Part shown: positions 1 to 64,000 of the stretch, piece after piece
Numbering within the stretch: the stretch's first letter is position 1
Layout: each line of letters starts with the position of its first letter
From: a virus
Taxonomy: Duplodnaviria > Heunggongvirae > Uroviricota > Caudoviricetes
Length of the DNA stretch: 64,000 bases
Virus record (IMG/VR): IMGVR_UViG_3300045988_138358
Reading direction: 5' to 3' (one strand)
Made by a program: the position numbers and the translations under genes
Notes under the pieces: generated by a model
Database searches by the model: none
What the model saw: only the letters and a program-made list of their open reading frames with translations
Told to the model about the DNA's origin: nothing

Positions 1-1487
1 GTACTCAACAGGGGGATCTTTTCACCGCTGGTACCGAGTTCTCTTAAACCAAGGTATTGGATAACAGCAAGAACGCTTGTTTTGGCCAGAATATCGCGAC
101 CGACTGACGTTAAGTCAGTCTGAGAAACAGTGTCTGTACCGGTAAAGTACGGCAATTTATTTGCGCCTGTCGCAAGACCAGCAAGCGCGGTTAAAGTTGC
201 ATCAAGTGGCTGTTTCCCTGCCAGCGCATTTGTCATTGTTGTCGCAAAGTTCGGGTCATTGCCCAGTGCTGCTGCAAGCTCATTCAGGGTATCAAGAGCT
301 TCTGGTGATGAACCAACCAATGCGGATATGGCAGCTCTTACATAAGCGGTCGTAGCAATCTGCGTGTTATTCGTACCCTGTGCAGCGGTAGGCGCAGTAG
401 GTATTCCCGTTAATGCAGGACTTGCCAAAGGCGCTTTGAGAGCTAGGACATTGTTGATAGTTGTGCTGAAATTCGGGTCGTTATTGATCGCAGCCGCTAT
501 TTCTTTCAGCGTATCCAGTGTGCCAGGTGCGCCGTTGATAAGTGCCGTTATAGCTGCCTTAACAAAGGCTGTATTTGCAATCTGCGTGCTATTTGTGCCT
601 TGTGAGGCCGTAGGTGCTGTCGGCGTACCTGTGAACGCCGGGCTTGCCAAAGGCGCTTTGAGAGCCAGGGAATTGTTGATAGTTGTGCTGAAATTCGGGT
701 CGTTATTGATCGCAGCCGCTATTTCTTTCAGCGTATCCAGTGTGCCAGGTGCGCCGTTGATAAGTGCCGTTATAGCTGCCTTAACAAAGGCCGCATTTGC
801 GATCTGTGTGTTGTTTGTACCGGGTTCAGGTGTCGGCGAAGTCGGCGTACCTGACAGATGTGGACTATCGAGCGGAGCTTTTGTATCAACCAAATCATGG
901 AGAGTTTTGACAGCCAGAGGTGTAGCCGCTTTTCTTTCTTCTGTACTGCTTATTTCATTAGAGAATTCGACACCAACAGCACGGTTAACCCGGTATTTAA
1001 GCACAATCATTTCTTTCGTCACAGCCGTTGCGCCGTTAGGCACGATAACTCGACATAATTCAATTTGATTCTGCCCAATAGTATTGTCCGTACGCGCGTA
1101 AATTCTTGCAGCACTGACAGAAGATGCGCTCTCTACCTGTGTCGTTTTTACACCATGTTCAAAATTGGCTTCCAGCACAATAATGTTGGTAGCCCCAGCC
1201 TTTACCGAGACAGTCACATCTTCTATTTGCTGAACGGATATCTGAACATTATTTACATCTACTGAAGCAGCCCCTTTACCTTCTGAGTTTTCAGAAGTTA
1301 TACGGACGCTCAACCCTGTGCCGGGAACTGGTTCAAATCCACAGTAAAAGCCCGGCAAAACAATATTTTTAAGTTTTCTGTTAAGAGCCGAACTACTATA
1401 GAGTTCGAAATATTGAACATCAGCAAGCAACGGCTGTGAGACACCAGAGGATAGTGTCATTATGTTGTTCGTTTTATCAGCACCCAT
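1..1487 (-). CDS. side tail fiber protein, N-terminal portion (gene runs off the window start)
   Basis: Manual minus-strand translation from ATG at 1487 (GAGGG 8 nt upstream): collagen-like fiber repeats (NTQIANTAFVKAAI, APLASPAFTGTPTAPTA) and a block KQPLDATLTALAGLA..GRDILAK..IQYLGL resembling lambda Stf/T4 gp37-type fibers as I recall them. Absent from ORF track because no stop lies inside the window. Confidence 0.65.
   Translation of the reverse strand, partial: MGADKTNNIMTLSSGVSQPLLADVQYFELYSSSALNRKLKNIVLPGFYCGFEPVPGTGLSVRITSENSEGKGAASVDVNNVQISVQQIEDVTVSVKAGATNIIVLEANFEHGVKTTQVESASSVSAARIYARTDNTIGQNQIELCRVIVPNGATAVTKEMIVLKYRVNRAVGVEFSNEISSTEERKAATPLAVKTLHDLVDTKAPLDSPHLSGTPTSPTPEPGTNNTQIANAAFVKAAITALINGAPGTLDTLKEIAAAINNDPNFSTTINNSLALKAPLASPAFTGTPTAPTASQGTNSTQIANTAFVKAAITALINGAPGTLDTLKEIAAAINNDPNFSTTINNVLALKAPLASPALTGIPTAPTAAQGTNNTQIATTAYVRAAISALVGSSPEALDTLNELAAALGNDPNFATTMTNALAGKQPLDATLTALAGLATGANKLPYFTGTDTVSQTDLTSVGRDILAKTSVLAVIQYLGLRELGTSGEKIPLLS
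397..840. repeat. tandem ~222-bp direct repeats inside the tail fiber gene (two near-identical copies plus a degenerate third upstream)
   Basis: Near-identical ~150-bp cores at ~421-570 and ~643-792 seen directly; coordinates approximate. Confidence 0.6.
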
Positions 1488-1489
1488 AA

Positions 1490-1936
1490 TCAACCCTCAA
1501 CTTGCTCGATTGTCATGAGAATACTGTAACGTTTACCTTTATAGAGGGTATCTTGCTGGGTGCAAAGCACACCAAAAGCCTGTTCCTCAGCATCAACAAG
1601 CACAAGCGTGTTAAAGTCGTAAGGCGTGTTATCCGGCATTCTTTCTTGAGGGAAGGCTGCGTTGATAGTGATAATCCCATCCACACTGGACAATATCAGA
1701 TCGGACGCAGCAAACTGTTGAGCGTTACTCAATTTAAAATCGAGTGGAATGTCCGCTATATTCCAGCCTCCTGCACCATTAGCAGTTACCAAACCAGATT
1801 TGCACCAATACGCCTTAGAGATAACAAAACGCGCACCTTTGCCGATCGCCGACTCAGCGCGGCGTGAATAATAGTAGGAAAGCAATTGCGCCTTATACAG
1901 GCGGTTACCATCTCTTGCCTTTAAATTTTCAGCCAT
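1490..1936 (-). CDS. hypothetical tail/baseplate-associated protein
   Basis: ORF track 148 aa; stop 2 nt before the tail fiber start, inside the baseplate gene run. Confidence 0.4.
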   Translation of the reverse strand: MAENLKARDGNRLYKAQLLSYYYSRRAESAIGKGARFVISKAYWCKSGLVTANGAGGWNIADIPLDFKLSNAQQFAASDLILSSVDGIITINAAFPQERMPDNTPYDFNTLVLVDAEEQAFGVLCTQQDTLYKGKRYSILMTIEQVEG

Positions 1937-2030
1937 ACGAACATAGCCCCTTCATAAGCAATGAACCAAAGGAAAGTATGCTCAGTTTGTGATTTCCGTT
2001 GTTCTTCCCCCAAATGCGGGGGAAGAATTA

Positions 2031-2876
2031 TTAAACAGGTTGAAGGTGATAATCCAAAGGCCACGCATCGAGTGGGGTTACATCAAGATGTAATTGCTTT
2101 TCTGCCGTTCTGTTCGGTATGGCGTTAAGAGAAATATTGTCTACCTGGCAGGAGGTATCATTACGGGATAGCATATCAGCCATACTCTCAGTAACATAAA
2201 CACCTTCAATTACCGAAACATCCGTAGACAAGCAATTTAGTATTTCAGCCACTTCAGGGAATACAGCACTAAGCCGAAACGAGACGCCATCAAAAACAAT
2301 ATGCAATGGCAACAAAGGGGCTATTACTGTTTCGAAGTCAGATAACAATTTCTGCACAGCGGCTTCTTTATCCTGCTCTCCATATGAGCGATATAGCTTG
2401 TTCTGATCAACAACGACCAGCCCCCTTGATGTCAGGAAGAACTCACCGAATTGAGCCTGTGCCGTAGGTATTTCTATTTCGGTCGCAAAATATGAACCAT
2501 AGGGGTGTTTTTCTATATTTACAGGTGCATACAGCGGTTCCCAACTAACAGGAATACAACCGAATTCACGCCAGAATGTCTGCTCAATAGGCAAGATAGT
2601 GCCTTTAAAGTGCACTTCATCTAAACGTTGCGCCAGCAGCATTGGCCTGCGGGCCTTATCTTTTTCAGTGATAACGAAAAAACGCCCGTATTCAGCAATG
2701 CGGGCATCCATATCCTCACTGTCCATAGTGAAGAAGGATTTTCTGTTACTTATTCTTGTTAATATTGGTTCTACTGCCTCATTCCAGACATCCTGTAAAG
2801 CGTCGATAAAGGCACTCCAGAGATGTGAATCCTGTTTTACTTTAGTTAATCGTTCCTTAAGCCAATTATCTTTCAT
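2031..2876 (-). CDS. hypothetical baseplate/tail-fiber-associated protein
   Basis: ORF track 281 aa; lies between the J-like gene and the fiber gene. Confidence 0.35.
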   Translation of the reverse strand: MKDNWLKERLTKVKQDSHLWSAFIDALQDVWNEAVEPILTRISNRKSFFTMDSEDMDARIAEYGRFFVITEKDKARRPMLLAQRLDEVHFKGTILPIEQTFWREFGCIPVSWEPLYAPVNIEKHPYGSYFATEIEIPTAQAQFGEFFLTSRGLVVVDQNKLYRSYGEQDKEAAVQKLLSDFETVIAPLLPLHIVFDGVSFRLSAVFPEVAEILNCLSTDVSVIEGVYVTESMADMLSRNDTSCQVDNISLNAIPNRTAEKQLHLDVTPLDAWPLDYHLQPV

Positions 2877-2886
2877 GCCAACCTCA

Positions 2887-4317
2887 TTACGGGTAAGAAA
2901 TGCTGAACGTTGAAGATTTCACGTCAAGATAAATGAAGTCATTAAAGTAAACAGCATCTTTCATATTTTGTATTGTTATGTCGTAAGACAGAAACATATC
3001 CAGAGACTCTATTACTCGCCAAATATCTTTGACTTTTACCTGCGCATAGCATTGCTGGGAATCATCATCACTCTGTAGCAATAAACTGAACGAGGACGAA
3101 TCACGCCCAAAATTATCTTCCAACGCGGCTTTAATGGCATTTTTAGCATCGTCTATCAGAACACTTTTACGTGCAATGCCAGTAAAATTTATCGTAAAAG
3201 GCTGTTCATTTGTATCTACATACTCGAACCGCTTGTTCAGTTCATTTGGAACATTCTCCAGGGCTTTAAGTATTTCTGACTTAAGTTGCTCCTGGCTTAC
3301 GCCCGGCTTATGTCCACAAAAGAAAATCTTATTGATGTTACGCACATCAAATCCTGTTATTTTTTCTTGTAACGCTTCACCCCACACGTTCAGCCATGAC
3401 GTACCGTGTACCACGTTCTGGATGAATTGACGGTAATCACCGCCCCATACGACTTGTTCATCATATGCAACATAATACTGTGCGCGATTTCGGGTTTCTT
3501 CTGTGGTTTCCATGCCACCGCCGCCAGTAATGATCGAATCGGTTTTAAACTCCAAAGACTCTATGTATTGGGCAATATTTCCAGCTGGTTCTAACTTTTG
3601 TCCTTCAGCCAAAGTATAGTCGCCAAGGCTAGCCATAACATCAATTCTAACCTGACAACCTGCTGGCGGCATCATACCCATAGATCCGTCACCAAATTTA
3701 ACGCCAAGTTGTTCCGTTGGCTTATATGCCAATGAATAGTGCTTACTTTTGTCTCTGGACATTCGAAATAATGGGTTGTAGATCCATTTTTCTTCTACAC
3801 CATTTGTAATAACATAAACATCAAGGCTAGAGACTTCTTTTGTTAATTCTCTGGAAAGCAACAACGTCAGGAATAGCGTTTCCTTTTCAATATCAAATGT
3901 AACGCTTACGGCTTCGTGCTGTTTGACTTCTACACCAGAAACAGTTTTTCCAGCAGGAACAACCACACTGTTAATAATTGCTAAAGGAGTTTGGTCGCTA
4001 GCAAGCAATTCTGCCCCGGCTGGTAACGTAATATCCCGATCAGTTTTATTGGTTATCGACGTTGTTCCGTATGAAGCACTAACAAATCGTCCTACGTAGC
4101 TACGGTCTTCAGCAACCGCCAAAATACTTGACCGGCGCGTAGCTGTTGAAATAAGCCCCTCAGTAAGACCACGACTTGCAAATGTACGAGCAATATAAAT
4201 AAGCTGTGCTCCGAACACAGCGTGCATCTGCACAAACTGACTGTTTACAAATCGTGACCACCATGTATTTTCATTTAGCTTGGCGTTAAATTTGTCCAGT
4301 AATTCTGTAATGGTCAC
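2887..4317 (-). CDS. baseplate J-like protein
   Basis: ORF track 476 aa; directly follows and overlaps the gpW/gp25-like gene, the usual W-J order; assignment by size and position only. Confidence 0.4.
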   Translation of the reverse strand: MTITELLDKFNAKLNENTWWSRFVNSQFVQMHAVFGAQLIYIARTFASRGLTEGLISTATRRSSILAVAEDRSYVGRFVSASYGTTSITNKTDRDITLPAGAELLASDQTPLAIINSVVVPAGKTVSGVEVKQHEAVSVTFDIEKETLFLTLLLSRELTKEVSSLDVYVITNGVEEKWIYNPLFRMSRDKSKHYSLAYKPTEQLGVKFGDGSMGMMPPAGCQVRIDVMASLGDYTLAEGQKLEPAGNIAQYIESLEFKTDSIITGGGGMETTEETRNRAQYYVAYDEQVVWGGDYRQFIQNVVHGTSWLNVWGEALQEKITGFDVRNINKIFFCGHKPGVSQEQLKSEILKALENVPNELNKRFEYVDTNEQPFTINFTGIARKSVLIDDAKNAIKAALEDNFGRDSSSFSLLLQSDDDSQQCYAQVKVKDIWRVIESLDMFLSYDITIQNMKDAVYFNDFIYLDVKSSTFSISYP

Positions 4318-4694
4318 GCGCCCACCCCGCTTGATTTCTGCATAACAATATCCATGCTTCCACCTTTCGCATAAAAACTAATTAATAAAGAATCTTCAGA
4401 AATGGATGTACAGCGAATCCCCTGCACATCTAAACCAGGTAGATCTTGTCGTAGTTTTGTCATCATTCTCCCTTCAATAGCCACTTCGACTATGTGCGAA
4501 GTTTCAGAGCCGAATGGTTCATGCTTAAATTCTTCCATTGGATTTCCCCAGGACGGTAACCCATAAACGCTTCCTTCCGGGGTTCGTAGCCACTCGTCAA
4601 GGCGAGCCATCCAGGCTGCTGTATTTCCCTCTGCAATAATGACACCGCTTTCGTTCGTTTGAAGTCTTGCGTCTATTTCGTAAAGCATCAGCAT
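4314..4694 (-). CDS. baseplate wedge protein, gpW/gp25-like
   Basis: ORF track 126 aa; LRTPEGS motif and size match the gpW/gp25 family as I recall it; overlaps neighbours on both sides. Confidence 0.5.
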   Translation of the reverse strand: MLMLYEIDARLQTNESGVIIAEGNTAAWMARLDEWLRTPEGSVYGLPSWGNPMEEFKHEPFGSETSHIVEVAIEGRMMTKLRQDLPGLDVQGIRCTSISEDSLLISFYAKGGSMDIVMQKSSGVGA

Positions 4695-7600
4695 TAATCC
4701 TCCAGCAGAGCATCCAGCGACGGGTCATTAATAGTTGTGCTCGCACGTGGTCGCGGCTGCGGCTGCGATGTTTTGACAACCTTATCTGGATCGCCTTTTG
4801 TATTATTTTTGTTCACATTCAGAAGGTCTTTCAGGATGGAACAGACGTTATCCAGCGCCTTCAACATAGCAGGATCGTTATTTGCAGTGTCAGTAGTTAA
4901 TGGTTGTCTTATTCCGCTTCGAGCAAGATCGGTTACAGTGGGAAGCTGTGGCGGCATAGCAAGAAAAGGTTCCTGCACGGCTGACGCAGTGCCAAATATG
5001 GCGTTATTTGCCTCAGTTGATATTCCTTTGATGCTATCGGCAGTTTGTTGAATGCCATTATTTAGCCAACCACCAGCACTTTTTGTAAGTGGGCTAATCG
5101 CCCTGGCGATTGTTGAATTCTGCCCTGTAGCCTGATAGACAAAATCATTTAATATGCCAGTGCCATCGATGCCACCAACAAGCTGTGAAACGTTATCACC
5201 AATTGCAGGTAATACAGCCGAACCAATGCGCTTTATGCCTGTTAATGACGAATCAAACAAAGAACCAAGAAATCCCTTATCTTCGCCGTCTATTACCTTA
5301 TTGCCATTGTCATAGACCGGAATCCCTTTTGAGTTTACAGGTGTTTTTTTATTCTCTGTTGGCTGTGCAGCGTCAGAGAGAAGATCGACCGAAGACATAT
5401 CGCGTTCAGGTGTCGGCCTTTTTTGTATAGCCTCCCTGATATCAGCTACCTGTGGTGCTTTTTTGAATCCAAAAGATTTTCCGGTTAAGCCGGATATTTT
5501 TTCAGTCAGAGCCTGATCCATTCCCTTCGCCTTTTCTGAAAGCGAAGATATAGAACCAAATGAAGTAGCCGACGCAAAATCCTTCACCAAGTCCAGACTT
5601 GTTCCAGCAAGACTGGTAGCCGCGCCGCCAAATAAATCACTTACTCCACTGATACCGCTTTCATTTATGGCGATTAACCGCTCAAGCAAACTCGATGGCG
5701 AGCCAGTATTAACATCAGCGTTCTCTGGAATAATCGGTTGTGGTCGGTTACCTGTTTTTTGTGGCTTTTTGGCTGCCTGGGCATGTTGTGCAACCTCAAT
5801 TGGCTTAGGTGTTGCTGTTGGGACTGCATTCAATACAGGTTGTGCCGGAGATGTACCATCAGCATATCTCACCTTGCGACCAACGCTATATTGCGAATCA
5901 CGAGCAATTAGCTGACCGCCATTCTCTTTCTGAATTTTATTAAGCCGCGCCAATGTTTCATCGGAGAAGCGCCCCTCCCAACGACCGGTATTTGCATTGA
6001 ACGCCCCAAGAGCATTCTTAATAAACTCATTATTAACCGCAGGGTTTCCGCCTTCTTTCGTCGCAATAGCACGAACTAATTGCGTCATAACCTCCGGGTT
6101 GCTGACATCTATTTTTTCATTAGGCGATACACCAAGATATTTACTGACGTTATCAATATATTGGTTAGTATTGTTCTCATTTGGCGGTGCCCATTTTGAA
6201 ATGATGCTGGATACTGTTTGCAGCTTCTGATACCCGGCGGCAGCACTTGTACCGTTGTAATAACTCGATACCTGGTTTGCCAATGCCCGAATCCCTTCTT
6301 CGGGCGTATTAAACCGCGCAAAACGCTGTTCGCCTTTCGCGTTCGGCGCTTCCAGTACCGCCCCCTCCTGATTTGCAAAAACCAGGTTCCCCAGGTTGTT
6401 ATTCCGGTAATTCCTGTTCTTGGCGTTGCTTCCGCCTATATTCAGATCAGCCGTTATTGTATTTTTTTCAGGCGCTTTAAATTCGTCTGGCGATTTGTAG
6501 CCGTGTTCACCCACGCCATCCTCACCACTGCGCCCGCCCTGTAGCTGTCGGGCCAGATCATTAATTGCGGCTACCGTTTGCTTGGTGCCATCTTCAACGG
6601 CTTTCTTAACCTGCGCAGTGCCTTCGCTGCTTGATGAGAACGATTCTTTTAGGCTGCTGAATACGTTTTTTGTCGTGTCTATAGAACTATTTATGCCACG
6701 AGCAATATCTCCAGTATCAAAATTCTGAAGTTTTTCACCAGCCCCCTCAAAGCCTAACGCAGAAATCCCTTTACCTATCAGGTTGGTTGCGCCAGAAACT
6801 AAGCCGCCCATATCAAGCACATTAGCTGTTGCGTAAGCCGATTTTTGCTGTCTGGACACAGCATCATCATCACTTAAGCCAAAAGCTGCCTTTTGCGCCT
6901 CTGTATCTGTGTAACCATCTATGGCGTCATATCCAGCCATTGCCAGCGAACCGATGATAGGGACCGCTCTTGCCGCTGTGGATGCTGCTGATTTAACACC
7001 TATTTTTGCTGCACTTTTGAGGGCTACAGATTCAGTTTTTTTCTTTGCAATGACTTCGCCGGTTTTAATGGTGGCATCTTCAGCCACAACACCAGCTGAC
7101 TTCACGGCCTTAGCAGTATTTTTTGTTTCCTTTGCAATCCCCTTTGATGTATCGCTGATAGTGCTTACATCTTTGGGTTTGCTGATCTTATTTTTAACTA
7201 CTTTTGCTGCTCCGACACCAGTGCCAGCCGCAGCGCTACCGGCAGCAACTTTTTCGCCAGCGGAGAGTGCTTTTTTCCCAAGATTGCGGCCTTTCCTTTT
7301 CGATTTGTTCCGTTTATTTTTTCCCGTCTGATCACCAATATTGATTTTATTTCTTCTGCTTGCTCGATTTTTCCAGAGATCACTTAAGCCGAACTTATTT
7401 CCAGAAGACACTGATTTCCGAAGCTTAACTATCTCGTCAGAAACATTTTCCAGACCATCAATTATTTTGTTGTCATTGGTCTGAAGGATTTTGGTTTGCT
7501 CTTCTACTGCTTGTGCGGATTTTGTCTCAACAGCGTTATTGAATGCTTTTGCAGATGTTGCTTTTTGAGAATTCACCGCCGCCGGATAAGTAATTACTGG

Positions 7601-8485
7601 TGATATCGCTTTCGAGGCTGATGTTTCTTTTTTCCCCTTTTCTACCAATTCTTTAAGAGATTCTGCTTTACCTGTGATCTCTTTAGTTATGTCGTACATG
7701 CCACGAGCCGCCATCCATAACGGCCCACCAGCACCGACACCAGCTGCATTTGTTAAAGACTCTTCACTGGAAGACTGATTGCCATCTACCCCCATAATGG
7801 AACCTAGCTTTCTGAGAAAGCCAGCGTGTAATTTTGCGTCGGCTTTACGTGCGTTCTGCAATTCTTTTTTTCTGGCTACATCCTCATTGCTTTTTTGGGA
7901 TACAAAACGTCCATTACTATCCCGCAGCGGGCCTTTTAGACTTTGGGGGGATTGTGGTTCAAGAGGGGCTGAATTAGCAGCTACCGGTATAAAACCGTCC
8001 GATTTTCGGATGGTCTGACGTGATTGCACGGAGCGAACACTTTCTTGTGTGTTCGTTGCAACGATAGAGCGGTCCACGGTTTGGTTTATCGGTGCCCTTT
8101 CCTTTTTAGCAGGGAGACGTTTTTTATATGGGTTAGTTTTGACATCTCTAACGCTATCAGATGTACTTTGCTCGTAGTCTTTACGCCTGCGTGATAGTCT
8201 GTTGCTAACTCTGCCTTGCCTTTCGTCCTGTTGCGTTATGGTGCTTGCCCCAGAAAGAATGGCGTCTTTTACCTCAGCAAGAGCTTTAAGTTCGTTTGTG
8301 CTCGCCCCCTGTATAGCGTCAATTATTGCGATACGGTCTTTATTCTCTTTCAAAATAACCTCTCTTTTGCCAGCGCGATCAACGTTTCCCGGCTTGAGCT
8401 TTGTATTTTTCTTCCAGGGCTTTTGACATATGGAGTGCTCGCCATTGCGGTAATTGTTCAACGTCGCTAACGGGCTGATATCCAT
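4694..8485 (-). CDS. tail tape-measure-like / large internal tail protein
   Basis: ORF track 1263 aa, Ala/Gly/Lys/Ser-rich low-complexity stretches, immediately upstream of the baseplate genes. Confidence 0.5.
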   Translation of the reverse strand: MDISPLATLNNYRNGEHSICQKPWKKNTKLKPGNVDRAGKREVILKENKDRIAIIDAIQGASTNELKALAEVKDAILSGASTITQQDERQGRVSNRLSRRRKDYEQSTSDSVRDVKTNPYKKRLPAKKERAPINQTVDRSIVATNTQESVRSVQSRQTIRKSDGFIPVAANSAPLEPQSPQSLKGPLRDSNGRFVSQKSNEDVARKKELQNARKADAKLHAGFLRKLGSIMGVDGNQSSSEESLTNAAGVGAGGPLWMAARGMYDITKEITGKAESLKELVEKGKKETSASKAISPVITYPAAVNSQKATSAKAFNNAVETKSAQAVEEQTKILQTNDNKIIDGLENVSDEIVKLRKSVSSGNKFGLSDLWKNRASRRNKINIGDQTGKNKRNKSKRKGRNLGKKALSAGEKVAAGSAAAGTGVGAAKVVKNKISKPKDVSTISDTSKGIAKETKNTAKAVKSAGVVAEDATIKTGEVIAKKKTESVALKSAAKIGVKSAASTAARAVPIIGSLAMAGYDAIDGYTDTEAQKAAFGLSDDDAVSRQQKSAYATANVLDMGGLVSGATNLIGKGISALGFEGAGEKLQNFDTGDIARGINSSIDTTKNVFSSLKESFSSSSEGTAQVKKAVEDGTKQTVAAINDLARQLQGGRSGEDGVGEHGYKSPDEFKAPEKNTITADLNIGGSNAKNRNYRNNNLGNLVFANQEGAVLEAPNAKGEQRFARFNTPEEGIRALANQVSSYYNGTSAAAGYQKLQTVSSIISKWAPPNENNTNQYIDNVSKYLGVSPNEKIDVSNPEVMTQLVRAIATKEGGNPAVNNEFIKNALGAFNANTGRWEGRFSDETLARLNKIQKENGGQLIARDSQYSVGRKVRYADGTSPAQPVLNAVPTATPKPIEVAQHAQAAKKPQKTGNRPQPIIPENADVNTGSPSSLLERLIAINESGISGVSDLFGGAATSLAGTSLDLVKDFASATSFGSISSLSEKAKGMDQALTEKISGLTGKSFGFKKAPQVADIREAIQKRPTPERDMSSVDLLSDAAQPTENKKTPVNSKGIPVYDNGNKVIDGEDKGFLGSLFDSSLTGIKRIGSAVLPAIGDNVSQLVGGIDGTGILNDFVYQATGQNSTIARAISPLTKSAGGWLNNGIQQTADSIKGISTEANNAIFGTASAVQEPFLAMPPQLPTVTDLARSGIRQPLTTDTANNDPAMLKALDNVCSILKDLLNVNKNNTKGDPDKVVKTSQPQPRPRASTTINDPSLDALLED

Positions 8486-8499
8486 ATAGAGTCAGGTTG

Positions 8500-9321
8500 T
8501 TAATAATGGTTAGCCATCCATTCAGATCTAATTGATGGGATAAACTCTCTATTGAGAAAGGGGACGTACAGTGTGGTTGTCACATCTGCACCCTCCTTAG
8601 CGTTTTTGCAATGTTGCGGAGGCAGGATCAGTCGGCTTGTGCCTCTCTCAATAGACATTTTCAGGCCGTGGCGTAGGTCTTTTTGCATAAGCTGTATGCG
8701 AGCCACAAGCGGAGTAAATTCGGTTTCAAGCGCCATGCTTTCAATGATGTCAAAGCGTCGGTTAGCGGCCTGCGTGAAGTCCTCCGGATCGTCTTCAAGC
8801 GCCGTGCATAAAGCGAGTTCAGCAATTCGCATCCGTGCCACGCCAGCACTGTATTCGGGGCTTTTCATATCAGTAAGTGACGCTCGCATTCGTTCAAGGA
8901 GTTCCGCGCCTTTCCCGGTTAATGGTTTAAGTATCCAGTCAGTTGGTACTCCATTTACTGGTACGTTGGTTTTCACGTAAGGAGGTACAGTGAGTATTTC
9001 TACTGTTTGGGCCAGGTCGCTCAGGTTAATATCTGCATGATGCGTATTACCGCAGTGACTGCACTCATAGGAGTAGGTCATTACTGCATCGGGGCGCGAA
9101 TTAACAAATATCCACCAAAGAGCAGTTCTGCGATCCTGAACTGTCCAGTTAGCACTGTCGTTAATTTCACCATCCTGCATAGAGTTAAGGTACTCTGTAG
9201 TAGTAGCCTCATCTTCTGCCGGGTTCAGGTCAGAATATTTCAGCGCATCCTTCACGGTAGGGGCGTGGAACTGAATTTCTGTCTCAGGACGGGAAGGCAA
9301 TGGGAATTTTGGAATGTTCAA
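8500..9321 (-). CDS. hypothetical protein with Cys/His cluster (YSYECSHCGNTHH)
   Basis: ORF track 273 aa; sits between the replicon and the tape-measure-like gene. Confidence 0.35.
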   Translation of the reverse strand: MNIPKFPLPSRPETEIQFHAPTVKDALKYSDLNPAEDEATTTEYLNSMQDGEINDSANWTVQDRRTALWWIFVNSRPDAVMTYSYECSHCGNTHHADINLSDLAQTVEILTVPPYVKTNVPVNGVPTDWILKPLTGKGAELLERMRASLTDMKSPEYSAGVARMRIAELALCTALEDDPEDFTQAANRRFDIIESMALETEFTPLVARIQLMQKDLRHGLKMSIERGTSRLILPPQHCKNAKEGADVTTTLYVPFLNREFIPSIRSEWMANHY

Positions 9322-9426
9322 TTATTCCTCCGAAAAGCAGGTATCTGTTCATTTTCCAGAGGATAGGGAGTGTGTGATTTGCGATGGGGACTGAATGAAG
9401 ATCTTTGCCGGTCGAGAAGCGATTAT

Positions 9427-9445
9427 TGAGGGTGATTTTTACACC
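9427..9445. repeat. iteron-like sequence, inverted orientation, upstream of the origin
   Basis: tgagggtgatttttacacc is the reverse complement of the iteron core. Confidence 0.45.
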
Positions 9446-9463
9446 TTAAGTGACGCTACTCAC

Positions 9464-9472
9464 ATATCCACA
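9464..9472. promoter_or_regulatory. DnaA box-like sequence (ATATCCACA)
   Basis: One mismatch to the TTATCCACA consensus; followed at 9473-9530 by an AT-rich stretch with CCTTTTT repeats, a plausible unwinding element. Confidence 0.45.
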
Positions 9473-9567
9473 GAGTATTTTTATAAACCTTTTTCCATTT
9501 TTAATCCTTTTTAGATCCTTTTTAGGCGTCGCTGGAGCCAGTAGTGGCGCGGGCTGTAGAGGAGGCT

Positions 9568-9686
9568 GGTGTAAGATTTGCCCTCAATTAAATACGATCG
9601 GTGTAAGATTTGCCCTCAAAAGGTGTAAGATTTGCCCTCAAAAGGTGTAGTAATTGCCCTCAAAGTGATGTAAAAATTGCCCTCAC
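9568..9686 (+). repeat. iteron array upstream of repA: five ~19-bp iterons (GGTGTAAGATTTGCCCTCA and variants), the last four on a 22-bp period
   Basis: Copies at 9568, 9600, 9622, 9644 and ~9667 seen directly. Confidence 0.85.
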
Positions 9687-9709
9687 CATTTGAAGGATCA
9701 CACAGGGTT

Positions 9710-10465
9710 ATGAACAGAGCGGAATTAACAGCAAAAGCCGTCAGCCTGATTGAGTCAGCGACACCTATTAGTCGTAGTTTGGCACAAGCCAATGAGATCA
9801 CGGAGGCTGCTTATCACCTGACTCGCGACCAAAAGCGACTGTTGTTTATTGTGGTGGGAAGACTTCGCTATGCTTCTAAGGATGGCGTTCTTGGTTCAGG
9901 TGCCTGTGAGTTGACGGTCAACGAATATGCAGAGATGTATAATTTGCCCTCTGCTGAAGCCAGCAAGGATATTCGTAAGGCCATTTCAGGGCTTAGCGAG
10001 AAGAAAGTTACGATATATAACCCTGATGAATCGACCGAATCAGAAGACAGTTATGAGTCTTATCCCTGGATGATTAAGGATGCCTATTCACCACGGCGCG
10101 GGACTTACATTATTCATCTTAATCCATATCTCATGCCGTTTTTTACTCTGCTTGATAAGAGATTCACAAGGCTGAATTTTACCGAAGTATCTCGCCTTAC
10201 AAATCCTTATTCTATGCGGCTTTATGAGTCCTTATGCCAGTACAGGAAGGATGATGGAAGCGGCTTTGCCATACTTGGCGTCGAATGGATGCGGGAGCGT
10301 TATGGGTTACCAAAAAGCTATCAGCGGTATGCCGAATTTAAGAGAAGTTTTTTAACGAAGGCTGTAGCAGAGATTGAAAAAAATACAAAAATGAAAATAG
10401 TCTTCTCAGAGGTGACGGAAGGCGGCAAAGTTACCAGGATAAAATTTACCTATCAGCAGTCTTAA
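9710..10465 (+). CDS. repA: iteron-binding replication initiator RepA (Rep_3-like)
   Basis: ORF track 9677-10465 begins at a TTG; the ATG at 9710 (MNRAELTAK..) is the likelier start. Flanked on both sides by iterons; sequence has the feel of RepA/RepE-family initiators. Confidence 0.75.
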   Translation: MNRAELTAKAVSLIESATPISRSLAQANEITEAAYHLTRDQKRLLFIVVGRLRYASKDGVLGSGACELTVNEYAEMYNLPSAEASKDIRKAISGLSEKKVTIYNPDESTESEDSYESYPWMIKDAYSPRRGTYIIHLNPYLMPFFTLLDKRFTRLNFTEVSRLTNPYSMRLYESLCQYRKDDGSGFAILGVEWMRERYGLPKSYQRYAEFKRSFLTKAVAEIEKNTKMKIVFSEVTEGGKVTRIKFTYQQS

Positions 10466-10794
10466 GGGCAATTTTTACACCCCTCTCAAGGTGTAGAATT
10501 TGCCCTTAACGATCGGCAATTGAGGGCAATTTTTACATCTTAATTGCATGTATCTTGTTATTAGCAAGTTGTGTTTTTATATAACGTATTGATATGTAAG
10601 GACTATGTAAAAATCGCCCTCAACCAATATCGTGCGTATCGTGCATTCTTATTGCGCTTTTTTATTATCATTCACTGTGTTAACTGATTGATATTATTGA
10701 AATGTGTAAAGAATGCCTTCATTACAGATGAATTGATGATGTAAAAAATGCCCTCAAAATTGCGCTACCTTCCCTACCCGCTATCGTTGAGGGC
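10465..10794. repeat. downstream iteron cluster in both orientations (copy-control-like locus)
   Basis: Iteron-like sites at ~10465-10481 (inverted), 10490-10508, 10521-10539 (inverted), 10604-10622, 10701-10721, 10738-10756 and a partial at 10786-10794. Confidence 0.7.
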
Positions 10795-10846
10795 GTGGGT
10801 GCTGACGGGAAATGAGCAACCCTCCAGCACACATAATTAAAGCTAT

Positions 10847-11554
10847 TCAGAATTTGATCACTCCACTCACAGCCCCCTTTAACGCACTTGTAGCCATGCC
10901 AGCGGCACCGTTGACCAAAGCAGAAACACCTGAGCCTGCGGATGTGTATTTCTGGAAAGTGATTGGGTATGACAAGAACTCTGACACCTGATCACGTGAG
11001 CGTGTGATTTCCCCAAGTTGCGTAGGAAATACGCGCATTTCTTCTTCCAGTTCTTTTCCGCCGTCCTGAGTCACCCGGTAGACACGGATTTTCATCAGAT
11101 ATTCAGGAGGAAGGTTTATTGTTCCATCAGGATTTGTTACACGAGAACGACGCTCTTTGAACCAGTCCATGATCTTGCCATCTTCGGTATCCCTCACGGT
11201 CATAGTGACCGGTCCGGCGCTAACATAGGTTGGCTTGCTGAATTCTACGCTGCCGATCACCTTGCTTTCTGTCTCAATGTTTCCACTGCTGTAGGTGATA
11301 TCCTTCACGAACATATCGAAGCCGTTCAGGCCATCCACTTCAACGGTCCACTGCCACCCCTGGGCGTAACGGATACGCATAGCGGCAGCAACAATATTTT
11401 TCCCGTAGGCAATATCGCTACTGTAATTCCCGCTTACCCCGCCGCCTGATATGGCTTTATCAAGAATGTCGCTAATGAGGTTGCTGGTGAATGATTTCGT
11501 GTTAAATGACAATGCGGTGGTCAACGTTCTACCAACGCTGCTGAAAATACTCAC
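10847..11554 (-). CDS. hypothetical virion protein
   Basis: ORF track 235 aa in the tail gene run. Confidence 0.35.
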   Translation of the reverse strand: MSIFSSVGRTLTTALSFNTKSFTSNLISDILDKAISGGGVSGNYSSDIAYGKNIVAAAMRIRYAQGWQWTVEVDGLNGFDMFVKDITYSSGNIETESKVIGSVEFSKPTYVSAGPVTMTVRDTEDGKIMDWFKERRSRVTNPDGTINLPPEYLMKIRVYRVTQDGGKELEEEMRVFPTQLGEITRSRDQVSEFLSYPITFQKYTSAGSGVSALVNGAAGMATSALKGAVSGVIKF

Positions 11555-11569
11555 TCTGCGCCTCCAGCG

Positions 11570-12121
11570 TTAAAAAATGGTAGCCCCCGGAATAATGGCC
11601 CGGTTTGAGGACATTTTTTCCTCAATCTCCTGCACGCGGGCATATAGCGTGGCTTCATCGGGCAGATCGGAGTAGTCAAATTTCCCGTCGATGGACGCTC
11701 TACGCTGCCGGGCGACATTTCTTACATTGATAAGCGCCTCCAGATATTCCTCCAGCATTCCAATGATTGCAGGAGGCACTTGCCATTCATCCAGCTCTCT
11801 GTCGCGTAGATTAACCAGATACAGCATTCGAAAAGGCCAGCGTTCTGAACCTGTTAGCTCTAATTCAATAAATCCGGATAATTCATCCGAATAGACCAAC
11901 AAGCCGTTGTTGTCGGTAACATGAACCAGAGAGAGATAATCTTCTGGCAACGGGATTGCAGTACCACCAGCTTTTTCAAGTTTTAACGTTTTCACTACCC
12001 CTGCCCTGTCCTGATACGTGGTCAGAGCTTTGATCAGGAATGCTTTCAACGTTTCTTCTTCACGCACAAGCAGCGGATTAAATCGCTCTTTAACGCTTTC
12101 TAATAATTCAATTGGTGTCAT
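11570..12121 (-). CDS. hypothetical virion protein
   Basis: ORF track 183 aa. Confidence 0.35.
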   Translation of the reverse strand: MTPIELLESVKERFNPLLVREEETLKAFLIKALTTYQDRAGVVKTLKLEKAGGTAIPLPEDYLSLVHVTDNNGLLVYSDELSGFIELELTGSERWPFRMLYLVNLRDRELDEWQVPPAIIGMLEEYLEALINVRNVARQRRASIDGKFDYSDLPDEATLYARVQEIEEKMSSNRAIIPGATIF

Positions 12122-12175
12122 TGTTGCCTACAACTCAATAACAAGGATGTTCCCGCCACAAGGGCGGGATAGGGA

Positions 12176-12667
12176 TTATTCCGCCCAGTTGTAAACAATG
12201 CGCAGGGAAGGTTTAACGACCGCCGTTACGTCTTCGGATGAGAAGTCCACGGCGTCGGAATACACTTTGCAATGAGAATATGTGCGGATCAGACCTTTAT
12301 GGTTACCGCTATTCGATTCAGCCGCCGCCTGTAAGGTAATTTCCAGATATTCTTTTCCGTATACCATCTGTTTTACAGCGGCGAGAACTGCGCCTTCGAT
12401 AGTTTCCGCGCATGTGACCTGAAATTCACCAGAGTTGCGTAATGGTCCGTGCTGGTTGAATTTCATGCCACCGGGGGCGTAATCCTCCACATCTTCACGT
12501 GTCATTTCTGGTAACTGAGCTGTACGAACTAGTACAGACAGATGTTCGTAACCCTTAATGGTCATCCAATATTCAGAACCAATAAGTTTTTCGCCTGCAG
12601 CCAGGTTTTTATTAAACCGGGATTTTAGAAAGGCCATATCGGCTTTTGTATTTGCAAAACCGGACAT
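12176..12667 (-). CDS. hypothetical protein (tail tube candidate by size only)
   Basis: ORF track 163 aa, downstream of the sheath gene. Confidence 0.3.
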   Translation of the reverse strand: MSGFANTKADMAFLKSRFNKNLAAGEKLIGSEYWMTIKGYEHLSVLVRTAQLPEMTREDVEDYAPGGMKFNQHGPLRNSGEFQVTCAETIEGAVLAAVKQMVYGKEYLEITLQAAAESNSGNHKGLIRTYSHCKVYSDAVDFSSEDVTAVVKPSLRIVYNWAE

Positions 12668-12675
12668 AAATACTC

Positions 12676-13266
12676 CTACACAAAAACAGATGAGATATTG
12701 CTACGGTTGATCGATGTGTTACCGCTGCATTGCAGGGTTACCGTGTTATGAGTGAAATAGCCTTCCGGTGTGCGCGGGGCGTCCAGTTGGTAACTCACGC
12801 TTTTGATAACAACGTCGGTAAGGGCTATGTTCCTACCTATGTTTAACGTTACTGTCTCCGGGCGACGACCGAATGGCGCTACATTGTTCAGTTCCGGCGA
12901 TTCCATCTTCAGCAATGCTGTAATGGCTGCGTTCACTTCAAGTTGCGCGTTCGTTGTCGCCATGAAATCAATTATCAGATTAAATTCAGGCGGTTGCTGA
13001 CCTTCCCAAACAAGCATTGAGTTGAAGAGGGTTTTTGTTGTTACGCCGGTTGCGGTCTGAAGCGTATCTGCAAGAGAGCCAGCCGCAGCGCTAATACCGC
13101 CAAGCAAACCTCCTACTGACTGGTTTTCAAATGGTGATTGCCACATTGATGACAGTTCTGCGGTAGATCCTTCACCGATATAACCGACGACCATATCCTC
13201 TGAAGAGAGGATATAAACCTTCATTAACGGACTTATTCCGTCAGGCATTATCGCGCCGCAAATCAA
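12676..13266 (-). CDS. hypothetical virion protein
   Basis: ORF track 196 aa. Confidence 0.3.
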   Translation of the reverse strand: MICGAIMPDGISPLMKVYILSSEDMVVGYIGEGSTAELSSMWQSPFENQSVGGLLGGISAAAGSLADTLQTATGVTTKTLFNSMLVWEGQQPPEFNLIIDFMATTNAQLEVNAAITALLKMESPELNNVAPFGRRPETVTLNIGRNIALTDVVIKSVSYQLDAPRTPEGYFTHNTVTLQCSGNTSINRSNISSVFV

Positions 13267-13315
13267 ACGCTATTTCTCCCAGGTAGAGGCCACCTTTGCA
13301 GGCGGCCTATGTCAC

Positions 13316-14056
13316 TTACAAACCGCGTTTTTTGCGAATGCGCATTGATTTTTTGCGGTTGATATTCGCTACGGATGTATGTGCTTTGCGGCGTGCTTTT
13401 TTCAGCGCCTGTTTTTGCAATGACGTCATGCGGCGAGGACGCGGGCGTTTACGGATGATGGTAACCTTGCCATCACGAACCACTTTTTTACGTACCGCTT
13501 CCAGCATTGCGCTATCACCACCAGCAACGGTGTAAATGGCAATAGCTGTTTCCATCATGTCGGTGTCGCTTTCGGAAAGAGCGTCATAAACACGTTCGGC
13601 AGCTGAGTCATCTTCATCGTCGATCATTTCGGTTACATCGTCCTGATCAGCGCCAAGCGCAACAGCTGCATCAGCAAGAGCTGCGAGAGCATCGTTATAA
13701 GCATCGATTTGCTCATCGGTGAAATCGGTGTCTTCATCGATATCAGCCAGGCCAGCCATAGTGATTGCTAATGCATCAAATGAGTCAGCCTCCGGATCAC
13801 CATCTTCAACCCAACCAGCAAGCATGGAAGCTGCCAGGCTGCGCATATCACCTTGTGCACGGGATTCAACCGCTTCCATCATCGCGGTTTCAATGTCGCC
13901 TTTGGGCTTTGGTTGAGTGTCCTTTCCTTTCTGTCCTGCGCTTTCCAGCATGGCGTTATCATTATTGTCCTGCGTGGATTTATCACCGCTTTCAAAGCAG
14001 CCAGAACCGAAAATCGCACGCATAAAAGGATCAGCAGTATAATTTTTCATATTCAA
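13316..14056 (-). CDS. acidic hypothetical protein
   Basis: ORF track 246 aa, strongly Asp/Glu-rich centre. Confidence 0.3.
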   Translation of the reverse strand: MNMKNYTADPFMRAIFGSGCFESGDKSTQDNNDNAMLESAGQKGKDTQPKPKGDIETAMMEAVESRAQGDMRSLAASMLAGWVEDGDPEADSFDALAITMAGLADIDEDTDFTDEQIDAYNDALAALADAAVALGADQDDVTEMIDDEDDSAAERVYDALSESDTDMMETAIAIYTVAGGDSAMLEAVRKKVVRDGKVTIIRKRPRPRRMTSLQKQALKKARRKAHTSVANINRKKSMRIRKKRGL

Positions 14057-14094
14057 ACCTCTCTCCCCCGCATCATTTAGCGGGGGGTTATAAA

Positions 14095-15753
14095 TCAGCG
14101 CATCAGAATTGGCTTACCGACGATTCGGCGAGCTGTACCGGTCGGACAAACAGACCAGGACACTTCCCACAGATCGATGTCCTTTTGGACAACCTGAACA
14201 ACATATGGATCTTCGCCCTGGGACTTGTCACGTGGAGTAACCAGCGCACCGGCTGCAACGTAACGGTCAAGCAATTCAGTCATTGCTTTCATTAGCGTTT
14301 CTTTGGTAATGCCATCCGGTTCGTGCTTAATCGCCTGAGCTACTTCATAGAAATCTCTGGCGATGGCGTTCATCAAGGAAGACACATGCTGGAATCGCAG
14401 ATAGTTGTTTTTGCTGTAAGTTGTTAAAGAGTCGTCAATGTAAACGGACCCGTCAGCAGCAACTGAAACTGGATTAATGCGCGCAAGAACGAACGCTTCA
14501 CGATCAACTGCACCGATATTTGGAATTCGGGCAATGTTCTGTCGATCAATAATCGCGCGTGATATACCTGCAGGTGCGTAATGCCAACCACCAACATCCG
14601 GTACCAGCGCCACTCCTTTTGCTTTCGCTACGAATGCGTCGCAGCTAATGCCATAGACGACATTCATTCCAGTGAAAGTATCTCGGCAGGAGAGCGGGAA
14701 GTAGTAACGGCTTGGTTGATGTGAGCCGCCAAAACTATGGCTTTTCGCTTCTGAAATAGCGTTTTCAGGTGTCTGGTTGCCCTTCAGGTCATAGAACATG
14801 TCTACGCGAACATCTTCAGCCAGCTTTTTGATTGCGGCTAAGGCGGATGCGTCATAACAACCCAGTGACAGCAATGCGGTGTAATTAACCTCTGAAGCTT
14901 CGAGAACCTTTAATGCTTCCAGATAGTCTTCAGTGTCAATTTCGGACAGATCTCCATCAGTACCACCTTCAAAAGCTACATCCTCAAAAATGAGTTGAGC
15001 AGCGGATGCTTCTGCATTATCTGCCAGTACGGCACCAATGCGAGTGGACTGGCTTTCAAGCAGTGTCGGAATCCATGCTGGTTGGCCCATGTCGTTAGTG
15101 CCTTCTGGATTGAAAGACACCTGGTGGCTTTCCAGCACCTCAATGGACCCATCGGTTTGTTTTTCTTTCAGCGTCAGCGTAAAGAGTTCGCTTTCTTCAT
15201 CATCGCGAGTTAGTGATAACGTGCGATTTTGAGATGCATCACCATCTTTGATGAAGAATAATGCCTTCTCTTCACCTTTAATCCTGGGCGTCTCTTTGGG
15301 TGTGAAGGACACTGATTGAGTCGTTGCAGTTGAAGCAACACCAACGCTTAATGTGTCACCTGGATTTACTGTGGTTTCAGTAGGTTCAACGGAAAGTTCT
15401 TTGCTCGCCTTTGCCGCTTTTGCTTTGCCCACAACGGAAACAGAAATACCCGGCACCTTCATGTCTTTAGCGCAAACTCGAACGACATATCCAGAGCCGC
15501 CTTTTACTGCACGCTCCACGTGGCGATATGGTTCAAATGCCGCACCCTGGCGAGGGTGAATCGGTGAACCTAATACGCTTTGATAAGTCGTATCGTCAAC
15601 TTTCAGTACCTTACCCGGTGCGCCACGACGCGATATTACAAGCCCAGCAAAGACGGATGCGCCACCGCTGGTATTGGTGAGGGTAGCGTCAGCATTTACT
15701 GACATTACAGCAACGCCAGCTGCCTGCCCTACCGAAAAACTAATCTTATTCAT
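14095..15753 (-). CDS. tail sheath protein (candidate)
   Basis: ORF track 552 aa; size and position next to the capsid and Ig-like genes; no motif verified. Confidence 0.45.
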   Translation of the reverse strand: MNKISFSVGQAAGVAVMSVNADATLTNTSGGASVFAGLVISRRGAPGKVLKVDDTTYQSVLGSPIHPRQGAAFEPYRHVERAVKGGSGYVVRVCAKDMKVPGISVSVVGKAKAAKASKELSVEPTETTVNPGDTLSVGVASTATTQSVSFTPKETPRIKGEEKALFFIKDGDASQNRTLSLTRDDEESELFTLTLKEKQTDGSIEVLESHQVSFNPEGTNDMGQPAWIPTLLESQSTRIGAVLADNAEASAAQLIFEDVAFEGGTDGDLSEIDTEDYLEALKVLEASEVNYTALLSLGCYDASALAAIKKLAEDVRVDMFYDLKGNQTPENAISEAKSHSFGGSHQPSRYYFPLSCRDTFTGMNVVYGISCDAFVAKAKGVALVPDVGGWHYAPAGISRAIIDRQNIARIPNIGAVDREAFVLARINPVSVAADGSVYIDDSLTTYSKNNYLRFQHVSSLMNAIARDFYEVAQAIKHEPDGITKETLMKAMTELLDRYVAAGALVTPRDKSQGEDPYVVQVVQKDIDLWEVSWSVCPTGTARRIVGKPILMR

Positions 15754-15820
15754 GCTGGTTCTTATCCTCTAAAGCGAGAGAACGAGGCAAGGCTACCCAC
15801 GGTTAATGGGCAGCCTCTGA

Positions 15821-16099
15821 TCAGGATTCGCTTACCGTGAAGTTGTCGCCTACGGTTACTTCTTTCGTAGTTGGTTCAACACTGACGGCGCTTACGCTTT
15901 TAGGTGCCTCCCTAACAGTGACTGTGCACTGTGCTGTTTTATTGCCGTCATTTGTTTTGATTGTCAGCACTGCCTGCCCGGCCTTAAGAGCGGTACATGT
16001 AGTGCCATCAACCTGGACAATTTCAGGGTGATCTGACTCAACAGTGAAAGATTTGTCTGTTGCGTCAGATGGCGTGATAGTTACTTGAATGTTTGCCAT
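15821..16099 (-). CDS. Ig-like (Big_2-like) domain protein
   Basis: ORF track 92 aa with beta-rich T/V/S pattern typical of bacterial Ig-like folds. Confidence 0.5.
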   Translation of the reverse strand: MANIQVTITPSDATDKSFTVESDHPEIVQVDGTTCTALKAGQAVLTIKTNDGNKTAQCTVTVREAPKSVSAVSVEPTTKEVTVGDNFTVSES

Positions 16100-16246
16100 T
16101 CTTTTCTCCTGAACGCCCCTTATTCAGGGGCGTGTTTTTGCCTTACTTCTGCTTTGTTTTTTTCTGTGCCTTTGAAGTGTTCGCGGCGATAGTTTCACCT
16201 TCATCTACGTCAAGTGACGTTGGTGATACCGACACGTTCGCCACCA

Positions 16247-17944
16247 TCACTTTTTTTCGTTAACCTTGCCTGTCAGCATGTCGATAGCACCTTCTTTGGC
16301 GCGAGTCAGACGCAGGCGGGTGAAGTAGTTTTCACCGTTGCGAGGATGTACTTCGTTGATGGCACTGCCCCAGAGGGTGGTACGGTTAACGAGAGACGGA
16401 TTGGTTTCGTGCACGTAAGGGATTGCTGGGACTGCATCACCAGCAATCAGACCGGCTTTACCGATGCCTTCGCCACGCCCATAGAAGAAGATGTCATCCA
16501 GCCCGAAGTCATATCCCTGTGCCTGGAATTGCTCACAGACAGGTTGCGGCACTTCGTAAATACGAATCGTGCCAAACAGGGTGCCGATGTACTGTACATA
16601 CGGCGACTGAACGTAACCTGGTGCGATCTGGAAGTGCTGTGGAGGCAGAGAGCGCAGGAAGTTCGCGGCGTCACCACCAGCAAAGCCGCCACGAATACCC
16701 GTTGTCAGGGTACGATTTGCCATTTCTTGAGACAGAGCGTTTACTACGTGACGCAGGAGGCCGACCCAGGACTCATAGTTTTGAGCTTCCGGCAGAGCCA
16801 CATCAAATTCACGACCATAAACGGTATGGAATACCAGGGTGCGCAGACGCATGATGTCGGTTTCATGGGAGATCCAGTTACGCATCGCGGAGAACTGAAG
16901 TGCCGCTAATTCAAGGCCGTGCTCACGGCTTAAATCGGATGCGGACATTACCGTGTGTTCGGAAGCAATTACGTACTGGGACGGACGAACTTCGTACTTA
17001 CGCATAGCCTGGTTGATCACAGGAATCAGGCTTGGATTGCGCTCGATGTTAATTTCGACCTGAACAGCAATTTCAGTACCTTCTGGCGGAGCCTGGGTAA
17101 ATGTAATGTCAATGACACCAGTGTCATAGGCAACTTTGGCAGTCGCTGAGAAAGCATTACCTTTGCTGTCTTTAGCATTGAAATAAAGGTTGCCATCGCC
17201 GTCGTCAACTTTGGACGGTTTGCGGTTGATCAGCAGTTTGTTATAACCAGCGCGAAGCGGGCAGGATTGTCCCTCAAAATTTTGGATGTCGAACTGGAAG
17301 GTTTTGGTGCTGCCATCCCCTTTAGTGGAAAGGGTATACAGGCGCTTCATTTGAGAATAAACACCAGCTGACTGCATATTCAGTTCGTCACCTTGTTTGA
17401 AGGTGCCGAATTTTGTGCCTGCTACGTTGACCAGTTCATAAATATTTGACTCGTCACGATCACAAGGAACAAAAGTACAGGCATCACTGGTAGCAGCGCC
17501 CAGAGAGGCAGGCAGTATTAGTGCAGCATATTGAGCAACTTTCATTACGCCGTCAGAGCTACGCATTGATTGCGCGACAGACTCAAACATTGCCTTACCC
17601 GTGCCTTCATGGGTATCACTGGCACATTCAGTCATCAGGCGTTCAAGAGCCATGTGTGCGTTCGCCAGGATGTCACTTGCCGGGTAATGACCATGTTGAC
17701 GTTTATACTCATGCAGAGACATAGCCCACCCACCAGTGATCTGACGAGCGACCTCTGGATTTACGCCTTCAAACATAGGCACTTTCTGGATTGCTTTATC
17801 CAGGTTTTCCATCATTACTGCCTGGTCAGCAATCATGTTGCCTGCTGCATCGGTGGTCGGATCGACGGTCATAGCCATGACGCTTGCCGCCCGATTCATA
17901 ATCTCGCGCTCGCGATCACGAGCTGGCTGAATGTTTTTATTCAC
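16247..17944 (-). CDS. major capsid protein (candidate)
   Basis: ORF track 565 aa; first gene of a minus-strand late operon upstream of the sheath; assignment by size and position. Confidence 0.4.
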   Translation of the reverse strand: MNKNIQPARDREREIMNRAASVMAMTVDPTTDAAGNMIADQAVMMENLDKAIQKVPMFEGVNPEVARQITGGWAMSLHEYKRQHGHYPASDILANAHMALERLMTECASDTHEGTGKAMFESVAQSMRSSDGVMKVAQYAALILPASLGAATSDACTFVPCDRDESNIYELVNVAGTKFGTFKQGDELNMQSAGVYSQMKRLYTLSTKGDGSTKTFQFDIQNFEGQSCPLRAGYNKLLINRKPSKVDDGDGNLYFNAKDSKGNAFSATAKVAYDTGVIDITFTQAPPEGTEIAVQVEINIERNPSLIPVINQAMRKYEVRPSQYVIASEHTVMSASDLSREHGLELAALQFSAMRNWISHETDIMRLRTLVFHTVYGREFDVALPEAQNYESWVGLLRHVVNALSQEMANRTLTTGIRGGFAGGDAANFLRSLPPQHFQIAPGYVQSPYVQYIGTLFGTIRIYEVPQPVCEQFQAQGYDFGLDDIFFYGRGEGIGKAGLIAGDAVPAIPYVHETNPSLVNRTTLWGSAINEVHPRNGENYFTRLRLTRAKEGAIDMLTGKVNEKK

Positions 17945-18056
17945 GGTTAAGCCCTAAATTCGGGCGCGGCGTGAAGGTTCTTTTGACGGGCTAACAATAC
18001 CTACTTTGTGATTTAGTCAATAGGTTTAGTAAAATAAAATCTATTAACACGCATGT

Positions 18057-18088
18057 TGTTATGTGATTTAATTTTAGTTTTCTAACAC
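18057..18088. promoter_or_regulatory. operator-like site (degenerate TGTTATG-N17-TCTAACAC) in the divergent region between the capsid gene and 18103
   Basis: Recurrent motif, see findings. Confidence 0.45.
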
Positions 18089-18102
18089 AAATCATTAGAG
18101 TT

Positions 18103-18495
18103 ATGGCGTATCGAATCTTTGTTTCGTATAAAAATGGCGCTAAGAGCCACTCTCTGAACACAACAAGTCGCTTTCTTGTTGAGGCGCAGTTGGCATCAAT
18201 TCTTGCCGAAAGTGAGATACTCTCGCTCGCTCAACGGATCGTTATCCAGTTTTCTGGTAGAGATATACTCAATGTCCCCGCCCTCACCCCGGCCTCCGAA
18301 GTTATGGAATCAATTAAATGGCCTGTATGCGGATGTCCTGCCAGGGTTGAAGAGCCGGTAACAGCAACGCTCTACATGCCGAAAGCAGTAAGAGATTGGC
18401 TTGCTATGGTTGGTAATGGGAAAGTCAGTGCTGGACTTCGCAAGTTAATTGAAATGGCAGATATTCCTGAGTTAAAAAACGCATGGCGACAATGA
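18103..18495 (+). CDS. hypothetical protein
   Basis: ORF track 130 aa; ATG confirmed at 18103. Confidence 0.4.
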   Translation: MAYRIFVSYKNGAKSHSLNTTSRFLVEAQLASILAESEILSLAQRIVIQFSGRDILNVPALTPASEVMESIKWPVCGCPARVEEPVTATLYMPKAVRDWLAMVGNGKVSAGLRKLIEMADIPELKNAWRQ

Positions 18496-18511
18496 GTAAA
18501 CAAGGGACAAA

Positions 18512-18970
18512 ATGAGCCACGTTAACCCATCAAAAACACAATATCGCTTAATGCTGGCGATCGCGTCAGCTATACCAACCAGCCTGAATCCCCCGGCAGG
18601 CTATCCCGCTGTTGTTGATGATTGTTTTCAGTATTACGGAGAAGACATCCTGAGCCAGTCCAAAGCGCTCAAGCAGTTATGTAAGGCAGGTATTCTTCAC
18701 TGTATCGGAGATCCGGACGATTTTGTTGTTATGCTGGCGGATCGTGACTCTTTTCTACTGTCCTGGAAAGCCGGTGCGCGCGAAGCACGTTTGGGGAATG
18801 GTATTGGTTACATAGACTATAGTGATTGTCCGCTGGCATTTGCTGGTGGATATATGCATTGGCATGAGCGAAATAGAGGCCGTCAGCGTCAGTATCGCTT
18901 GAGTGACTTTAACGTCTGTCACGGTTTCGAAGAAGCTGACAGCCAGGACATCTGGCTTCAGGAGCCTTGA
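18512..18970 (+). CDS. hypothetical protein
   Basis: ORF track 152 aa; 17 nt after the previous gene. Confidence 0.4.
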   Translation: MSHVNPSKTQYRLMLAIASAIPTSLNPPAGYPAVVDDCFQYYGEDILSQSKALKQLCKAGILHCIGDPDDFVVMLADRDSFLLSWKAGAREARLGNGIGYIDYSDCPLAFAGGYMHWHERNRGRQRQYRLSDFNVCHGFEEADSQDIWLQEP

Positions 18971-19290
18971 TCCCCCTTCCCTTCCCAAATCTCCCTGTTT
19001 CTTTGGTTATTCAGTGCGTTTCGTTGGTTGCATTCGTCGATCGTGCTGAATAACTGTTCAGCGTATGTCGGATACTTGTTTAACAGCACTGGCGTGTCCT
19101 CTGGCACTAAACAAGGGGAGTAATCAATCAGATTTGCCTGCGGCTTGCTGGTGGCTTCTACGGTAATTTTCACTGGCACGCTGGTTGATGGCTTTTGCCC
19201 GTTCCCGCTGCATCCTGATAACGTCATCAGGCACACGCACATCGTTAATCCCAGCACGGCGTAACGCATTTTCAAGGCGAGTGATTTCAT
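18958..19290 (-). CDS. o-spanin-like outer membrane lipoprotein (Rz1-like)
   Basis: ORF track 110 aa; signal peptide ending in lipobox LSGC; overlaps the 3' end of the i-spanin gene in another frame. Confidence 0.5.
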   Translation of the reverse strand: MKSLALKMRYAVLGLTMCVCLMTLSGCSGNGQKPSTSVPVKITVEATSKPQANLIDYSPCLVPEDTPVLLNKYPTYAEQLFSTIDECNQRNALNNQRNREIWEGKGDQGS

Positions 19291-19597
19291 TCTGGCTTTC
19301 CTCTCGTTGTTTGATTAGGTTGGCATTCAGTTCTGCTGTTTTGCGCTGGTACTCCTTTTCCAGTGCTTTAATTCTTTCGTTTTCGGTCAGCATGGCTGAG
19401 CGAGCGTTCTCACTTAACTGTAATGCGGTAGAAAGCGTGTTGTTCGTGCTTTCCAGTTGTGATTTTGAGTCTTCAAGCGATCGGACATACCTGATGTGTT
19501 CGATAACTGCCGTCGTTGTTCGGTAAATTCCAGAAATGGCTAAAAGCGCAATTACAATCAAAATTATCTTTTTCAAAACCATCCTCTCCAGGTTCAT
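19124..19597 (-). CDS. i-spanin-like protein (Rz-like)
   Basis: ORF track 157 aa; N-terminal transmembrane helix then long coiled coil. Confidence 0.55.
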   Translation of the reverse strand: MNLERMVLKKIILIVIALLAISGIYRTTTAVIEHIRYVRSLEDSKSQLESTNNTLSTALQLSENARSAMLTENERIKALEKEYQRKTAELNANLIKQREESQNEITRLENALRRAGINDVRVPDDVIRMQRERAKAINQRASENYRRSHQQAAGKSD

Positions 19598-19652
19598 TTT
19601 TGGTGTTAAACATGTACCAATTTACATCCCTTTGTGTGCCTAAGTGGTGTTT

Positions 19653-20459
19653 CTATGGTTCCTTTTTGGTGTTCTTTTGGAGCGCATCGATAACGCCTTG
19701 TGGCATGATTAAACTGATTGCCGGACTCATTACTGCATCATCCAGTAGAGAACCAGTTAACGTGATGGCGACAGCGTTCTCTAAACCTTTGGTTGCCTGA
19801 GTGGTTGACGTTTTAATGCGACCTGTAAGGGCTACGACATCCTCACTTGCTGAGTTAATTTCGGAGAGTAAAACTTCGGCGGCTGTCACTGCTGCCCGTA
19901 AAGCATCAATTTCATCCTGAGTAATGACTGGAGCCTGAGCGCCCCCAGCACCACCCTGTCCACCATTGCTTTCACCACCACCAGCACTTCCGGTAGCTTC
20001 AATTTTTGCGTTAATGGCGTTCATGGCGGTTTTCAGAGCATCAAGTTTTAGCGCCGTCAATGCGTCCGTTAGAGATTGCGGAATGGAAACATTCCCCATT
20101 CCCTCAACAAGGGCGAAAGCAGGTATGGGGGTCAGCTCGTTACCTTTTGCGTAGCATTCCCAGCCAATCTTCATCTGTAACAGCTCTGATGGTTTGGTGT
20201 ATGGGGAAAGAGAATCAGCCAGTAATGAAGACGCTTTGCTGGCCTCATTGAGCTGTTCGGAAAATCCAAGCAATTGAGTCGTCCAGGCCGACACTGAATC
20301 AGGATAGGTTTTATCAGGGTGAACCATTTCCTGTATTGCGCTCGCGAGTGACGAGGCTTTTGAAGAAGCCGCCCGGCTTATGGTTATTGATTCCGGTGTG
20401 GAGGCACCAGCACCAGACAGAATTTGGAAGGCTTTAACTTCACCTATTGAATCAAGCAT
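19653..20459 (-). CDS. hypothetical protein with Gly-rich linker
   Basis: ORF track 268 aa. Confidence 0.3.
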   Translation of the reverse strand: MLDSIGEVKAFQILSGAGASTPESITISRAASSKASSLASAIQEMVHPDKTYPDSVSAWTTQLLGFSEQLNEASKASSLLADSLSPYTKPSELLQMKIGWECYAKGNELTPIPAFALVEGMGNVSIPQSLTDALTALKLDALKTAMNAINAKIEATGSAGGGESNGGQGGAGGAQAPVITQDEIDALRAAVTAAEVLLSEINSASEDVVALTGRIKTSTTQATKGLENAVAITLTGSLLDDAVMSPAISLIMPQGVIDALQKNTKKEP

Positions 20460-20743
20460 TATGCGACCTGAAAAATATCCTCGCCGTTAGCGATAACAGA
20501 ACCACAAGAAAGCGGATCGCCTACGCAGACTACTCCCTTTCCACCTATTGAATACCATGCCCGTGTCGATACAGCCGATCCGGGATGTGCACTGTTGCCA
20601 TCTGTATGGCTGGGAAACATGGCACCATCCACAACAACTGGCTTACCGTTGACGGTGAACCAGGGAACGGTTTCAGCTACCAGTCGCGGCGGAAATCCTC
20701 CGTGACCGGAACAAAGTGTGTCGCTGGTGGCTATTGCGCTCAT
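20459..20743 (-). CDS. PAAR-like small Cys/His protein (tentative)
   Basis: ORF track 94 aa; GKPVVVDG and GDPLSCG patterns; ATG confirmed at 20743. Confidence 0.3.
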   Translation of the reverse strand: MSAIATSDTLCSGHGGFPPRLVAETVPWFTVNGKPVVVDGAMFPSHTDGNSAHPGSAVSTRAWYSIGGKGVVCVGDPLSCGSVIANGEDIFQVA

Positions 20744-20836
20744 TCTTCATCTCCTGGTTATTCGCCTATTGTCATCACTTTGTTATTTCGTCACTCAAAG
20801 AGAGAGTGAAATCACGGAACATTTACAATTCCCGTT

Positions 20837-20868
20837 TTGTTCTCAAATTGTTCTCAAATTGTTCTCAC
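20837..20868 (+). repeat. parC-like centromere: three tandem 11-bp repeats (TTGTTCTCAAA)
   Basis: Seen directly; further TTCTCAAA copies near 20903 and 20989; upstream of parM. Confidence 0.6.
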
Positions 20869-21020
20869 TTCTATCCAAGTGCCCGGCAGGCGATTAAAGA
20901 TATTCTCAAAACAACCTCAATTATGACTCTTATTTATCTCTAATTATGTGGATTTTCGATGCCTCCTCTTTTAAAATCATGATTTGATTCTCAAATGTGT
21001 CTCAGAAGTGGAGCAAGAAG

Positions 21021-21977
21021 ATGCGCATTTTTATCGACGATGGTTCAACAAATATCAAAATGCTGTGGGAACACGACGGGGAAACTCGCACGCACATCAG
21101 CCCTAACAGCTTTAAGCGCGGATGGTCAGCAACATTTGGTGCTGGCAAGCCATTTAACTATGTCATTGACGACGAAAAGTATTCGTATGATTTGATCTCG
21201 CCAGATGTTCTGCCGACGAATAACGTGGAATGGCAATACAGCCCGCTTAACGTCCTGGCTGTTCACCACGCCCTGCTGACAAGTGGCATTGAGCCGCAGG
21301 AAGTAGAAATTGTGGTTACGCTGCCACTGGCGGAGTTTTACGACGACGACGCGCAATACAATCTCGATAACATCGAGCGCAAGAAAGCCAGCCTTATGCG
21401 CCCCGTCACGCTGAATAAAGGCAATGTATTCACGATTAAGAAAGTTACGGTACGCCCGGAGTCTATTCCGGCAGGAATTGGCCTGTGCGACAATCTGACC
21501 CCTGCCCACTCTGTTCTTATCGTCGATTTGGGTGGAACTACCCTTGATGTTTCAATGGTCGCCGGGCAAATGACGGCAGTTTCCCGTGTTTTTGGCGATT
21601 CGAATCTTGGCGTCTCTCTGGTTACCAGGGAAGTAAGGCAAGCACTTGCCAGAGCCAATACCGAAACGTCAAATTACAATGTCGATCAGCTCATTATTAA
21701 CCGCCACGATGAAGATTATCTGAACGACAATATCAATGACCCATCAGCTATTGGTGATGTGAAAAAGGCCATTGCTGCAAGTATTGACCGTCTGCGTACC
21801 CGCGTTCTTGATGTGATTGGCGATTTTAAAGGATATACGCATGTCATGGTGATCGGTGGCGGCGCACCGCTGGTGGCTGATGCAATTCGCGAGCAAGTTA
21901 ATATTCGCGATGACCGTTTCTTCGTGGCGGATGACCCGCAACTTGCTCTTGTTCATGGCCTGAAAGCAATCGGTTAA
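21021..21977 (+). CDS. parM: actin-like partition ATPase ParM/StbA
   Basis: ORF track 20997-21977 starts at GTG; ATG at 21021 has GGAG upstream. N-terminus MRIFIDDGSTNIK..ISPNSFKR closely resembles R1 ParM as I recall it. Confidence 0.75.
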   Translation: MRIFIDDGSTNIKMLWEHDGETRTHISPNSFKRGWSATFGAGKPFNYVIDDEKYSYDLISPDVLPTNNVEWQYSPLNVLAVHHALLTSGIEPQEVEIVVTLPLAEFYDDDAQYNLDNIERKKASLMRPVTLNKGNVFTIKKVTVRPESIPAGIGLCDNLTPAHSVLIVDLGGTTLDVSMVAGQMTAVSRVFGDSNLGVSLVTREVRQALARANTETSNYNVDQLIINRHDEDYLNDNINDPSAIGDVKKAIAASIDRLRTRVLDVIGDFKGYTHVMVIGGGAPLVADAIREQVNIRDDRFFVADDPQLALVHGLKAIG

Positions 21978-21983
21978 CGAGGT

Positions 21984-22328
21984 ATGTCCATGTCTCAGGA
22001 ACGTAAGAAAGTGATGATTTATCTTCGCCCAGGGGCTTATGCCAATGAAAAGGCGGCGAGCGAGAAGATAAAAAAACATAGCGATATGGCAAGAACTGCA
22101 TTGTTGGCAGGGCTTGCGCTGGGAGAAGTCGATAGCAGGCTTCCTGGATTACTGGCTTCCCTGCTGACCGAAGACAATAACCCGGAGCAGATCCGAAAAA
22201 TGCTGGCATCCTTCCTGGAATTACCTGCTGCTGTTGAGGAGCACCCTGCCGCCATTGAGCCAGCGAAGGAGCAAGTTGTTGCCAAAAGCGTGTCGGCGCG
22301 TAATCTTGCTGATTCTCTACCTGATTGA
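21984..22328 (+). CDS. parR: partition adaptor ParR-like
   Basis: ORF track 114 aa, immediately downstream of parM. Confidence 0.55.
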   Translation: MSMSQERKKVMIYLRPGAYANEKAASEKIKKHSDMARTALLAGLALGEVDSRLPGLLASLLTEDNNPEQIRKMLASFLELPAAVEEHPAAIEPAKEQVVAKSVSARNLADSLPD

Positions 22329-22347
22329 TGGTCAAAACTCTATTTTA

Positions 22348-22372
22348 AGGCTGCAAATTGCAGCCTTTTTTG
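22348..22372 (+). terminator. intrinsic terminator after parR
   Basis: Hairpin AGGCTGCA..TGCAGCCT followed by a T-run. Confidence 0.6.
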
Positions 22373-22575
22373 TTCCTTTTTGGTGTTAAAATGGCATCAA
22401 AGCGACACCAAATGGGCGTCGTTAATGTACTGGTGCATACTTGGTGCTAATTTAGTGCTATTCAGGCGCAAAACGTGTACCAGTATCCATCGGATTTGAT
22501 GTTATACTTCCGGCATTAAGAATGGTGCTATTGCTGTACCGTTGATGTGTAAAAGTGGTGCCGTTTTAGTGTAAA
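22372..22575. repeat. dispersed GGTG(C/T)TA and GTACCAGT motifs upstream of parA
   Basis: About eight copies seen directly; candidate centromere/operator for the ParA-RHH pair. Confidence 0.45.
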
Positions 22576-22600
22576 AATAGAGCCAAAATAAAGCCGAGGT

Positions 22601-23248
22601 ATGGACATGATTATCCTGGTAGCAAGTCAAAAGGGAGGCTGTGGCAAGTCAACCACCAGCGTCAATATTTGTGCCGAGCTGGCCCGAAAAAACAAAGATG
22701 TCGTCTTGATTGATGCTGATAAGCAGGGAACGGCAGCTCGATGGGCGTCAGACCGTAATTCGTCCGAAGTGACACCAGTTATTCATTGCGTCCAGAAGTT
22801 TGGAAATATTCGAGAAACTCTGCTCGATCTTAACAATCGATATGAATACGTGGTTGTTGATACCGCAGGTCGTGATAGTAAAGAGATGCGCACAGGTATA
22901 ACGGCGGCGGATATTCTATTGGTTCCATTCAGGCCGTCTCAGCCAGATTTGGACACGCTGGCACACTTTGTTGAGGTGTTTGAAGAGGCTTTGGATCTGA
23001 TGCCTAATCCCAATATTAAGGCGTGCGCAGTCTTAACTATGGCCCCGTCAAATCCGGTTGTGAATGAAGCAAATGAGGCCAAAGAGTATCTGGCAGAATA
23101 TCCGCAACTGAAATTGCTGAAAACCATTATTCGCGATCGCAAGGTTTACCGCGACTGCATGGCTGAAGGAAAGGGTGTTGTTGAGATGGATAACGGTAAG
23201 GCGAAAGGTGAAATTCAGATGTTAGTTAAGGAGTTGCTAAGTGATTAA
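22601..23248 (+). CDS. parA: small ParA-family partition ATPase
   Basis: ORF track 215 aa; deviant Walker A KGGCGKST; ATG and SD confirmed. Confidence 0.75.
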   Translation: MDMIILVASQKGGCGKSTTSVNICAELARKNKDVVLIDADKQGTAARWASDRNSSEVTPVIHCVQKFGNIRETLLDLNNRYEYVVVDTAGRDSKEMRTGITAADILLVPFRPSQPDLDTLAHFVEVFEEALDLMPNPNIKACAVLTMAPSNPVVNEANEAKEYLAEYPQLKLLKTIIRDRKVYRDCMAEGKGVVEMDNGKAKGEIQMLVKELLSD

Positions 23249-23525
23249 ACGTCGAGAACCAGCTAAAGCGCCTAAGGCTACTGATCCGGAACTTGAGCGA
23301 AGAATTGAAGAGTTCGCCAGCAAAGCGGATTTAATCCCGGATGAAATTACAACGGGGAAGGTGCTTGATAAAGATGCGCCGCGCGACTTTAAATCCATAC
23401 GCGTGAGCTTTAATGAATATGAGTACGGGGTGCTCGATGCGTTAAGCAAAAAGCTTAACCGCAGCAAATTGAACCTGATTCGACATGCCATCCTCATGCT
23501 TGCTGAGTCAGAGGATGCTAAATGA
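23241..23525 (+). CDS. RHH DNA-binding partner (ParG-like)
   Basis: ORF track 94 aa; overlaps the parA stop. Confidence 0.45.
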   Translation: MIKRREPAKAPKATDPELERRIEEFASKADLIPDEITTGKVLDKDAPRDFKSIRVSFNEYEYGVLDALSKKLNRSKLNLIRHAILMLAESEDAK

Positions 23526-23644
23526 TACCGATTTGATGCCTTATTGGCGTCTATCGTGTACCAGTGCAATAATGTGTCAAAGTGGTGCCATAATGGTGTT
23601 AATATACAGCCATATTGATATCAAATTGACACTGTATCGGCATC

Positions 23645-23669
23645 AAAAAGCCCCAGGCGGGGCTTTTTC
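23645..23669. terminator. bidirectional intrinsic terminator between the parA-RHH pair and dam
   Basis: GC hairpin flanked by A-run and T-run. Confidence 0.6.
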
Positions 23670-24577
23670 TATTTGAGCGTTGCAATGATATCGTTAGCGA
23701 CTATTCGCGTGGATGCTTTGCATGACACGGACCGTCTGGCTGGCATGTGGTACAGCTTAAAACCGTTTCTTTCGTACAATTCGCGAATTTTTGGCGCGCC
23801 ACTGTTTGTTATTACTATCTTTGCACCGCGCTGGTGGGCCGCCACCAACAGTGATACAAGCCGTTTTTGTTCATCGAAAAGGAAGCTATTTCCTGAATAG
23901 CTGGTAAATCCCTCTGTATCTGGCAGCGGCTCATACGGCGGATCACAAAAAATCACATCGTCTTCACCAGCCGCCTCGATGACACCAGCAAAGTCACCTG
24001 ATACAAAGGAAGTGTTTTTGAGTACGTCATCAGCCAAAAATGCCTTCATCTCTGCATGTGGGAAGTAGGGCGCTTTGTATTTGCCATACCCCACGTTGAA
24101 CTCGCCATTTTGGTTGTACCGCGTTACGCCATTAAAACAGTGACGATTAAGGTACAAAAATGCGGCAGCATGATGTAGTTGGTCATACTTTCCTCTGTTA
24201 AATGCCTCACGCACTTCGAGGTAAGCGTCAGCGTTGTTGTAATTTTTGAAAAAACTATATGACAGCGTGACGAGCGAATGTCCTTCTCGCTGCAATGTCT
24301 GATAGAAGTTAATCAGGTCACCGTTAATATCATTAAGCAGGTTGTGGCGAAATCCTGCATTCGTAAATACGGAACCGCCACCAACGAATGGTTCTATTAA
24401 CCGCTTACCGTGTGGTAGATGCTCAAGCACTGTAGGCAATTCTGAGAATTTACCACCTACCCATTTGAATATCGGACGCTCATATTCATCCGGAGTCCGA
24501 ATGGTGCGCATATAGCTAATTTCAGCCATCGTATCCTGTTTTTCTATGGCTATGCTTGCTATAGATTTACTCATAGA
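23669..24577 (-). CDS. dam: DNA adenine methyltransferase (Dam family)
   Basis: ORF track 23669-24670; FKWVGGK and DPPY motifs; ATG at 24577 (MSKS..) has AAGGGGG upstream, the track N-terminal extension is probably not translated. Confidence 0.8.
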   Translation of the reverse strand, partial: SMSKSIASIAIEKQDTMAEISYMRTIRTPDEYERPIFKWVGGKFSELPTVLEHLPHGKRLIEPFVGGGSVFTNAGFRHNLLNDINGDLINFYQTLQREGHSLVTLSYSFFKNYNNADAYLEVREAFNRGKYDQLHHAAAFLYLNRHCFNGVTRYNQNGEFNVGYGKYKAPYFPHAEMKAFLADDVLKNTSFVSGDFAGVIEAAGEDDVIFCDPPYEPLPDTEGFTSYSGNSFLFDEQKRLVSLLVAAHQRGAKIVITNSGAPKIRELYERNGFKLYHMPARRSVSCKASTRIVANDIIATLK

Positions 24578-25319
24578 GCACCCCCTTATTCGCTTCGAAA
24601 ACTGCCTTTGCGAATCCATGTGGAGTAGCACTTCGAAAATTAGCCCTGTCAGGCCCTGGTGGCGCGGCATGGATTCTGTTATCTGGCTTGCCTAATGATT
24701 CGTCCATTAGGGCATCAGGCATGACAAAGCCCTGGCCGCTCCAGAGGCATGTTTTTTTTGTGTAGTTATCTTCCTGACAATATGCAGTGAAGAAGTAAGG
24801 GTGAAAGATGTGATCTGGCTTACGCCAGAATGTCGATATTTTGCTGACCGGATTTTCAATCATGTACGGACAACCGATCATCTTTGCAATGTCATAACAC
24901 TGCCAGACAACCTGCATTGCTTTGAACTGGAAAACCGGATCTTTATTAGCCTTGTCCGAAAACCAGCGCGCGCCGGAAACAGCCAGGTCAGTACACGGTG
25001 GGAACCCGGCCAGAAACACGATGCGCTGCAAATTCTTACGGAGAAAAGCGTATACTTCATCGCTATCGATGATCGCACTAATACGCGTCAGAACGGCACC
25101 TGATTGCATCCGCTCGTCACTGGTCGATAAGTGCTGTGGATCGACGATAGCGGCATCGACACCGTATTCCAGCCAGGGGGCAACCATTGCCCCCGTAAAA
25201 TCACAAAGACTCACAACAAGCTGTCGGTTATTATCGTTCTGCTTCACCGCCAATGGCCTCCACCAGCGCGTTAAACAGTGCAGATAATTCGCCCGTAAAG
25301 AGCACGAAATCAGCATCAA
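24567..25319 (-). CDS. C5-cytosine methyltransferase-like protein, short
   Basis: ORF track 250 aa; motif IV-like GFPPC and ENP; too short for a complete C5 enzyme; overlaps dam start. Confidence 0.4.
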
Positions 25320-26136
25320 ATCGTTGTGCTACATCCTCCCGGTCGATATCGTCGTTCTGGTCATAGAGATCATCACAGAATGTCAGGGCTTTGATACTCA
25401 TATCATCGTTGACTCTGAACGACGCACGGTCCATCCAGTTAATTGCAACGGTCGTAGCTACTTTCCCCGCCTCAATGTGAGACATAATCTCGTCGGACTG
25501 TAGATCAACTTTGTTGCAGCGAACGGCACCACCATTATCGAGCAGACCCTTTAATGTGGCGTCTTCACCTGCTGTAAATCCGGCAGGGAAGCCGCTTTTA
25601 AACCACTCGGTCATTGTAATTTCCAGCGGTTCGCGTGGTGTGAATGGAATGACAGGCAGGCTGCCGAGCGACTTTCGCAATAAAGCCAGCTGGTCCTCTG
25701 CCTTTTTGGCGCTGCTTGCCTCAACGAATACCAGATGGTTGCTGCGGTCGATCAGGATTTTGGCGAGTGATTTTCTCGTGAACGCGCGAGGCAAAAGTGA
25801 ATGCAGGACTTCATCTTTAAGACTGTCTCTTTCCGTTTTCTTCAGCTTGCGGGCTTGCTCTTCTTCGAGTTTCAGGACTTTTTTCTGCAACTCTTCCTTG
25901 AGCACCTGCGAGGGGAGAATTTTTTCTTCTCGCTTATGCTGTATTAGCAGAAAACCCTGGTATTCATGGGTGAGGTTGTCACCAAGAACAGGTGTCCAAC
26001 CGACTTTAGCTGTGTCCTGAGAACCGCAAGGAGTAAACACGAATTTGCTAAGAGCATCGGATACTTCTGCGGCACTCCAGTTAACTTCACGTGAAAGACG
26101 ATAGATGAAGATGTTTTTGAAAGCGACTGATCTCAT
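25231..26136 (-). CDS. rdgC: recombination-associated protein RdgC-like
   Basis: ORF track 301 aa; N-terminal pattern matches RdgC as I recall it. Confidence 0.6.
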
Positions 26137-26143
26137 GTTTCAC

Positions 26144-26185
26144 CAATTGTGTTAGAAAATTCTATTCAATTATCTAACACAATTG
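26144..26185. promoter_or_regulatory. operator-like perfect inverted repeat CAATTGTGTTAGA-N16-TCTAACACAATTG
   Basis: 13-bp perfect arms, 16-bp spacer, ends ~8 nt upstream of the rdgC start. Confidence 0.6.
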
Positions 26186-26195
26186 GATGTGTTTT

Positions 26196-26849
26196 CTATC
26201 CCTTCTTGAAATCAAAGTTGCTTGCGATGGCCTGGAAGGTGCCTCCAGCCTTGAAATCAATATTTTCGTCGGCTGTCACAGTAATGTTTTTGCCATTAAC
26301 GCTGATGTTATCGGCTGATTTGACGTTAACACTCCCTCCCGCATTCACTACTACATCAGCCGGACCAATGATGTATATCTGCCCTGATTCATTCATTCCA
26401 ATCCTTGAGCCTGCTGCCGTATTCGCTATTTCATATCCACCGCCAGCCGTTCGCACTTCGAGCACATTGTTGCGGTGAATCACGAAATCTTTTGTCGCCG
26501 AAAATTGCGGGCGGGGAGGCGCTCCGTCTACTTCTGGTGGCGTCCAGCCGCTACCATTGCCTGACGCCTCCGGCGCGACGTTTGGTACTCCTCCAGGCGC
26601 ATCCTGAGCTGCGCCAACTATCATTGGGCGTCTGGTATCAATTCGACCATTAACATCCAGATAAGGAAACTCTACCCATACCAGGTCGCCTTTTACTGTA
26701 GGTACAAACGCGTTACCTATGGGTAACAGGTATTCTGCCCAGGGTAGATCGTCATCAGGAACGCCATTCCAGTCTGGTAAAACACGGACCTGAGCACGCA
26801 TAAGCCCTGCCGGGTGCACAGTTCCAACAATTTGCGCTCTACGCTTCAT
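26196..26849 (-). CDS. baseplate central spike, gpV-like (tentative)
   Basis: ORF track 217 aa; beta-helix-like C-terminal repeats. Confidence 0.4.
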   Translation of the reverse strand: MKRRAQIVGTVHPAGLMRAQVRVLPDWNGVPDDDLPWAEYLLPIGNAFVPTVKGDLVWVEFPYLDVNGRIDTRRPMIVGAAQDAPGGVPNVAPEASGNGSGWTPPEVDGAPPRPQFSATKDFVIHRNNVLEVRTAGGGYEIANTAAGSRIGMNESGQIYIIGPADVVVNAGGSVNVKSADNISVNGKNITVTADENIDFKAGGTFQAIASNFDFKKG

Positions 26850-27826
26850 TTGTTCGGCACTCCTAATATCATTCGTGTTGTGTAGCCTACGCGGTCTTCA
26901 AAGTGCGCAACATTTTTTACTATCAGCTTGCGGGGCATTGATTCATCAATGCGGTTTTCCTGGTCATAGCGGTATACGATAATCTCTATTACCATTCCCG
27001 GTTTTATATCCGGATTGCCTGCGACTTCTATATCCATTTTGGGGACGAGAGACAGCTGCATATTGCGAAGAGTTTCCATATCAGAGTCGGATATATAACG
27101 CACTGGGAGTGAGCTATCGCCATATTCGACGTAGCCATCGGTCATGGAATACCCAACAAAACGATATTGATTCTTTGCTGTTGTCGCATGTTCCTGTTGG
27201 AGTAGGCGCATTTTGGACAAAGTGTATTCTGCTTTAGGGTTATTCCCCTCGTAGGTAAATGATGGCGTTTGCTTCATCAGATCAGCCAGGGTGTAAAAGT
27301 TAAATTCCCCACGGCATACCCAACATAATGCACCTTTGTCTCGCGCTATCTGCGAGAGCATTTTTGACGGTTTGTCACCGGCATTCAGATGATATGTAAC
27401 TGCGCGTTTTAGCACGCTGCTGGTAATTTTAAGCTTGCCGGAATATGCCTTGAATATAGCGTCTGGTGTTTTGTTGGTATGTAAATTTGTGCGCGGGGAG
27501 GGGATCTTAAACCTGCGCACGTCTTCACTGACAGCAATAACGGTAACAACATCACCAGCCAGCATTGCAGACGTAACAAAGAAGTCTGTTTTAAAAGTGC
27601 CTGCATTACCGTTTGGATCGCCCATTTCAGCCACCAGCGATGCACCGTATTTGGCTTTCCAGTCATCAATTACAGTGCCGGTAGCGTCATGAATTTCCAG
27701 TTTTAGCAAAGGGGCTTTGAGGCTGGTTTTTTCTACATATACTGCGGTAAAAATCCAGTCTCGTGGCACTTTGTTATCGTTAATGAGCACTGACTGTAGA
27801 AAATATTGTTGTAACTCCTGGGCCAC
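26846..27826 (-). CDS. hypothetical baseplate hub candidate
   Basis: ORF track 326 aa; overlaps the spike gene start. Confidence 0.3.
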   Translation of the reverse strand: MAQELQQYFLQSVLINDNKVPRDWIFTAVYVEKTSLKAPLLKLEIHDATGTVIDDWKAKYGASLVAEMGDPNGNAGTFKTDFFVTSAMLAGDVVTVIAVSEDVRRFKIPSPRTNLHTNKTPDAIFKAYSGKLKITSSVLKRAVTYHLNAGDKPSKMLSQIARDKGALCWVCRGEFNFYTLADLMKQTPSFTYEGNNPKAEYTLSKMRLLQQEHATTAKNQYRFVGYSMTDGYVEYGDSSLPVRYISDSDMETLRNMQLSLVPKMDIEVAGNPDIKPGMVIEIIVYRYDQENRIDESMPRKLIVKNVAHFEDRVGYTTRMILGVPNK

Positions 27827-27829
27827 TTA

Positions 27830-28597
27830 TCACCCCATAGATATCGAGGTTTCGGTAATAATACGTTTTGCGTCCAACTCCCATGCTGTGATCACGTCTG
27901 CAATCACACTTATCGGCGCTTGTGTGGCATAAATACGCTCTTCTCCAATTGGTGCCGAAACATCCGTAAATCCGACTTCTTTGGCATCCTGTATCGAGCA
28001 AATCAGCGGGACCGGGACACGAACAAGGTGAGTGGTTGCTTCAAATTGTGTACCTGTCATCAGGCGAAGCCGTGCGCCCAGCGAATTACACATCAGACTC
28101 ATGGTCGCTTTATCAGTTGCCATTAACGTAACGTCATACGTCAGAATGGCCTGGGTGTATTCCAGTTCTGCTAAAGGCATTCCGGTATCCGGTTCGCAAA
28201 AACTGGCTACTTTTTTGCGGTCAATCTGCTGATCATCGTTGATATAATTGATATCCATAGTGCGTGAGATATTGACCAGGGGGAGAGCATCCCGGTTAAT
28301 GTTCTGGTTTTCAGGTTTTCTCCCTTGCCCGGCATTTGCGCGACGAACTGCTTTAAGAAACTCGATCGCATTGTCGAAACGGGCCACATAGACACGCTCT
28401 GCTGGTGGACGATTCAGGAATGACGCAAAGCGTTTTTCTTCCGGCGCGGGGGCCACCAGTAAGATATCAGAAAAGATATTGCTGATTAGCGTAGCAAACG
28501 CGTTATCCACGTTTTCAAAGCCCGTGGTCTGGAATTTTCCTGTGCGTGAGGTTTGCCATTCACCTGTTCGCGCCAGGAGGGTTTTATTTGAAGTCAT
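27830..28597 (-). CDS. hypothetical protein
   Basis: ORF track 255 aa. Confidence 0.3.
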   Translation of the reverse strand: MTSNKTLLARTGEWQTSRTGKFQTTGFENVDNAFATLISNIFSDILLVAPAPEEKRFASFLNRPPAERVYVARFDNAIEFLKAVRRANAGQGRKPENQNINRDALPLVNISRTMDINYINDDQQIDRKKVASFCEPDTGMPLAELEYTQAILTYDVTLMATDKATMSLMCNSLGARLRLMTGTQFEATTHLVRVPVPLICSIQDAKEVGFTDVSAPIGEERIYATQAPISVIADVITAWELDAKRIITETSISMG

Positions 28598-29487
28598 TCG
28601 ATCACTCCGTTTTGAGTCGTATCAAAATTCCTGGCAGGTATGCAGTAGTAAAGCGAACCAACATGCTGTGTGCCGTAGCTAAAAATACGGTGCACGTACC
28701 ACCAGCGGCGGGCTACGCCGTTTACCATCTCTTCATTCCATTCAAGAATTGATCCGACGGGGACGTTATTTGCTGCAATACGCAGAATCAGAACATCATC
28801 GGTTAAGCCATCCTGCTCACCGTCTGCGTCAATCGCATGGAAAGAGTCACGCCCGTCCGGGTTATCCAGCACATAAACGATTTCAGGTTCCTGGTAAGTC
28901 AGTTCGCGCTGGTTGTTATCCAGTTCAGTGAATGACTCTTCTCCTGTTTCGTCGCTGACTACCCCATATGTGCCAACATCTGGTCGATATAAGAGAGCCT
29001 GAAACGCGTCTGGGCTGGATTCAATAATCAGCATCCAGTCTGCGCGGATTTGGTCGTTAAAGGCTTTATGCCCGTTATAGCGTGCTTTTAGCTGTGGAGT
29101 TGGTTCTCTGCCAGCCAGGGAAGGTGGAAGTATGGCTATATCTGATTCGGCAGCATCCGGAGTAAGGCCAGCGTTGCTATCAGCAAAATTATCATGGCTA
29201 TCAGCTTTGGCGGCGGGTTGCTCTTCCAGAATGCTGAATGAATCCGAACCGGTATTGCCATGTTCCGGCGCACCTCCTGCATTCGCTTCAATCGGCGCTG
29301 GCGTTTCTCTCTGCGTGCTGTCATGTTCTGACTCCTTACTTGCCAGGTTTGCATCGTCAGCAAACCATTCGTCAAAACGGCCCATAAGCATCCTCAAAGG
29401 TCGATCTGTCAGGTATCGAAAGGAAGATTTTCGGGAGATTGTGATTTTGGATGAAGGAGGGGGAATCCATAAAATGCACTTGCGCAC
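28594..29487 (-). CDS. hypothetical acidic protein
   Basis: ORF track 297 aa; true start may be the ATG near 29385 with GAGG upstream. Confidence 0.3.
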   Translation of the reverse strand: MRKCILWIPPPSSKITISRKSSFRYLTDRPLRMLMGRFDEWFADDANLASKESEHDSTQRETPAPIEANAGGAPEHGNTGSDSFSILEEQPAAKADSHDNFADSNAGLTPDAAESDIAILPPSLAGREPTPQLKARYNGHKAFNDQIRADWMLIIESSPDAFQALLYRPDVGTYGVVSDETGEESFTELDNNQRELTYQEPEIVYVLDNPDGRDSFHAIDADGEQDGLTDDVLILRIAANNVPVGSILEWNEEMVNGVARRWWYVHRIFSYGTQHVGSLYYCIPARNFDTTQNGVIE

Positions 29488-29547
29488 AGTGCAACAGTGC
29501 GCTATAGTTATGGCATTCGGTAATCATCACGGAGGATCAAATGACTA

Positions 29548-29850
29548 ATGACCAAAAAAATTAACATAAAGGATTTCAGGGATGCGTGGCTTGATGATTT
29601 TTTTGAATTTTCAACACCACATAGAAAGATACCTCCTGATATTCATATGACATTGTCACGGAAGTTGGACATTATCAATGCCGCAACTACCTGTAAGGAT
29701 TTAAGATCACCACCAGGTAATCGGTATGAGGAACTGTCAGGGAAGCTAAATGGCTATTCATCAGTAAGGGTGAATAAGCAATATAGGTTAATTTTTAAGT
29801 GGGTTAACGGAAAGGCCGAGGACTTGTATCTCGACCCTCACAAATACTAA
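29548..29850 (+). CDS. higB: HigB-type killer toxin
   Basis: ORF track 100 aa; C-terminus matches the HigB/killer-protein family pattern as I recall it; toxin-first order. Confidence 0.7.
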   Translation: MTKKINIKDFRDAWLDDFFEFSTPHRKIPPDIHMTLSRKLDIINAATTCKDLRSPPGNRYEELSGKLNGYSSVRVNKQYRLIFKWVNGKAEDLYLDPHKY

Positions 29851-29920
29851 AACAGATACCCGGTTACGGACCGGGTTCTGACCAGAGTCCACTTAATACG
29901 CACGCTAGTAAGGGCAAAAA

Positions 29921-30259
29921 ATGAAACAGGCAACCAGAAAACCGACGACCGTAGGTGATATCCTTCTGTACGAATACCTGGAGCCGTTAGAGCTGAAGAT
30001 CAACGAGTTAGCAGAAATACTTCATGTTCATCGTAACACCGTAAGTGCTCTTGTTAATAATAATCGTAAGCTAACGATGGATATGGCATATCGCCTGGCA
30101 AAAGCATTCGATACTTCTGTAGATTTTTGGATTAATCTTCAGACCGCAGTAGATCTGTGGGAAGTCGAAAATGATATGCGCGTTCAGGAAGAGTTAAGTC
30201 GTATCAATACTGCTGAAAAATTTATTTCTCAGCGGAACCTGAATAAAAAAGCAGCCTGA
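29921..30259 (+). CDS. higA: HigA-type HTH antitoxin
   Basis: ORF track 112 aa; XRE-type HTH. Confidence 0.7.
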   Translation: MKQATRKPTTVGDILLYEYLEPLELKINELAEILHVHRNTVSALVNNNRKLTMDMAYRLAKAFDTSVDFWINLQTAVDLWEVENDMRVQEELSRINTAEKFISQRNLNKKAA

Positions 30260-30276
30260 TATAGTAAAACACATAC

Positions 30277-30309
30277 AAAAAGCCCACTTAGCAAGTGGGC
30301 TTTCCTTTG
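30277..30309 (+). terminator. intrinsic terminator after higA
   Basis: Hairpin AGCCCACTT-agca-AGTGGGCT then a T-rich tract. Confidence 0.55.
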
Positions 30310-30315
30310 TAATTA

Positions 30316-30516
30316 ATGAACATTAAACCTATCCGTACAGAACAAGATTATGAGGCCGCACTGCGTGCGGTCGAACCGATGTTCGATAACGAACCGGAAA
30401 TGAATACTCCGGAAGGTGATTTCTTTGAGGTTATGAGTCTTCTCATTGAGGAGTACGAGAAGAAACATTACCCAATTCAGCCACCATCACCTGTTGAATC
30501 TTTTAACTATCCATAA
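30316..30516 (+). pseudogene. truncated antitoxin-like gene: N-terminal domain only, HTH domain missing
   Basis: ORF track 66 aa; the ORF stops where the AT-rich insert begins. Confidence 0.45.
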
Positions 30517-30537
30517 TAAAAGTAATCAGGATAAGCT

Positions 30538-31266
30538 ATGATGTCAGAAAAAGTTACAGATAATCCGTCTATAAATGAAACAGAACTAAAATCATTTTCT
30601 GAAATAATAAAAGATAAAATATTTAACAAGGTTTTTGCATATGTTGTCATTTCTTTTCTAATTTTTAACTGGAAGGATATTTTAATTATATTAAAGTCAA
30701 AGGACGACATCCTATATACATTATCTATTGTTTTTGTTGGTGGTAATGTCCCGTTCTTTGATAATTGGATTGTATCCCCGTGGGTTTATCACGTTGTAAT
30801 CCCATTTGTTTATGGAGTATTTGCATCTGTGTTAGCTCCTATTCTCACACTGAAGATATCTAAGCTAACAAGTAAATTATACACTGAAATAAGATATTTA
30901 GATGAAGCTGCTGATTATGATAAAAGAATAGAATTGCAAAGAAAGAAAACAAAGTTAAATCAAGCAACCAATGACGCTAAATATTCAAAACAAATCTTAG
31001 ATGAAAATGAAAATAAACTTAATGACCTAGCTAAGAAACAGCGAGAAATTTGCGGCGCGATAAAACTATTGCATACTGATGTTGGCAGTATTATTGAGCT
31101 ATATAAAAATAAGGGGGTTAGCATTGAATCTCCGCAAGATTTATGTGATTTTATAGTCGCTATAAAAAGCACATCATTCTATAATGATGACAAGCATTTT
31201 AATAAATTGGTGTCTGATATTTCCAGTTTGTTTGATAATACTGGAATTGATCTTTCAAAAAAATGA
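30538..31266 (+). CDS. AT-rich membrane protein with C-terminal coiled coil
   Basis: ORF track 242 aa; hydrophobic helices then Lys/Glu-rich coiled coil; GC content visibly lower than flanks. Confidence 0.5.
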   Translation: MMSEKVTDNPSINETELKSFSEIIKDKIFNKVFAYVVISFLIFNWKDILIILKSKDDILYTLSIVFVGGNVPFFDNWIVSPWVYHVVIPFVYGVFASVLAPILTLKISKLTSKLYTEIRYLDEAADYDKRIELQRKKTKLNQATNDAKYSKQILDENENKLNDLAKKQREICGAIKLLHTDVGSIIELYKNKGVSIESPQDLCDFIVAIKSTSFYNDDKHFNKLVSDISSLFDNTGIDLSKK

Positions 31267-31299
31267 AAGCCCAGCATAAACTACTAGGCTATGTGTGGT

Positions 31300-32493
31300 T
31301 TATGCTTTTTTCACGTACTCTATAAACATCTTCTCAGCCTGTTCTTGTGGCGTTCCAGCCATGACAAGCGCATCAATGAACGCCTGCTTCTTCAGTGCGA
31401 ACTGATCGGCAAGGCGTTGCTGAAGTTCCTTATTTTTCTGTTTCTCACGTTGCAAGGCCGCTTCTTTTGCAGCCGCCCGTTTTTTCTGTGCGTCTGACAA
31501 CTTTCTGGCCCTGGTCAATTGGTCACGTAGCTTGTCGATCTTGCCGTTGTCCTTTGCCAGTTTTGTACTTAAAGCTGCCTGGCGTTTCTGATAGAGCCTC
31601 CATTCGCGTTTGGCGGCTTCAACGTTCGTTTTACTGCTACGATTGCGATTAAACTCCTTCTCGTCTTCTTTTGAGAAGTGTTTAGTTGTACGGCGGCGAT
31701 CGTCACCAAATGCAATTTGCGTTGCAGCCTTTTGTAGCGCACGAGCAATACTCATTTGCCAACTGGCGGACTGTAACCGCGTCATTGAGTGGATCACGTG
31801 TTTACAGGCGACGCCTTGCAGCTTCGGGTTGCGAACTTTTGGATAGGCGTATTCTTTTGGCGGTGCCAGGGCAAAGTTACCCGCAGTGGCGATGTAACGA
31901 TACCAGTATTGATGACGACCACAGTCACAATCGAAAGACACTCGCCCGGCGCACAGTGATTTAGTGATTTTGAGAGCTGATTTATCGTCTTCTGCGATGT
32001 CATCAACCATCTGATCCCATTCTTCAAAGCGTATCCGGACGATATGGTGCTGGTGGACGGATATATCCGATGCTTCTACGCGGATATTAATCACATTGTG
32101 GCGAAGAGATACGGGGGTAGCTCTTTTGATACCAGATCCGTCATCCACGGCGTTATTTGCACGCTTAATATCGATTGCCTGGCTGGATGCCACCAGCTGG
32201 GCGTATGTGATGCCAGCCGTCTTGCTGTCATATTTTTCGCGCGTTTTACTCCGTAGCTTTTCGAAACCTTTCAGGTCGTCTCGCGTGAAGAACGTGCCGC
32301 CTTTTTTCTTCCCTAACTTGAGAATATCTTCGGCGGATTTGTTCCTCAGTCTACCTGGCGTCAGCGTCCGGTGAGCTTGTCGGCGCTTACGGGTTTGTTC
32401 TTTCCTGATAATCTCGAATAAACGCGTGAAGTCCTTAGAGGACAGGCCGTCAGTGATATAGCGCCCGTCCTGGTTTTTCAGGAAATCAGGCAT
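31300..32493 (-). CDS. hypothetical protein with SWIM-like CxC..CxH cluster and basic coiled-coil tail
   Basis: ORF track 397 aa. Confidence 0.4.
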   Translation of the reverse strand: MPDFLKNQDGRYITDGLSSKDFTRLFEIIRKEQTRKRRQAHRTLTPGRLRNKSAEDILKLGKKKGGTFFTRDDLKGFEKLRSKTREKYDSKTAGITYAQLVASSQAIDIKRANNAVDDGSGIKRATPVSLRHNVINIRVEASDISVHQHHIVRIRFEEWDQMVDDIAEDDKSALKITKSLCAGRVSFDCDCGRHQYWYRYIATAGNFALAPPKEYAYPKVRNPKLQGVACKHVIHSMTRLQSASWQMSIARALQKAATQIAFGDDRRRTTKHFSKEDEKEFNRNRSSKTNVEAAKREWRLYQKRQAALSTKLAKDNGKIDKLRDQLTRARKLSDAQKKRAAAKEAALQREKQKNKELQQRLADQFALKKQAFIDALVMAGTPQEQAEKMFIEYVKKA

Positions 32494-32815
32494 TTTCTAT
32501 CTCCGGTTCCGCGCTTGCGTAATCACGGATCTTGTTCCTCAGCCATGCCACATCAGGAAGAGTTAACGTGGTCCCTGCGGGCATTTCTTCCATTTCTGAC
32601 TCATGGCCCACCAGCACCCGGAATACCCAGCGCAAATCTGCATTGCCATACGCCCTGTAGGCTGCAAGGTCTGAACGATATACTTCATCAATCTTTATCG
32701 TGTACTGGAAATTATCAGAGTGATACTCCGATACCCGCTTAATCATTTCCTGGTGAAACAGCGCACGAAAAATATCGTCTTCAATGTACCTATCGTCGAG
32801 TCTGCTATAGCCCAT
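32486..32815 (-). CDS. hypothetical protein
   Basis: ORF track 109 aa; overlaps the downstream gene by 8 nt. Confidence 0.35.
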   Translation of the reverse strand: MGYSRLDDRYIEDDIFRALFHQEMIKRVSEYHSDNFQYTIKIDEVYRSDLAAYRAYGNADLRWVFRVLVGHESEMEEMPAGTTLTLPDVAWLRNKIRDYASAEPEIENA

Positions 32816-33008
32816 AACAAAGCCTCTCAGTCATAACCTGGGGGAAACTGTATGCAGGGTGTGAAATGCGAGAAACAGACAGGCCACCAGTTCAGGGGGA
32901 TGTGGTTCATAAATCCCCTCACTGGTGACAAGTGACTTTCATTAATCTTTATGCGGGGGCCAGCTTCATTTGCTGGCATTAGATTAAAAATTAAACGGAG
33001 TGAATAAC

Positions 33009-33143
33009 ATGGATGTTATCTTCGAATTATTAATGCTAATTGATCTGTTTATGAACGCTTCATTGACCACTCAAATACTGGCGTCAATATTTTTGTTACT
33101 CTTCTACCTGGTATTGAGGGAGTTAACAAAGCTACTAATGTGA
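33009..33143 (+). CDS. small hydrophobic protein, 44 aa
   Basis: Hand-found; ATG 33009 with GGAG ~10 nt upstream; stop abuts the stop of the convergent minus gene. Confidence 0.3.
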   Translation: MDVIFELLMLIDLFMNASLTTQILASIFLLLFYLVLRELTKLLM

Positions 33144-33797
33144 TCAAAGTATCACGGTATCTTCATCAACTTCTTTCCCAGTCAGTGTCTTTGACTGGGA
33201 GGTGCCTGCTTTAACTTTTTCATGCCCAATAATGGACAGGAACGAAGCGAGTATGCCTGTTTTTTGCTCTTTCTCGACTGTACCGGTCATCTGCTCTACG
33301 TAATCCGCACTGGCTACATTGTGGTATACGGTCGCGTAGCAACACAGGATCATCAAAATATGCTCCGGCCTGATATCCTGCCAGTTCACCCGGTAGACTT
33401 CTTCTCCGTTACCGTTGTATTCGGTGTCAACGATGGAGTCAGGGATTTCGAAAGCACCTTTGTTATTTTGCGGCAGGGATAATAGCTTCTGGAGTTTTAA
33501 CTCTCTGTATCTTTCCATCCCGACGATGATTGCTGCTCTGCCATCGGCATGACGGGTCTTGAGAGTCACCTGGCTTGCTCCGGTGCCAGCGGAGATCGTT
33601 GGCGTAATTTCGTCTACCAGTACCTTAAATTTGCTTTTCCGCAGGGCTGCTATAGCTGGAGGAATTTTTTGCTTTTGCTCCAATGCTGACGCGGGAAGGG
33701 GTTTTACTTCGTTAATAATGAGAGCACCGTCTTTCAGTATTGCAGTGAGCATTTGAGGCTTGCTGGTGGTCAGGCTGAATATTGCGATCTTTTCCAT
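33144..33797 (-). CDS. hypothetical protein
   Basis: ORF track 33144-33839 starts at GTG inside a terminator hairpin; ATG at 33797 with SD GGAGGAAGG is the likelier start. Confidence 0.4.
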   Translation of the reverse strand: MEKIAIFSLTTSKPQMLTAILKDGALIINEVKPLPASALEQKQKIPPAIAALRKSKFKVLVDEITPTISAGTGASQVTLKTRHADGRAAIIVGMERYRELKLQKLLSLPQNNKGAFEIPDSIVDTEYNGNGEEVYRVNWQDIRPEHILMILCCYATVYHNVASADYVEQMTGTVEKEQKTGILASFLSIIGHEKVKAGTSQSKTLTGKEVDEDTVIL

Positions 33798-33824
33798 TGT
33801 CCTTCCTCCACGGATGACGGATAC

Positions 33825-33849
33825 AAAAAAAGGCCGCACATGGCGGCCT
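33825..33849 (-). terminator. leader terminator/attenuator-like hairpin just upstream of the RBS of the 33797 gene
   Basis: Minus strand AGGCCGC-loop-GCGGCCT followed by six or seven U. Confidence 0.5.
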
Positions 33850-34065
33850 GCTTTGGCGTTATGACTCCCTACCGCGCTTCGGCTGAAAGTTAATCGTCAA
33901 AAGAACCTTCAACGGGAGCCGTTAGCGCGATGGATTATGTGCAGTTTGTGATTTCCAAAATAGTGTCAACCACTTTTGGTGGATTTTATTTTTTAACCGA
34001 AATTTGGCCTAAATCATGTTTATGTAGTTAATTGTTTTTATAACATAAAACTTCATTTTGTTTGC

Positions 34066-34689
34066 ATGAAGGATGGTGTAGTGAAGTTAAGGGCTTTAGG
34101 GGCCGCGCTCGCGGCTATGTTGGGATGCGTATCTGCTAATACTGCCAATGCAACTGCGTTACCTGCACAATTCAGGGCAGGGCAGCAGGTTATGAATAAC
34201 GCTGGTGGAGATCATTCACAAGCGGCCATTATGGACTTTTGCAAGAGGGAGGGCATTCCATTACGGCCTGTTGGAACTCAGTTTATTGGTAAAACTGACT
34301 TTTGCGTTTTTGCATATACAGCATATCTGACGGACAAAGCTATAACAAAAACAGGTTATTCAACCAAAGATACTCTTTCCAGATTAAGTCAGGGATGGCA
34401 GCAATTCGAAGTGTATCGCCAGCAAGGATTAGGTGAGTTATTGCAACCTCTTTTTATGCTTGCGTTGGTGCCAGAGGGGCAGCAATTTTTGGTTAAAAAG
34501 GGAATGCTTCGCCAAAGTGATATTGCCGGGTTCGATAGCATGATGGCTTATGAGCGCAAACTAACCGAGCAGCGAAATAAAAAACCATCTGCTTCATGTG
34601 TGCAAAGTAAAACAGCAGAATACAGTGCAGTAGCCGGGCCTTTAGCCAAACAAATGGCAGAGCAATGGTGTAAAAAATACGGGCAATAA
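34066..34689 (+). CDS. predicted secreted protein
   Basis: ORF track 207 aa; N-terminal signal peptide. Confidence 0.4.
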   Translation: MKDGVVKLRALGAALAAMLGCVSANTANATALPAQFRAGQQVMNNAGGDHSQAAIMDFCKREGIPLRPVGTQFIGKTDFCVFAYTAYLTDKAITKTGYSTKDTLSRLSQGWQQFEVYRQQGLGELLQPLFMLALVPEGQQFLVKKGMLRQSDIAGFDSMMAYERKLTEQRNKKPSASCVQSKTAEYSAVAGPLAKQMAEQWCKKYGQ

Positions 34690-34709
34690 GTTACGCAGCG
34701 GAGGCAGAA

Positions 34710-35102
34710 TTGAAAAGATTGGCTATTGCTTTACTGGCGTCTTTCCCTTTGATCGCGAGCGCCGGAAATTTACAAGTTAAGTGCGGTCGGTTTGATATAA
34801 AAATCTATCCAGATGCCATATTTCTGAATGGGAATAAGGTTGATAACGCACACCGAAAAACTGAATCTGACGTAATGAGCTATGTGTTCCAGGAGTATGC
34901 GGAGATGGGGGGAACTTACACGCTGTACTCGCTGGATGTTCCTTCTCGCGGTGATATGACATTATCCCATCAATGGCAGAACGCCGATGGCGAAGCTCTG
35001 CGCGAGGTTAAAACAGAAAAATGTGGCACTTTCCATTCTTTTAAAGGGAAAGCGCCAAATGTTAAATCTGTGCTTGAAAAACAGCGCGCAGGTGAGCTTT
35101 AA
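34710..35102 (+). CDS. predicted secreted protein
   Basis: ORF track 130 aa; signal peptide ending ASA. Confidence 0.4.
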   Translation: MKRLAIALLASFPLIASAGNLQVKCGRFDIKIYPDAIFLNGNKVDNAHRKTESDVMSYVFQEYAEMGGTYTLYSLDVPSRGDMTLSHQWQNADGEALREVKTEKCGTFHSFKGKAPNVKSVLEKQRAGEL

Positions 35103-35489
35103 ACACCTTTAACCACGGAGATGCCGTTCCCTGCACGATAGCGGCGGGGAACGGAATTCTCCATCAGGTCACGAATTACTCCCGCCTCATGTAGTTCCAC
35201 TGTTTCCCAGTATCTGTTTGTCACCAATTACGCCCCTTTCCGCCAGGGGAAGGTATGAACGAGCTTCTGCTTCGGTTGCAGCCATGACGCAGATATACAG
35301 GTGTTTTTGGCAGGAATAGAAACGCCAGATAAATTCAGAATGAGTTGGGGTGGGGATAGTAGCGATATTGGCAGCCTCCTTTGACTAAGTTAAGGAGCTA
35401 CCGCGTGAGGTTCCAATCCCGGCACCCGTTTTTCTAAGGTGCCGTAGAAATATACCCCACGATAAGGCCAGGGCGCAAAAGTCAGTATT

Positions 35490-35657
35490 TTATGCTTTGG
35501 CGGATTTCTTCCGGGCTTGCTTGCAGGCGTAGGCCATTGCTTTAGCTTTCACTTCATCCAGCTTCCCGGTGATCACTTCTTTTCCGAGAGTGACAAACCA
35601 GTCATAGCAACCGCCAGTGATGTTCTGGATTTGAAAGTTGAGGTAGCGAACGGTCAT
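35490..35657 (-). CDS. small basic protein, 55 aa
   Basis: Hand-found; ATG with GGGGG upstream; Lys-rich C-terminus. Confidence 0.25.
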   Translation of the reverse strand: MTVRYLNFQIQNITGGCYDWFVTLGKEVITGKLDEVKAKAMAYACKQARKKSAKA

Positions 35658-35978
35658 TTTGACACCCCCAGCGCGAGTAAAGAATGCAGATTATCGCGTG
35701 AGTGGCGGACAACGAGTGATGGGAAAAGACAGTAGCTGTTCATAGTGTAGTGACTCCTTGCTTTCGGAGCCGCCTTCGACTGTTCCACGGTCTGGTGGCG
35801 GCGCAATAAAGGCTGGAACACCGTGAGTCAACGGGGGCTTTTCAGCCACCTATATTGCACCGCCATAGGTATAGCGGCGGCAATAATACGAAAAACTAAA
35901 CAGTTTGTCTCAAAAAGTTGACCGGTGTGCCAATCGGTAGTGAATGTACATCGGAGAAATTTACAATTCAACTTAAAA

Positions 35979-35989
35979 TGTTAGAAAAC
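35979..35989. promoter_or_regulatory. operator-like half-site TGTTAGAAAAC overlapping the ref stop codon
   Basis: Recurrent motif. Confidence 0.35.
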
Positions 35990-36567
35990 TAATTTATCAA
36001 TTCAATCGCCATCTGATACAACGTCATTTCATCGGCATTGTGCCGCATGAAATCTGCTTTTCCGCCTATTTTTCCATCAGCATGAACAGGGACCAGCCAG
36101 GGATATTGTTCTCGGACCTCGGCTGGCGCTGCGTACTGGTGGTGCCATTTACACAAAGGGAGGACATATTTATGCGCGTTCTCTGCCGTTCTCCCGAAGA
36201 TATGGTGCAGGGATACCACTGGGCTATGTTGCCCGTGAATATGGCAGGCAATGCAGGGGAGAGTACCGATAGCGGTCTGTATCCGGCGTTCATCGGCTGT
36301 GAGTGATCTGCCCTTCAGGCCGCGTGACGTGCGTGTTTTTTTGGGCGGAGCGGATACCGCTTTATCTTTTCTCCGCTGTTCATATTGCTTTGCTTTTTCA
36401 ATTTTCTTTTGCCGATATTCAGGCGATGCGGCTTTTTCTCTCGCTCGCTGCTGCTGGCGTTGAGCTTGTTGAAGGCGCTTTGCCCTTTGTTCCTCTCGCC
36501 AGGCTGGGTCAGCCAATTTTTGCATGGCTTTTTGTCTCTGTTTCTCCCAATAACTCTGTTTCTGCAT
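35989..36567 (-). CDS. ref: Ref-like HNH endonuclease (P1 recombination enhancement function family, tentative)
   Basis: ORF track 192 aa; Lys/Arg/Gln-rich N-terminus plus C-terminal Cys/His nuclease-like core. Confidence 0.5.
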   Translation of the reverse strand: MQKQSYWEKQRQKAMQKLADPAWREEQRAKRLQQAQRQQQRAREKAASPEYRQKKIEKAKQYEQRRKDKAVSAPPKKTRTSRGLKGRSLTADERRIQTAIGTLPCIACHIHGQHSPVVSLHHIFGRTAENAHKYVLPLCKWHHQYAAPAEVREQYPWLVPVHADGKIGGKADFMRHNADEMTLYQMAIELIN

Positions 36568-36615
36568 GATGGCAGTCTCTTACTTTTCAACGATTTTTCT
36601 ATGATTGATCAAAAT

Positions 36616-36645
36616 TGTTAGATATTCAAAATTGATTTTCTAACA
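36616..36645. promoter_or_regulatory. operator-like inverted repeat TGTTAGA-N16-TCTAACA
   Basis: Between divergent ref and the 36688 operon. Confidence 0.55.
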
Positions 36646-36687
36646 CAAAATATTAATATCATTCCTGATAACTGTTTGGAGGACATG

Positions 36688-36840
36688 ATGCTTATAGCTT
36701 TAAGTGCGATCCACCAGCCATCTGTGAATGAAATTGGCCTGTTCTATGTGTTGTTTTTCGGGGCGTTGGCGCTACTTGAGCTTGGTATTGAGCTTTTCGC
36801 AGTGCTTATGTTTTGCGTCACGATTTTGGGGAAATTTTGA
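36688..36840 (+). CDS. small hydrophobic protein, ~50 aa
   Basis: Hand-found; GGAGG upstream; its stop overlaps the ATG of the next gene (TGATG). Confidence 0.3.
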   Translation: MLIALSAIHQPSVNEIGLFYVLFFGALALLELGIELFAVLMFCVTILGKF

Positions 36841-37463
36841 TGGTGAAACGTGTTTTGAAAATTTACATCGCGGGGCCGATGACTGGTTATCCAGATTACA
36901 ACCGTGCGGCGTTTAATGCGAAAGCGAGCGAGCTGATGGCTGAAGGGCATATCGTTCTGAATCCAGCTGTGTTACCTGGTGGCCTTTGTCAGAGTGAATA
37001 CATGGATATTTGCCTGGCAATGGTGCGTTCTGCTGATGCGATCTATCTGCTTAAGGGATGGGATGTGTCCGCAGGAGCACGTGCAGAACACGCTCTGGCT
37101 GAAAAACTGGGGTTGACGGTAATTTATGAAGCACCATCTGACACAGATTGCAGAATGGCAGCGCATCTTTACCGTGAACTGGTCGATGCGTTACGTGATG
37201 TTGCTATTGAATGTCACGGCACGGATCAGCTTCGCGCTCGCTTAAGCCAAACCCTTTCCAGTTACCTGTCTTTAGCTGAAGGATACAACCTCCGGCAGCG
37301 GAGAATGGTCAAATTAATCACGCGTTTATCTCAATCCCTGGCAAATGCCGAACCAACTAATCCGCTACCTAATGACGCAATGAATTATCTGAAGTCATGC
37401 GGCGTTGTTTCTGAAGATGCAGTTCGTTTTGTGGAGTTTATGTCTCAGAGGATGTCGGCGTGA
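36840..37463 (+). CDS. nucleoside 2-deoxyribosyltransferase-like (DUF4406-like) protein
   Basis: ORF track 36813-37463 starts at TTG; ATG at 36840 (MVKRVLKIYIAGPMTG) likelier. Confidence 0.5.
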   Translation: MVKRVLKIYIAGPMTGYPDYNRAAFNAKASELMAEGHIVLNPAVLPGGLCQSEYMDICLAMVRSADAIYLLKGWDVSAGARAEHALAEKLGLTVIYEAPSDTDCRMAAHLYRELVDALRDVAIECHGTDQLRARLSQTLSSYLSLAEGYNLRQRRMVKLITRLSQSLANAEPTNPLPNDAMNYLKSCGVVSEDAVRFVEFMSQRMSA

Positions 37464-37777
37464 GCTGGCGGGGATGGGGAAGGGCAGAAATCATGATACT
37501 CCGCCAGTGCGCCGGAACTATGACGGTAGAGAGTATTGGGAAGCTGATCGGTCGTACCGGTGATGCCGTCAGGACTAAAGCGCGAGAGCTGGGGATCAGA
37601 ATGATTCTGAAAGGTGACTTTCACCAGTCAGCCAAATATCGGCAGAGCGATATAGAGCTGGCGCGGCAGCTTCATCAGTGCGGTGTTCCCCGCCGTGAGA
37701 TCGCAGAAAAACTCGAAATGCCCCTGGGCATGATTAATCAGTACGTTTATTTCGAAAGGAGAGTGCATGAAGTCTGA
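37460..37777 (+). CDS. putative HTH DNA-binding protein
   Basis: ORF track 105 aa. Confidence 0.35.
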   Translation: MSWRGWGRAEIMILRQCAGTMTVESIGKLIGRTGDAVRTKARELGIRMILKGDFHQSAKYRQSDIELARQLHQCGVPRREIAEKLEMPLGMINQYVYFERRVHEV

Positions 37778-38468
37778 AGGTTTAACGCCAGAGCAACTGG
37801 CGGAGATCGAGCTTTACTATCCGTTACGTGAACGTTATTCACCGAAACCAGCGCCTAAATGCCCTGTTTGTGGCGAGGAAATGTCAATGCAGCGCATATC
37901 TGGATCACATGTTGTTTATGCCTGTTCCGGCATGGAGGATGACGGATGCTTCAAAACTGGACGAACTTATGCTGACGAGCATTACAAAAATTCGCGCATA
38001 TCAGTAGTTGATGGTAGCGATCCTGATGTGATTGAACTGCTTGACGAGAAAGTGGAGATGGCCCTAACGCTTGAGAAGCTGCGTGTTGAGCTGGAGGCCG
38101 CTAAAAAGTGTATTGCAGAGCTGGAAAGCAATAGCGGGGCGCTGGTGGCGGAATGCCAAAACAAAAAAGCAGCACTTGAGGCAATTCTTAGCCATCTCCC
38201 AATTAATCATCCAGATATAGACATCGCATGCGTAGCGAACATAGCTCATAACGAGTTAGGTGAAGCGAAAAGCACTATATCTGAGGCTTATCTTGTAGAA
38301 ATACAGGCTCAGGGATTGGAGGCATTCGCTTTGACGATGCGCGATACCGGAGATGATCCATTTTTTGATTCCGTTGCTTCTGCTTGCGCGGATGCGGCCG
38401 ACAGGTTCGCAGCCCTGCTTCGTAAAGGACAATCCTGCCTGCGCCCGAACTTTGAAGGGGAAAGATGA
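37767..38468 (+). CDS. Ea22-like mosaic paralog
   Basis: ORF track 233 aa; shares the LRVELEA coiled-coil module with three downstream paralogs. Confidence 0.45.
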
Positions 38469-38791
38469 TGACCACATCTCATTCTGCAATTACCCAGGAA
38501 AAAGCCTTCCACATACTCGAACGATTAGAAACGCTCGCTACGGAGGAGAAGATATCCCCGGAGATGCTGGTCGAGTGCAGCCGTGTGATATTGCGTCGCA
38601 AGAACGACATCGCGCGGCTGACATCTGGCGCACCATCCGTATCAGCCAGTCCAACGCTTTATTGCAGCTTCTGCAACAAATCCCAGCACACCGTTAAAAA
38701 GTTAATTGCCGGGGACAACGCTTTCATCTGCAACGAGTGCGTGAAAGATTGCAACAACATTATCCAGGAAGAGCAAAGGGAATCAGCATGA
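38465..38791 (+). CDS. protein with C-terminal ClpX-type zinc-binding domain
   Basis: ORF track 108 aa; [39 protein letters not shown] is near-identical in pattern to the N-terminal zinc finger of E. coli ClpX as I recall it; no AAA+ module follows. Confidence 0.6.
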
Positions 38792-39504
38792 AATTTTCCA
38801 AATTTTCTGAGTTGGTGAATCGTATTTTGTCCGACAACCACAGCCATCGTCGCGATATGGATGTAACGATCGTTGTTCATTCGCCTGGTCGCATCGGTTC
38901 AACACCATCAGTTGAGGTTCAGTCAATTCAGGTGGGTTTTGATTGGGATGCCGGGAAAGTGCTGATTTTCCCAGCACAGCCACTGACCACGCTAACACCA
39001 GAACAGATTACTGATATCACGGATAGTGTGCGCAAAGGTCAGTCTTGGCACGCATATCAGGAATACAAGAAGCATAAAGAGCAGTTGGAAAAATTGTCGA
39101 TTGAACTGGATGCTGCAAGACGGCGCATTACAGAACTGGAGAGCGAACGCGCGGTGCTGGCGGCGGAGAATGCGGAGCTGAAGTCTGTGCACCCTCAACC
39201 ATTCGGAGCTGAGATGATGAAGGCTCTTGATGCGTATGAGAAGCATCAGGATGAAGTGCCAGAGACTGGAATGCTCAATGCATTTTTCATCTTGCGCGAC
39301 AGTATCTGTGTTGACACCCCAGCCACCGATGCTTTCCTGGCTGAAGTACGGGCGCAGGGGGTAGAGATGTACGCAGATAACCTCGACAACGGAGCAGACG
39401 ACGCAGAACGAGGTGGTTTTGATTATGCCGTTAAGTTTCTACGCAGTGAAGCGTCTAGTGTACGTTTGTTCGCCGACCAGCTTCGCAAAGGAGGCAGCCA
39501 GTGA
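38788..39504 (+). CDS. Ea22-like mosaic paralog
   Basis: ORF track 38737-39504; ATG at 38788 with AAGGGAA upstream. Confidence 0.45.
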
Positions 39505-39794
39505 ATATCGACACGACAATAACGATCGATACGCTCCTAAATACCGGTCTGGCACTTCTCGGTTGGCTTTACATCATGTCCCGTACATGGCGATGGCTGG
39601 GTTCCATTTTCCTGAAACAGTGGAAAAAACGGCGCAAACAGGAACTACGCCAGAAGGCATTAGAAGCGTTCTATGACGCATTTGAACTTGGCAGCATTGA
39701 ACCAGGCACAACAGCGAGGATAGCGACAAAAGGTGACCTGATGATCGTGATGTTCCGACAGGAGAAAGCAAATGGCAGCAAAGCGAATGACTAA
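39501..39794 (+). CDS. small membrane protein
   Basis: ORF track 97 aa; one hydrophobic helix. Confidence 0.35.
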   Translation: MNIDTTITIDTLLNTGLALLGWLYIMSRTWRWLGSIFLKQWKKRRKQELRQKALEAFYDAFELGSIEPGTTARIATKGDLMIVMFRQEKANGSKAND

Positions 39795-39999
39795 TCGCGA
39801 ACTTGTTGATGCCGCGATTGAACTTGCTGGCGATTTTTATTCCATGATGGGTTACGAGCATCGACCTGGTTTTAAGTATTGGGAGTCACCGCATCCGCAA
39901 GAACAACAGGTGTTTGAAATGGCCTGCCGCGCTTTTGAAGTTATTCGCGGTTCTGATGTGATGGACGCGGTTGCTGATTTGGAGGATGTTGCAGAATGA
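39772..39999 (+). CDS. hypothetical protein
   Basis: ORF track 75 aa. Confidence 0.3.
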
Positions 40000-40679
40000 T
40001 CACCGTTAACGACCAGGCGTTATATAGCCGTATTGATGGTTCAGGATACAGAAACATATGGGTTGTTGGTGATTTGCACGGTTGCTACACCCTGCTTATG
40101 AATGAACTCCATCGTGTGGATTTTGACCCGGCGCAGGATTTACTGATATCAGTCGGCGACCTTATCGATCGCGGCACTGAAAATGTCGAATGCCTGGAGT
40201 TATTGCAAATGCCCTGGTTCCGGGCTGTCATGGGTAACCATGAGCGGTTGATGATCGATGCGTTAAGCCCAGCTGGAAACGTGAATAACTGGCTAATGAA
40301 TGGCGGTCAGTGGTTCTTTATGCTGGATAGTGATAAGGAAGTTTTAGCCAGGGCGCTGGTGGAGCTGGTAAGGCAATTGCCTCATATCATTGAGCTGAAC
40401 ACCGGGCAGGAGACTATTGTCATTGCTCATGCTGACTATCCGGATAGAGAGTATCAGTTCGGTAAGGCTGTGCCGCTTTTCAATGTCATCTGGTCGCGCG
40501 ACCGTGTTAGTGATTCGATAGATGGCATCGGTGAAGAAATTACAGGTGCAGATCGATTTATCTTCGGACACACCCCGGCTAAAAGCCCAAAAGCATTCTG
40601 GAACCAGCATTATATCGATACTGGTGCTGTATTTTGCGGAAACCTGACGCTAATGCAGGTGAAGGGAGGGCAATCGTAA
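39996..40679 (+). CDS. serine/threonine protein phosphatase (lambda-type metallophosphoesterase)
   Basis: ORF track 227 aa; GDLHGC, GDLIDRG and GNHE motifs. Confidence 0.8.
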
Positions 40680-40711
40680 GCCGGGTTACATCGTTTACGC
40701 GCTCAAAAGTG

Positions 40712-40741
40712 TGTTAGATTGTTGATTTTAATTTTCTAACA
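40712..40741. promoter_or_regulatory. operator-like inverted repeat TGTTAGA-N16-TCTAACA
   Basis: About 40 nt upstream of the 40784 gene. Confidence 0.55.
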
Positions 40742-40783
40742 TATTATTTTACCGCTCGGAACAAAACAGAGTCGGTATGCATT

Positions 40784-41779
40784 ATGAGTGCAATAATCAC
40801 CCCATATGTCGTAAATGAAACTGGTGTGGCTGTCTTTCCTGTAGATAAGCCCACCAGCAATTACATCGGCGCAGGCCGCCGTTTTCTTATCTCCCCATTG
40901 CCGCGCGAACAGGCTGAAAACACCCCTGATGGCGTCGTGGACCTGAATTATTCCCTGGTTGCCAACCAGTCACTGACACCCTTTTTTCAAAGTGAGCGCG
41001 TATTTAATGCGTTAGGTGGCGAGGATTCTATCGTTCACTGGGTTAGCACCAACATTCACGATTGCCAGGCGCATGATAAGCGCGATTGTAGCCACCAGCT
41101 AACCACTCACTTCTATAACGGTTCTGCCGTTCGCCTGTGCTGGAAGCATGATGCGGAATACATGATGAAGGGGTACAGCAAGCTGGACGACCAGTTATCC
41201 CTGAATCGCGCCAACTGGGTTATGAACTGGGCTGCGAGCGAGTTAAAACTACCGCCAGAACGCGATCTGAGCATGGTTGAACTCACTTTTTGGGCCATTC
41301 GCCGGAATCTGAAAGATGAGCTGCCAGATGAAGCCGGGCGCATTGCATTTTGTCAGCCAAAAACTGAAATCCCTACCGGTACGCTGAAAGAATCAGATAT
41401 CACCTGGGAGCGCAGTACGCGCGAGCTGGTGGACATAACCGCAGAGCAGATCGTCAACCTGTCTGTAGATGAGGATTCTGGCCTCCTATATATGCGCCGT
41501 CCAAAAACCTTACTCGGAAAAAGCCCGGCTTATCTCCGCTTTGTGGTTTCTCGTCCGTGCATCGGATGCGGTGGCAAAGTTAACCACCCGTTCATGTACC
41601 GCGCCCGCTCGTTAAACGAACACGACCGCTGGGCTGTTCCTCTTTGCGATGACTGCGCCAGAAGCGCAGAAAACGATGTCCGGGCATGGGAAAAAGCACA
41701 TGGCATACGCCTTTACGTAGCCGCTAACCAGCTTTTTGACTTCGCCATCGAGCGCGGAGTGATCACGTTCAATAACTGA
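40784..41779 (+). CDS. DUF968-like prophage protein with C-terminal Cys cluster (tentative)
   Basis: ORF track 331 aa. Confidence 0.4.
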   Translation: MSAIITPYVVNETGVAVFPVDKPTSNYIGAGRRFLISPLPREQAENTPDGVVDLNYSLVANQSLTPFFQSERVFNALGGEDSIVHWVSTNIHDCQAHDKRDCSHQLTTHFYNGSAVRLCWKHDAEYMMKGYSKLDDQLSLNRANWVMNWAASELKLPPERDLSMVELTFWAIRRNLKDELPDEAGRIAFCQPKTEIPTGTLKESDITWERSTRELVDITAEQIVNLSVDEDSGLLYMRRPKTLLGKSPAYLRFVVSRPCIGCGGKVNHPFMYRARSLNEHDRWAVPLCDDCARSAENDVRAWEKAHGIRLYVAANQLFDFAIERGVITFNN

Positions 41780-41792
41780 TGGGAACAATGCA

Positions 41793-42092
41793 ATGAGTCA
41801 AGGTAATGGTGACGGAGCTGCAAAGTGCAGAATCTCCACTTGTTTGATTAATGACAAAAAAATAGAACCGTGCGCGGCGTTGGCACAATCTCTGGAGCAG
41901 GATGCTGAATACACGACGCGGAAAGGTCTGCTGAAATACAAAATCTATAACCATGAATTAATTCATTCACAAGACCTGATCATGCTGCGATCAGGCGAGT
42001 TTTCTAAATCGCCGATTCGAATTTCATTTTGCCCGTTCTGTGGTGAAAGTCTGAAAACGCGGGAAGCGGAGGCAACCAGTGAGCAAAATTAA
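41793..42092 (+). CDS. small zinc-ribbon-like protein
   Basis: ORF track 99 aa; CPFCG motif. Confidence 0.3.
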   Translation: MSQGNGDGAAKCRISTCLINDKKIEPCAALAQSLEQDAEYTTRKGLLKYKIYNHELIHSQDLIMLRSGEFSKSPIRISFCPFCGESLKTREAEATSEQN

Positions 42093-42696
42093 CTATCAAG
42101 AACTGCGCGAGGCGGCGGAACAGGCAACGCAAGATGAATGGGTAGCATATATTTTGCCGGGTCATAACGGCATTTATCCTGCGCGCACATCTGAGGGTAG
42201 GCATTGCGGATACTTTATTGACTGGCCTGGCATTGATGGACAAAGGAATGCTGGTGCTAATGCCCGTTATATCGCTGCTATCCCACCAAAAGTTGCGTTG
42301 TCACTACTGGATGAAATTAAACGTCAGGAGGACTCAAATATTGATGCTATGTGCCGTATTGCAGAGCTTGAAACTAATATCGCGGCGCTGGTGGCAGAGA
42401 ACGCCGGACTGAAACACGCAATGGCCGTAACTCTTGAGCATGTGTCGGTAACGGATGCAGGGCAGGCCGGAGTTGCTGCGATGATTATTAATGATGCCCT
42501 GCACCACAGCGAAACGCCAGCTACCGACGCTTTCATGGCGGAAGTGCGGGCGCAGGGGGTGGATATGGCTCGTAACGCGATGATTGATTTTGTTGATGGT
42601 GAAGTTGGGCCAAACAAGAACGTTCCGGGTCTGATTAGAGGCGCAGAGATATGCGTAAGTATTGCTGAACAGCTTCGCAAAGGAGGCAACCAGTGA
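42079..42696 (+). CDS. Ea22-like mosaic paralog
   Basis: ORF track 205 aa; N-terminal INYQELREAAE and C-terminal ATDAFMAEVRAQG..QLRKGGNQ modules shared with paralogs. Confidence 0.45.
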   Translation: MSKINYQELREAAEQATQDEWVAYILPGHNGIYPARTSEGRHCGYFIDWPGIDGQRNAGANARYIAAIPPKVALSLLDEIKRQEDSNIDAMCRIAELETNIAALVAENAGLKHAMAVTLEHVSVTDAGQAGVAAMIINDALHHSETPATDAFMAEVRAQGVDMARNAMIDFVDGEVGPNKNVPGLIRGAEICVSIAEQLRKGGNQ

Positions 42697-43178
42697 GCGA
42701 AATTAATTACCAGGCACTGCGTGAGGCGGCGGAACGTGCAACTCCAGCAATGGAACGCCTGTTAATGTTGCCAGCTGATGATGATTTGTTAAGTGAACAG
42801 GAACTTAAAGATTACGGTGTGGATATTGATGCGCTCAACGCCTTCAAATTTCTGATCGGACCAGAAACCGTGCTGGCGCTGCTGGATGAACGGGAAAGAA
42901 ACCAGCAATACATAAAACGCCGCGATCAGGAGAACGAGGATATTGCGCTAACGGTAGGGAAGCTGCGCGTTGAGCTTGAGGCAGAAAAACAGCGGGCAAA
43001 GGATCTGTTTATGGAAAATGCTCGGCTTAAGTCAGGTATAGCCGGTCTGATACACCTCGGTATTCGATATGCGGATGTTGAGGTCATGAAAATTGCTGGA
43101 GATGCCCAGCTTTCTACCCCATGCACTGACAGCATCATAAACAGCATTGCAACAGGCATTCGCATCGAAGGAGAGTGA
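42693..43178 (+). CDS. Ea22-like mosaic paralog
   Basis: ORF track 161 aa. Confidence 0.4.
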   Translation: MSEINYQALREAAERATPAMERLLMLPADDDLLSEQELKDYGVDIDALNAFKFLIGPETVLALLDERERNQQYIKRRDQENEDIALTVGKLRVELEAEKQRAKDLFMENARLKSGIAGLIHLGIRYADVEVMKIAGDAQLSTPCTDSIINSIATGIRIEGE

Positions 43179-43179
43179 C

Positions 43180-43953
43180 ATGACCACTTTAACCGACAAA
43201 GAACTGATTAAAGAAATCAAAGAGCGCATAGGCAGCTTGGACGTTCGAGACAATATTGAGCGCCGTGCTTATGAAATTGCACTGGCATCGATGGAAGCAG
43301 ATCCAGTTGCTTATATTTTCAAACATCCGGCCGGGAAATTATTCTGGGCTTTAACGGATGAAAGCAATAAAGAGCAAGCGGACGTTATTCCTGTTTATGC
43401 CGCCCCTCCAGTACCAGTAGTACCTGCTGCATTACCTGAGAACGACGATGATGACGGGCATGACATTGATTATCTTGAGCCATCTGAAGTTTACTCGCTT
43501 GGGCGAACAGCTGGCTGGAACGCCTGCCGTGCTGCCATGCTTCATGGTGCCGAACCTGTAAGCCAAACTTACAAGTTGCCTCCCCTGTCATCCAACGAAG
43601 TAAACGACGCGGCATGGAAATTACGCAACATGCTTACTGAACACGGTCCTCTTAATGGGCGTCAGTTCAACAATCTGAAAGGTTGCTTCTATGAGGCATT
43701 AAAGGTCGCAATGCGCAACTATCCGGTAACTCCGGATGGTTGGATAAGCTGTAGTGAGCGAATGCCGGATACCAAAACAGCCGTTCTTGTTGCCAAGGAG
43801 TTTGATAGGAAAGGTGACTGGCGAATGAAATGGGCGACTTACATCCCGGGGCATCCTGACGCTAATGATGGGTGGATCATTCCTGGGGCGTCGTGGAAAC
43901 CGTCACACTGGATGCCGCTACCAGAACCGCCGCAGGAGGTTAACCGTGGCTAA
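43180..43953 (+). CDS. DUF551-like protein (tentative)
   Basis: ORF track 43147-43953; ATG at 43180 has GGAG upstream. Confidence 0.4.
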   Translation: MTTLTDKELIKEIKERIGSLDVRDNIERRAYEIALASMEADPVAYIFKHPAGKLFWALTDESNKEQADVIPVYAAPPVPVVPAALPENDDDDGHDIDYLEPSEVYSLGRTAGWNACRAAMLHGAEPVSQTYKLPPLSSNEVNDAAWKLRNMLTEHGPLNGRQFNNLKGCFYEALKVAMRNYPVTPDGWISCSERMPDTKTAVLVAKEFDRKGDWRMKWATYIPGHPDANDGWIIPGASWKPSHWMPLPEPPQEVNRG

Positions 43954-44227
43954 CCTTCAACTGGCAGTTAACGGTGAATATTTCGACCAGATGAAGTCTG
44001 GAGAGAAAACGGAAGAGTATCGCTTGTGTAATGACTACTGGAATAAGCGAATTCTGTTCCGCGAGTATGACCGCCTGATTATCACAAAGGGATATCCGAA
44101 GCGCGATGATTCCAGCCGCAGAATAGACGTCCCGTATGACGGATATGAAATCAAGACAATCACGCATCCCCACTTCGGCGATAAACCGGTAAAGGTTTAC
44201 GCGATAAAGGTAAATATCAATGGCTAA
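43946..44227 (+). CDS. small ASCH-like protein (tentative)
   Basis: Inferred GTG start at 43946 after GGAGG; ORF track lists a different N-terminus from 43865. Confidence 0.25.
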   Translation: MANLQLAVNGEYFDQMKSGEKTEEYRLCNDYWNKRILFREYDRLIITKGYPKRDDSSRRIDVPYDGYEIKTITHPHFGDKPVKVYAIKVNING

Positions 44228-44624
44228 ATTTCAAAGAAATATTATTTTTCTGGCAATGTTATCTGCCTGTCATTTATCTCATGCATCGGTTATTGCTGCG
44301 GGAGCTGCGGCAACCGCTGTAATTAGCGCCTCATCCGCCAGCGAGCATGAGCAACGTACTGCAATCAATGCATCTGCCAATACCACCACGGTATCAGTAA
44401 CACAAGAAAAGCCGAATATCGGCTTTGTTACTTGTGGCAAGCGATATGGTGAAATGGTTGGCTCTCTTGGTTGCGTAATGTGGCAAGACGACGACCGAAC
44501 AGAAATTCCGTGGAACTCATGGCCTGGCTACATTCTTGGTAAGAAGCTGCCCACCAGCTATGAAGTAAATGCTATTTCGTTCGACCAATATAACAGTGTT
44601 GCAACGGTCTATTTCTCTTATTAA
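44220..44624 (+). CDS. predicted secreted protein
   Basis: ORF track 134 aa; signal peptide. Confidence 0.35.
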   Translation: MAKFQRNIIFLAMLSACHLSHASVIAAGAAATAVISASSASEHEQRTAINASANTTTVSVTQEKPNIGFVTCGKRYGEMVGSLGCVMWQDDDRTEIPWNSWPGYILGKKLPTSYEVNAISFDQYNSVATVYFSY

Positions 44625-44636
44625 CACGGAGTAATT

Positions 44637-44930
44637 ATGTGGCGCGGTAATAATCATGGTGGAAGCCAGATGATACTTACCGAATATCAGCTCGACCACA
44701 AAACCAATAAATCACGCTCAGTATATTTGCTTCGGCACAATAGCCGCGTAAGGAATACCGTGCTGGAGCAAAATCTGACCGTTGAAATGGATAATTCGGG
44801 GAACTTCAAGCCAACAATTTCGCTTGATGATTTTCCGCGTGGTTTAAGCGAAAGAGAAGCCATGCTGAAATTAGCAGAATGGCTTCAGAGGTTAAGTATT
44901 GTTATTGAAGATAACTGGAGTCAACCATAA
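44637..44930 (+). CDS. hypothetical protein
   Basis: ORF track 97 aa. Confidence 0.3.
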   Translation: MWRGNNHGGSQMILTEYQLDHKTNKSRSVYLLRHNSRVRNTVLEQNLTVEMDNSGNFKPTISLDDFPRGLSEREAMLKLAEWLQRLSIVIEDNWSQP

Positions 44931-45106
44931 TGAAAAACAGAAAGAAATTTTGGATTACTTTTTTGTTTGTATGCCTTTGCGGTTTATTTATTTTATTAGC
45001 TGGTGGTGTTAAATGGGGTACGGTGGGGTGTGGTTTTTGGAGCGGGGTTACTCTTTTCGCAGCCTGGCTTATCGCCAACTTTGAGTCAGGCGGAGGGTAT
45101 TGGTAA
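44930..45106 (+). CDS. small membrane protein, 58 aa
   Basis: Hand-found; ATG overlaps the previous stop (TAATG). Confidence 0.3.
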   Translation: MKNRKKFWITFLFVCLCGLFILLAGGVKWGTVGCGFWSGVTLFAAWLIANFESGGGYW

Positions 45107-45185
45107 GTGGTCTTATTCCCCACTTCATAACGGATATCACGCTCGTGATAACGGATATTCCAATTTTGATAACGGATAAGGCCAA

Positions 45186-45395
45186 ATGAAGCATTTTTTA
45201 AGGTTGGCATTTGTTCTGGCGCTATTTGATCCTCCGGCTGCAATGGCTGGAGAACAGCAACATTGCACAAAAGAGAATGAACCCCCTTTCATCGTTATTC
45301 AATGCGATGACGGAACGGTGACTGTGGTTAATGTAAGAAATGACCGTGTAGCTGTTTGCCGTAAAGGCGAACCATGCAAGGAAATAAAACTATGA
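45186..45395 (+). CDS. small secreted protein
   Basis: ORF track 69 aa; signal peptide. Confidence 0.3.
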   Translation: MKHFLRLAFVLALFDPPAAMAGEQQHCTKENEPPFIVIQCDDGTVTVVNVRNDRVAVCRKGEPCKEIKL

Positions 45396-46150
45396 CAAGA
45401 ATCACTAAAGAGCGTATTTCAGATATTATTTCCCGTATCGAAATGTATGGTCACGGTGCTGGATATACGGCAGATGAAGTATTGGCACTTGCCCAAATGG
45501 CTTTGGCGGCTTGCAAAGATGATAAAAAAATGAAGCTTATCGACTTGTTAGTGAAGGAGCTGCCTAAGTGCGGCGGGTGGCCTGATGGTATGATCGATTG
45601 TCGCCTGCTCAGTGCCAATTTAATGGCGCCATGCGCGACTTTTGCTTTTGGCTCAGACCACAAAAAAGACACGTTCTTTGGGCGCAATTTTTGTTGTGAG
45701 ATTGAGCTTCCAATTGGTGACCTTGATAGCGATGAATACCTGTCAGTTGTCACTCGCGAACAATACGAATCAGCTCTCATAGCGTCGCAGAAAGTCGAGT
45801 TCAATGGTGATGAACTTGAAAGTAAGACTTACAGGTTGGATTTTGGGCAATGGCTGGAACAGCAACGCGGGAAAATCGATGTGGACTGTGGTTGTGTGTC
45901 CACTGAAACATTCATGCACTGGCTGCGGGTAGCTTACGAGGCTGGCAACCATCCGGATTTTCCGGATAGTTCCCAACAATCGCCCAAGAAAAGCGTAAAA
46001 ACCACTCTGGAAAGAGGCTATCTTGAGGCCGCATTAAAGATTAAGCCTGGCCATACGCTAGGCGTCATTGATGCCATGTTGGTTCATGAAATGGCGAAGG
46101 CTTTATTGCCGCTGGTGGCTGATAAAATTCCGAATAAAGCCGATATCTGA
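45374..46150 (+). CDS. hypothetical protein
   Basis: ORF track 258 aa. Confidence 0.3.
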   Translation: MQGNKTMTRITKERISDIISRIEMYGHGAGYTADEVLALAQMALAACKDDKKMKLIDLLVKELPKCGGWPDGMIDCRLLSANLMAPCATFAFGSDHKKDTFFGRNFCCEIELPIGDLDSDEYLSVVTREQYESALIASQKVEFNGDELESKTYRLDFGQWLEQQRGKIDVDCGCVSTETFMHWLRVAYEAGNHPDFPDSSQQSPKKSVKTTLERGYLEAALKIKPGHTLGVIDAMLVHEMAKALLPLVADKIPNKADI

Positions 46151-46189
46151 TCACCATGCTAAAATCCCCTCAATTCACAGAGGGGATTT

Positions 46190-46462
46190 TTGTATATGTT
46201 GCATAGAGTTTTATGGAAAAGCGTTATTGTCGGCGCGATACTGGCTATATCTGGGTGTGCAATGGTGCAATACAACGACGGTGAAAAGGTAAGCATACAG
46301 TCAGATGGTTGGTATGGCCTGGATAGCCTGCAAAAAACCGCAGATAAAGCCTGTCAGCAATATGGGAAGTCTAAAGCAGTATATCAGCATAGCGCGAACG
46401 CTAACCCTCATCTAGCGCCCGGTTCTGGTGTTCAGAATACCATCTGGAAATGTGAGCCTTAA
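46190..46462 (+). CDS. predicted lipoprotein
   Basis: ORF track 90 aa; lipobox ISGC. Confidence 0.4.
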
Positions 46463-46464
46463 AT

Positions 46465-46716
46465 ATGAGCGACTGGAATATTGCAGCTAAAAGTCAGGAA
46501 GAACGGGATAAGGTTAACGTTGATCTGGCTGCCAGCGGTGTGGCGTACAAAGAGCGATTGAACATACCTGTCATAGCTGAACAGGTAGCCCGCGAGCAAC
46601 CAGAGAATCTGCGCACCTATTTCATGGAACGGCTACGGCACTACCGGCAGTTAAGCCTCCAGTTGCCAAAAGGGAGCGATCCGGTGTATCAGAACGAGGA
46701 TGCACCAAAAAAATAG
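46465..46716 (+). CDS. hypothetical protein
   Basis: ORF track 83 aa. Confidence 0.3.
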
Positions 46717-46801
46717 CGGCAAGATGGGGGAGAAATGTGATTAGCCCCCAGCGTGGCGCGCCTACAAACCCAGCTTTCACAAACTATGCCTTTTCAATGT
46801 A

Positions 46802-46821
46802 TACTGTATGAATAAACAGTA
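46802..46821 (+). promoter_or_regulatory. LexA box (TACTGTATGAATAAACAGTA)
   Basis: CTGT-N8-ACAG palindrome ending 19 nt upstream of the humD ATG. Confidence 0.75.
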
Positions 46822-46839
46822 TCATTAAGGTAAAACGCT

Positions 46840-47229
46840 ATGGGCTTCCCTTCTCCTGCGGCGGATTATGCAGAGAGCCGCATTTCTCTTGATCAGCAAC
46901 TAATCAGACATCCTTCCGCGACCTACTTCATGCGGGCGGCAGACAGCCATCACCGTGAGGGAATATTGCAAGGTGCTTTGCTGGTGGTTGATTCCTCACT
47001 TACTCCGGTTGATGGTTCACTGCTTATATGCGCTATGGAGGGTGAATATCGCATAAAGAGATACAGGAAGTATCCGCGCCAGCACCTGGAGGATTTAAGC
47101 ACCGGGAAGAAAGAGGCGTTACCAGTAGATGACGATGGATACACGGGCAGTAATGCTGTTTTTGGTGTGATCACTCATGTCATCAATGATGCCCGAAGTG
47201 GGGAGTTTGATTATAGACCTGTGATTTAA
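46840..47229 (+). CDS. humD: HumD-like, pre-truncated UmuD' homolog
   Basis: ORF track 129 aa; begins MGFPSPAADY, i.e. at the position of the UmuD self-cleavage site as I recall it. Confidence 0.65.
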   Translation: MGFPSPAADYAESRISLDQQLIRHPSATYFMRAADSHHREGILQGALLVVDSSLTPVDGSLLICAMEGEYRIKRYRKYPRQHLEDLSTGKKEALPVDDDGYTGSNAVFGVITHVINDARSGEFDYRPVI

Positions 47230-47239
47230 GGCGCATAAA

Positions 47240-47270
47240 GAAGCCCGCCAGACCAGGCGGGCTTTTTGTT
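47240..47270. terminator. intrinsic terminator between humD and the convergent minus operon
   Basis: Hairpin AGCCCGCC-loop-GGCGGGCT followed by TTTTGTT. Confidence 0.65.
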
Positions 47271-47274
47271 GATA

Positions 47275-48369
47275 TCATTCAATGATTTTTTCGGCTGTCA
47301 GCCAGCTAATTTCGTGCCTGTCTTTCGGCGGTTTTAGCATGTGAGCATATTCAGCGACATGCTCCCACGGAATTGTTTTTGCCCACTCAACGATAGCATT
47401 GTGATCTGCAGTGAAGAGTGGAATAGTGTGCGATTTCAACCATTCTAATGTCGTGACGCCATGTTTTTTGGCGTGGTGCTGCGCATGATGCCGGGCTATC
47501 ACTCGTAATGGCATTGTCCATTCACTACCATCAGGCATCGAAAAGCGCATTGTCTTCGGCATATCTGATTCAAGAACAGCCTCCCTAATACCAGGGAACT
47601 CACCAAGAATCATACGACGATAGTCATCACTATTTCGCCCGCCATACCTTTCGGCAAAATGATCAAGATATTCTTGGGTAATAAATGGTGAATCCTCCGC
47701 ACTCAGCTTAATGGCTTTATATACACCACTCGGATTATCTTCAGCTAAAGCACGTCCATGATGTGAATCATAAAAAAAGCCTATTTCCTCTGGTGACGGA
47801 ATTGAAGTGAGCAATATGCGTGAATCACCACTAGTCATGCTTGCCCACACAATGCTGTATGCCCGATCGCTGATATGTGCGGAATCCACAATAATGAATA
47901 AAAGATGGTCGGCGTAGTGACCTGCAATGCTATCTTCATAGTTAAGGCGGTAGTTACAAAAGCACATTCCCCAAAATTCATTGAACATCAGACCGCTATC
48001 ACCGACCTTAAAATACTCAATGATAAAAGGTTGTTTTTTCAGCAATGCCTCCCAACATTGCCACACATATGCAACAATTCCTCTTTTGCAAACATTTGAT
48101 TTTGGATAAACAATTACTGTCCGGGAATCAGGATACATAATCGTATAAAGGGTACTAATAACAGCAAGCACTTGCGGTCGTCCGATCCCATACGGAGTGG
48201 TGACAGTAGCTTTTGCATTATTGGGCTGTATAGCTTCAACAATTTGTTGTTGCTGGTGGCTTAAATCAATATCAAACAATTCTTTTGCTGCCAGTACCCA
48301 ATTGTCTTTATATTTCTCCACCAGCGACAGCCAGCGCGGATCTTTATAAATATTGCTCTTAGTCGCCAT
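47275..48369 (-). CDS. terminase large-subunit ATPase-domain paralog with degenerate Walker A and B, no nuclease domain
   Basis: ORF track 47275-48660; likelier start ATG 48369. Aligns by eye with the PacB-like protein at 53517-55025, but GHGTGKS is PYGIGRP and LDEAS is VDSAH. Confidence 0.6.
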   Translation of the reverse strand: MATKSNIYKDPRWLSLVEKYKDNWVLAAKELFDIDLSHQQQQIVEAIQPNNAKATVTTPYGIGRPQVLAVISTLYTIMYPDSRTVIVYPKSNVCKRGIVAYVWQCWEALLKKQPFIIEYFKVGDSGLMFNEFWGMCFCNYRLNYEDSIAGHYADHLLFIIVDSAHISDRAYSIVWASMTSGDSRILLTSIPSPEEIGFFYDSHHGRALAEDNPSGVYKAIKLSAEDSPFITQEYLDHFAERYGGRNSDDYRRMILGEFPGIREAVLESDMPKTMRFSMPDGSEWTMPLRVIARHHAQHHAKKHGVTTLEWLKSHTIPLFTADHNAIVEWAKTIPWEHVAEYAHMLKPPKDRHEISWLTAEKIIE

Positions 48370-49126
48370 CTGCCACTTCCTTAACTTCTTCTTTGGCCTG
48401 TTCTGCAATCGCCGCACGGCATTTCGCCCTGGCCGTAGCGATTGCTTCAGCACGCACATCATCAGGAATCGTTGACGTGATATACATATCCAGTTCTTCG
48501 GCGCGGAACACTGTTTGGTCCAGATATTCGCGTAGCATCCAGGTAAATTCGAAATCACACGCGATAATCTCTGCGCTACCTTCTGCACCATTTGGGAAAT
48601 GAATAAAAGCCTGTTTAGCCAAACCGATAACACGACATGCGGTTGCCAAAACAGCGGCAACCAGGTTTACATTTTCACACGCTACGGGCTGATTAACGCC
48701 GGAGATTACTCCATTTAACTGTCGGTTATATGGAAGGTAGTTTGAGATGCGTTCTACGCGCCATGTGCCAGTCAGGCTGCCATTCTTAAAGATAATTGGT
48801 GTAACGGATAGCCCAAGCTCGCGTATAAGTCGTTGCGCTATAGCAGGATCATTAAACATGTCTAATGCTACACATTCGAAAGACTGTGCAAGGGTAAACA
48901 GTTCTTCCAGAGAGTAGTCTTTGCCCCTGGCGGTGATGTAACGATGAACGCCGCTTTCTGCATCACTCCATATAGCTACGCCATGCTCTTCATTCAGCTC
49001 TTCATTAAAGCCGAGATACGTCATGATAGTACGTTCAATCGTGTCAAACGGCAGTGACATGTCGGCGTTAACAGCCACCAGCAGGCCATTACGCAAGCGG
49101 TATTGAATTGCTTTAGTATTTTCCAC
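48359..49126 (-). CDS. hypothetical protein
   Basis: ORF track 255 aa; overlaps the downstream gene start. Confidence 0.35.
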   Translation of the reverse strand: MENTKAIQYRLRNGLLVAVNADMSLPFDTIERTIMTYLGFNEELNEEHGVAIWSDAESGVHRYITARGKDYSLEELFTLAQSFECVALDMFNDPAIAQRLIRELGLSVTPIIFKNGSLTGTWRVERISNYLPYNRQLNGVISGVNQPVACENVNLVAAVLATACRVIGLAKQAFIHFPNGAEGSAEIIACDFEFTWMLREYLDQTVFRAEELDMYITSTIPDDVRAEAIATARAKCRAAIAEQAKEEVKEVADGD

Positions 49127-49132
49127 GTTAAA

Positions 49133-49597
49133 TCACTCCACTACAAACCAGTCACATGCCAGTAAGTCGCCTACAGAAGGCGCCCACGGAACAACTACAC
49201 CTTGTGCATTTTTTAAGGCGAAATAAGCACCATACGGAACGAGATCGCCGGGGAAATATCCCTTAATGGCTTCCATTCGTGCCGGGTACTGTCCTTCAGG
49301 AACCAGCCAGCAGAATTGGTTTTCGCCGTTCCACCCGCGCCGGGCAACTTTCTTGCCATCCTTCAGCCACATCAGCGCGTCAGAAAAGTCGGCTGCTTCA
49401 AGGTCGATTTCTTCTTGCTGGGTGGTGATGCCACCAGCAGAAATAGTTACGCTCCCGGTAAGATTAATCATCACGCCGTTGTCATCCGTAATGATGACCG
49501 TGGTTCCATTTTTGGAGGCGTCGTTAACCAGGCCATAGCGTTCCTCAGATGATTTGGGAAGGAACTTAAAAAGCTCTTTCGTTGCCATGTTATTCAT
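49133..49597 (-). CDS. fusion protein with C-terminal DUF2829-like (Tad2-like) domain
   Basis: ORF track 154 aa; C-terminal ~90 aa (ALMWLKDGKKVARRGWNG .. VVPWAPSVGDLLACDWFVVE) match the DUF2829 hallmark pattern as I recall it. Confidence 0.55.
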   Translation of the reverse strand: MNNMATKELFKFLPKSSEERYGLVNDASKNGTTVIITDDNGVMINLTGSVTISAGGITTQQEEIDLEAADFSDALMWLKDGKKVARRGWNGENQFCWLVPEGQYPARMEAIKGYFPGDLVPYGAYFALKNAQGVVVPWAPSVGDLLACDWFVVE

Positions 49598-49611
49598 AGT
49601 CTTTTCTCTGC

Positions 49612-50106
49612 TTATAACTTTTCGTACTGAAGCGGTGAACGCTTAATTTCAAAGTGGCCTTCCGATGTGCTACCAAAGCCACCAGCGCCTCGCTCTGTTT
49701 CATCGAGTTCATCAACTTCTACCAGCGATACCGGTTCAACACGCTCAAAAATGCCTTGCATGACCGCCATTCCTGGCTTGAGGCAAACGCCTTCACCACC
49801 GGGATCTGTAATCAGTTTTGCCATGATTTCACCGCGATAATCGGAGTCGATAATTCCTACGCAGTTAGCCAGGCGAGTATGTTTTTTGCAGCCCAATCCG
49901 GAACGCGGATAGAGTTTCAGACACCAGCCGGGCGGGATCTCCATAGCCAGTCCGGTGTACACCCACCAGCTTGAGGAAATTGCACCATTGCTATCGACAC
50001 ATGGTTTTATTTCAACAGCCTCAAAATCCATCGCCGCCGATCCGGAGGTGGCATAAGCTGGAAGTTTTGCTGCCGGATGTAGGCGTTTCACTTTTACGTA
50101 AATCAT
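49612..50106 (-). CDS. dut: dUTPase (trimeric dUTP pyrophosphatase family)
   Basis: ORF track 164 aa; motifs SAAMDF, GIIDSDYRGE and RGAGGFGSTS. Confidence 0.8.
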   Translation of the reverse strand: MIYVKVKRLHPAAKLPAYATSGSAAMDFEAVEIKPCVDSNGAISSSWWVYTGLAMEIPPGWCLKLYPRSGLGCKKHTRLANCVGIIDSDYRGEIMAKLITDPGGEGVCLKPGMAVMQGIFERVEPVSLVEVDELDETERGAGGFGSTSEGHFEIKRSPLQYEKL

Positions 50107-50579
50107 TGTTTTTTAGCTCTCTGCGTGAATGTGTAAACCCGACGTTTGATATGTGGAACGGTAGGAACAGGAAGACAGGAACTTTCAATAACTCCTTGCT
50201 CCTCCAGCGATCGCACCGCCCGCAAGAACTGCGACGTGTCGCCGCCAAACTGGCGGGCATAGGTGCTGCCGTTATGAAGTATTTGAGCTATTACCCGAGC
50301 TTTTGTCTGGCTGTCACGATATGCGAATAGCCGCACGGCCTCTTCTGGCGCAATCGCTAACTGATAGCCTTTCCCGGCACGGTGTCGAATGAATCCATGC
50401 GCCAGTAGGTTTTTGAGTTCGTTACGAGTGCGAACAGATCCGTAACCCAGGAAGTGTGGATTGATAACGACTGGCTTAAACCATTCCGTAGGTGCTTTAG
50501 CTAATAGAGCTAACAGCTTCCCGGATAATTCTGGATAGGAAGACGGGTAACAATTCAGAGATGGGTAATAAGTTTTCAC
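50103..50579 (-). CDS. hypothetical protein
   Basis: ORF track 158 aa. Confidence 0.3.
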   Translation of the reverse strand: MKTYYPSLNCYPSSYPELSGKLLALLAKAPTEWFKPVVINPHFLGYGSVRTRNELKNLLAHGFIRHRAGKGYQLAIAPEEAVRLFAYRDSQTKARVIAQILHNGSTYARQFGGDTSQFLRAVRSLEEQGVIESSCLPVPTVPHIKRRVYTFTQRAKKQ

Positions 50580-50920
50580 CGACGCCCCCTTGCAGGATAT
50601 CGACCGGCATTAGTATCCGGTGCAATAAAGCCGGTAGTGGGGCGAGTGAAAGCGAGATTAATCTTCTCGACCATAGTGCGATAATTTTCCTGATAGTGGG
50701 CCAGGAGTTTTTCGGCGGCAATGATGGTTACTTTCCGGACGTAGCTTTCTGCTTCCTCCAGATTTCGCCAGTTTTTTTCGAGGGTAAACACAGGGACGGC
50801 CTCAAGCCCGGTCATGATGCCGAACACAACGACAGCATGACTGTTCTTAACACCAGCGGCGAAGGTTACGGTGTAACCATCCACCTTGAAGCGTCTTGAT
50901 TCCGTGATTTGACTCTGCAA
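50576..50920 (-). CDS. hypothetical protein, first gene of the operon
   Basis: ORF track 114 aa; TTG start preceded by GGAGG. Confidence 0.3.
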   Translation of the reverse strand: MQSQITESRRFKVDGYTVTFAAGVKNSHAVVVFGIMTGLEAVPVFTLEKNWRNLEEAESYVRKVTIIAAEKLLAHYQENYRTMVEKINLAFTRPTTGFIAPDTNAGRYPARGRR

Positions 50921-50977
50921 AGCACCCTCCTAAATAGGCGAGGGTACTTTACAGCAAAGACGTTAATCTAAAAAGAT

Positions 50978-50987
50978 GTGTTAGAAA
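50978..50987. promoter_or_regulatory. operator-like half-site GTGTTAGAAA upstream of the 50920 operon
   Basis: Recurrent motif. Confidence 0.4.
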
Positions 50988-50993
50988 TTTAAT

Positions 50994-52022
50994 TTACGAA
51001 TCCATCAGGCGGCTATTAGCCCCCACAGACACGCCGCCACGGCGAAGATACCGCATAAGTGTTTCCGGTTTCTTCCAGGTTCCTTCCTGCATGATCTCCA
51101 CCATAGACACCTGCTTTTCAGCCATATCAATAGCGGCCCCGACGCGTGCACTATGCCCGGTCCACGTCCGGTATCTTCCTTTGTTTGGCGTAGCATCTCT
51201 TTTATTCAGCAACACCCAGGCGTCGCTGAATATTTTCTCCATTGCAGGTGCAGTAAGGGGCGTTGTCGTGATCCTGGCCTTATTGCTACGGTGTATCGGC
51301 GGGAACAGCACTGCGTCAGGATGTTCGCGAAGCCCGGAAACATCCAGCCAGTCATTCAGCACAGCGGTAGTGCGACGGGAAAGCACCTTATCAAGCCCGG
51401 CGGCGGTCGTTATTGTCTTCGTGTGTGAAATATGTAGCGTGACAGTGTCACCTGTTTGGTCCAGATCTCCTACACGAATACGCGAGATTTCCGACATACG
51501 CATCAGCGTATTGTATGCAACAAAGAGAAAAGCCCGGTTGCGCAGGTCCACCAGCCGTTCTGACCTGGACAACAGGACGTCGAGCAGTTTCAGATCGTCC
51601 CACCGCAGCGGTATAGCCTGGCCTGTTCGTTCGCCTTTTTCAGTTGCCGCTTCGCGCCGGATGCGCCGCATAGCCAGAGAAACACTTTTATCATCCGAAA
51701 GTGGCGGAAGGCCACAATGCGAAAGCAGCATGTTCAGCATGGCGTAGTGCTTATCAATGGTGGTCGAAGCCAGATCGGCATCATGCAGCTGAAGAAAATA
51801 CTCGCGGGCCATTTCTGGTGAGATCGGAAACCAGGCAAGCTGGCGAGCGTGACACCAGCGCGCCCAGGAATGAAACACCAAACGGAGGTCGCGCAGAGTA
51901 TTCGGCGCATAAGCTCCCTGGTCATTCATGAACCGCATAAAGTTTTCTGCGGCTTCCTGGTACTCTTTGCCAATGTTGCGCAGAAAACCACCGGAACTGC
52001 CAGAGATAATTAATTCACTCAT
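50994..52022 (-). CDS. cre: Cre-like tyrosine site-specific recombinase
   Basis: ORF track 342 aa; C-terminus WTGHSARVGAAIDMA..EIMQEGTW..MRYL matches P1 Cre (WSGHSARVGAARDMA..EIMQAGGW..MNYI) as I recall it, catalytic His/Arg/Trp/Tyr in place. Confidence 0.85.
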   Translation of the reverse strand: MSELIISGSSGGFLRNIGKEYQEAAENFMRFMNDQGAYAPNTLRDLRLVFHSWARWCHARQLAWFPISPEMAREYFLQLHDADLASTTIDKHYAMLNMLLSHCGLPPLSDDKSVSLAMRRIRREAATEKGERTGQAIPLRWDDLKLLDVLLSRSERLVDLRNRAFLFVAYNTLMRMSEISRIRVGDLDQTGDTVTLHISHTKTITTAAGLDKVLSRRTTAVLNDWLDVSGLREHPDAVLFPPIHRSNKARITTTPLTAPAMEKIFSDAWVLLNKRDATPNKGRYRTWTGHSARVGAAIDMAEKQVSMVEIMQEGTWKKPETLMRYLRRGGVSVGANSRLMDS

Positions 52023-52173
52023 GAAACTATTTAACCTCTATATACAGATGACGCTACGCGAAAAATATAAAAATGACAGGGTAGCTATAAGTTAATTTTC
52101 AAGATTCAAGCCTTTGATTCGATGCACGTATTTTCAGTGATGTCAATACTGATCATCTACCCATGATTATAGC

Positions 52174-52207
52174 CTAACTTTAAATAATGCCAATTATCTA
52201 AAGTTAG
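52174..52207. other. lox-like site: 13-bp inverted repeats around an 8-bp spacer (CTAACTTTAAATA-ATGCCAAT-TATCTAAAGTTAG)
   Basis: Seen directly; arms match 12 of 13; same 13-8-13 layout as loxP; ~150 bp upstream of cre. Confidence 0.6.
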
Positions 52208-52379
52208 AAATTTAGGAATTTTTTTCCTTTCCGCGCAGATGGGCAATGCATTGCTGGTGTGGGCTTTAAGTTATGCCTGGCAGTTTTTAAGCAGAATTTT
52301 CTAAATTGGATGATAAAAAAATGCATCTTGATCCTTTACTCACCCTGTTATTCGGCATAGATTTGTCATAGTAATTTTA

Positions 52380-52390
52380 TGTTAGAAAAC
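52380..52390. promoter_or_regulatory. operator-like half-site TGTTAGAAAAC just upstream of the 52408 gene RBS
   Basis: Recurrent motif. Confidence 0.4.
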
Positions 52391-52407
52391 TAAATCGAGT
52401 AGGAATA

Positions 52408-53445
52408 ATGAGTAAGAAGTCGATCGAGAAAGAGTACAAACGGTTCCTGCAAACCGCTGAACGGTGGAAAGAGCTGGTGGTCGCAAACTCTGTTTTCCAT
52501 GATACCAGTTATTCCGGCGAGGAATTCCGCCATGTTGCACTAACACATGATCAGAATGTGCTAGAAGAAGCTGAAAAGTGCCTCACAGAATGGAAAGCCT
52601 TTGTTGACTTGTGCCGTAACGCTGACGGCAAAGCGTCTAACATTGTTGAGTCTGTATATTCTCCGATCCCATTCATTATCGAGGACACAAATCAAAGCAC
52701 GCATATTGTTGTGCAAAGCGCGACCACCACCCGCTCATTTACGCGCGAAAATCTGCTCAAAAAATATGATGCAATTATAAAGAAAAGCCTGAAAAACAAG
52801 ATATTTTCGCAGATTGTTGGTGCACTTGAAGAAGAGCGCCGTTTTTTCGCATCAGAACCTGAAGGGGAAGTTTACCGGGCGCGCAAAGATGGATACACAG
52901 ATGTAGTGCTTACAACAAACATTGAAGGCAGCAATGCTCTGTCACGATTCAGGGTAGGCGCACACGGAGCCTTAGTGTTCGCAAAACTTCCGAACACCAC
53001 AGTGCCCGTTGTTAATAATGTCGGCGAACGTCGCAGCATTACTATTTATTCTGGGGTTGAGTCGATACCTTGCGGCCTGCTTGGTGACTTTAGTCTCTAT
53101 CGCGTTCGCGATCTGGAGAAACACCAACCAAGCTATGTTGCGAAGTCATACATCTTGCGAAACATCGACATCCGCAATGAGAGCTTAAAGAACAAATCAG
53201 CCAAAATGCTTGAGGAAGCCGATCCGGCTATTCGCCATATCATTGAGCGTAAAATACAGACAGCACGCGAAGCGATGGCGAGACTGAATAAAATGGATCT
53301 GGAGTTGTTAGACGTAATGATGACATCCGGAGATGACCTGACAGGCATAAAACTGACAGACGCGCGGAAAAGATACGGTAAAACCATAGAAGAACGTTAC
53401 GGGTTCACTTTCTCCCAAACACAGCACGCCGCTAAACTCTGGTAA
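52408..53445 (+). CDS. hypothetical protein
   Basis: ORF track 345 aa; AT-rich upstream region; between lox-cre and the terminase genes. Confidence 0.4.
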   Translation: MSKKSIEKEYKRFLQTAERWKELVVANSVFHDTSYSGEEFRHVALTHDQNVLEEAEKCLTEWKAFVDLCRNADGKASNIVESVYSPIPFIIEDTNQSTHIVVQSATTTRSFTRENLLKKYDAIIKKSLKNKIFSQIVGALEEERRFFASEPEGEVYRARKDGYTDVVLTTNIEGSNALSRFRVGAHGALVFAKLPNTTVPVVNNVGERRSITIYSGVESIPCGLLGDFSLYRVRDLEKHQPSYVAKSYILRNIDIRNESLKNKSAKMLEEADPAIRHIIERKIQTAREAMARLNKMDLELLDVMMTSGDDLTGIKLTDARKRYGKTIEERYGFTFSQTQHAAKLW

Positions 53446-53516
53446 TCACAAGCCCCGCATTGCCGGGGCTTTATCCGGTGCGCCGTAAAACCCCGTCCTT
53501 CAGGGCGTGGAGGATG

Positions 53517-55025
53517 TCAAATATCCAGATCTGGCATTTCTACATCTGCAAGAACCTGATCGCGGAAGGTAGCCATTTCAGCGCCGATATCTTCATTAGC
53601 AGGAACATAGTCCACCAGCATTGTAAAGCAGTAGGTATCCCATCGGTCAGGTGATTTGATGTTCAGCTTTTGCCGCATGTGCTCCTTGCGCATCATCGCC
53701 ATCTTCCCTTCTTCATTAAGTAAAAAGGGGATTTTTGACGCTTGCTCTGCCGTTTTAGGGTCGCTGTCTATTCGCATACGACCTGACTTTATGGCATCAC
53801 GAGCCATAATATTTGCGTAGGCACGCTGGTTAACAAAACGCTCCTTGTCTTTGTTCGAAAACATGGGTTTCCCCCACCGAATCCGTACCGGATTAGCCCC
53901 ACGGCGCACCAGCTGCGCACAGGTATCTGAACCAAAACCGTCTGCGTCAACCGCGATTGTAATATTCGGGTATTTATCCGGCGTGCATTCGTTGTATATA
54001 AAGTCAGCAAAAGCCAGCGGGTCCATAGTCCCTGGCATTTCCATTACCTTAAAGTTAACAACACGCCGCTTTTCCCGGTGACCAGACACTTTACAGATAT
54101 TAAGAACTGACTTGTCTCGCCCGTTACCAACGTCAGCAGTAGCCACCCATCCCCAGTTTTTCTCCAACAACACCTTGCGCCGCGCAGCGCGATCGCATTC
54201 ATCACGACCAAGCAAATAGCCGTTAATCTCCCGAGGAAACTGACCAAGAACCTTGACCATGTACTCAATAGAATCGCGCCCGCCATATTCTAGGAGTTTC
54301 TGCCTGATGAATTGTGGTGTGACGAACGGTGATTCTTCTGAGTTAAGAACAATTGCTGTCCAGATCCCTTTCGGGTTGTCTGGGGTTTTAGCTTGAGAAT
54401 GGTGCGAATCGTAGAAATAACCACTTGGCCTTGTTGGCTGGGATAGCATCAACATTCGGTTATCTTCTTCAGTCAGAGCGCCAGTCATTACGCCGATCGC
54501 TTTATCAGATATACCTGATGCTTCATCCAGAATTAGAAGCAAATGTGCCGCGTGCTCCCCCGCCAGAGCTTCTTCGTTACCGAGTCGATAGCCTTTGCAG
54601 AGAACTTCCCAGATCCCCTTTCGAGAGCGTTCATAAAACATGGTGTCAGACAGGACAAAATAGGTCTGTAACCACCCATGACGCTTAACGGCATTCGCCC
54701 AATACTGTTTAACGTATTTGAATACACCTGTCTTAACCTGACCTATTTTGTTAGCAACAATGATGACACGGGCATCGGGGAACAGAATCAAATAAATCAG
54801 CAACAACATAGCCGTTAGCGACGATTTCCCTGTACCGTGACCAGAGGTAACAGTGGTTCTGCTCCCTTTTTGCTGTACGGACTGGATAATCTCCTGCTGC
54901 TGGTGGGAGGGAAACATCCCGAATATATCAACAACAGCCTGGGTAAAGTTGTAGCGGTATTTGATTACCATATCGCGCCAGCGTGGATCGCTGGTGACGC
55001 ATTTAATCTTGCGCCCACCAGCCAT
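53517..55025 (-). CDS. terminase large subunit (PacB-like)
   Basis: ORF track 502 aa; intact Walker A SGHGTGKS and Walker B ILDEAS; start overlaps upstream stop (TAATG). Confidence 0.8.
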   Translation of the reverse strand: MAGGRKIKCVTSDPRWRDMVIKYRYNFTQAVVDIFGMFPSHQQQEIIQSVQQKGSRTTVTSGHGTGKSSLTAMLLLIYLILFPDARVIIVANKIGQVKTGVFKYVKQYWANAVKRHGWLQTYFVLSDTMFYERSRKGIWEVLCKGYRLGNEEALAGEHAAHLLLILDEASGISDKAIGVMTGALTEEDNRMLMLSQPTRPSGYFYDSHHSQAKTPDNPKGIWTAIVLNSEESPFVTPQFIRQKLLEYGGRDSIEYMVKVLGQFPREINGYLLGRDECDRAARRKVLLEKNWGWVATADVGNGRDKSVLNICKVSGHREKRRVVNFKVMEMPGTMDPLAFADFIYNECTPDKYPNITIAVDADGFGSDTCAQLVRRGANPVRIRWGKPMFSNKDKERFVNQRAYANIMARDAIKSGRMRIDSDPKTAEQASKIPFLLNEEGKMAMMRKEHMRQKLNIKSPDRWDTYCFTMLVDYVPANEDIGAEMATFRDQVLADVEMPDLDI

Positions 55026-56389
55026 TAGTCATCCTCCGGCGGTTCTATCGCAATATCATCATCTCCGGCGTCATACCCTGCATCTGATGCATCATAATCA
55101 CCGTAAATTTCAGCCGTTGCCGAAGGGTCAATGTCCAACTCTTCATCGTTGGCCTCGAATTCCCCAGCCTTACGCTCGCCATTGTGGTCGTAATCTCCGC
55201 ACCCCAGATCTTCAACAATGGTTGCCACATCCGCCCGGCGCTCTGCCAGCCATTGCGGATGGTTAGCCTGAAGCGATGCAAACTCCTTCGCTTCTTTGTC
55301 CAGCTGTTCATCATCAACATCATTGATGTCAGAAACTGGAGGTTCGAGAAGAGTGATAGCTTTCGCCGCGCGCGCCGCGAGGATAGCCGGGACACTGACA
55401 CCCTGACGCTCGATGTATTCAGCAACACCGATATCGTCCAGCTCCTCGCGCTCACGCATACGTATAGCGGCGGCGATAACTCTGGCTGCGCGTGCGTCAG
55501 CGCCAATGCGATATTCAATCTCTTTGCCACGCTGTTCGGCCTGTAGGCGTGCTAATTCGAGTTTTTCTCTGGCCTCGGCCTCTCTGAATGCTTGCTGGCG
55601 AGCACCCTGACGAAGTTTTTCATCACCCTGTCGCAGCTTTTGTTCGGACTGATATATCGCTGCCAACCTACTGATAAAATCGTTCATGTAGTAGGCCGCG
55701 TCACTGATTAGACCGAGAAGTCGCTGCCCAGGGTGCATTCCTTCTGGCTGTTCATCACCCAGGGCGTCTATCTCCGCCTGTAGGCGTTCGGCCTCCTGAT
55801 CAACAATGCTTTGGTACTGAAGTGCGCGTTCTTGCGCCATTTGAATTGCTAACCGCAGGTGCTCTTCTGCGCCGTTCTTCATCATGTCGCGAGCCACACT
55901 CGTAGTGGGCAACGTGGCACGCTGCACAGCACCGCCAGGGATCATTGCTGAAGATCCCTCGATTTTTGAGGCGCATTTATCTTCGGTGGGGATCATTTTC
56001 GCCATTTTTTCGCGCAATGATCTCCTGACAGATTCTTTTATCTCATTGTTATTATTTGCATTATTTTCATGATCCGAAGTTTTCTTTCTCGGCATACTTC
56101 GGAAAGAACCTGTGCCCTGCGAATTGTCAATTTCTGTAAATTTTGTTGTTTCTGTACCCTCTTCTGGTCTTTTTTTTGCTCTTCCTGCCCGTTTTTTTTG
56201 AGGTGATTTGGTGCTTTTTTTTGTAGTCTTCACCTGCGACCGCACCTCATTTTTTTTCATATTGAGATGCTTTCTGGCGGTATTGAAGCTAAGGTCGTGT
56301 TGCTCGCAGTATTCCTTTACGGTGATCCCTTTTTCTTCACGCAACGCTATAAATTTGGCGCGGTGCTCTTCCCAATTAACCAGACTCAT
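55025..56389 (-). CDS. terminase small subunit-like (PacA-like) protein
   Basis: ORF track 454 aa; N-terminal HTH-like segment, acidic C-terminus, coupled to the large subunit gene. Confidence 0.5.
   Translation of the reverse strand: MSLVNWEEHRAKFIALREEKGITVKEYCEQHDLSFNTARKHLNMKKNEVRSQVKTTKKSTKSPQKKRAGRAKKRPEEGTETTKFTEIDNSQGTGSFRSMPRKKTSDHENNANNNNEIKESVRRSLREKMAKMIPTEDKCASKIEGSSAMIPGGAVQRATLPTTSVARDMMKNGAEEHLRLAIQMAQERALQYQSIVDQEAERLQAEIDALGDEQPEGMHPGQRLLGLISDAAYYMNDFISRLAAIYQSEQKLRQGDEKLRQGARQQAFREAEAREKLELARLQAEQRGKEIEYRIGADARAARVIAAAIRMREREELDDIGVAEYIERQGVSVPAILAARAAKAITLLEPPVSDINDVDDEQLDKEAKEFASLQANHPQWLAERRADVATIVEDLGCGDYDHNGERKAGEFEANDEELDIDPSATAEIYGDYDASDAGYDAGDDDIAIEPPEDD
55940..56075. 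other. GATC hexamer cluster inside the PacA-like gene (candidate pac site)
   Basis: Five GATC within ~135 bp as GGATCA, AGATCC, GGATCA, TGATCT, TGATCC. Confidence 0.35.
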
Positions 56390-56778
56390 AAAGCAACACC
56401 ACGCTTTTTAACGGCGGCATTCCACAGCTTATTCGCCATGTCCACCAGCTCTCGTTGCTCTTTTCGCGCCTGTTCGACTGATTTCCTGCTACAGTTTTTA
56501 ACCAGTAAGCTACCGTATTCAGGGGTGCGCCCGCGCACCTTGAACTGATATCCGTTCAGGCCATGCAACCAGTATTTCCGTGGGTAAACACGATCATCAA
56601 GCTCACAAATAGCTCGGCTTGACCGCACAAAATGCCGAATGATGTTGGTTACACTTACTCGTGAAACATGAAGGTGAGGATATTTTTCTTTAGCTAGAGT
56701 GGTGATTTCGGTGACTGTCAGATAGCAGTCAGCCCTAATCATGATATCCGCAATTTCTGCGCTGCTGATATGCTCCAT
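56386..56778 (-). CDS. hypothetical protein
   Basis: ORF track 130 aa; overlaps the PacA-like start; operator-like site upstream. Confidence 0.3.
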   Translation of the reverse strand: MEHISSAEIADIMIRADCYLTVTEITTLAKEKYPHLHVSRVSVTNIIRHFVRSSRAICELDDRVYPRKYWLHGLNGYQFKVRGRTPEYGSLLVKNCSRKSVEQARKEQRELVDMANKLWNAAVKKRGVAL

Positions 56779-56856
56779 TAATCCCCCAGGCAGGAAATGA
56801 CCGAGGGGATGATAATGAGAATGTTATTTCTGTATAGACTGGCAAAAAGTTGGTTA

Positions 56857-56886
56857 TATTAGAAAATTAATTCCATTCATCTAACA
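56857..56886. promoter_or_regulatory. operator-like inverted repeat TATTAGA-N16-TCTAACA
   Basis: Between the 56887 gene stop and the 56778 gene start. Confidence 0.5.
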
Positions 56887-57279
56887 CTACCAGCGAGATA
56901 AGCGAACGACGTGTTTTACCTTAGCGATCCACTTACCACGTGAGTTATTAATTACGGCCTGCGCCACCTTTAAGCTGACTTCAAAATCAGCCTTACGACC
57001 ATCAGAATCCACCAGCGTTGCACCGTCTATTTCCGGCAGGCTTAAATAATCCTGTTCTACCTCTAATGGCATTGACGGCTCTCTGAATGGTGTCAATTGC
57101 CGAGCTTTCCAGATAAAGCGAACTCTCAATCCCCTATAAGCCATTACCATGTAGCCTGTTATCGTGCTCTTATGGCCTGCATCAGTACGCGCAGCATTAC
57201 ACGATACAATCTTACAGGTGACGATATTCCACTCCACGTTGGAGACTTCGTGAATGCTTAATTTTGTTGTCTCGTACAT
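56887..57279 (-). CDS. hypothetical protein
   Basis: ORF track 130 aa. Confidence 0.3.
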   Translation of the reverse strand: MYETTKLSIHEVSNVEWNIVTCKIVSCNAARTDAGHKSTITGYMVMAYRGLRVRFIWKARQLTPFREPSMPLEVEQDYLSLPEIDGATLVDSDGRKADFEVSLKVAQAVINNSRGKWIAKVKHVVRLSRW

Positions 57280-57854
57280 CAGAATGCCTCCCAGTCAGTT
57301 GCGATAATATCCACGCCAGTTGCGAACCAGTCTGTCTGCGCCTGTAAATCCCCATTCATCATTACCAGGCGAGGCATAACCATCACATCGCACCCTTCCA
57401 CAATATCGAATGCCTCTTCCGGCAAGAATTCGAAGAGCTTTTCTTTGCTGCCAATGCTGCCACGGAACATCGATAAATAGCTCCCTTTAGGCCATGATGC
57501 CCGGCGGGCATCCAGCCCCTTCATCATCCAGAACATGGCGGCAGAAAAATTGATGTTCTTTTTGGCGATGAAAACATTATTGGCTTCTGTTTGCTTCAGA
57601 AACTTAATTAGCCTTGCCATCGACTCGGATAACGCTACGTATGGCTCATGATTGGCTGCGGACACGCTCACACCATGTAATCCAACACTGACTACCGTCA
57701 TATCGCCGCTTTGAGCGGTTTCAATGTTGACACCTTTGCGAACTAACGAGGCATAAAGTTCCTCTCGCTTTTGTGTCCAGCGTTCCCGCTGACCGATGAA
57801 GTCACTCAATATGAGGTCTGCTTCTGCATACGCGTTATCGTTCGCCGTTAACAT
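57279..57854 (-). CDS. fusion protein with C-terminal DUF2829-like (Tad2-like) domain, more divergent
   Basis: ORF track 191 aa; C-terminal half (AAMFWMMKGLDARRASWPKG .. PRLVMMNGDLQAQTDWFATGVDIIATDWEAF) follows the same pattern. Confidence 0.4.
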   Translation of the reverse strand: MLTANDNAYAEADLILSDFIGQRERWTQKREELYASLVRKGVNIETAQSGDMTVVSVGLHGVSVSAANHEPYVALSESMARLIKFLKQTEANNVFIAKKNINFSAAMFWMMKGLDARRASWPKGSYLSMFRGSIGSKEKLFEFLPEEAFDIVEGCDVMVMPRLVMMNGDLQAQTDWFATGVDIIATDWEAF

Positions 57855-57974
57855 AACGTCTCCTTTTTACACGCGCGACCATCCCTCGGTTAAACCGATA
57901 GAGATGTCGAAACTTCGTATTAATTAAGGGTTACAGCCTGAGCGGCTATATGATGAATTGAAAGGAGTTGTGGC

Positions 57975-57989
57975 GGTGGTGCCTCCACC
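57975..57989. ncRNA. short hairpin GGTGG-TGCCT-CCACC
   Basis: One of three hairpins with identical loop and covarying stems. Confidence 0.3.
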
Positions 57990-58307
57990 TGCCAGGTTAG
58001 CCACTCCTGGCGACGTCACTTATCAGAACGTAGTGAATGAAAATGGCTTCGTCACGAGCGCATAGCCGCAATTACCACAACGGAAACGGCGCTCACGCTA
58101 ATTAAACGCCTTTTCCTGTTGTGCGCCGTACTCTTCCGGCTGTCACACCGAATCGCCAGGGTGGTGAGTCCTCGGTCCGACGATATGAACGGGGCTTGCA
58201 CATTCCGGCTACCTGGTTTGTTGCCTGAGCTAGGGGAAAAGGTAACCCCTTTAACGTCACCAGACCGCTAACGACGCATGTGCCATACGCCGTGTTACAA
58301 CCAAATA

Positions 58308-58383
58308 TGGTGGCCCCTACCGGACTTGAACCGGTGACCGTGCGATTATGAGTCGCCAGCTCTAACCACTGAGCTAAAGGGCC
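58308..58383 (-). tRNA. tRNA with CAU anticodon (Ile2 lysidine-type or Met)
   Basis: Hand-folded cloverleaf, 7-bp acceptor stem, T-loop TTCAAGT, CCA encoded; close to E. coli ileX as I recall it. Confidence 0.75.
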
Positions 58384-58392
58384 AGATTACTG

Positions 58393-58521
58393 TTAATTCC
58401 GCTTACGCTTTTTGCCAGAACCGCGTAAGGCTTTTGCCGCTTGCTCGATCCCATATGCAACCACCAGCAGAAATAAAAATGTCCAACCAGGGTTCTTATC
58501 GGCAAAGGCCCAAAAATCCAT
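58393..58521 (-). CDS. small hydrophobic protein, 42 aa
   Basis: Hand-found; one hydrophobic helix and basic tail; ends 10 nt before the CAU tRNA. Confidence 0.25.
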   Translation of the reverse strand: MDFWAFADKNPGWTFLFLLVVAYGIEQAAKALRGSGKKRKRN

Positions 58522-58572
58522 CACTTGCAGCTACCTTTTAAGACAAAACGCCATTGCTGTTAGATTGCGGTG

Positions 58573-58587
58573 CCTGGTGCCTCCAGG
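58573..58587. ncRNA. short hairpin CCTGG-TGCCT-CCAGG
   Basis: Second of three hairpins with identical loop and covarying stems. Confidence 0.3.
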
Positions 58588-58795
58588 TGACGTTAACCAG
58601 TTAACAATTAACGCCGGGATGTTTGATTTAACCACTAAGGAGGATTGTTTTAACTGTTCCGCGTGCGCTTAGCCGCATTCACCGCAATGGTAAGAGCACT
58701 TGGCTGGCTGGGCGGCGATGACGCCTGTACGCATTTGGTGATCCGGTTCTGCTTCCGGCATTCGCTTAATTAGCCAAATACTCTTAACGTTGCGC

Positions 58796-58882
58796 TGGCG
58801 GAGAGTAATGGAATCGAACCATCATCGCTTGCGCAATGGGACGGTTTTCAAGACCGCTTGAGCACCATGCTCCCTACTCTCC
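58796..58882 (-). tRNA. tRNA-Ser-like (UGA anticodon, long variable arm), divergent
   Basis: Hand-folded: 7-bp acceptor stem, anticodon loop CTTGAAA, long variable arm, T-loop TTCGATT, discriminator G, CCA encoded; D-arm unusual. Confidence 0.55.
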
Positions 58883-59028
58883 GGCCGTTGTGGTGGCCGG
58901 TACTGAATCTCCGGCATACGGTGCAGCCAATTAGGACTACGGACGATCACCGCTCGCGAAAGGGAAGATTTGCGGCCGCATTTCCCTAACATCCAAGAAA
59001 GCTATCGCATCAGTCTGCGAATCCACCA

Positions 59029-59118
59029 CAACGTTGAGAACACTGGTTGTCACGCTGCAACGCAACATTTATTCGTAGATTGGGATATGACCCCGTTACG
59101 TCAGTGTTCTCAACGTTG
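59029..59118. ncRNA. long hairpin: perfect 17-bp inverted repeats around a 56-nt interior
   Basis: Arms at 59029-59045 and 59102-59118 are exact reverse complements. Confidence 0.4.
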
Positions 59119-59265
59119 TAGTACCGGTTACGGTTCCGGCCAGGCCTCTTCCTCAACGGGGTATTCTCCATACGGACTACCGTTTATTGGTCGTTCCTGC
59201 GGTTTATGTTGTGAAGCCAGATGCTTATCTTCTGGTTGCTTCAAAGAGCTGCACTTCATCACAAC

Positions 59266-59339
59266 GGTAAGGGTACTTCGTAGGGATTCGAACCCTCTGC
59301 CAAGCACGGCGATCTCCGACGTCGCAAAATACCCTTACC
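59266..59339 (-). ncRNA. tRNA-like element: 10-bp closing stem around a canonical T-arm, no canonical cloverleaf
   Basis: Closing stem GGTAAGGGTA/TACCCTTACC with internal T-arm-like hairpin; I could not fold it as a standard tRNA. Confidence 0.35.
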
Positions 59340-59347
59340 TGTTGTGT

Positions 59348-59423
59348 TGGTGCCGATTAACGGACTCGAACCGCTGACATCCTGCTTACAAGGCAGGCGC
59401 TCTACCAACTGAGCTAAACCGGC
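59348..59423 (-). tRNA. tRNA-Thr (UGU)
   Basis: Hand-folded cloverleaf; anticodon loop CTTGTAA; T-loop TTCGAGT; CCA encoded. Confidence 0.75.
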
Positions 59424-59425
59424 AT

Positions 59426-59502
59426 TGGCGATGGTGGGTGGATTCGAACCACCGACCGACAGCTTAGAAGGCTGCTGCTCTATCCTACTGAGCTACACCA
59501 TC
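59426..59502 (-). tRNA. tRNA-Arg (UCU)
   Basis: Hand-folded cloverleaf; perfect 7-bp acceptor stem; anticodon loop CTTCTAA; 2 nt from tRNA-Thr. Confidence 0.75.
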
Positions 59503-60005
59503 ACTTGCCGGTTACGTCTCCGGCGAGGGCTTCCACCTCCGTATGCTTTTCGGCGCACCGCGCCCTGGCTGCAATTCGGTAACAGGGGATGCACAACCCT
59601 GGCTTCCAGCGTGATTAGCGCCTTCAGCATGACGGGATATACCCGTAACCAACAAACTTTCCCATATACCATCAAACAATGGCTGTTACGCGGGAGGGAC
59701 GTAACAGGTAAGGGCGCTGACCAGAAAGACCTGACCCTTCTCATTCATCTGGTTAATCACACCAGCGCCCTTGCCTGTTATGCCTCCCCGTTCCCTAATA
59801 CACAGACGGGGACACTCTGCGGTCGATTTTTTGACGGGGGACGACTCATACCCCGTGGCGTCTGGCTTCTTAGGCCGCTACCATCATCAGATCATCGTTT
59901 GCATTTACTTTAATGGTCGGTTTCTAAACCGCCGCAAAGCCGCTAACCATGACGAAAACCCTAAAAAAGCCCACCCGAAGATGGGCAAATACGCTACATC
60001 TCACA

Positions 60006-60084
60006 CAAGAAAGAAGCCGACTGCCTGAGCTGGATTCACTTTCAAATGCCCGCAGAAAGGGAACACAAGTCGGCTTCTTTCTTG
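60006..60084. ncRNA. long hairpin: perfect 17-bp inverted repeats around a 45-nt interior
   Basis: Arms at 60006-60022 and 60068-60084. Confidence 0.4.
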
Positions 60085-60212
60085 ATGCGGCACTCTCTCC
60101 GCCCGTCACCGCTCTGTCTCGGTTGTCGCGTTTGCCACGCCAGCCATAACGAGGTTTAAAGTCTTTGCACGTTTCCATCACTCGACTGCCGTCTGTGGCT
60201 GTTCGTTGCAGC

Positions 60213-60227
60213 GGGGGTGCCTCCCCC
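60213..60227. ncRNA. short hairpin GGGGG-TGCCT-CCCCC
   Basis: Third of three hairpins with identical loop and covarying stems. Confidence 0.3.
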
Positions 60228-60300
60228 TGGGGATATCCCCGGCCTTACCCCATTCTTTCAAGACACAATGCAAGGCCGCATCCGCATAGGTGCATTACCG

Positions 60301-60367
60301 CAACATTAAGGAGACTTAGGGCAAAAGGTAATCGCCACAAAAAAATCCCTATGCCTCCTTAATGTTG
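60301..60367. ncRNA. long hairpin: 13-bp perfect inverted repeats, 41-nt interior with nested TAGGG/CCCTA pairing
   Basis: Seen directly. Confidence 0.35.
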
Positions 60368-60375
60368 AGGATGTG

Positions 60376-60434
60376 CATTGATGATGATTCGATGCGGCGA
60401 GTCCCGTTACTCTCTGCCGGACCATCATCAATGA
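60376..60434. ncRNA. hairpin: 11-bp perfect inverted repeats (CATTGATGATG / CATCATCAATG), 37-nt interior
   Basis: Seen directly. Confidence 0.35.
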
Positions 60435-60576
60435 ACATCTTAAAAAGACCTTCCGTGGCTCAACATGTCTTGTCGTTTACTCCGTAAAGTGCTCTCTCTG
60501 AAACCACTTTACGCACTAAACCTGCTGAACTTTGGCTTGCTCGGTGCCAAAGCGAATCCCTGTATGCATGTAATTT

Positions 60577-60584
60577 TCTAACAC
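60577..60584. promoter_or_regulatory. operator-like half-site TCTAACAC in the tRNA island
   Basis: Recurrent motif. Confidence 0.35.
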
Positions 60585-60709
60585 TTTAATTTGTTATTTG
60601 CTGGTGGGCGAACAACAACCAATAAGTGACTATCAAGCCCAGCAAGCGAAATGTGGCAACGCTCCACCAGCAAGGAAAATTCTAAGTTAAGTTACTCTCA
60701 CAATCAATA

Positions 60710-60740
60710 TGTTCGTTTGGTGAAATTAGATTTCTAACAC
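60710..60740. promoter_or_regulatory. operator-like degenerate palindrome (TGTTCGT-N16-TCTAACAC) at the 3' end of the 60742 gene
   Basis: Recurrent motif. Confidence 0.4.
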
Positions 60741-60741
60741 A

Positions 60742-61950
60742 TTATTTCCCATAAAGATCTTCTACGCCCCCATTCTTCTTGTCCCATTCGTTAGCCCACA
60801 CCCGGCAGGCATCAATAATTTCTTGACGACGGTCGCCCTGCATAAAGGGGATGCTTTCATGAAAACTACTTGGGATACAGGCCACGCTGAATACGGTATC
60901 AAACGCAGTCTGTTTGATAGCTTCCAACGTCTCTGGGCGCATTTTCAATTCATCGATCGGCGCATCCTTAGAGTCCATAATCCGGCGATGCAGGCGCGGG
61001 AAATCAGTCTCCAGGTACGCCATAATTTTATCTGCCAGGCATTCGTCTATATCGGTATTCCAGTCCGTTTCGAAGCCGGGCAGGCGATAGTAAAGCGGCG
61101 TTCCCCATACTGATGGGATCACATCCATCGTCAGCAGGCGGTTGGTTCTAATTTGTTGATGGTAATTAGCCGTCAACAGAGCTTCACCACGCTGACCAGT
61201 CTCCGCAACCAGACCATGCGGGTACTCATGGATATAGGCAATAGCATCCACCCCGTCATACATGAGCGGGAATGTCTCTGGCCTTTGTCCCATACCACAA
61301 GCGCGGTTCAGATCATGACCAAGCTGTGAGCACTCTCGTTTCAGCGTTTCAATAATGTTCTGCGCTGCTGCTAACTTTTTACGCAGTGTGACGCCTTCGC
61401 CTTGATACTTAATGCATTGCTGATTCAGCTCTGTTAAACGCTCTTTTAGTTCCCGACGCTCTCTTTTCAGCGCACGGTTATCCTTCTCCGCAACATCCAG
61501 TCGTTTTGACAGACTGGCTGGATAGTCTTTTTTGTAACGACTCAAATCGGCTTCTGCGGATTTGCGCAGTGTGTTTGCCTGTTCAAGACGCGCTTCCAGA
61601 TTGCCGATCTCACTACGCATATTCGCGGCAAATTGATTAACAGCATTGCCAAGACTTTCAACTGTCGCTGATACGCCTGTGACTTGTGAAAAACGGATCA
61701 AGCCATCATTAACGGCTTGTTGATATTCCTCAAACTGATCCACCAGCTTGTTGTAATCAACCGTCCCTTCCTCAAGTAGCTGGTTGATCTCCGCGACCAG
61801 GTTATCAGTAGTGGCAATGACGCTCTCATGTAGCCGTCTAGACAGGTCATCCCCCGGATTCCGCTTTTGAATAAGGGCGATCTGTGTCCGCAGCGTTTCA
61901 ATCGCGGCTGAGATGATTTCCAGATTAGAAGTATCAGTTTGTTGACTCAT
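60742..61950 (-). CDS. hypothetical protein, N-terminal coiled coil plus C-terminal globular domain
   Basis: ORF track 60742-61962; the second ATG at 61950 has a better RBS. Confidence 0.4.
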   Translation of the reverse strand: MSQQTDTSNLEIISAAIETLRTQIALIQKRNPGDDLSRRLHESVIATTDNLVAEINQLLEEGTVDYNKLVDQFEEYQQAVNDGLIRFSQVTGVSATVESLGNAVNQFAANMRSEIGNLEARLEQANTLRKSAEADLSRYKKDYPASLSKRLDVAEKDNRALKRERRELKERLTELNQQCIKYQGEGVTLRKKLAAAQNIIETLKRECSQLGHDLNRACGMGQRPETFPLMYDGVDAIAYIHEYPHGLVAETGQRGEALLTANYHQQIRTNRLLTMDVIPSVWGTPLYYRLPGFETDWNTDIDECLADKIMAYLETDFPRLHRRIMDSKDAPIDELKMRPETLEAIKQTAFDTVFSVACIPSSFHESIPFMQGDRRQEIIDACRVWANEWDKKNGGVEDLYGK

Positions 61951-61982
61951 TGCAGTTCCCATTGTTTTTGCAAAATTAGTTT

Positions 61983-61990
61983 TCTAACAT
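61983..61990. promoter_or_regulatory. operator-like half-site TCTAACAT ~25 nt upstream of the 61962/61950 gene
   Basis: Recurrent motif. Confidence 0.4.
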
Positions 61991-62064
61991 ATTTTATTAG
62001 TATGAGAACAAGATCGAAAGATGTGATAAACAAAAAACCCGCTAATCGGCGGGTTTTTGAGCGG

Positions 62065-62379
62065 TTATTGTGTCATTGCCTGGTAGATAAAATACACGAT
62101 GCATACCGGTACGATAGCCCATTGCAGCAATGAAAGCAGCCTCATGGCTGTCATTGGAGTAACTCCGTCTACGTATTCCTTCTCTGACATTTTCCCTAAC
62201 CAACTAACCGACAAAAGGGTCGAGTTCTCCCCCATTTCCAGCTCCCTGAGGGCTTCCCGGATTAAAGGCGCTGTTACCACCTTGCGGGCAGTGTTGAGCG
62301 TAATGCTCCGCGTCCTCCCGGCGTCATCGGCAAACGCCAGGTTCACATGATATTTTTTGCTCAATGTACAAACTCCCAA
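62065..62379 (-). CDS. hypothetical protein with C-terminal transmembrane helix
   Basis: ORF track 104 aa. Confidence 0.3.
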   Translation of the reverse strand: MGVCTLSKKYHVNLAFADDAGRTRSITLNTARKVVTAPLIREALRELEMGENSTLLSVSWLGKMSEKEYVDGVTPMTAMRLLSLLQWAIVPVCIVYFIYQAMTQ

Positions 62380-62561
62380 TCATCAGCGCCTGTACTTTCC
62401 GGGGTAATGTGAACCTTATCACCAGTGACAATATTCCGAGCCTCTATTGTTCCATTGCTGTGTTTCAACAACTCAACACACAATGGTTGCTGCCAGGAAC
62501 GACGGCGAGCAACAACGTTAGCACCAGCAGGGATAAGTTCAGCCACGTTAAGTAAACGCAA
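62361..62561 (-). CDS. hypothetical protein
   Basis: ORF track 66 aa. Confidence 0.3.
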   Translation of the reverse strand: MRLLNVAELIPAGANVVARRRSWQQPLCVELLKHSNGTIEARNIVTGDKVHITPESTGADDWEFVH

Positions 62562-62575
62562 AACGATTTCTCCGT

Positions 62576-63067
62576 TTAATCAAGACAAACATATTCCGTG
62601 ATAGCTTTTATGGCTTCAGCGGCACTGCGCGCCTCAAAGCAGTAGTAACCTGCTTCGGTGAGGCGAGTCATCCAGACGAGTTGTTCGGGAGTCAGGCGAT
62701 TTCTCCCATGTTTCATCTCAATGCGCATTCCGTGGTATCCCCCACAAGCAAGGTCTATAGAAAGATCGGGATATCCCTTCTTTTGGCCCTCTGCCACCAT
62801 TTTTATTGCCGTCCTTATGCCTCGCAGACCGCCGTTTGGAGTGGCGTGTGTATGCTCATACACATAGCGCATATTGCGATACAACCAATCCAGGACGCGT
62901 ACCTGCTCGTAATGCTCATGGTTCCTTTTGATTAGATCTGGGTTTTTCTCCAGTTCTCTGAGAGCTGCGGCATGTGGTGATGTTTCAGAATATTCACTGC
63001 GACGCCTTCTTTTTCTCGCTATTTTTCTAACACACCCATTGATAGTAAATAAGCGAAATAATAACAA
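62576..63067 (-). CDS. VRR-NUC domain nuclease (start uncertain)
   Basis: ORF track 163 aa from a TTG; C-terminal ~100 aa show a VRR-NUC-like pattern (TPNGG, GYPDLSI, IEMKHGRNRLTPEQ); an operator-like site lies inside the annotated N-terminus. Confidence 0.45.
   Translation of the reverse strand: MLLFRLFTINGCVRKIARKRRRRSEYSETSPHAAALRELEKNPDLIKRNHEHYEQVRVLDWLYRNMRYVYEHTHATPNGGLRGIRTAIKMVAEGQKKGYPDLSIDLACGGYHGMRIEMKHGRNRLTPEQLVWMTRLTEAGYYCFEARSAAEAIKAITEYVCLD
63026..63033. promoter_or_regulatory. operator-like half-site TCTAACAC
   Basis: Recurrent motif. Confidence 0.35.
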
Positions 63068-63206
63068 CTGCGTTAGATTTGTAAAACAAGAGAGATACTA
63101 CTCAAGGCTGGGCTATATGCAACAGGTCGGATTTGCTTTTAGAGTAAAAAGTGACCTTAATCAACAAGGAGGGTAAATCGCATGGCATTTACCCAACTTG
63201 TTATTT

Positions 63207-63467
63207 TTAAAGGTTTATTTTATCCGGTTCGGATATTTCTGTGATTGTCTTGTCGATTGCGATCAACCACCCTTCATAGGTTAAATCATCAACAAGCTCT
63301 ACCAGTTTGTCTTCTGTATGAGGGAAGTATACCCAGCTCCAGCTCGCTGGGTTTTCTGCTTTTCGCAGCGTAAAAACCTTCTTGTAACGGTGAAACTCAA
63401 GGACATACCCCTTCGATATGGAATATTCCTTTAGGTCTTCGACCGTAAACCTACGATTCTTTCGCAT
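63207..63467 (-). CDS. hypothetical protein
   Basis: ORF track 86 aa. Confidence 0.3.
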   Translation of the reverse strand: MRKNRRFTVEDLKEYSISKGYVLEFHRYKKVFTLRKAENPASWSWVYFPHTEDKLVELVDDLTYEGWLIAIDKTITEISEPDKINL

Positions 63468-63469
63468 GG

Positions 63470-63904
63470 CTACCCCATGATTCGATATTTCTCTATTGAC
63501 TCGTCGTAACTTGTGTACACGTATGGCTCTGTATCATCAGCATAAGGTGCGACTTCCAGAGCATGAACGGGATTGTATACCGCGTCATTTTCCAGGCGAT
63601 CGCTCGAATACAGATGCCCAGCCAAAACCGTAAGCGCCGGGCGACTCATTTTGTAGATCTCTGCCACATCACTATCTACAACTTGTCCAAATGATATGTC
63701 GCCGCGCTCCAGCAATATCGTTTTGAGCGCGGGCCACCACGGACCATAAAGGTGATAAAGCTGTGGATTTTTCTTCAGTCTTTCTACCATGCCATCAAGA
63801 TAAACTGTCAGGTATTCTTCTTCACTCCTGCCATTGAGTGCCTGCGGCAAGATTTCCTCAAGGTAGGATTCCGTCGGTTTTACAGTGTCAATTAGTGTCG
63901 TCAT
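63470..63904 (-). CDS. hypothetical protein
   Basis: ORF track 144 aa. Confidence 0.3.
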   Translation of the reverse strand: MTTLIDTVKPTESYLEEILPQALNGRSEEEYLTVYLDGMVERLKKNPQLYHLYGPWWPALKTILLERGDISFGQVVDSDVAEIYKMSRPALTVLAGHLYSSDRLENDAVYNPVHALEVAPYADDTEPYVYTSYDESIEKYRIMG

Positions 63905-64000
63905 TCAAATTCGGCCCCGGTTGGGGCCGCTCCTTATCTGTTAGGCCGCATCGGCGATTATTTTACGCAGTTCATCTACCGAGTAACGCGTAGATACCAT

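What the first reader, a model, noticed from the sequence alone, without database searches (positions are those of the whole stretch)
57279..57854. Second, more divergent Tad2-like fusion protein
The C-terminal half (AAMFWMMKGLDARRASWPKG ... PRLVMMNGDLQAQTDWFATGVDIIATDWEAF) matches the same pattern after a ~95-aa unrelated N-terminal region. Two divergent copies suggest different ligand specificities or domain-shuffled sponge proteins.
Basis: inference. Interest (0 to 1): 0.65.

Follow-up and report, generated by a model that had tools for sequence, protein, structure and literature searches.

The report
Divergent two-domain Tad2-like phage protein
A gene of a D6-type (P1-family) phage-plasmid encodes a 191-residue protein whose C-terminal half is a real but unusually divergent relative of the phage Tad2 "sponges" that soak up bacterial immune signals; its ligand pocket is altered and its function is untested.

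Summary

The clade is small: 28 hits among 1.84 billion representative proteins. Every context long enough to judge is a P1/D6-like phage-plasmid, with the gene just upstream of lpa-pacA-pacB. It usually overlaps a conserved 130-aa partner ORF. It is under strong purifying selection (dN/dS 0.09).

The pocket is only partly canonical. Both ligand-clamping Trp residues and the Asp are kept. The phosphate-binding Asn-Gly of all solved Tad2s is replaced by Pro with a one-residue deletion. The cyclic-dinucleotide pocket is not conserved (0 of 9 residues).

My best reading is a Tad2-type signal sponge with changed specificity. That reading is inference, not shown. It is a new variant of a known kind, of moderate interest.

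The parts
57279..57854 (-). Complete CDS, 191 aa; homologue of phage D6 orf6 (YP_009914683, 'hypothetical protein'); PHROG 7362
   Evidence: ORF list; 92% identical to D6 5054..5629; phrog_7362 full length, E = 1e-125; dN/dS 0.09 against D6
57561..57854 (-). N-terminal module, residues 1-98: helix 4-20, helix 30-39, strands 43-49, 52-59 and 62-68, long helix 71-91; clade-specific; fold weakly like phage ABA-sandwich/1r7l and dsRBD
57285..57551 (-). Tad2-like (PF11195/DUF2829) domain, residues 102-190. Pocket positions: W121, P122 (replaces Asn, with Gly deleted), M165, N167, D169, T174, W176, T179, V181, D182
57860..57866 (-). Shine-Dalgarno AAAGGAG, 5 nt upstream of the ATG
   Evidence: Read directly from the sequence; conserved in D6 and L002
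57855..58045 (-). Conserved 5' leader or upstream region of the gene; more conserved than the CDS between distant relatives; contains hairpins; role unknown
   Evidence: Alignment of upstream regions; RNA fold z = -2.4; no Rfam family; no sigma-70-like promoter found
56887..57279 (-). Partner ORF, 130 aa (D6 orf5, PHROG 7004, no Pfam family); its ATG overlaps the target's TGA (TGATG), suggesting translational coupling
   Evidence: junction; phrog_7004 E = 6e-73; homologous partner follows the target homologue in L002, L003, L004, L006, L007 and L008; absent in L005; dN/dS 0.11
56854..56873 (.). Copy of a repeated motif (ATGTTAGAAAAYTAAT-like) between the partner ORF and lpa; probable D6-type C1 operator at the lpa promoter; marks the downstream end of the two-gene unit
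   Evidence: Motif found at 8 or more intergenic sites, including directly upstream of c1; promoter-like site at 56836..56809 (-); P1 has operator Olpa at the equivalent place
49133..49597 (-). The other, canonical Tad2-like gene of the window (copy 1, 154 aa; GWNG loop intact; closest to ModTad2)
   Evidence: PF11195 E = 2e-22; ModTad2 9eib E = 2.5e-20; 172 phage records hold relatives

Best explanation
The gene encodes a soluble two-domain protein of D6-type phage-plasmids. Its C-terminal domain is a true but divergent homologue of the Tad2 sponge fold. The most likely mechanism is the Tad2 one. The domain would oligomerise (Tad2 proteins are homotetramers) and form Trp-lined pockets between subunits. 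Those pockets would sequester a nucleotide-derived immune signal of a signalling defence system (Thoeris, CBASS or Pycsar type). That would protect the phage-plasmid alongside the canonical Tad2 (copy 1) encoded 8 kb away. The phosphate-clamping Asn-Gly of all solved Tad2s is replaced here by Pro with a one-residue deletion, and the adenine-contacting Thr is Val. So the ligand is probably not bound in the canonical 3'cADPR mode, and the specificity is likely different. The N-terminal module, and the co-translated 130-aa partner, add an unknown function; scaffolding or partner binding is my guess. SHOWN: homology, fold, residue pattern, purifying selection, conserved position and conserved partner. 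INFERRED: oligomerisation, ligand binding, anti-defence role and any role of the N-domain or partner.
For: Homology and fold:
- PF11195 match above cut-off for the target and for all 15 family members.
- Family profile hits SptTad2, HgmTad2/AcrIIA7, ModTad2 and SPO1 Tad2 at E = 1.8e-7 to 6e-6, and nothing else significant.

Pocket:
- The Trp pair that sandwiches the ligand in SPO1 Tad2 (W25, W73) and HgmTad2 (W21, W87) is invariant across the clade (W121, W176).
- D79/D93 is kept as D182, D67 as D169, and S76 becomes T179 (contacts from bioRxiv 10.1101/2023.05.01.538930 and PMC10680739).

Constraint: dN/dS is 0.09 overall, 0.07 for the N-domain and 0.13 for the C-domain.

Precedents:
- The Tad2 family is experimentally very plastic in ligand choice: 3'cADPR, His-ADPR, N7-cADPR, cUMP/cCMP and CDNs, using two different pockets (PMC12393519).
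- Phages often carry several loop-diversified Tad2-like paralogues. L013 has four in a row and L008 has two.
- N-terminally extended Tad2 proteins exist, including a solved 158-aa AcrIIA7.
Against: - The Asn-Gly that binds the diphosphate in every solved Tad2 is missing (P122 plus a deletion), and that position is not conserved within the clade (P/R/M/N/D/G/H).
- T78 becomes V181, H71 becomes T174 and T65 becomes N167.
- D182 is Ser or Cys in 4 of 15 members.
- None of the 9 HgmTad2 cyclic-dinucleotide contacts is conserved.
- The conserved Trp residues could be kept for folding or packing rather than for ligand binding.
- PMC10680739 reports the gcADPR site as conserved in about 99% of the Tad2 homologues it analysed, so this clade is an outlier.
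- The gene sits in a fixed slot next to late-regulation and packaging genes, with a conserved partner. That could point to a role unrelated to sponging.
- Oligomeric state, ligand binding and expression timing could not be tested.
Confidence: 0.45

Rival explanations
1. A repurposed Tad2 fold. The protein no longer sequesters a signal. It works with its co-translated 130-aa partner as a two-gene module specific to P1/D6-type phage-plasmids. Examples would be a protein-targeting anti-defence pair, or a maintenance/addiction-type cassette occupying the slot where P1 carries phd-doc-pdcAB.
For: - TGATG overlap with the partner.
- The partner is homologous and adjacent even where the target homologue is only 21-35% identical.
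- Fixed position just upstream of lpa in every sufficiently long P1/D6-like context examined.
- P1 has the phd-doc addiction module and pdcA/B at that position.
- The canonical phosphate clamp is lost.
- Both genes are under purifying selection.
Against: - One relative (L005, 42% identity) lacks the partner, and lpa follows directly. More distant members (L010, L011) have no homologous partner.
- No hit of either protein to PADLOC defence models or to any toxin or antitoxin family in Pfam or NCBIfam.
- The ligand-clamping Trp pair is invariant, which is not required by this model.
Confidence: 0.25
2. A canonical Tad2: an ordinary anti-Thoeris sponge binding 3'cADPR (1''-3' gcADPR) like SPO1 Tad2, merely diverged in sequence.
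For: Same fold and domain family. W/W/D core contacts are retained. A survey reports 'Tad2 AcrIIA7 (anti-Thoeris)' in 93% of D6-like phage-plasmids (bioRxiv 10.1101/2025.09.12.675607), although which gene was scored is not stated.
Against: The Asn-Gly diphosphate clamp is absent, with a shortened loop, and the adenine contact Thr is Val. The window already carries a canonical GWNG-loop Tad2 (copy 1), which is the more likely source of that survey hit. The target reaches solved Tad2s only at E = 0.74 by single-sequence search.
Confidence: 0.12
3. A 'MW1434 family type I toxin-antitoxin toxin', as NCBI names some homologues.
For: The name is attached to homologues in RefSeq plasmids. The gene lies where P1 has an addiction module.
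Against: The label goes back to a purely bioinformatic listing of an 81-aa S. aureus prophage protein, and the paper's text mentions no toxicity test of it (PMC6266405). Type I toxins are small hydrophobic membrane peptides (established knowledge). This protein is 191 aa, folds as two globular domains and has no membrane-like segment (maximum 19-residue hydropathy 1.2). NCBIfam gives no hit for the target.
Confidence: 0.03
4. A decaying or non-functional paralogue of the canonical Tad2 gene.
For: Divergent sequence; a canonical pocket motif is lost.
Against: dN/dS is 0.09 across both domains. The architecture is conserved down to 20% identity. There is a strong RBS, and 125 PLSDB plasmids carry it, 121 of them over at least 80% of its length. 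The AF2 model is confident.
Confidence: 0.02

Closest known systems
Tad2 (Thoeris anti-defence 2; Pfam PF11195/DUF2829): SPO1 Tad2 (8SME), HgmTad2/AcrIIA7 (8KBI), SptTad2 (8WJD), ModTad2 (8V3E, 9EIB)
   Different: About twice the size, because of a folded 98-aa N-terminal module. The GWNGKG loop is SWP-KG (Asn-Gly lost, one residue shorter). Thr78 becomes Val. The β2-β5 insertion is intermediate in length (about 31 aa, against 24 in SPO1 and 41 in Hgm) and has none of the CDN contacts. It has a conserved overlapping partner gene. It is restricted to P1/D6-like phage-plasmids. No activity has been demonstrated.
Copy 1 of the same window (49133..49597, 154 aa), ModTad2 clade
   Same: Both are N-terminally extended Tad2-like proteins of the same phage-plasmid.
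   Different: Copy 1 has the canonical GWNG loop and matches ModTad2 at E = 2.5e-20. Its relatives occur in 172 phage records across many hosts, whereas the target occurs only in D6 among phage records. The N-terminal parts are unrelated, and the shared domain is 26% identical.
Single-domain 'W-P/A-x-G' loop variants of DUF2829 (for example P0023, P0024, P0027, P0028, P0031) and the tandem Tad2-like arrays such as L013
   Same: Same shortened loop lacking Asn-Gly; same C-terminal W...D-[LMI]-[LMI]-A-x-D-W motif; uncharacterised.
   Different: They lack the N-terminal module and the partner ORF, and they occur in unrelated phages or metagenomic contigs.
Phage ABA sandwich domain / PDB 1R7L (B. 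cereus phage protein) and the dsRBD fold, for the N-terminal module only
   Different: No sequence-level relationship (no Pfam hit at E ≤ 5 in 15 members). Z stays below 8, and Foldseek E is only 0.04. Unlike RNA-binding dsRBDs, the module is mostly acidic or neutral.

Membership tests
Tad2-like domain family (Pfam PF11195 / DUF2829) | Significant match to the family profile | tested here: met
   E = 1.5e-9, 38.7 bits against a 25-bit cut-off, residues 102-190. 15 of 15 clade members match. The clade profile hits all solved Tad2 proteins at E = 1.8e-7 to 6e-6.
Tad2-like domain family (Pfam PF11195 / DUF2829) | Tad2 fold (N-terminal helix plus antiparallel sheet with short helices in the loops) | tested here: met
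Functional Tad2 sponge (SPO1/Hgm/Mod type) | Pair of Trp residues that clamp the ligand (SPO1 W25/W73; Hgm W21/W87) | tested here: met
   W121 and W176, invariant in all 15 clade members.
Functional Tad2 sponge (SPO1/Hgm/Mod type) | Asn(-Gly) of the β1-β2 loop that binds the diphosphate (SPO1 N26; Hgm N22/G23; GWNGKG motif) | tested here: not met
   SWP-KG: Pro122 replaces Asn and the Gly is deleted. The position varies within the clade (P/R/M/N/D/G/H).
Functional Tad2 sponge (SPO1/Hgm/Mod type) | Asp contacting the ribose hydroxyls (SPO1 D79; Hgm D93) and neighbouring Ser/Thr (S76, T78) | tested here: inconclusive
   D182 is present in the target and in 11 of 15 members (Ser or Cys in the rest). 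S76 becomes T179 (conservative). T78 becomes V181, losing the hydrogen bond.
Functional Tad2 sponge (SPO1/Hgm/Mod type) | Second (cyclic-dinucleotide / cUMP) pocket in the β2-β5 insertion (Hgm R31, P32, D34, L36, K46, S47, F70, T71, N85) | tested here: not met
   0 of 9 positions identical (F130, R131, S133, G135, E142, F143, V159, M160, T174). The insertion is about 31 aa, against 41 aa in Hgm. This pocket is optional in the family (SPO1 Tad2 lacks it).
Functional Tad2 sponge (SPO1/Hgm/Mod type) | Homotetramer with ligand pockets at subunit interfaces | not testable with these tools
   Only single-chain prediction was available.
Functional Tad2 sponge (SPO1/Hgm/Mod type) | Binds and sequesters an immune signal; relieves Thoeris, CBASS or Pycsar defence | not testable with these tools
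   Needs biochemistry and phage assays.
Phage ABA sandwich domain (1R7L-like), N-terminal module | Sequence-profile match to the Pfam family | tested here: not met
   No Pfam hit other than PF11195 in any of 15 members at E ≤ 5. The N-domain profile finds nothing meaningful in the PDB.
Phage ABA sandwich domain (1R7L-like), N-terminal module | Same fold | tested here: inconclusive
dsRBD (double-stranded RNA-binding domain), N-terminal module | α-β-β-β-α fold with a basic RNA-binding surface | tested here: not met
Type I toxin-antitoxin toxin ('MW1434 family', NCBI name) | Small hydrophobic membrane-active peptide | tested here: not met
   191 aa, two globular domains, maximum 19-residue hydropathy 1.2. 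The name rests on a bioinformatic list only.

The most novel reading that the evidence does not exclude
The clade could be a new functional class built on the Tad2 fold. Its remodelled Trp-lined pocket (no Asn-Gly clamp) would capture an immune or regulatory small molecule not yet known as a sponge target. Alternatively it would sense such a molecule and signal through the clade-specific N-terminal module and the co-translated 130-aa partner. Either way it would be a two-gene counter-defence or maintenance module peculiar to P1/D6-type phage-plasmids, sitting where P1 carries phd-doc.
Probability: 0.15. Interest if true: 0.7.

Novelty: new variant of a known kind. Interest (0 to 1): 0.4.

Why it matters
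Tad2 sponges are the most ligand-versatile known viral inhibitors of bacterial signalling immunity. New specificities (His-ADPR, N7-cADPR, cUMP) have each been found by testing divergent homologues, and ModTad2 was itself used as bait to identify a new immune signal.

This clade has an intact Trp clamp but a rebuilt phosphate-binding loop. It is carried next to a canonical Tad2 on phage-plasmids that are common in pathogenic E. coli, Shigella and Salmonella. That makes it a concrete candidate for a sponge with a new ligand, and possibly a handle to fish that ligand out of infected cells.

If it turns out not to bind any signal, it would show that the PF11195 label ("Tad2-like", which anti-defence annotation may build on) over-predicts anti-Thoeris function. 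Either result is useful, but neither would overturn current understanding.

Tried and rejected
- Single-sequence PDB search of the target gave only E = 0.74 to SptTad2. A family profile was needed.
- NCBIfam and PADLOC gave nothing for the target or its partner.
- The N-domain profile against the PDB gave only spurious ankyrin-repeat word matches.
- The dsRBD idea for the N-domain was rejected on charge and lack of a basic motif.
- The ABA-sandwich idea has no sequence support.
BFVD gave no significant hit.
- The P1 C1-operator consensus has no match in the window at ≤3 mismatches. I found no sigma-70-like promoter and recognised no P1-type late-promoter arrangement by eye upstream of the gene. 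Expression timing is therefore unresolved.
- Rfam has nothing for the conserved 5' leader.
- The transcriptome paper mentioning Tad2 concerns a lambda-like prophage, not D6.
- The original D6 genome paper is not in the library.
- The 'type I TA toxin' label was traced and rejected.
- A separate search with the N-domain alone was judged unnecessary. The exhaustive full-length profile search is local and would already have reported hits confined to the N-domain.

Full report
**1. The observation**

Window 57279..57854 (minus strand) is an ATG-initiated ORF of 191 codons. A strong Shine-Dalgarno sequence (AAAGGAG, 57860..57866) precedes it.

Pfam-A places residues 102-190 in PF11195 (Tad2-like, formerly DUF2829). 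The match is E = 1.5e-9 and 38.7 bits, against a gathering score of 25. PHROGs puts the whole protein in phrog_7362, of unknown function.

Its residues 70-153 match PF11195 at E = 2e-22. The two proteins align only over this domain: 26% identity over 86 residues, E = 0.001.

**2. What genome this is**

The region is 92% identical in DNA to Escherichia phage D6, a P1-family plasmid prophage. In D6 the gene is orf6, a "hypothetical protein". It is followed by orf5, then lpa (late promoter activator), pacA, pacB and, on the other strand, c1. The window has the same order:
- partner ORF at 56887..57279
- lpa at 56386..56778 (PF25716)
- pacA at 55025..56389
- pacB at 53517..55025

tblastn finds the protein in only D6 among 50,697 phage records. 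It finds it in 125 PLSDB plasmids: Escherichia 97, Salmonella 16, Shigella 6, Pantoea 4 and Enterobacter 2. The listed records are 75-95 kb, and 123 of the 125 are predicted non-mobilizable, which fits D6-like phage-plasmids. There the protein is annotated "hypothetical protein" or "MW1434 family type I TA system toxin".

**3. How solid the Tad2 assignment is**

By single-sequence search the target barely sees solved Tad2 structures (SptTad2, E = 0.74). Copy 1 hits ModTad2 at 2.5e-20.

I built the family. A word-indexed search gave only close relatives. An exhaustive HMMER profile search of 1.84 billion representative proteins gave only 28 hits at E ≤ 1e-3. About a dozen of them have the same two-domain layout, at identities down to 20%.
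- A profile of these 15 sequences hits SptTad2 (1.8e-7), HgmTad2/AcrIIA7 (1.5e-6), ModTad2 (2.3e-6) and SPO1 Tad2 (6e-6). Nothing else is significant.
- All 15 members match PF11195 individually.
- An AlphaFold2 model built on this alignment is confident (mean pLDDT 87).

The C-terminal half is a Tad2-fold domain.

**4. The N-terminal module**

Residues 1-98 fold on their own with high confidence (pLDDT 88.7). The order of elements is helix 4-20, helix 30-39, three strands (43-49, 52-59, 62-68) and a long helix 71-91.
- No Pfam family matches it in any of the 15 members, even at E ≤ 5.
- Its profile finds nothing meaningful in the PDB.
- In the exhaustive local profile search, the only hits confined to the N-terminal region were two fragments (a 41-aa piece and a truncated 167-aa protein), so the module was not seen outside this clade.
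- In BFVD no hit is significant. The best global superposition is a "Phage ABA sandwich domain-containing protein" (TM 0.63/0.60, E = 0.04).

The module is acidic or neutral in most members, unlike RNA-binding dsRBDs. I conclude that it is a clade-specific α/β module with a dsRBD-like/ABA-sandwich-like topology and unknown function. There is no evidence that it is a shuffled mobile domain.

**5. The ligand pocket, residue by residue**

Published contacts are as follows.
- SPO1 Tad2 with 1''-3' gcADPR: W25, N26, W73 and D79, plus T78, I63 and T65, with waters held by D67, H71 and S76 (bioRxiv 10.1101/2023.05.01.538930).
- HgmTad2 gcADPR pocket: W21, N22, G23, M76, A78, T82, V84, W87, L88, S90, T92 and D93.
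- HgmTad2 separate cyclic-dinucleotide pocket: R31, P32, D34, L36, K46, S47, F70, T71 and N85 (PMC10680739).

I rebuilt the sequences of the solved proteins from the HMMER alignments, and the numbering reproduces every published residue. I then aligned them with copy 1, the clade and the weaker hits.

The target maps as follows (SPO1 numbering first):

| SPO1 Tad2 | Target |
|---|---|
| W25 | W121 |
| N26 | P122 |
| G27 | deleted |
| I63 | M165 |
| T65 | N167 |
| D67 | D169 |
| H71 | T174 |
| W73 | W176 |
| S76 | T179 |
| T78 | V181 |
| D79 | D182 |

- The aromatic clamp and the Asp survive. W121 and W176 are invariant in the clade.
- The Asn-Gly that holds the diphosphate in every solved Tad2 is gone, in a loop one residue shorter. 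That position is not conserved within the clade.
- None of the nine CDN-pocket residues is conserved.
- The same "W-P/A-x-G" short loop occurs in several single-domain DUF2829 proteins (P0023, P0024, P0027, P0028, P0031).
- One of them lies in a phage contig with four consecutive Tad2-like genes, all with non-canonical loops (L013).

PMC10680739 states that the gcADPR site is conserved in all but about 1% of the Tad2 homologues it analysed. This clade is therefore an outlier.

**6. Context and constraint**

Every relative whose contig was long enough to show context lies in a P1/D6-like element, just upstream of lpa-pacA-pacB-c1. The relatives are listed by identity to the target:

| Relative | Identity | Locus |
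|---|---|---|
| P0008 | 55% | L002 |
| P0011 | 42% | L005 |
| P0013 | 33% | L007 |
| P0016 | 21% | L008 |
| P0018 | 24% | L011 |

P1 itself has phd-doc-pdcA-pdcB in that slot.

In the window the target's TGA overlaps the ATG of the 130-aa partner (TGATG).
- A homologous partner follows the gene in L002, L003, L004, L006, L007 and L008. Pairwise E is 2e-17 for L006 and 3e-6 for L008.
- It is absent in L005, where lpa follows directly. L010 and L011 have no homologous partner.
- The partner has no Pfam, NCBIfam or PADLOC match and only close relatives.

Both genes are under strong purifying selection. Window against D6 gives dN/dS 0.09 for the target (0.07 N-domain, 0.13 C-domain) and 0.11 for the partner.

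**7. Regulation (unresolved)**

A repeated motif, ATGTTAGAAAAYTAAT, occurs at eight or more intergenic sites. These include directly upstream of c1 and between the partner ORF and lpa, where P1 has operator Olpa. It is probably the D6-type C1 operator. None lies upstream of the target.

I found no sigma-70-like promoter there. A terminator-like hairpin lies at 58110..58088. The roughly 190-nt leader is better conserved than the coding sequence between distant relatives. It has no Rfam match and only modest predicted structure. Whether the gene is expressed in the prophage state, early or late therefore remains open.

**8. Mechanism**

The best-supported reading (confidence about 0.45) is a Tad2-type sponge whose specificity differs from the canonical 3'cADPR mode.

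*Shown:*
- homology and fold
- the retained Trp/Trp/Asp core
- loss of the Asn-Gly clamp
- purifying selection
- the conserved genomic slot and partner

*Inferred:*
- tetramerisation
- ligand capture
- an anti-defence role
- any role of the N-module or partner

Two points of precedent make the inference reasonable. The Tad2 family has been shown to bind 3'cADPR, His-ADPR, N7-cADPR, cUMP/cCMP and CDNs, using two different pockets (PMC12393519). Phages also often carry several diversified paralogues.

The main rival (about 0.25) is a repurposed fold acting with the partner as a lineage-specific two-gene module. A plain anti-Thoeris Tad2 (about 0.12) is disfavoured by the loop change and by the presence of copy 1. 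The NCBI "type I TA toxin" name is unfounded for this protein. A decaying paralogue is contradicted by dN/dS.

**9. Comparison and novelty**

Membership of the PF11195 domain family is met on both sequence and fold. Membership of the functional Tad2 sponge class is open. One defining pocket feature was tested and met (the Trp clamp). One was tested and not met (the Asn-Gly clamp). One was inconclusive (Asp/Ser/Thr). The decisive features, tetramer formation and binding, are not testable here.

A 2025 survey already notes "Tad2 AcrIIA7" in 93% of D6-like phage-plasmids (bioRxiv 10.1101/2025.09.12.675607). It does not say which gene was scored, and copy 1 is the likelier source.

No paper found in the held library describes this two-domain clade, its altered loop or its partner. 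The original D6 genome paper is not held. I rate it a new variant of a known kind, of moderate interest (0.4). It is a good candidate for a sponge with a new ligand, but it is not surprising in kind.

Noticed in passing
window 26147, 35978, 36629, 40727, 50979, 52377, 56854, 61973 (about 16-20 nt each): A repeated motif, ATGTTAGAAAA(C/T)TAAT(T), occurs at eight or more intergenic sites. These include directly upstream of c1 (52408..53445), between the partner ORF and lpa, and upstream of the pmgS-like gene. The P1 C1-operator consensus has no match in the window at ≤3 mismatches. This is probably the operator of the D6-type (heteroimmune) C1 repressor.
   Followed up: partly
window 57855..58045 (-): The 5' leader of the target gene is much better conserved between the window, D6 and L002 than the coding sequence (55% protein identity in L002). 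It contains hairpins, one with a variable loop just before the RBS. There is no Rfam match, and the fold z-score is only -2.4. It could be a regulatory RNA or a protein-binding site.
   Followed up: partly
window 49133..49597 (-): Copy 1 is a close relative of ModTad2 (E = 2.5e-20), the sponge shown to bind His-ADPR (type II Thoeris) and cUMP/cCMP (Pycsar). It has an intact GWNG loop and its own ~65-aa N-terminal extension. It lies next to a dUTPase gene (49612..50106).
   Followed up: partly
window 58308..59502 (-): A tRNA cluster on the same strand upstream of the target: Met(cat), Ser(tga), Thr(tgt) and Arg(tct). The D6 record annotates Ser, Thr and Asn at the corresponding place. There is a sub-threshold STnc100-like sRNA match at 58566..58686 (39.4 bits against a 47-bit gathering score). 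About 1.2 kb (59500..60740) has no convincing ORF.
   Followed up: no
L013 5001..7270 (Logan SRR25758460 contig): Four consecutive Tad2-like genes in one phage early region, all with non-canonical loops (CWPKG, LWKNG, EWEDV, GWWSS/AWRSK). The last (328 aa) contains two Tad2-like domains in tandem. This looks like an array of diversified sponge-like paralogues.
   Followed up: partly
L008 413..931 and 6001..7037: A distant P1-like element (89.7 kb contig) carries a clade member (P0016, 21% identity) with its overlapping partner. It also carries a second, different Tad2-like ORF (172 aa, loop EGWSAGG), and a ParM/StbA-type partition gene between lpa and pacA.
   Followed up: no
PLSDB/RefSeq annotation of homologues (for example NZ_CP069647.1, NZ_CP026816.1): NCBI names some homologues 'MW1434 family type I TA system toxin'. 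The name traces to a bioinformatic list of S. aureus phiSa2 genes and does not fit a 191-aa soluble two-domain protein. It is likely a propagated misannotation of DUF2829 proteins.
   Followed up: yes

What the first reader, a model, noticed from the sequence alone, without database searches (positions are those of the whole stretch)
57975..60227. Three short hairpins sharing the loop TGCCT with different but complementary stems
GGTGG-TGCCT-CCACC (57975), CCTGG-TGCCT-CCAGG (58573) and GGGGG-TGCCT-CCCCC (60213) keep the loop while both stem strands change together. That internal covariation is what one expects when structure rather than sequence is selected, for example for a recurring RNA processing or protein-recognition hairpin.
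Basis: seen in the sequence. Interest (0 to 1): 0.5.

Follow-up and report, generated by a model that had tools for sequence, protein, structure and literature searches.

The report
Three copies of STnc100-like phage RNA
The three small hairpins are real, but each is only the best-conserved tip of a larger folded RNA domain of about 105-130 bases. That domain belongs to a known family of phage small RNAs (STnc100/PasD) whose function is still unknown. Here it occurs three to four times inside the tRNA operon of a P1/D6-like E. coli phage-plasmid.

Summary
The three perfect 5-bp/5-nt hairpins sit at the stated coordinates and are far beyond chance (0 of 300 shuffles).

They are not stand-alone hairpins. 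On the minus strand (loop AGGCA, core GGAGGCACC), each is the terminal helix P5 of a full multi-helix RNA domain:
- copy A, 57965-58083
- copy B, 58562-58690
- copy C, 60203-60306

Each copy has a closing stem P1, a P2 hairpin, a variable middle, and P5 stacked on P1.

Copy B matches the core of Rfam STnc100 (RF02076), below the curated threshold. I built a covariance model from bona fide STnc100 cores of other phages, using no window sequence. It finds all three copies full-length (E 7.5e-20, 2.4e-10 and 1.1e-9) and nothing else in the 64 kb.

Across 79 distinct relatives, 99.5% of pair cells are paired, 12 of 18 pairs show compensatory changes, and P5 is 100% paired. G.U pairs place the structure on the minus-strand RNA.

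The window copies have no promoter or terminator of their own. They lie among four tRNA genes in an early operon like the ban operon of P1.

The function of the family is unsettled. Relatives are Hfq- and CsrA-associated small RNAs.

Verdict: a new member of a known kind, of modest interest.

The parts
57965..58083 (-). Copy A of the STnc100-like RNA domain. P1 closing stem 58081..58074 / 57974..57967.
   Evidence: Model R1 gives 44.3 bits, E 2.4e-10, full length. The MFE of the isolated element has P1 closing a multiloop with P5 stacked on it. Not detected by Rfam STnc100 or tRNA models at E<=10.
58562..58690 (-). Copy B of the domain. P1 58688..58680 / 58572..58564.
   Evidence: Rfam RF02076 STnc100 gives 39.4 bits (gathering score 47), model positions 31-147 of 206, E 3e-7. 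R1 gives 78.9 bits, E 7.5e-20 on the minus strand against 8.8 bits on the plus strand. Homologous copies are present in D6, P7 and P1.
60203..60306 (-). Copy C of the domain. P1 60305..60297 / 60212..60204 (contains a G.U pair).
   Evidence: R1 gives 41.9 bits, E 1.1e-9, full length. MFE fold. Not detected by Rfam at E<=10.
58887..59032 (-). Probable fourth, divergent copy. P1 of 10 bp, 59032..59023 / 58896..58887. P2 is UCGCA-GACUGA-UGCGA. The P5-like hairpin is CCGG-AGAUUCAGUA-CCGG (58914..58897). It ends 4 nt before tRNA-Ser.
   Evidence: It aligns with L022:4604-4709 and L035:3174-3279 (R1 25.8-27.8 bits there), with compensatory changes in P2 and P5. In the window itself R1 gives only 5.2 bits, E 0.65, so the call is tentative.
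58308..58383 (-). tRNA (anticodon CAU; annotated as tRNA-Ile2 in P1), between copies B and A.
   Evidence: ARAGORN and Rfam; P1 annotation.
58796..58882 (-). tRNA-Ser (UGA), between the fourth copy and copy B.
   Evidence: ARAGORN.
59348..59502 (-). tRNA-Arg(UCU) 59426-59502 and tRNA-Thr(UGU) 59348-59423.
   Evidence: ARAGORN and Rfam.
59960..59986 (-). Intrinsic-terminator-like hairpin plus a U run, about 215 nt downstream of copy C. It corresponds to the end of P1's annotated 'dicF-like region'.
   Evidence: P1 annotation and homology.
60679..60707 (-). The only sigma-70-like promoter match in the region, upstream of copy C. It is flanked by two 17-mer operator-like repeats (60575-60591 and 60731-60747). 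Candidate start of the operon.
   Evidence: The function is inferred by analogy with the C1-controlled Pban of P1.
58076..58123 (-). Upstream hairpin 'P0' of copy A (58123..58107 / 58091..58076). Its 3' arm overlaps the first 6 nt of the P1 5' strand. Analogous upstream helices exist for copy C (60391..60277), the fourth copy (59122..59025) and copy B (58788..58689).

Best explanation
What it is. The three hairpins are the terminal helix (P5: a 5-bp stem, the pentaloop AGGCA, and an invariant GG/CC next to the loop) of three paralogous copies of one structured RNA domain. The domain is transcribed from the minus strand.

Each copy folds as follows: an 8-9-bp closing stem P1, a short linker (AAU), a P2 hairpin with loop UAUGC or UAAGC, one or two variable hairpins, the dinucleotide CA, and then P5 placed directly against the 3' strand of P1.

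The domain is the conserved core of the phage and prophage small-RNA family STnc100/PasD (Rfam RF02076).

What is shown versus inferred for the window. The copies have no promoter or terminator of their own and lie between tRNA genes and small ORFs. I infer that they are made as part of one long, mostly untranslated early transcript, equivalent to the repressor-controlled ban/tRNA operon of phage P1.

Inferred mechanism (not shown):
1. Processing of the tRNAs and of the long upstream helices releases the domains, or leaves them at fragment ends.
2. Because P1 locks both ends of the domain, the domains persist as stable RNA modules.
3. The invariant GGAGGCACC hairpin is displayed to a trans-acting partner, most plausibly a host RNA-binding protein such as Hfq or CsrA, which bind relatives of this family.

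The confidence of 0.8 refers to the identity, fold and strand. For the inferred mechanism I would give about 0.3.
For: Identity and structure:
- Rfam STnc100 matches copy B over the core, and the Rfam consensus itself contains CCGGG-AGGCA-CCCGG inside a 7-bp closing stem.
- 120 viral contigs carry the element. Many score above the STnc100 gathering threshold, and L043 carries 3 copies.
- Covariance model R1 was built from 22 such cores with no window or D6 sequence. It finds copies B, A and C full-length at E 7.5e-20, 2.4e-10 and 1.1e-9, and nothing else in the 64 kb.
- Each isolated copy adopts the same P1/P2/.../P5 fold as its minimum-free-energy structure.
- Family covariation over 79 distinct sequences: 99.5% of cells paired; 12 of 18 pairs with compensatory changes; 0 of 500 shuffles reach this; slid controls give 36-51% paired.

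Strand:
- About 83 G.U cells would be mismatches on the other strand.
- Copy B scores 78.9 bits on the minus strand and 8.8 bits on the plus strand.
- The P7 variant pairs only as G.U on the minus strand.
- The copies are co-oriented with the four tRNAs and the flanking genes.

Embedded context:
- No terminator within 140 nt and no promoter placed at P1 for the window copies. By contrast, at least 22 of 82 relatives have a terminator (median 29 nt downstream), and 17 of 74 have a promoter-like site placed at P1 against 4 of 74 controls.
- The region is homologous to the P1 operon Pban - dicF-like - tRNA - tciABC - tRNA - ban.

Literature:
- STnc100, PasD, EcOnc13 and EcOnc27 are expressed, Hfq-bound prophage small RNAs (PMC8550237, PMC12711010, PMC5331693, bioRxiv 10.64898/2026.05.13.724894).
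- PasD2 is the most abundant partner in CsrA chimeras (bioRxiv 10.64898/2026.08.12.744399).
- PasD2 is itself a weak R1 hit, 22 bits, E 3e-5.
Against: - Copy B is below the Rfam gathering score (39.4 against 47). Copies A and C get no Rfam STnc100 hit even at E<=10. Membership therefore rests on my core-only model.
- The relatives were retrieved with a pattern that fixes GGARGCACC and part of P1. Loop invariance in that set is partly by construction. Sixteen distinct elements fell outside that retrieval pattern; most are near-identical B-type copies from P1-, P7- and D6-like loci. Eleven of the 16 carry GGAGGCACC. P7 keeps the AGGCA loop with a G.U stem pair, and P1 has the loop AAGCA.
- The alignment used for pair counts was fitted to the model.
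- Fold energies of the single copies are only mildly better than shuffles (z -1.4 to -1.9).
- With longer 5' context, an upstream helix outcompetes P1 for copies A, C and the fourth copy by 3-8 kcal/mol. The domain may therefore not form constitutively.
- Nothing here shows transcription, processing, stability or protein binding of the window copies. The PasD2 relative that binds CsrA has lost the 3' strand of P5.
Confidence: 0.8

Rival explanations
1. The 15-nt hairpins are autonomous recurring signals. Examples would be a boxB-like site for a phage antitermination protein, or an RNase recognition hairpin. On this reading they act on their own rather than as part of a larger domain.
For: The geometry matches lambda boxB: a 15-nt hairpin with a 5-bp stem and a pentaloop (boxB sequence in PMC2724277). 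The loop is invariant while the stems vary. Hairpins 1 and 3 flank the tRNA module.
Against: - Every copy is embedded in the same larger architecture, with a covarying P1 and P2.
- No such hairpin occurs outside that architecture anywhere in the window.
- The loop AGGCA is not GNRA-like.
- The boxA-like motif next to copy B turned out to be one strand of a covarying helix.
Confidence: 0.06
2. The domains are degenerate tRNA genes or tRNA-like structures. RNase P or other tRNA enzymes would recognise them and use them as punctuation of the operon.
For: - The topology resembles a class II tRNA cloverleaf: a closing stem, a short linker, several arms, and a last arm with a 5-bp stem ending in GG/CC that abuts the 3' strand of the closing stem.
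- The domains lie inside a tRNA cluster.
- The fourth copy ends 4 nt before tRNA-Ser.
- T-arm-like remnants occur just upstream of several family members.
Against: - ARAGORN and the Rfam tRNA models do not detect copies A, B or C even at E<=10.
- The P5 loop has 5 nt (AGGCA), not the 7-nt T loop.
- P1 has 8-10 bp.
- Of 60 relative loci scanned, 19 carry any tRNA gene, and in several of those the tRNA lies kilobases from the element.
Confidence: 0.06
3. A boxA-type (NusB/NusE) antitermination module. On this reading a boxA next to the structured domain protects the long untranslated operon from Rho.
For: UGCUCUUA lies 3 nt upstream of P1 of copy B, and phage P1 has UGCUCUUU. These compare with rrn boxA UGCUCUUUA and lambda boxA CGCUCUUA (PMC2724277). 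The core UGCUCUU sits at a fixed offset in 8 of 68 distinct relatives exactly, and in 22 of 68 with at most one mismatch, against 0.1 and 1.8 expected. The operon is long and mostly untranslated. boxA is known to protect other non-coding transcripts (PMC7665894).
Against: The motif is predicted to be base-paired (mean unpaired probability 0.13, against 0.39 for the upstream region) with a covarying upstream partner, CAGGUAAGAGCAUU. NusB/NusE bind single-stranded boxA. Copies A, C and the fourth copy have only degenerate versions.
Confidence: 0.04
4. DNA-level palindromes, acting as protein-binding or recombination sites at module junctions, or simply chance.
For: The elements sit close to homology breakpoints between the window, D6, P7 and P1. 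For example, the tciA/tciB deletion junction lies within 3 nt of the 3' end of copy B, and hairpins 1 and 3 lie outside the P1-homologous block.
Against: - G.U pairs and the strong strand asymmetry of the model score.
- The loop is asymmetric and conserved.
- Chance is excluded by the shuffles.
- Conserved RNA elements commonly act as recombination microhomology without that being their function.
Confidence: 0.02

Closest known systems
STnc100 (Rfam RF02076), small RNA of gammaproteobacterial prophages
   Same: - The same core domain: a closing stem, GAAU, P2 with a UAUGC-type loop, variable arms, and CA plus CCNGG-AGGCA-CCNGG stacked on the closing stem.
- Phage-borne, and multi-copy arrays occur elsewhere, for example 3 copies in L043.
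   Different: - The window copies match only the core. Copy B covers model positions 31-147 of 206 and is below the gathering score. Copies A and C are not detected by Rfam at all.
- The window copies lack the promoter and the terminator with U tail seen in many stand-alone members.
- The host element is a P1/D6-like phage-plasmid tRNA operon, not the late region of a lambdoid prophage.
PasD1/PasD2 (EcOnc13), Hfq- and CsrA-associated small RNAs of EPEC prophages
   Same: Structural homology to STnc100 has been reported (bioRxiv 10.64898/2026.05.13.724894). PasD2 hits my model at 22 bits, E 3e-5, with the same P1, GAAU and P2. The neighbouring genes are related: a DUF3927/TciB-type gene sits next to PasD2, and TerB/TciA plus DUF3927 follow copy B in D6 and P1.
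   Different: PasD2 has lost the 3' strand of P5, leaving GGGAGGC unpaired. It carries its own promoter, a single-stranded seed region and a terminator.
Lambda nut site (boxA + boxB)
   Same: The hairpin has the size of boxB (5 bp plus 5 nt). A boxA-like octamer lies beside copy B.
   Different: The hairpin is part of a five-helix domain. Its loop is not GNRA-like. The boxA-like motif is predicted to be paired with a covarying partner. No N-type gene or position was identified.
tRNA and tRNA-like structures
   Same: Cloverleaf-like topology, a 5-bp terminal arm with GG/CC next to the loop, and a location in a tRNA cluster.
   Different: Not recognised by tRNA models. The loop has five bases and the closing stem is longer.

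Membership tests
STnc100 (Rfam RF02076) | Score at or above the family's curated gathering threshold (47 bits) with the Rfam covariance model. | tested here: not met
   Copy B scores 39.4 bits and covers only model positions 31-147 of 206. Copies A and C give no hit even at E<=10 on short stretches.
STnc100 (Rfam RF02076) | Core domain: a closing stem, a P2 hairpin, and a terminal CCNGG-AGGCA-CCNGG hairpin abutting the closing stem. | tested here: met
   Model R1 was built only from cores of contigs, many of which score at or above the Rfam threshold. It finds copies B, A and C full-length at 78.9, 44.3 and 41.9 bits. The MFE folds agree.
STnc100 (Rfam RF02076) | Helices supported by compensatory changes across members. 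| tested here: met
   99.5% of cells paired, 12 of 18 pairs compensatory, 0 of 500 shuffles reach this, and slid controls give 36-51% paired. Caveat: the alignment was fitted to the model.
STnc100 / PasD small-RNA genes | An independent transcription unit: own promoter at the 5' edge and an intrinsic terminator with U tail (Hfq site) shortly downstream. | tested here: not met
   None of the three window copies has a terminator-like site within 140 nt or a promoter-like site placed at P1.
STnc100 / PasD small-RNA genes | Expression as a stable RNA that binds Hfq (and CsrA in the case of PasD2). | not testable with these tools
   Known only for relatives (PMC8550237, PMC5331693, bioRxiv 10.64898/2026.08.12.744399).
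tRNA / tRNA-like | Recognition by tRNA covariance models or ARAGORN, and a 7-nt T loop. | tested here: not met
   The P5 loop is the 5-nt AGGCA.
Lambda-type nut site | A single-stranded boxA followed by a boxB hairpin with a GNRA-like pentaloop. | tested here: not met
   The boxA-like motif is predicted to be paired with a covarying partner. The loop is AGGCA.
Intrinsic terminator | A G+C-rich hairpin followed by a U run. | tested here: not met
   No T run follows any of the three hairpins on either strand.

The most novel reading that the evidence does not exclude
The STnc100-type core may not be merely the 5' body of a base-pairing small RNA. It may be a portable module whose folding is coupled to RNA processing.

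In embedded copies such as these, an upstream helix resembling a leader-trailer stem (P0, often enclosing a tRNA or a tRNA remnant) competes with P1 for the same GUUGUG bases. Cleavage of P0 would then let the domain snap shut. The closed domain would expose an invariant GGAGGCACC hairpin to a host factor such as CsrA, Hfq or the 30S subunit.

Three to four copies per early operon would then act either as a phage-encoded sink for that factor or as internal stabilisers that set the fate of each operon segment.
Probability: 0.15. Interest if true: 0.6.

Novelty: new member of a known kind. Interest (0 to 1): 0.33.

Why it matters
STnc100 and PasD are among the most abundant prophage RNAs in pathogenic E. 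coli and Salmonella. One copy lies just downstream of the Shiga toxin 2 genes. Their function is still open.

Three points from this analysis could help:
- The conserved core also occurs, unannotated, in three to four copies in the early tRNA operon of P1- and D6-like phage-plasmids. That offers a genetically tractable system (P1) in which to ask what the core does.
- Two subtypes (A and C) are missed by the current Rfam model.
- The terminal hairpin is the most constrained part of the domain.

For genome annotation, this explains about 0.5 kb of the 'empty' 2.9-kb non-coding stretch.

Tried and rejected
1. Chance. Rejected by dinucleotide shuffles.

2. Plus-strand reading. Rejected by the G.U pairs and by the model score on each strand.

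3. Terminators. No U run follows the hairpins.

4. The other three GGTGCCTCC sites (15903, 20400, 26238). They lie inside ORFs and do not match the model. The apparent hairpin at 15903 lies in a 92-aa ORF.

5. The enrichment of GGAGGCA (20 sites against 7 expected) may owe something to Shine-Dalgarno-type sites. I checked one by reading the sequence (57285-57291, just upstream of the start codon at 57279) and did not examine the rest.

6. tRNA-likeness. No tRNA model hit.

7. boxA/Nus antitermination. This looked attractive at first because UGCUCUU sits at a fixed offset. I rejected it because the motif is one strand of a covarying upstream helix.

8. A kissing interaction between the P2 loop and the P5 loop. 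By inspection, only 2-3 potential pairs are possible, and there is no variation with which to test it.

9. A general test of whether native upstream sequence destabilises P1. The effect is modest (mean ddG 2.2 against 0.9 kcal/mol, p 0.006), it depends on where the boundaries are set, and the sequences are not independent.

10. Association with tRNA genes across the family. It holds only for a minority of loci.

11. The P1 C1 operator is absent from the window.

I did not use the protein-structure tools or the metagenome and genome scans. They were not needed for an RNA element.
Full report
**1. Observation**

The three hairpins are in the sequence exactly as described: GGTGG-TGCCT-CCACC at 57975-57989, CCTGG-TGCCT-CCAGG at 58573-58587 and GGGGG-TGCCT-CCCCC at 60213-60227. 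Scanning the whole window for perfect 5-bp/5-nt hairpins gives 95. TGCCT is the only loop that occurs three times, and no hairpin has the loop AGGCA on the plus strand.

In 300 dinucleotide-preserving shuffles, three same-loop hairpins within 2.3 kb never occurred. The shared sequence is really a 9-mer, GGTGCCTCC, so only the outer three pairs differ. That 9-mer occurs six times in the window against a mean of 0.28 in shuffles. The other three occurrences are inside ORFs and unrelated. Hairpins 1 and 3 lie within a 25-nt direct repeat whose stem differences are compensatory.

**2. Context**

The window is a P1-family phage-plasmid.
- The region 57800-60800 is 95.7% identical to Escherichia phage D6.
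- A 6-kb stretch around it is 99.4% identical to E. coli plasmids of about 90 kb.

The stretch 57855-60741 has no convincing ORF apart from one of 43 aa. It carries four tRNA genes, all on the minus strand. The flanking genes are also on the minus strand: a pmgS-like gene, a Tad2-like ORF and lpa.

The central part (58122-59989) is homologous to the ban operon leader of phage P1. There the annotated order is C1-controlled Pban, a dicF-like region, tRNA-Asn, tRNA-Thr, tciA-B-C, tRNA-Ile and ban. The RNA to consider is therefore the minus strand, on which the hairpins read NNNGG-AGGCA-CCNNN with the core GGAGGCACC.

**3. What the hairpins belong to**

A permissive Rfam search hits STnc100 (RF02076) on the minus strand at 58566-58686. 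The score is 39.4 bits against a gathering score of 47, with E 2e-6, over model positions 31-147 of 206. In that alignment the Rfam consensus itself reads CACC-GGGAGGCACCC-GGCACCAug. That is the same 5-bp/AGGCA hairpin, placed directly against the 3' strand of a 7-bp closing stem.

Aligning and folding the three regions shows that all three hairpins sit in the same architecture:
- a closing stem P1 of 8-9 bp
- the linker AAU
- a P2 hairpin with loop UAUGC or UAAGC
- one or two variable hairpins
- the dinucleotide CA
- P5, the reported hairpin
- the 3' strand of P1

For each element cut at the model boundaries, this is the minimum-free-energy structure.

**4. Independent test of membership**

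A pattern scan of viral contigs returned 120 loci. Many of them score above the Rfam STnc100 threshold, and one contig (L043) has three copies within 2 kb.

I built a covariance model, R1, from 22 such cores, with none from the window or from D6-like copies. Over the whole 64-kb window it finds exactly three significant full-length matches:
- copy B, 58562-58690, 78.9 bits, E 7.5e-20
- copy A, 57965-58083, 44.3 bits, E 2.4e-10
- copy C, 60203-60306, 41.9 bits, E 1.1e-9

With filters off, the plus strand of copy B scores 8.8 bits. Copies A and C are not seen by the Rfam STnc100 model, or by tRNA models, even at E<=10 on short stretches. They are divergent subtypes that share the family core.

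**5. Covariation and strand**

R1 found 101 matches, 79 of them distinct, in the window and 99 loci. Pair counts on that alignment:
- 99.5% of pair cells are standard pairs.
- 12 of 18 pairs have compensatory changes.
- No shuffle out of 500 reaches the observed values.
- Sliding the partners by 1-3 columns drops pairing to 36-51%.

P5 is paired in 100% of cells. Its outer three pairs vary (CG/GC/UA, CG/GC/AU, GC/UA/GU), while the two inner G-C pairs and the loop are essentially fixed. Outer stem triplets seen in the set include CCG, GGU, GGG, CCU, UCU and CAU.

About 83 cells are G.U pairs, which would be A.C mismatches on the other strand. The homologous hairpin of P7 pairs only as G.U on the minus strand, and that of P1 carries a full compensatory change plus the loop variant AAGCA.

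Caveats:
- The retrieval pattern fixed the 9-mer and part of P1.
- The alignment is fitted to the model.
- Sixteen distinct elements did not match the retrieval pattern, most of them near-identical B-type copies from P1-, P7- and D6-like loci. Eleven of the 16 carry GGAGGCACC.

**6. Architecture of the window copies compared with relatives**

Many relatives look like stand-alone small-RNA genes.
- At least 22 of 82 distinct elements have a terminator-like hairpin and U run, at a median of 29 nt downstream.
- 17 of 74 have a promoter-like site positioned to start transcription at P1, against 4 of 74 controls.
- PasD2 of EPEC is of this type: promoter, domain, single-stranded seed and terminator. 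It is a weak R1 hit (22 bits) that has lost the 3' strand of P5.

The three window copies have neither a promoter nor a terminator of their own. They are embedded. Reading along the minus strand, the order is:
1. promoter-like site 60707..60679
2. copy C
3. about 215 nt, ending in a terminator-like site at 59986..59960
4. tRNA-Arg and tRNA-Thr
5. a pseudo-tRNA-like hairpin
6. a probable fourth, divergent copy (59032..58887)
7. tRNA-Ser
8. copy B
9. a 43-aa ORF
10. the tRNA with anticodon CAU
11. copy A
12. the Tad2-like ORF

D6-like contigs keep this order while the cargo between the copies varies. P1 and P7 have only copy B, which lies 30-34 nt upstream of tciA (TerB).

**7. Mechanism**

Shown: the fold, its conservation, the strand, the family relationship and the embedded context.

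Taken from the literature for relatives:
- STnc100, PasD, EcOnc13 and EcOnc27 are expressed and bind Hfq (PMC8550237, PMC12711010, PMC5331693).
- EHEC EDL933 carries 11 STnc100 copies. One was verified by Northern blot, and some carry ribosome footprints (PMC5331693).
- PasD2 is the most abundant RNA in CsrA chimeras (bioRxiv 10.64898/2026.08.12.744399).
- The authors who surveyed the family state that the function is not elucidated (bioRxiv 10.64898/2026.05.13.724894).

Inferred for the window: the domains are produced from one long early transcript. They become stable modules once the tRNAs and upstream helices are processed, because P1 sequesters both ends. The invariant GGAGGCACC hairpin, stacked on P1, is then the surface read by a trans-acting partner. 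I cannot identify that partner. The conservation of CACC beyond GGAGG argues against a simple Shine-Dalgarno mimic.

**8. A lead followed and rejected**

A motif resembling boxA lies 3 nt upstream of P1 of copy B (UGCUCUUA), and P1 phage has UGCUCUUU. These compare with rrn boxA UGCUCUUUA and lambda boxA CGCUCUUA (PMC2724277). The motif sits at a fixed offset in about a third of relatives.

It is nevertheless predicted to be paired: mean unpaired probability 0.13, against 0.39 for the surrounding upstream sequence. Its partner lies 40-130 nt upstream and covaries with it. It is therefore the 3' strand of a further helix (P0), not a single-stranded Nus-factor site.

**9. An unresolved extra**

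P0 extends into the first 5-6 nt of the P1 5' strand. An exact complement of that strand lies 43-193 nt upstream in 26 of 67 distinct contexts, against 4 of 67 in a downstream control. It changes together with the P1 strand: CACAAC with GUUGUGG, CGCAAC with GUUGCGG, and CACAAU with AUUGUGG.

In the window, the P0 form is favoured over the P1 form by 3.3 kcal/mol for copy A, 7.7 for copy C and 5.1 for the fourth copy. Both helices coexist for copy B. A family-wide energy test was only weakly positive and depends on where the boundaries are set. This suggests that folding of embedded copies may be coupled to processing of the upstream helix, but it is not established.

**10. Verdict**

It is wrong about the strand and about the unit of function.
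- The feature is a set of new, divergent and unannotated members of a known phage RNA family of unknown function. No RNA feature is annotated at these positions in the D6, P1 and P7 records.
- Interest is modest.

Noticed in passing
window 58887-59032 (-): Probable fourth, divergent copy of the same domain. It has a 10-bp P1 and a P5-like hairpin with a 10-nt loop (CCGG-AGAUUCAGUA-CCGG), and it ends 4 nt before tRNA-Ser. The same subtype occurs in L022:4604-4709 and L035:3174-3279, with compensatory changes. A truncated P1-only remnant lies at 59206-59267 (-).
   Followed up: partly
window 58076-58123, 58689-58788, 59025-59122, 59260-59346, 60277-60391 (all -); relatives in L-loci: Each domain copy is preceded by a long upstream helix (P0). 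Its 3' strand is a conserved box, (A/G)GUGCUCUUYCCG, that abuts or overlaps the P1 5' strand. P0 and P1 compete for GUUGUG. The competing complement covaries with P1 in relatives (26 of 67 contexts against 4 of 67 in a control).
   Followed up: partly
window 59260-59346 (-): A pseudo-tRNA-like element: a T-arm-like hairpin (GGGUUCGAAUCCC) and an acceptor-like stem, enclosed by a leader-trailer stem CACAACAGGUAAGGGUA / UACCCUUACCGUUGUG. ARAGORN does not call it. Similar T-arm remnants lie upstream of the domain in P1 and in other contigs.
   Followed up: no
window 60575-60591 and 60731-60747; also 35971, 40733, 50971: The 17-mer AAWTAAWGTGTTAGAAA occurs 5 times (0.13 expected). Two copies flank the only promoter-like site upstream of copy C (60707..60679, minus strand). 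The P1 C1 operator consensus is absent from the window. This is probably the operator of a D6-type immunity repressor, which would place the tRNA/RNA-domain operon under repressor control as in P1.
   Followed up: partly
window 57279-57854 (-): The ORF just downstream of copy A has a Tad2-like (Thoeris anti-defence 2) domain: Pfam PF11195, E 1.5e-9, above the curated cut-off.
   Followed up: no
window 58524-58559 compared with D6 locus L001:2208-2834: Relative to phage D6, the window lacks tciA (TerB) and tciB (DUF3927). The deletion junction lies within 3 nt of the 3' end of copy B. Homology breakpoints with P1 and P7 also fall near the RNA elements, which suggests that they serve as recombination microhomology.
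   Followed up: partly
window 59960-60085 (-): A perfect 17-bp hairpin (60084..60006) is followed by an intrinsic-terminator-like site (59986..59960) downstream of copy C. The terminator part is homologous to the end of the 'dicF-like region' annotated in P1. No Rfam DicF hit was found.
   Followed up: no
window, whole: GGAGGCA occurs 20 times against 7.0 expected (0 of 100 shuffles reach 20). One site I checked (57285-57291) is a Shine-Dalgarno site. Two further copies (59781-59787 and 60352-60358, minus strand, GGAGGCAUA) lie in arms of long hairpins within the non-coding region.
   Followed up: partly

Follow-up and report, generated by a model that had tools for sequence, protein, structure and literature searches.

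The locus considered here raises the question of what four long inverted repeats, crowded together in phage DNA that carries no credible open reading frames, might be. The window analysed (by which we mean the whole stretch of 64,000 nucleotides) belongs by sequence comparison to a P1-like phage or plasmid whose nearest relative is phage D6, with the hairpin-bearing stretch showing 96% identity to D6 and only partial homology to P1 and P7. The repeats, read as minus-strand hairpins, sit in a 2.7 kb interval (58000-60740) in which no credible ORF was found, and co-oriented protein-coding genes follow downstream at 57279-57854 and onward. This interval is the counterpart of the repressor-controlled ban-operon leader of P1, in whose annotation the C1-controlled promoter Pban/Op72 is followed by tRNAs and then by ban, and Pban/Op72 occupies the place corresponding to the candidate promoter that we find in the window. 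That promoter is flanked by conserved repeats which look like repressor operators, an intrinsic terminator ends the 5' part of the leader and marks the limit of P1/D6 homology, and four tRNA genes alternate with hairpins across 58308..59502 on the minus strand. The landmarks of the leader are as follows.

60731-60747 and 60575-60591, conserved TGTTAGAAA repeats flanking the leader promoter (invariant alignment columns)
60679..60707, minus strand, candidate sigma-70-like promoter of the leader (TTGATT-17-TAGAAT; promoter scan)
59963..59986, minus strand, intrinsic terminator, GCCCAUCUUCGGGUGGGC then U6 (terminator scan; kept in P1)
59426-59502, minus strand, tRNA Arg(UCU) (ARAGORN / Rfam RF00005)
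59348-59423, minus strand, tRNA Thr(UGU) (ARAGORN / Rfam RF00005)
58796-58882, minus strand, tRNA Ser(UGA) (ARAGORN / Rfam RF00005)
58566..58686, minus strand, STnc100-like sRNA module (Rfam RF02076, 39.4 bits, E 2e-7; gathering score 47)
58308-58383, minus strand, tRNA Met/Ile2-type(CAU) (ARAGORN / Rfam RF00005)

Folding covers this leader nearly end to end with strong structures. What had passed for 2.7 kb of 'empty' DNA is on this analysis a noncoding operon with closely packed elements.

A census of exact inverted repeats over all 64 kb (arms of at least 11 bp, gap 20-90 nt) returned five, four of which fall within 1.4 kb. It placed every one of the four hairpins of the preliminary description within 1 nt of the coordinates given there, the only corrections being that the first stem is 18 rather than 17 bp and that the last 3' arm starts at 60423 rather than 60424. 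The exact arms lie at 59028-59045/59102-59119 (hairpin 1, 18 bp, gap 56 nt), 60006-60022/60068-60084 (hairpin 2, 17 bp, gap 45 nt), 60301-60313/60355-60367 (hairpin 3, 13 bp, gap 41 nt) and 60376-60386/60423-60433 (hairpin 4, 11 bp, gap 36 nt). Second-order Markov simulations (n = 100) gave mean counts of 1.19 for arms of at least 11 bp, 0.06 for at least 13 bp and 0 for at least 17 bp. Three of the four repeats are far beyond chance, as had been claimed of them all, whereas the 11-bp core alone is compatible with chance, though it lies inside an imperfect 27-nt arm. Once mismatches and G-U pairs are allowed the stem arms lengthen to 21-45 nt, and the minus-strand RNA folds of hairpins 1-4 have z-scores of -6.9, -5.6, -6.0 and -3.8.

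60365..60444, minus strand, hairpin 4 (E1), 11-bp exact core with imperfect 27-nt arms
60277..60391, minus strand, hairpin 3 (E2), 13-bp exact core (60301-60367) in a stem of ~30 bp with internal loops
60001..60089, minus strand, hairpin 2 (E3), 17-bp perfect stem (~21 bp extended) with a conserved inner hairpin
59022..59125, minus strand, hairpin 1 (E6), 22-bp stem (18 bp exact) around a two-hairpin insert

Hairpin 2 stands 20 nt upstream of the intrinsic terminator. Hairpins 3 and 4 share sequence, the 3' arm of the latter running into the outer 5' strand of the former, and these two are therefore alternative or stacked structures; hairpins 2, 3 and 4 are retained when the whole 716-nt leader is folded (z -4.5). 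At least five more long hairpins were seen in the same stretch, at 59693-59789, 59255-59347, 58678-58795, 58071-58124 and 60475-60521.

On sequence grounds hairpin 1 is a diverged member of a family of lambda-type 'frame hairpins' that is widespread in Enterobacterales phages. The family layout is a nearly invariant 18-bp frame stem enclosing a hypervariable insert of 35-60 nt, the 18 pairs of the frame reading CACAAC-A-GG-U-AAGAGCAUUG ... CAGUGCUCUU-U-CC-GUUGUG. A covariance model of it (R1), built in this analysis from 25 distinct copies, matches hairpin 1 with 39.2 bits on the minus strand (E 6e-9, whole window) and 30.0 bits on the plus strand. The frame pairs of hairpin 1 are preserved through compensatory changes (GUUGAGAACACUG / CAGUGUUCUCAAC), its flank GUUGUGGUGGAU stands where the family has a conserved 3' flank GUUGUGGUGAAU, and its sense strand is the minus strand, the same as that of the tRNAs. 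The hairpin is found in P1, P7, D6 and L005 and as a module is missing from L004 and L006. Across the 64 kb the R1 matches are confined to 58071-59787, where besides hairpin 1 they include the following.

59693..59789, minus strand (strand ambiguous in R1), frame hairpin E4 with 27-nt arms, common to P1, 28-33 bits
59255..59347, minus strand, frame hairpin E5, top R1 score in the window (60.1 bits, E 6.5e-15)
58678..58795, minus strand, frame hairpin E7, directly 3' of tRNA-Ser, 32.2 bits
58071..58124, minus strand, frame hairpin nearly without an insert (4 unaligned nt), 40.8 bits

E5 begins directly 3' of the tRNA-Thr CCA and holds a tRNA T-arm (AGGGUUCGAAUCCCU) in its insert, while the insert of E7 is homologous to the segment of the lambda late leader that lies 3' of the frame hairpin there. 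R1 gave 210 matches in ~100 phage or prophage loci, frequently in arrays. In a scan of a genome collection, some of the matches came from lambda DNA contaminating assemblies of other origin. Double changes occur in 14 of the 18 frame pairs and 97.5% of cells are paired, values reached by 0 of 500 shuffles, with slid controls 35-59% paired. No Rfam 15 family matched the frame hairpins.

A coding explanation exists for hairpin 1, namely that it lies within a plus-strand gene (the putative lipoprotein gene 'plp' of P1, corresponding to window ORF 58970-59377) and that the repeat is incidental. The gene is annotated in P1 over the homologous region, and the window has an open frame of 135 aa; however, Pfam matches neither this window ORF nor P1 Plp, tRNA-Thr and two opposite-strand elements backed by the covariance model lie within the span of the ORF or overlap it, the module is missing from the close relatives L004 and L006, and the gene tables of related plasmids (PLSDB tables, which are incomplete) hold no CDS there. 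We regard this reading as highly improbable and rejected it for the hairpin 1 region, which removes a doubtful plp-like ORF call from the window.

Hairpins 2, 3 and 4 are by the same model not members of the frame family. With filters off over 59800-60760, R1 scored hairpin 3 at 12 bits (E 0.006 in this ~1-kb search, a weak match) and hairpin 2 at 7.8-9.7 bits, and hairpin 4 had no match. Hairpin 3 has the 5' arm UUAAGGAGG and a 3' flank, GUUGCGGUAAUG, similar to that of the frame hairpins. These three hairpins are confined to the D6 lineage. A search with hairpin 2 matched only D6-like contigs, apart from chance matches, and the pattern used for hairpin 3 against viral contigs (AAGGAGGC...GUCUCCUU) was too loose, returning mostly chance SD-like matches. 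The four had been presented as one class, which does not hold, as only hairpin 1 belongs to a widespread family and the others are specific to the D6 lineage.

Covariation across homologs had been proposed as the check on the RNA folds, and compensatory changes were indeed found in hairpins 1-3, with one only in hairpin 4. The alignment fold of hairpin 2 has 28 pairs, eight of them with compensatory changes, and its inner hairpin covaries too. Hairpin 3 folds into 35 pairs, among them a minus-strand G-U that does not vary, and 2 of the pairs show compensatory changes; such changes support hairpins 2 and 3 as RNA structures. The 22 pairs of hairpin 4 are mostly invariant, with compensatory change in 1 of 22 and a few broken, which makes it the least secure of the four.

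The claim that these repeats are not half-sites for a protein is borne out in that they behave as RNA-level elements, lying in a noncoding operon that bears tRNAs, on the strand that is transcribed, with G-U wobbles on that strand and compensatory changes in the stems. A DNA-level role would instead make them attC-like recombination or integration sites, module-shuffling linkers or palindromic protein-binding sites. The mosaic breakpoints of relatives do fall at hairpin ends (59008, 59250, 58797/58922 and 60005), separate pieces match unrelated phages, and the frame ends CACAAC...GUUGUG, the bulge and the 80-100 bp size are as in attC; the frame hairpins share with attC sites and the PeSL stem-loops of T4-type phages an imperfect inverted repeat, a centre that varies and a position where modules of mosaic genomes meet. 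The AAC/GTT ends and bulges of attC are present, but the full core consensus RYYYAAC / GTTRRRY is unmatched. attC sites work as single-stranded DNA with an integrase, and no integron integrase was seen in the annotated neighbourhoods examined. The evidence of orientation and wobble favours RNA here: the family sense strand is co-oriented with the neighbouring ORFs in 58 of 69 loci, and a conserved U-G wobble on the sense strand of the frame would be C-A on the opposite strand. Copies are moreover found in transcribed leaders, one of them at an RNase III-dependent RNA end, the arms of the four hairpins are 36-56 bp apart with a variable spacing ill-suited to a dimeric DNA-binding protein, and shuffling at conserved arms may be a by-product of their sequence conservation. 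A function in DNA is on this evidence quite improbable.

The family copies in Qin and lambda are those that connect the hairpins to RNase III. The Qin copy (L132 3173-3262, K-12 1649172-1649261, R1 35.8 bits), a canonical one, lies upstream of dicF, and the 190-nt DicF species has a published RNase III-dependent 5' end (Faubladier et al. 1990; bioRxiv 10.1101/2023.04.14.536235). We mapped that end to ~L132 3246, within the 3' arm of the Qin frame (3237-3258), a position deduced from a gel-sized '190 nt' and so with a possible error of several nt. The Qin hairpin has the family layout, in which a base of 6-7 bp is followed by a bulge, 2 bp, a mismatch and then an upper stem of 10 bp, and like the window copies it lies in an untranslated part of a repressor-controlled prophage operon with sRNA modules 3' of it. 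It differs from the window in that only hairpin 1 of the four shares the family and in that the window has tRNAs in place of DicF. The lambda copy (44788-44865, R1 67.6 bits), also canonical, immediately follows tR' in the late leader. By its title, Daniels et al. (1988) describes RNase III sites in the late, Q-dependent transcript of lambda, and the mapped sites may lie within the lambda frame hairpin. Lambda has a single copy in a late, Q-antiterminated leader, as opposed to the array that the window carries in an early, tRNA-bearing leader. Three elements formerly treated apart, namely the leader hairpin 3' of tR' in lambda, the RNase III site that precedes DicF in Qin and the tRNA leader of P1/D6, belong to one hairpin family with a constant frame and interchangeable inserts.

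RNase III takes ~22 bp of dsRNA (PMC6212723). Against a criterion of ~20-22 bp, hairpin 1 offers 22 bp, hairpin 2 17 bp (~21 extended), hairpin 3 15 + 5 bp plus an outer helix and hairpin 4 a marginal 10 + 5 bp, and it is solely through this geometry that we infer a link between hairpins 2-4 and the enzyme. The frame carries a conserved A bulge and U-U mismatch. Recognition by RNase III is loose and bulges can block or redirect cleavage; these features are of the type able to do so.

Somewhat more probably than not, the four hairpins are RNA stem-loops, most likely RNA-processing sites cut by RNase III rather than elements of a novel type, in the untranslated early-operon leader of a D6/P1-like temperate phage. 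The leader of this operon, which is early and probably under a repressor, would be transcribed on the minus strand from ~60680 down to ~58000, giving a polycistronic noncoding RNA built of modules, namely long hairpins, the four tRNAs and sRNA-like domains. Host RNase III would cut the long stems (~17-22 contiguous bp, more with internal loops), splitting the transcript into units and freeing tRNA precursors with short trailers. The cuts would leave 5'-monophosphate ends, with RNase E and exonucleases completing maturation, and a cut at hairpin 2 would set the 5' end of a short RNA ending at the terminator at 59963. We infer both the cleavage of this phage's own hairpins, especially 2-4, and its consequences. 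The suggestion that the hairpins resemble processing substrates accordingly gains from the Qin member at a published RNase III-dependent end and from the lambda title as far as RNase III goes, while nothing points to the protein-capped substrates also named. A curated family model should improve phage and prophage annotation, and its members would make a collection of natural substrates for RNase III readily available.

A passive role would dispense with specific cleavage, the hairpins merely compacting the long untranslated RNA. Rho would then be kept from loading and exonucleases would be halted, polymerase would reach the downstream genes and flanking RNA would be stabilised. That 2.7 kb go untranslated and yet are followed by co-oriented coding genes fits this, as do the strong structures tiling the stretch almost throughout and the presence of family members in other long untranslated leaders (lambda pR'-S, Qin ydfC-dicB). 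We nevertheless consider it rather unlikely, as such a role needs neither a 20-nt frame conserved across a bacterial order nor a conserved bulge and wobble, and in Qin an actual RNase III-dependent end falls at the family member.

Cleavage by RNase III has parallels in other phages. Dunn and Studier reportedly described RNase III processing signals in the early mRNA of phage T7, and Pragai and Apirion are said to have described in 1981 RNase III processing in the tRNA cluster of T4, where the RNase III-cut transcript bears tRNAs and small stable RNAs. The likeness is in long imperfect hairpins that host RNase III cuts between the functional units of a phage polycistronic transcript; there is however no sequence similarity, and an internal loop is characteristic of the T7 sites, which lack a large structured insert. 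The c4 antisense RNA of P1/P7 (C4, RF01695) is processed by RNase P from a longer transcript. It too is a small structured RNA, closed by a long stem and with loops that are functional, and is excised from the transcript of a P1 operon, but it belongs to a separate operon, and the four window hairpins are without an acceptor-like end or CCA. C4 had no cmscan match in the window, even at E-values up to 10 in the hairpin region, and of the RNase P processing that had also been proposed nothing is suggested at the four hairpins.

STnc100 (RF02076) and PasD prophage sRNAs are a further point of comparison, with such modules lying directly 3' of frame hairpins in both the window and Qin. The match to the STnc100 model begins at the frame 3' flank GUGGUGAAU, and the module at 58566-58686 is near-identical to the Qin dicF-dicB spacer; the model matches none of the four hairpins, and that sole match falls below the gathering score.

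Other identities were considered and rejected. The four hairpins are not listed in the terminator scan, their loops are 36-56 nt and no U tract lies 3' of any arm, which speaks against intrinsic terminators. ARAGORN and Rfam RF00005 find only the four tRNAs and none at the hairpins, setting aside tRNA and tmRNA. Rfam 15 (including C4, DicF, YrlA and STnc100) placed no family at the hairpins at gathering or permissive thresholds. Sub-threshold matches over them were to miRNA models (17-28 bits against a gathering score of 100, chance-level), which are artefacts because any long hairpin yields them, and to STnc240 (25 against 55). DicF itself was dropped, as the 'dicF-like region' of P1 matches the element upstream of dicF in K-12 Qin and not DicF; this element is missing from the window at the P1-equivalent spot and is inserted after hairpin 2 in L004-L006. 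The 3' arm UGCUCUUU, followed by a small hairpin, is similar to the boxA core of rrn and lambda. A boxA/nut role was dropped as UGCUCUUU is locked in a 20-bp stem and as the copies follow Q-dependent and C1-dependent promoters without an N-type system.

Processing alone leaves unaccounted for an invariant frame with hypervariable tRNA-arm-like inserts. The stems may instead be scaffolds, with the inserts functional, whether or not the hairpin is excised, as small structured RNA decoys or antisense RNAs, for example tRNA anticodon- or T-arm mimics soaking up tRNA-targeting host factors. This tentative possibility is compatible with release by RNase III and draws on the constancy of the frame against more than 40 different inserts in ~100 loci, on T-arm hairpins (GTTCGA) in at least seven insert classes, and on a sub-motif, AC-RGG-NNCAUWW-CCY-AAUC, whose closing stems covary. 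In certain copies the 14-mer CGGGCUCAUAACCC occurs, which is also found in the anticodon arm of the initiator tRNA of E. coli. The insert of hairpin 1 carries the anticodon-arm-like motif ACGGGGUCAUAUCCCAAUC with CAU, again with covarying closing stems and in the version GGG-GUCAUAU-CCC, and the covarying inner hairpin of hairpin 2 is in keeping with a functional insert. Many inserts however have no recognisable motif, the hairpin at 58071-58124 is almost insert-free, and inserts may be tolerated filler swapped by homologous recombination between conserved arms. Should the tRNA-arm-like inserts prove functional, the family would be a pointer to a new class of phage-encoded RNA decoys.

Speculatively, and with rather low probability, frame hairpins might serve temperate phages across Enterobacterales as a shared RNA 'display cassette' of modular build, in which an RNase III-cuttable stem presents and releases interchangeable 35-60-nt payloads acting as decoys for tRNA-targeting host factors or defences or as fast-pairing antisense loops. 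If this were true candidate targets would be anticodon nucleases such as VapC-type toxins, and P1-like tRNA/hairpin leaders would be more than spacers, namely RNA arrays with an anti-defence or regulatory role. In a neighbouring tRNA the anticodon arm is swapped from Asn to Arg with the remaining tRNA body unchanged, a swap that under a display cassette would follow the same logic.

The four perfect hairpins of the preliminary description, which were likened there to precursors of structured small RNAs or protein-capped processing substrates, were all recovered when the entire 64-kb window was searched for exact inverted repeats with arms of 11 bp or more and a gap of 20-90 nt, and they account for four of the five repeats of this type:

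59028-59045 / 59102-59119, minus strand, hairpin 1, arms of 18 bp, gap 56 nt
60006-60022 / 60068-60084, minus strand, hairpin 2, arms of 17 bp, gap 45 nt
60301-60313 / 60355-60367, minus strand, hairpin 3, arms of 13 bp, gap 41 nt
60376-60386 / 60423-60433, minus strand, hairpin 4, arms of 11 bp, gap 36 nt

Across 100 second-order Markov simulations, repeats with arms of 11 bp or longer occurred 1.19 times on average and those of 13 bp or longer 0.06 times, and none reached 17 bp. When mismatches are tolerated the arms of hairpins 1 to 4 measure 21, 17, 45 and 27 nt, with minus-strand RNA fold z-scores of -6.9, -5.6, -6.0 and -3.8 respectively, and additional long hairpins not listed previously are present within the same stretch. 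A terminator reading of the four hairpins failed in a terminator scan. The four hairpins are genuine, conserved RNA structures within a noncoding phage operon and are best read as putative RNase III processing stems, with hairpin 1 a member of a wider family and hairpins 2-4 its probable lineage-specific analogues; the earlier interpretation is supported in part. The fifth exact repeat, the sole other case in the window (54655-54666 / 54740-54751, 12 bp, 73 nt apart), lies within the pacB-like terminase region by comparison with D6.

The region 58000-60800 shares 96% identity with Escherichia phage D6 and partial homology with P1, P7 and many P1-like plasmids. Within it, an ORF-poor 2.7 kb is bounded by a pmgS-like gene (60742-61962) and a 191-aa gene (57279-57854), both on the minus strand, as are all recognisable genes in the interval. 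The leader features are as follows:

60707-60679, minus strand, sigma-70-like promoter with conserved TGTTAGAAA repeats on both sides
59986-59963, minus strand, intrinsic terminator, the start point of P1/D6 homology
59426-59502, minus strand, tRNA-Arg(UCU)
59348-59423, minus strand, tRNA-Thr
58796-58882, minus strand, tRNA-Ser(UGA)
58308-58383, minus strand, tRNA with anticodon CAU

According to the P1 annotation the homologous stretch is the ban-operon leader, in which the C1-controlled Pban (operator Op72) is followed by two tRNAs, tciABC, a third tRNA and ban. The repeats flanking the leader promoter in the window are 17 nt long (60731-60747 / 60575-60591; minus strand AAATAATGTGTTAGAAA / AATTAAAGTGTTAGAAA), their TGTTAGAAA core is invariant in all D6-like relatives, and they probably serve as operators of the D6-type immunity repressor, in the place that Op72 has in P1. 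The leader 5' end also carries a 10-bp long-range stem (60598-60607 / 60664-60673, UUGCUGGUGG...CCACCAGCAA), whose arms are invariant across relatives around a variable interior, and a conserved stem-loop with 22-nt arms and a 3-nt loop (60475-60521, minus strand).

Read on the minus strand, several hairpins in the window have arm sequences in common, with the family consensus 5'-CACAAC-A-GG-U-AAGAGCAUUG [35-60 nt] CAGUGCUCUU-U-CC-GUUGUGGUGAAU-3'. This frame has 6 bp at its base, followed by a bulged A, 2 bp, a U-U (or U-A) position and finally an upper stem of 10 bp with a conserved U-G wobble. Pattern matching in viral contigs found at least 120 loci; among the matches listed the whole frame is present in about 95 of 122 elements, enclosing dozens of mutually unrelated inserts. 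Clean copies in unrelated phages (Citrobacter phiNP, a Uetakevirus and a Sashavirus) are intergenic and have no tRNAs nearby. A covariance model (R1) was built from 25 copies with distinct inserts using frame pairs only as structure, and its matches in the whole window are confined to 58071-59787:

59255-59347, minus strand, hairpin E5, 60 bits
58071-58124, minus strand, frame-only element, 41 bits
59022-59121, minus strand, hairpin 1, 39 bits, E 6e-9
59695-59787, hairpin E4, 28-33 bits
58678-58795, minus strand, hairpin E7, 32 bits

R1 gave 210 matches across 100 sources, P1-like contigs often carrying three to five in series. Pairing holds for 97.5% of cells in the R1 alignment, which is fitted to the model itself, and double (compensatory) changes occur at 14 of the 18 pairs; the observed values were not reached in any of 500 shuffles, and slid controls were 35-59% paired. 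The wobble and bulge give the element a strand, and this strand is co-directional with adjacent ORFs in 58 of 69 loci, which points to an element acting at the RNA level. When one genome per species was scanned, exact frames were present in Serratia, Klebsiella, Pantoea, Kluyvera, Citrobacter, Erwinia, Enterobacter, Brenneria, Pectobacterium and others. In non-enteric assemblies, of Pseudomonas, Shewanella, Bacillus-like, Bradyrhizobium, Actinomycetes and others (L303, L304, L308, L310, L316, L317, L327, L334 and others), exact lambda-type copies spanning 64 nt lie on contigs of ~48.4-48.5 kb or on short contigs at coverage near 1, and are almost certainly phage lambda DNA contaminating public assemblies.

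Opposite hairpin 1 the P1 record annotates an ORF, plp (putative lipoprotein). A coding reading of this region fails, as plp had no Pfam match, overlaps tRNA-Thr and spans two R1-supported RNA elements. The plp ORF (58970-59377, plus strand, in the window), and probably also P1 upl, lies opposite a dense array of RNA elements and overlaps tRNA-Thr, and both are likely spurious ORF calls propagated into other phage records.

Hairpins 2-4 occupy the 700 nt that separate the promoter from the 59963 terminator, a segment specific to D6-like elements whose P1 counterpart is much shorter. They are not members of the frame-hairpin family: with filters off R1 scored hairpin 3 at 12 bits and hairpin 2 at 8-10 bits and did not match hairpin 4. 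The arms of hairpin 3 (UUAAGGAGGCAUAG / ...CUCCUUAAUGUUGCGGUAAUG) look like a diverged frame. The covariation proposed earlier as a check on the hairpins was assessed here in eight D6-like sequences of 74-99% identity. Compensatory changes affect 8 of 28 predicted pairs in hairpin 2, including its inner hairpin, and 2 of 35 in hairpin 3, which has one invariant G-U on the minus strand; the 22 pairs of hairpin 4 are for the most part invariant, with one compensatory and a few broken. The 3' arm of hairpin 4 overlaps the outer helix of hairpin 3, and a whole-leader fold of 716 nt (z -4.5) keeps hairpins 2-4 in both MFE and centroid structures. Matches to a hairpin 2 pattern are limited to D6-like contigs. 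Downstream of hairpin 2 come 20 nt of A/U-rich spacer and then the terminator, an order reminiscent, by position, of the Qin prophage layout of RNase III hairpin, spacer and terminator-ended DicF.

Phage lambda carries a canonical frame hairpin at 44788-44865 (R1 67.6 bits), in the untranslated late leader that precedes S, directly downstream of the 6S RNA terminator tR', and this layout recurs in a lambdoid prophage of UTI89. RNase III sites have been reported in the lambda Q-dependent late transcript (Daniels et al. 1988) and may include the hairpin at 44788-44865. Firmer evidence comes from the K-12 Qin locus (L132), where a copy at 3173-3262 (R1 35.8 bits) with the fold layout of the frame lies between ydfC and dicF. 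A DicF species of 190 nt owes its 5' end to RNase III and, in confirmation of earlier work, is lost without the enzyme; 53-nt DicF is then produced by RNase E (bioRxiv 10.1101/2023.04.14.536235). By the published length of 190 nt and the annotated 3' end of DicF (L132 3435), that 5' end falls at L132 3246, inside positions 3237-3258, which form the 3' arm of the frame hairpin. The frame stem also has the size, ~22 bp, of the dsRNA that RNase III accommodates (PMC6212723). A role at the DNA level, as attC-like sites or recombination linkers, would fit the mosaic breakpoints that fall at hairpin ends, but is opposed by strand orientation, the strand-specific wobble and this RNA-end evidence.

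With RNase III processing as the preferred reading, the early promoter would produce a long untranslated RNA whose long stems host RNase III may cut, splitting off tRNA precursors and sRNA-like modules. Such cuts would leave 5'-monophosphate ends favouring RNase E and exonuclease trimming, by analogy with the two-step maturation of DicF. The structures themselves, their conservation, the family assignment and the coincidence in Qin are observed; that this phage's stems are cut, and with what effects, is inferred. RNase III participates in processing of the T4 tRNA cluster and T7 early RNAs, so such a role here would not be unusual. As an extra benefit, passive structure that counters Rho or stabilises the RNA is plausible, but would not require conserved sequence.

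Processing alone does not explain a near-invariant frame around hypervariable inserts, and the most interesting by-products of the analysis are the family-level picture and inserts resembling tRNA arms. In at least seven classes, the insert includes a tRNA T-arm hairpin of the GGUUCGAAUCC type. Another group, including hairpin 1 (GGG-GUCAUAU-CCC), has the motif AC-RGG-NNCAUWW-CCY-AAUC closed by helices that differ in sequence with covarying pairs; in phiNP and two other contigs it includes CGGGCTCATAACCC, 14 nt identical to part of the anticodon arm in metY, an initiator tRNA of E. coli. That these inserts are a payload of functional mimics (decoys or antisense loops) seems rather unlikely, and they may be recombination debris from tRNA genes.

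An STnc100-like sRNA module (58566-58686, minus strand; Rfam RF02076, 39.4 bits, under the gathering score of 47) is near-identical to the dicF-dicB spacer of Qin. The P1 'dicF-like region' (L002 6309-6410) is ruled out as DicF itself, as it matches a structured element upstream of dicF (GGCGGUAAGUAUGGC...GACCAUACGC; L132 ~3277-3345), which interrupts the stretch from hairpin 2 to the terminator in the D6-like plasmids L004-L006 and is absent from the window. The tRNA-Ser(UGA) is an unusual long-arm tRNA, reaching 46.6 bits with the tRNA-Sec model of Rfam (gathering score 47) and staying below threshold on the general tRNA model; for its counterpart in the D6 record tRNAscan-SE would not assign an amino acid. 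Next to tRNA-Thr, the window and an E. fergusonii plasmid carry a tRNA for Arg(UCU), where D6, P1 and others carry one for Asn(GUU). These tRNAs have near-identical acceptor, D and T arms and differ in the anticodon arm alone (59426-59502 vs L001 5000-5075, L002 5778-5853 and L006 2022-2098), which suggests that the anticodon arm was exchanged on an otherwise constant tRNA.
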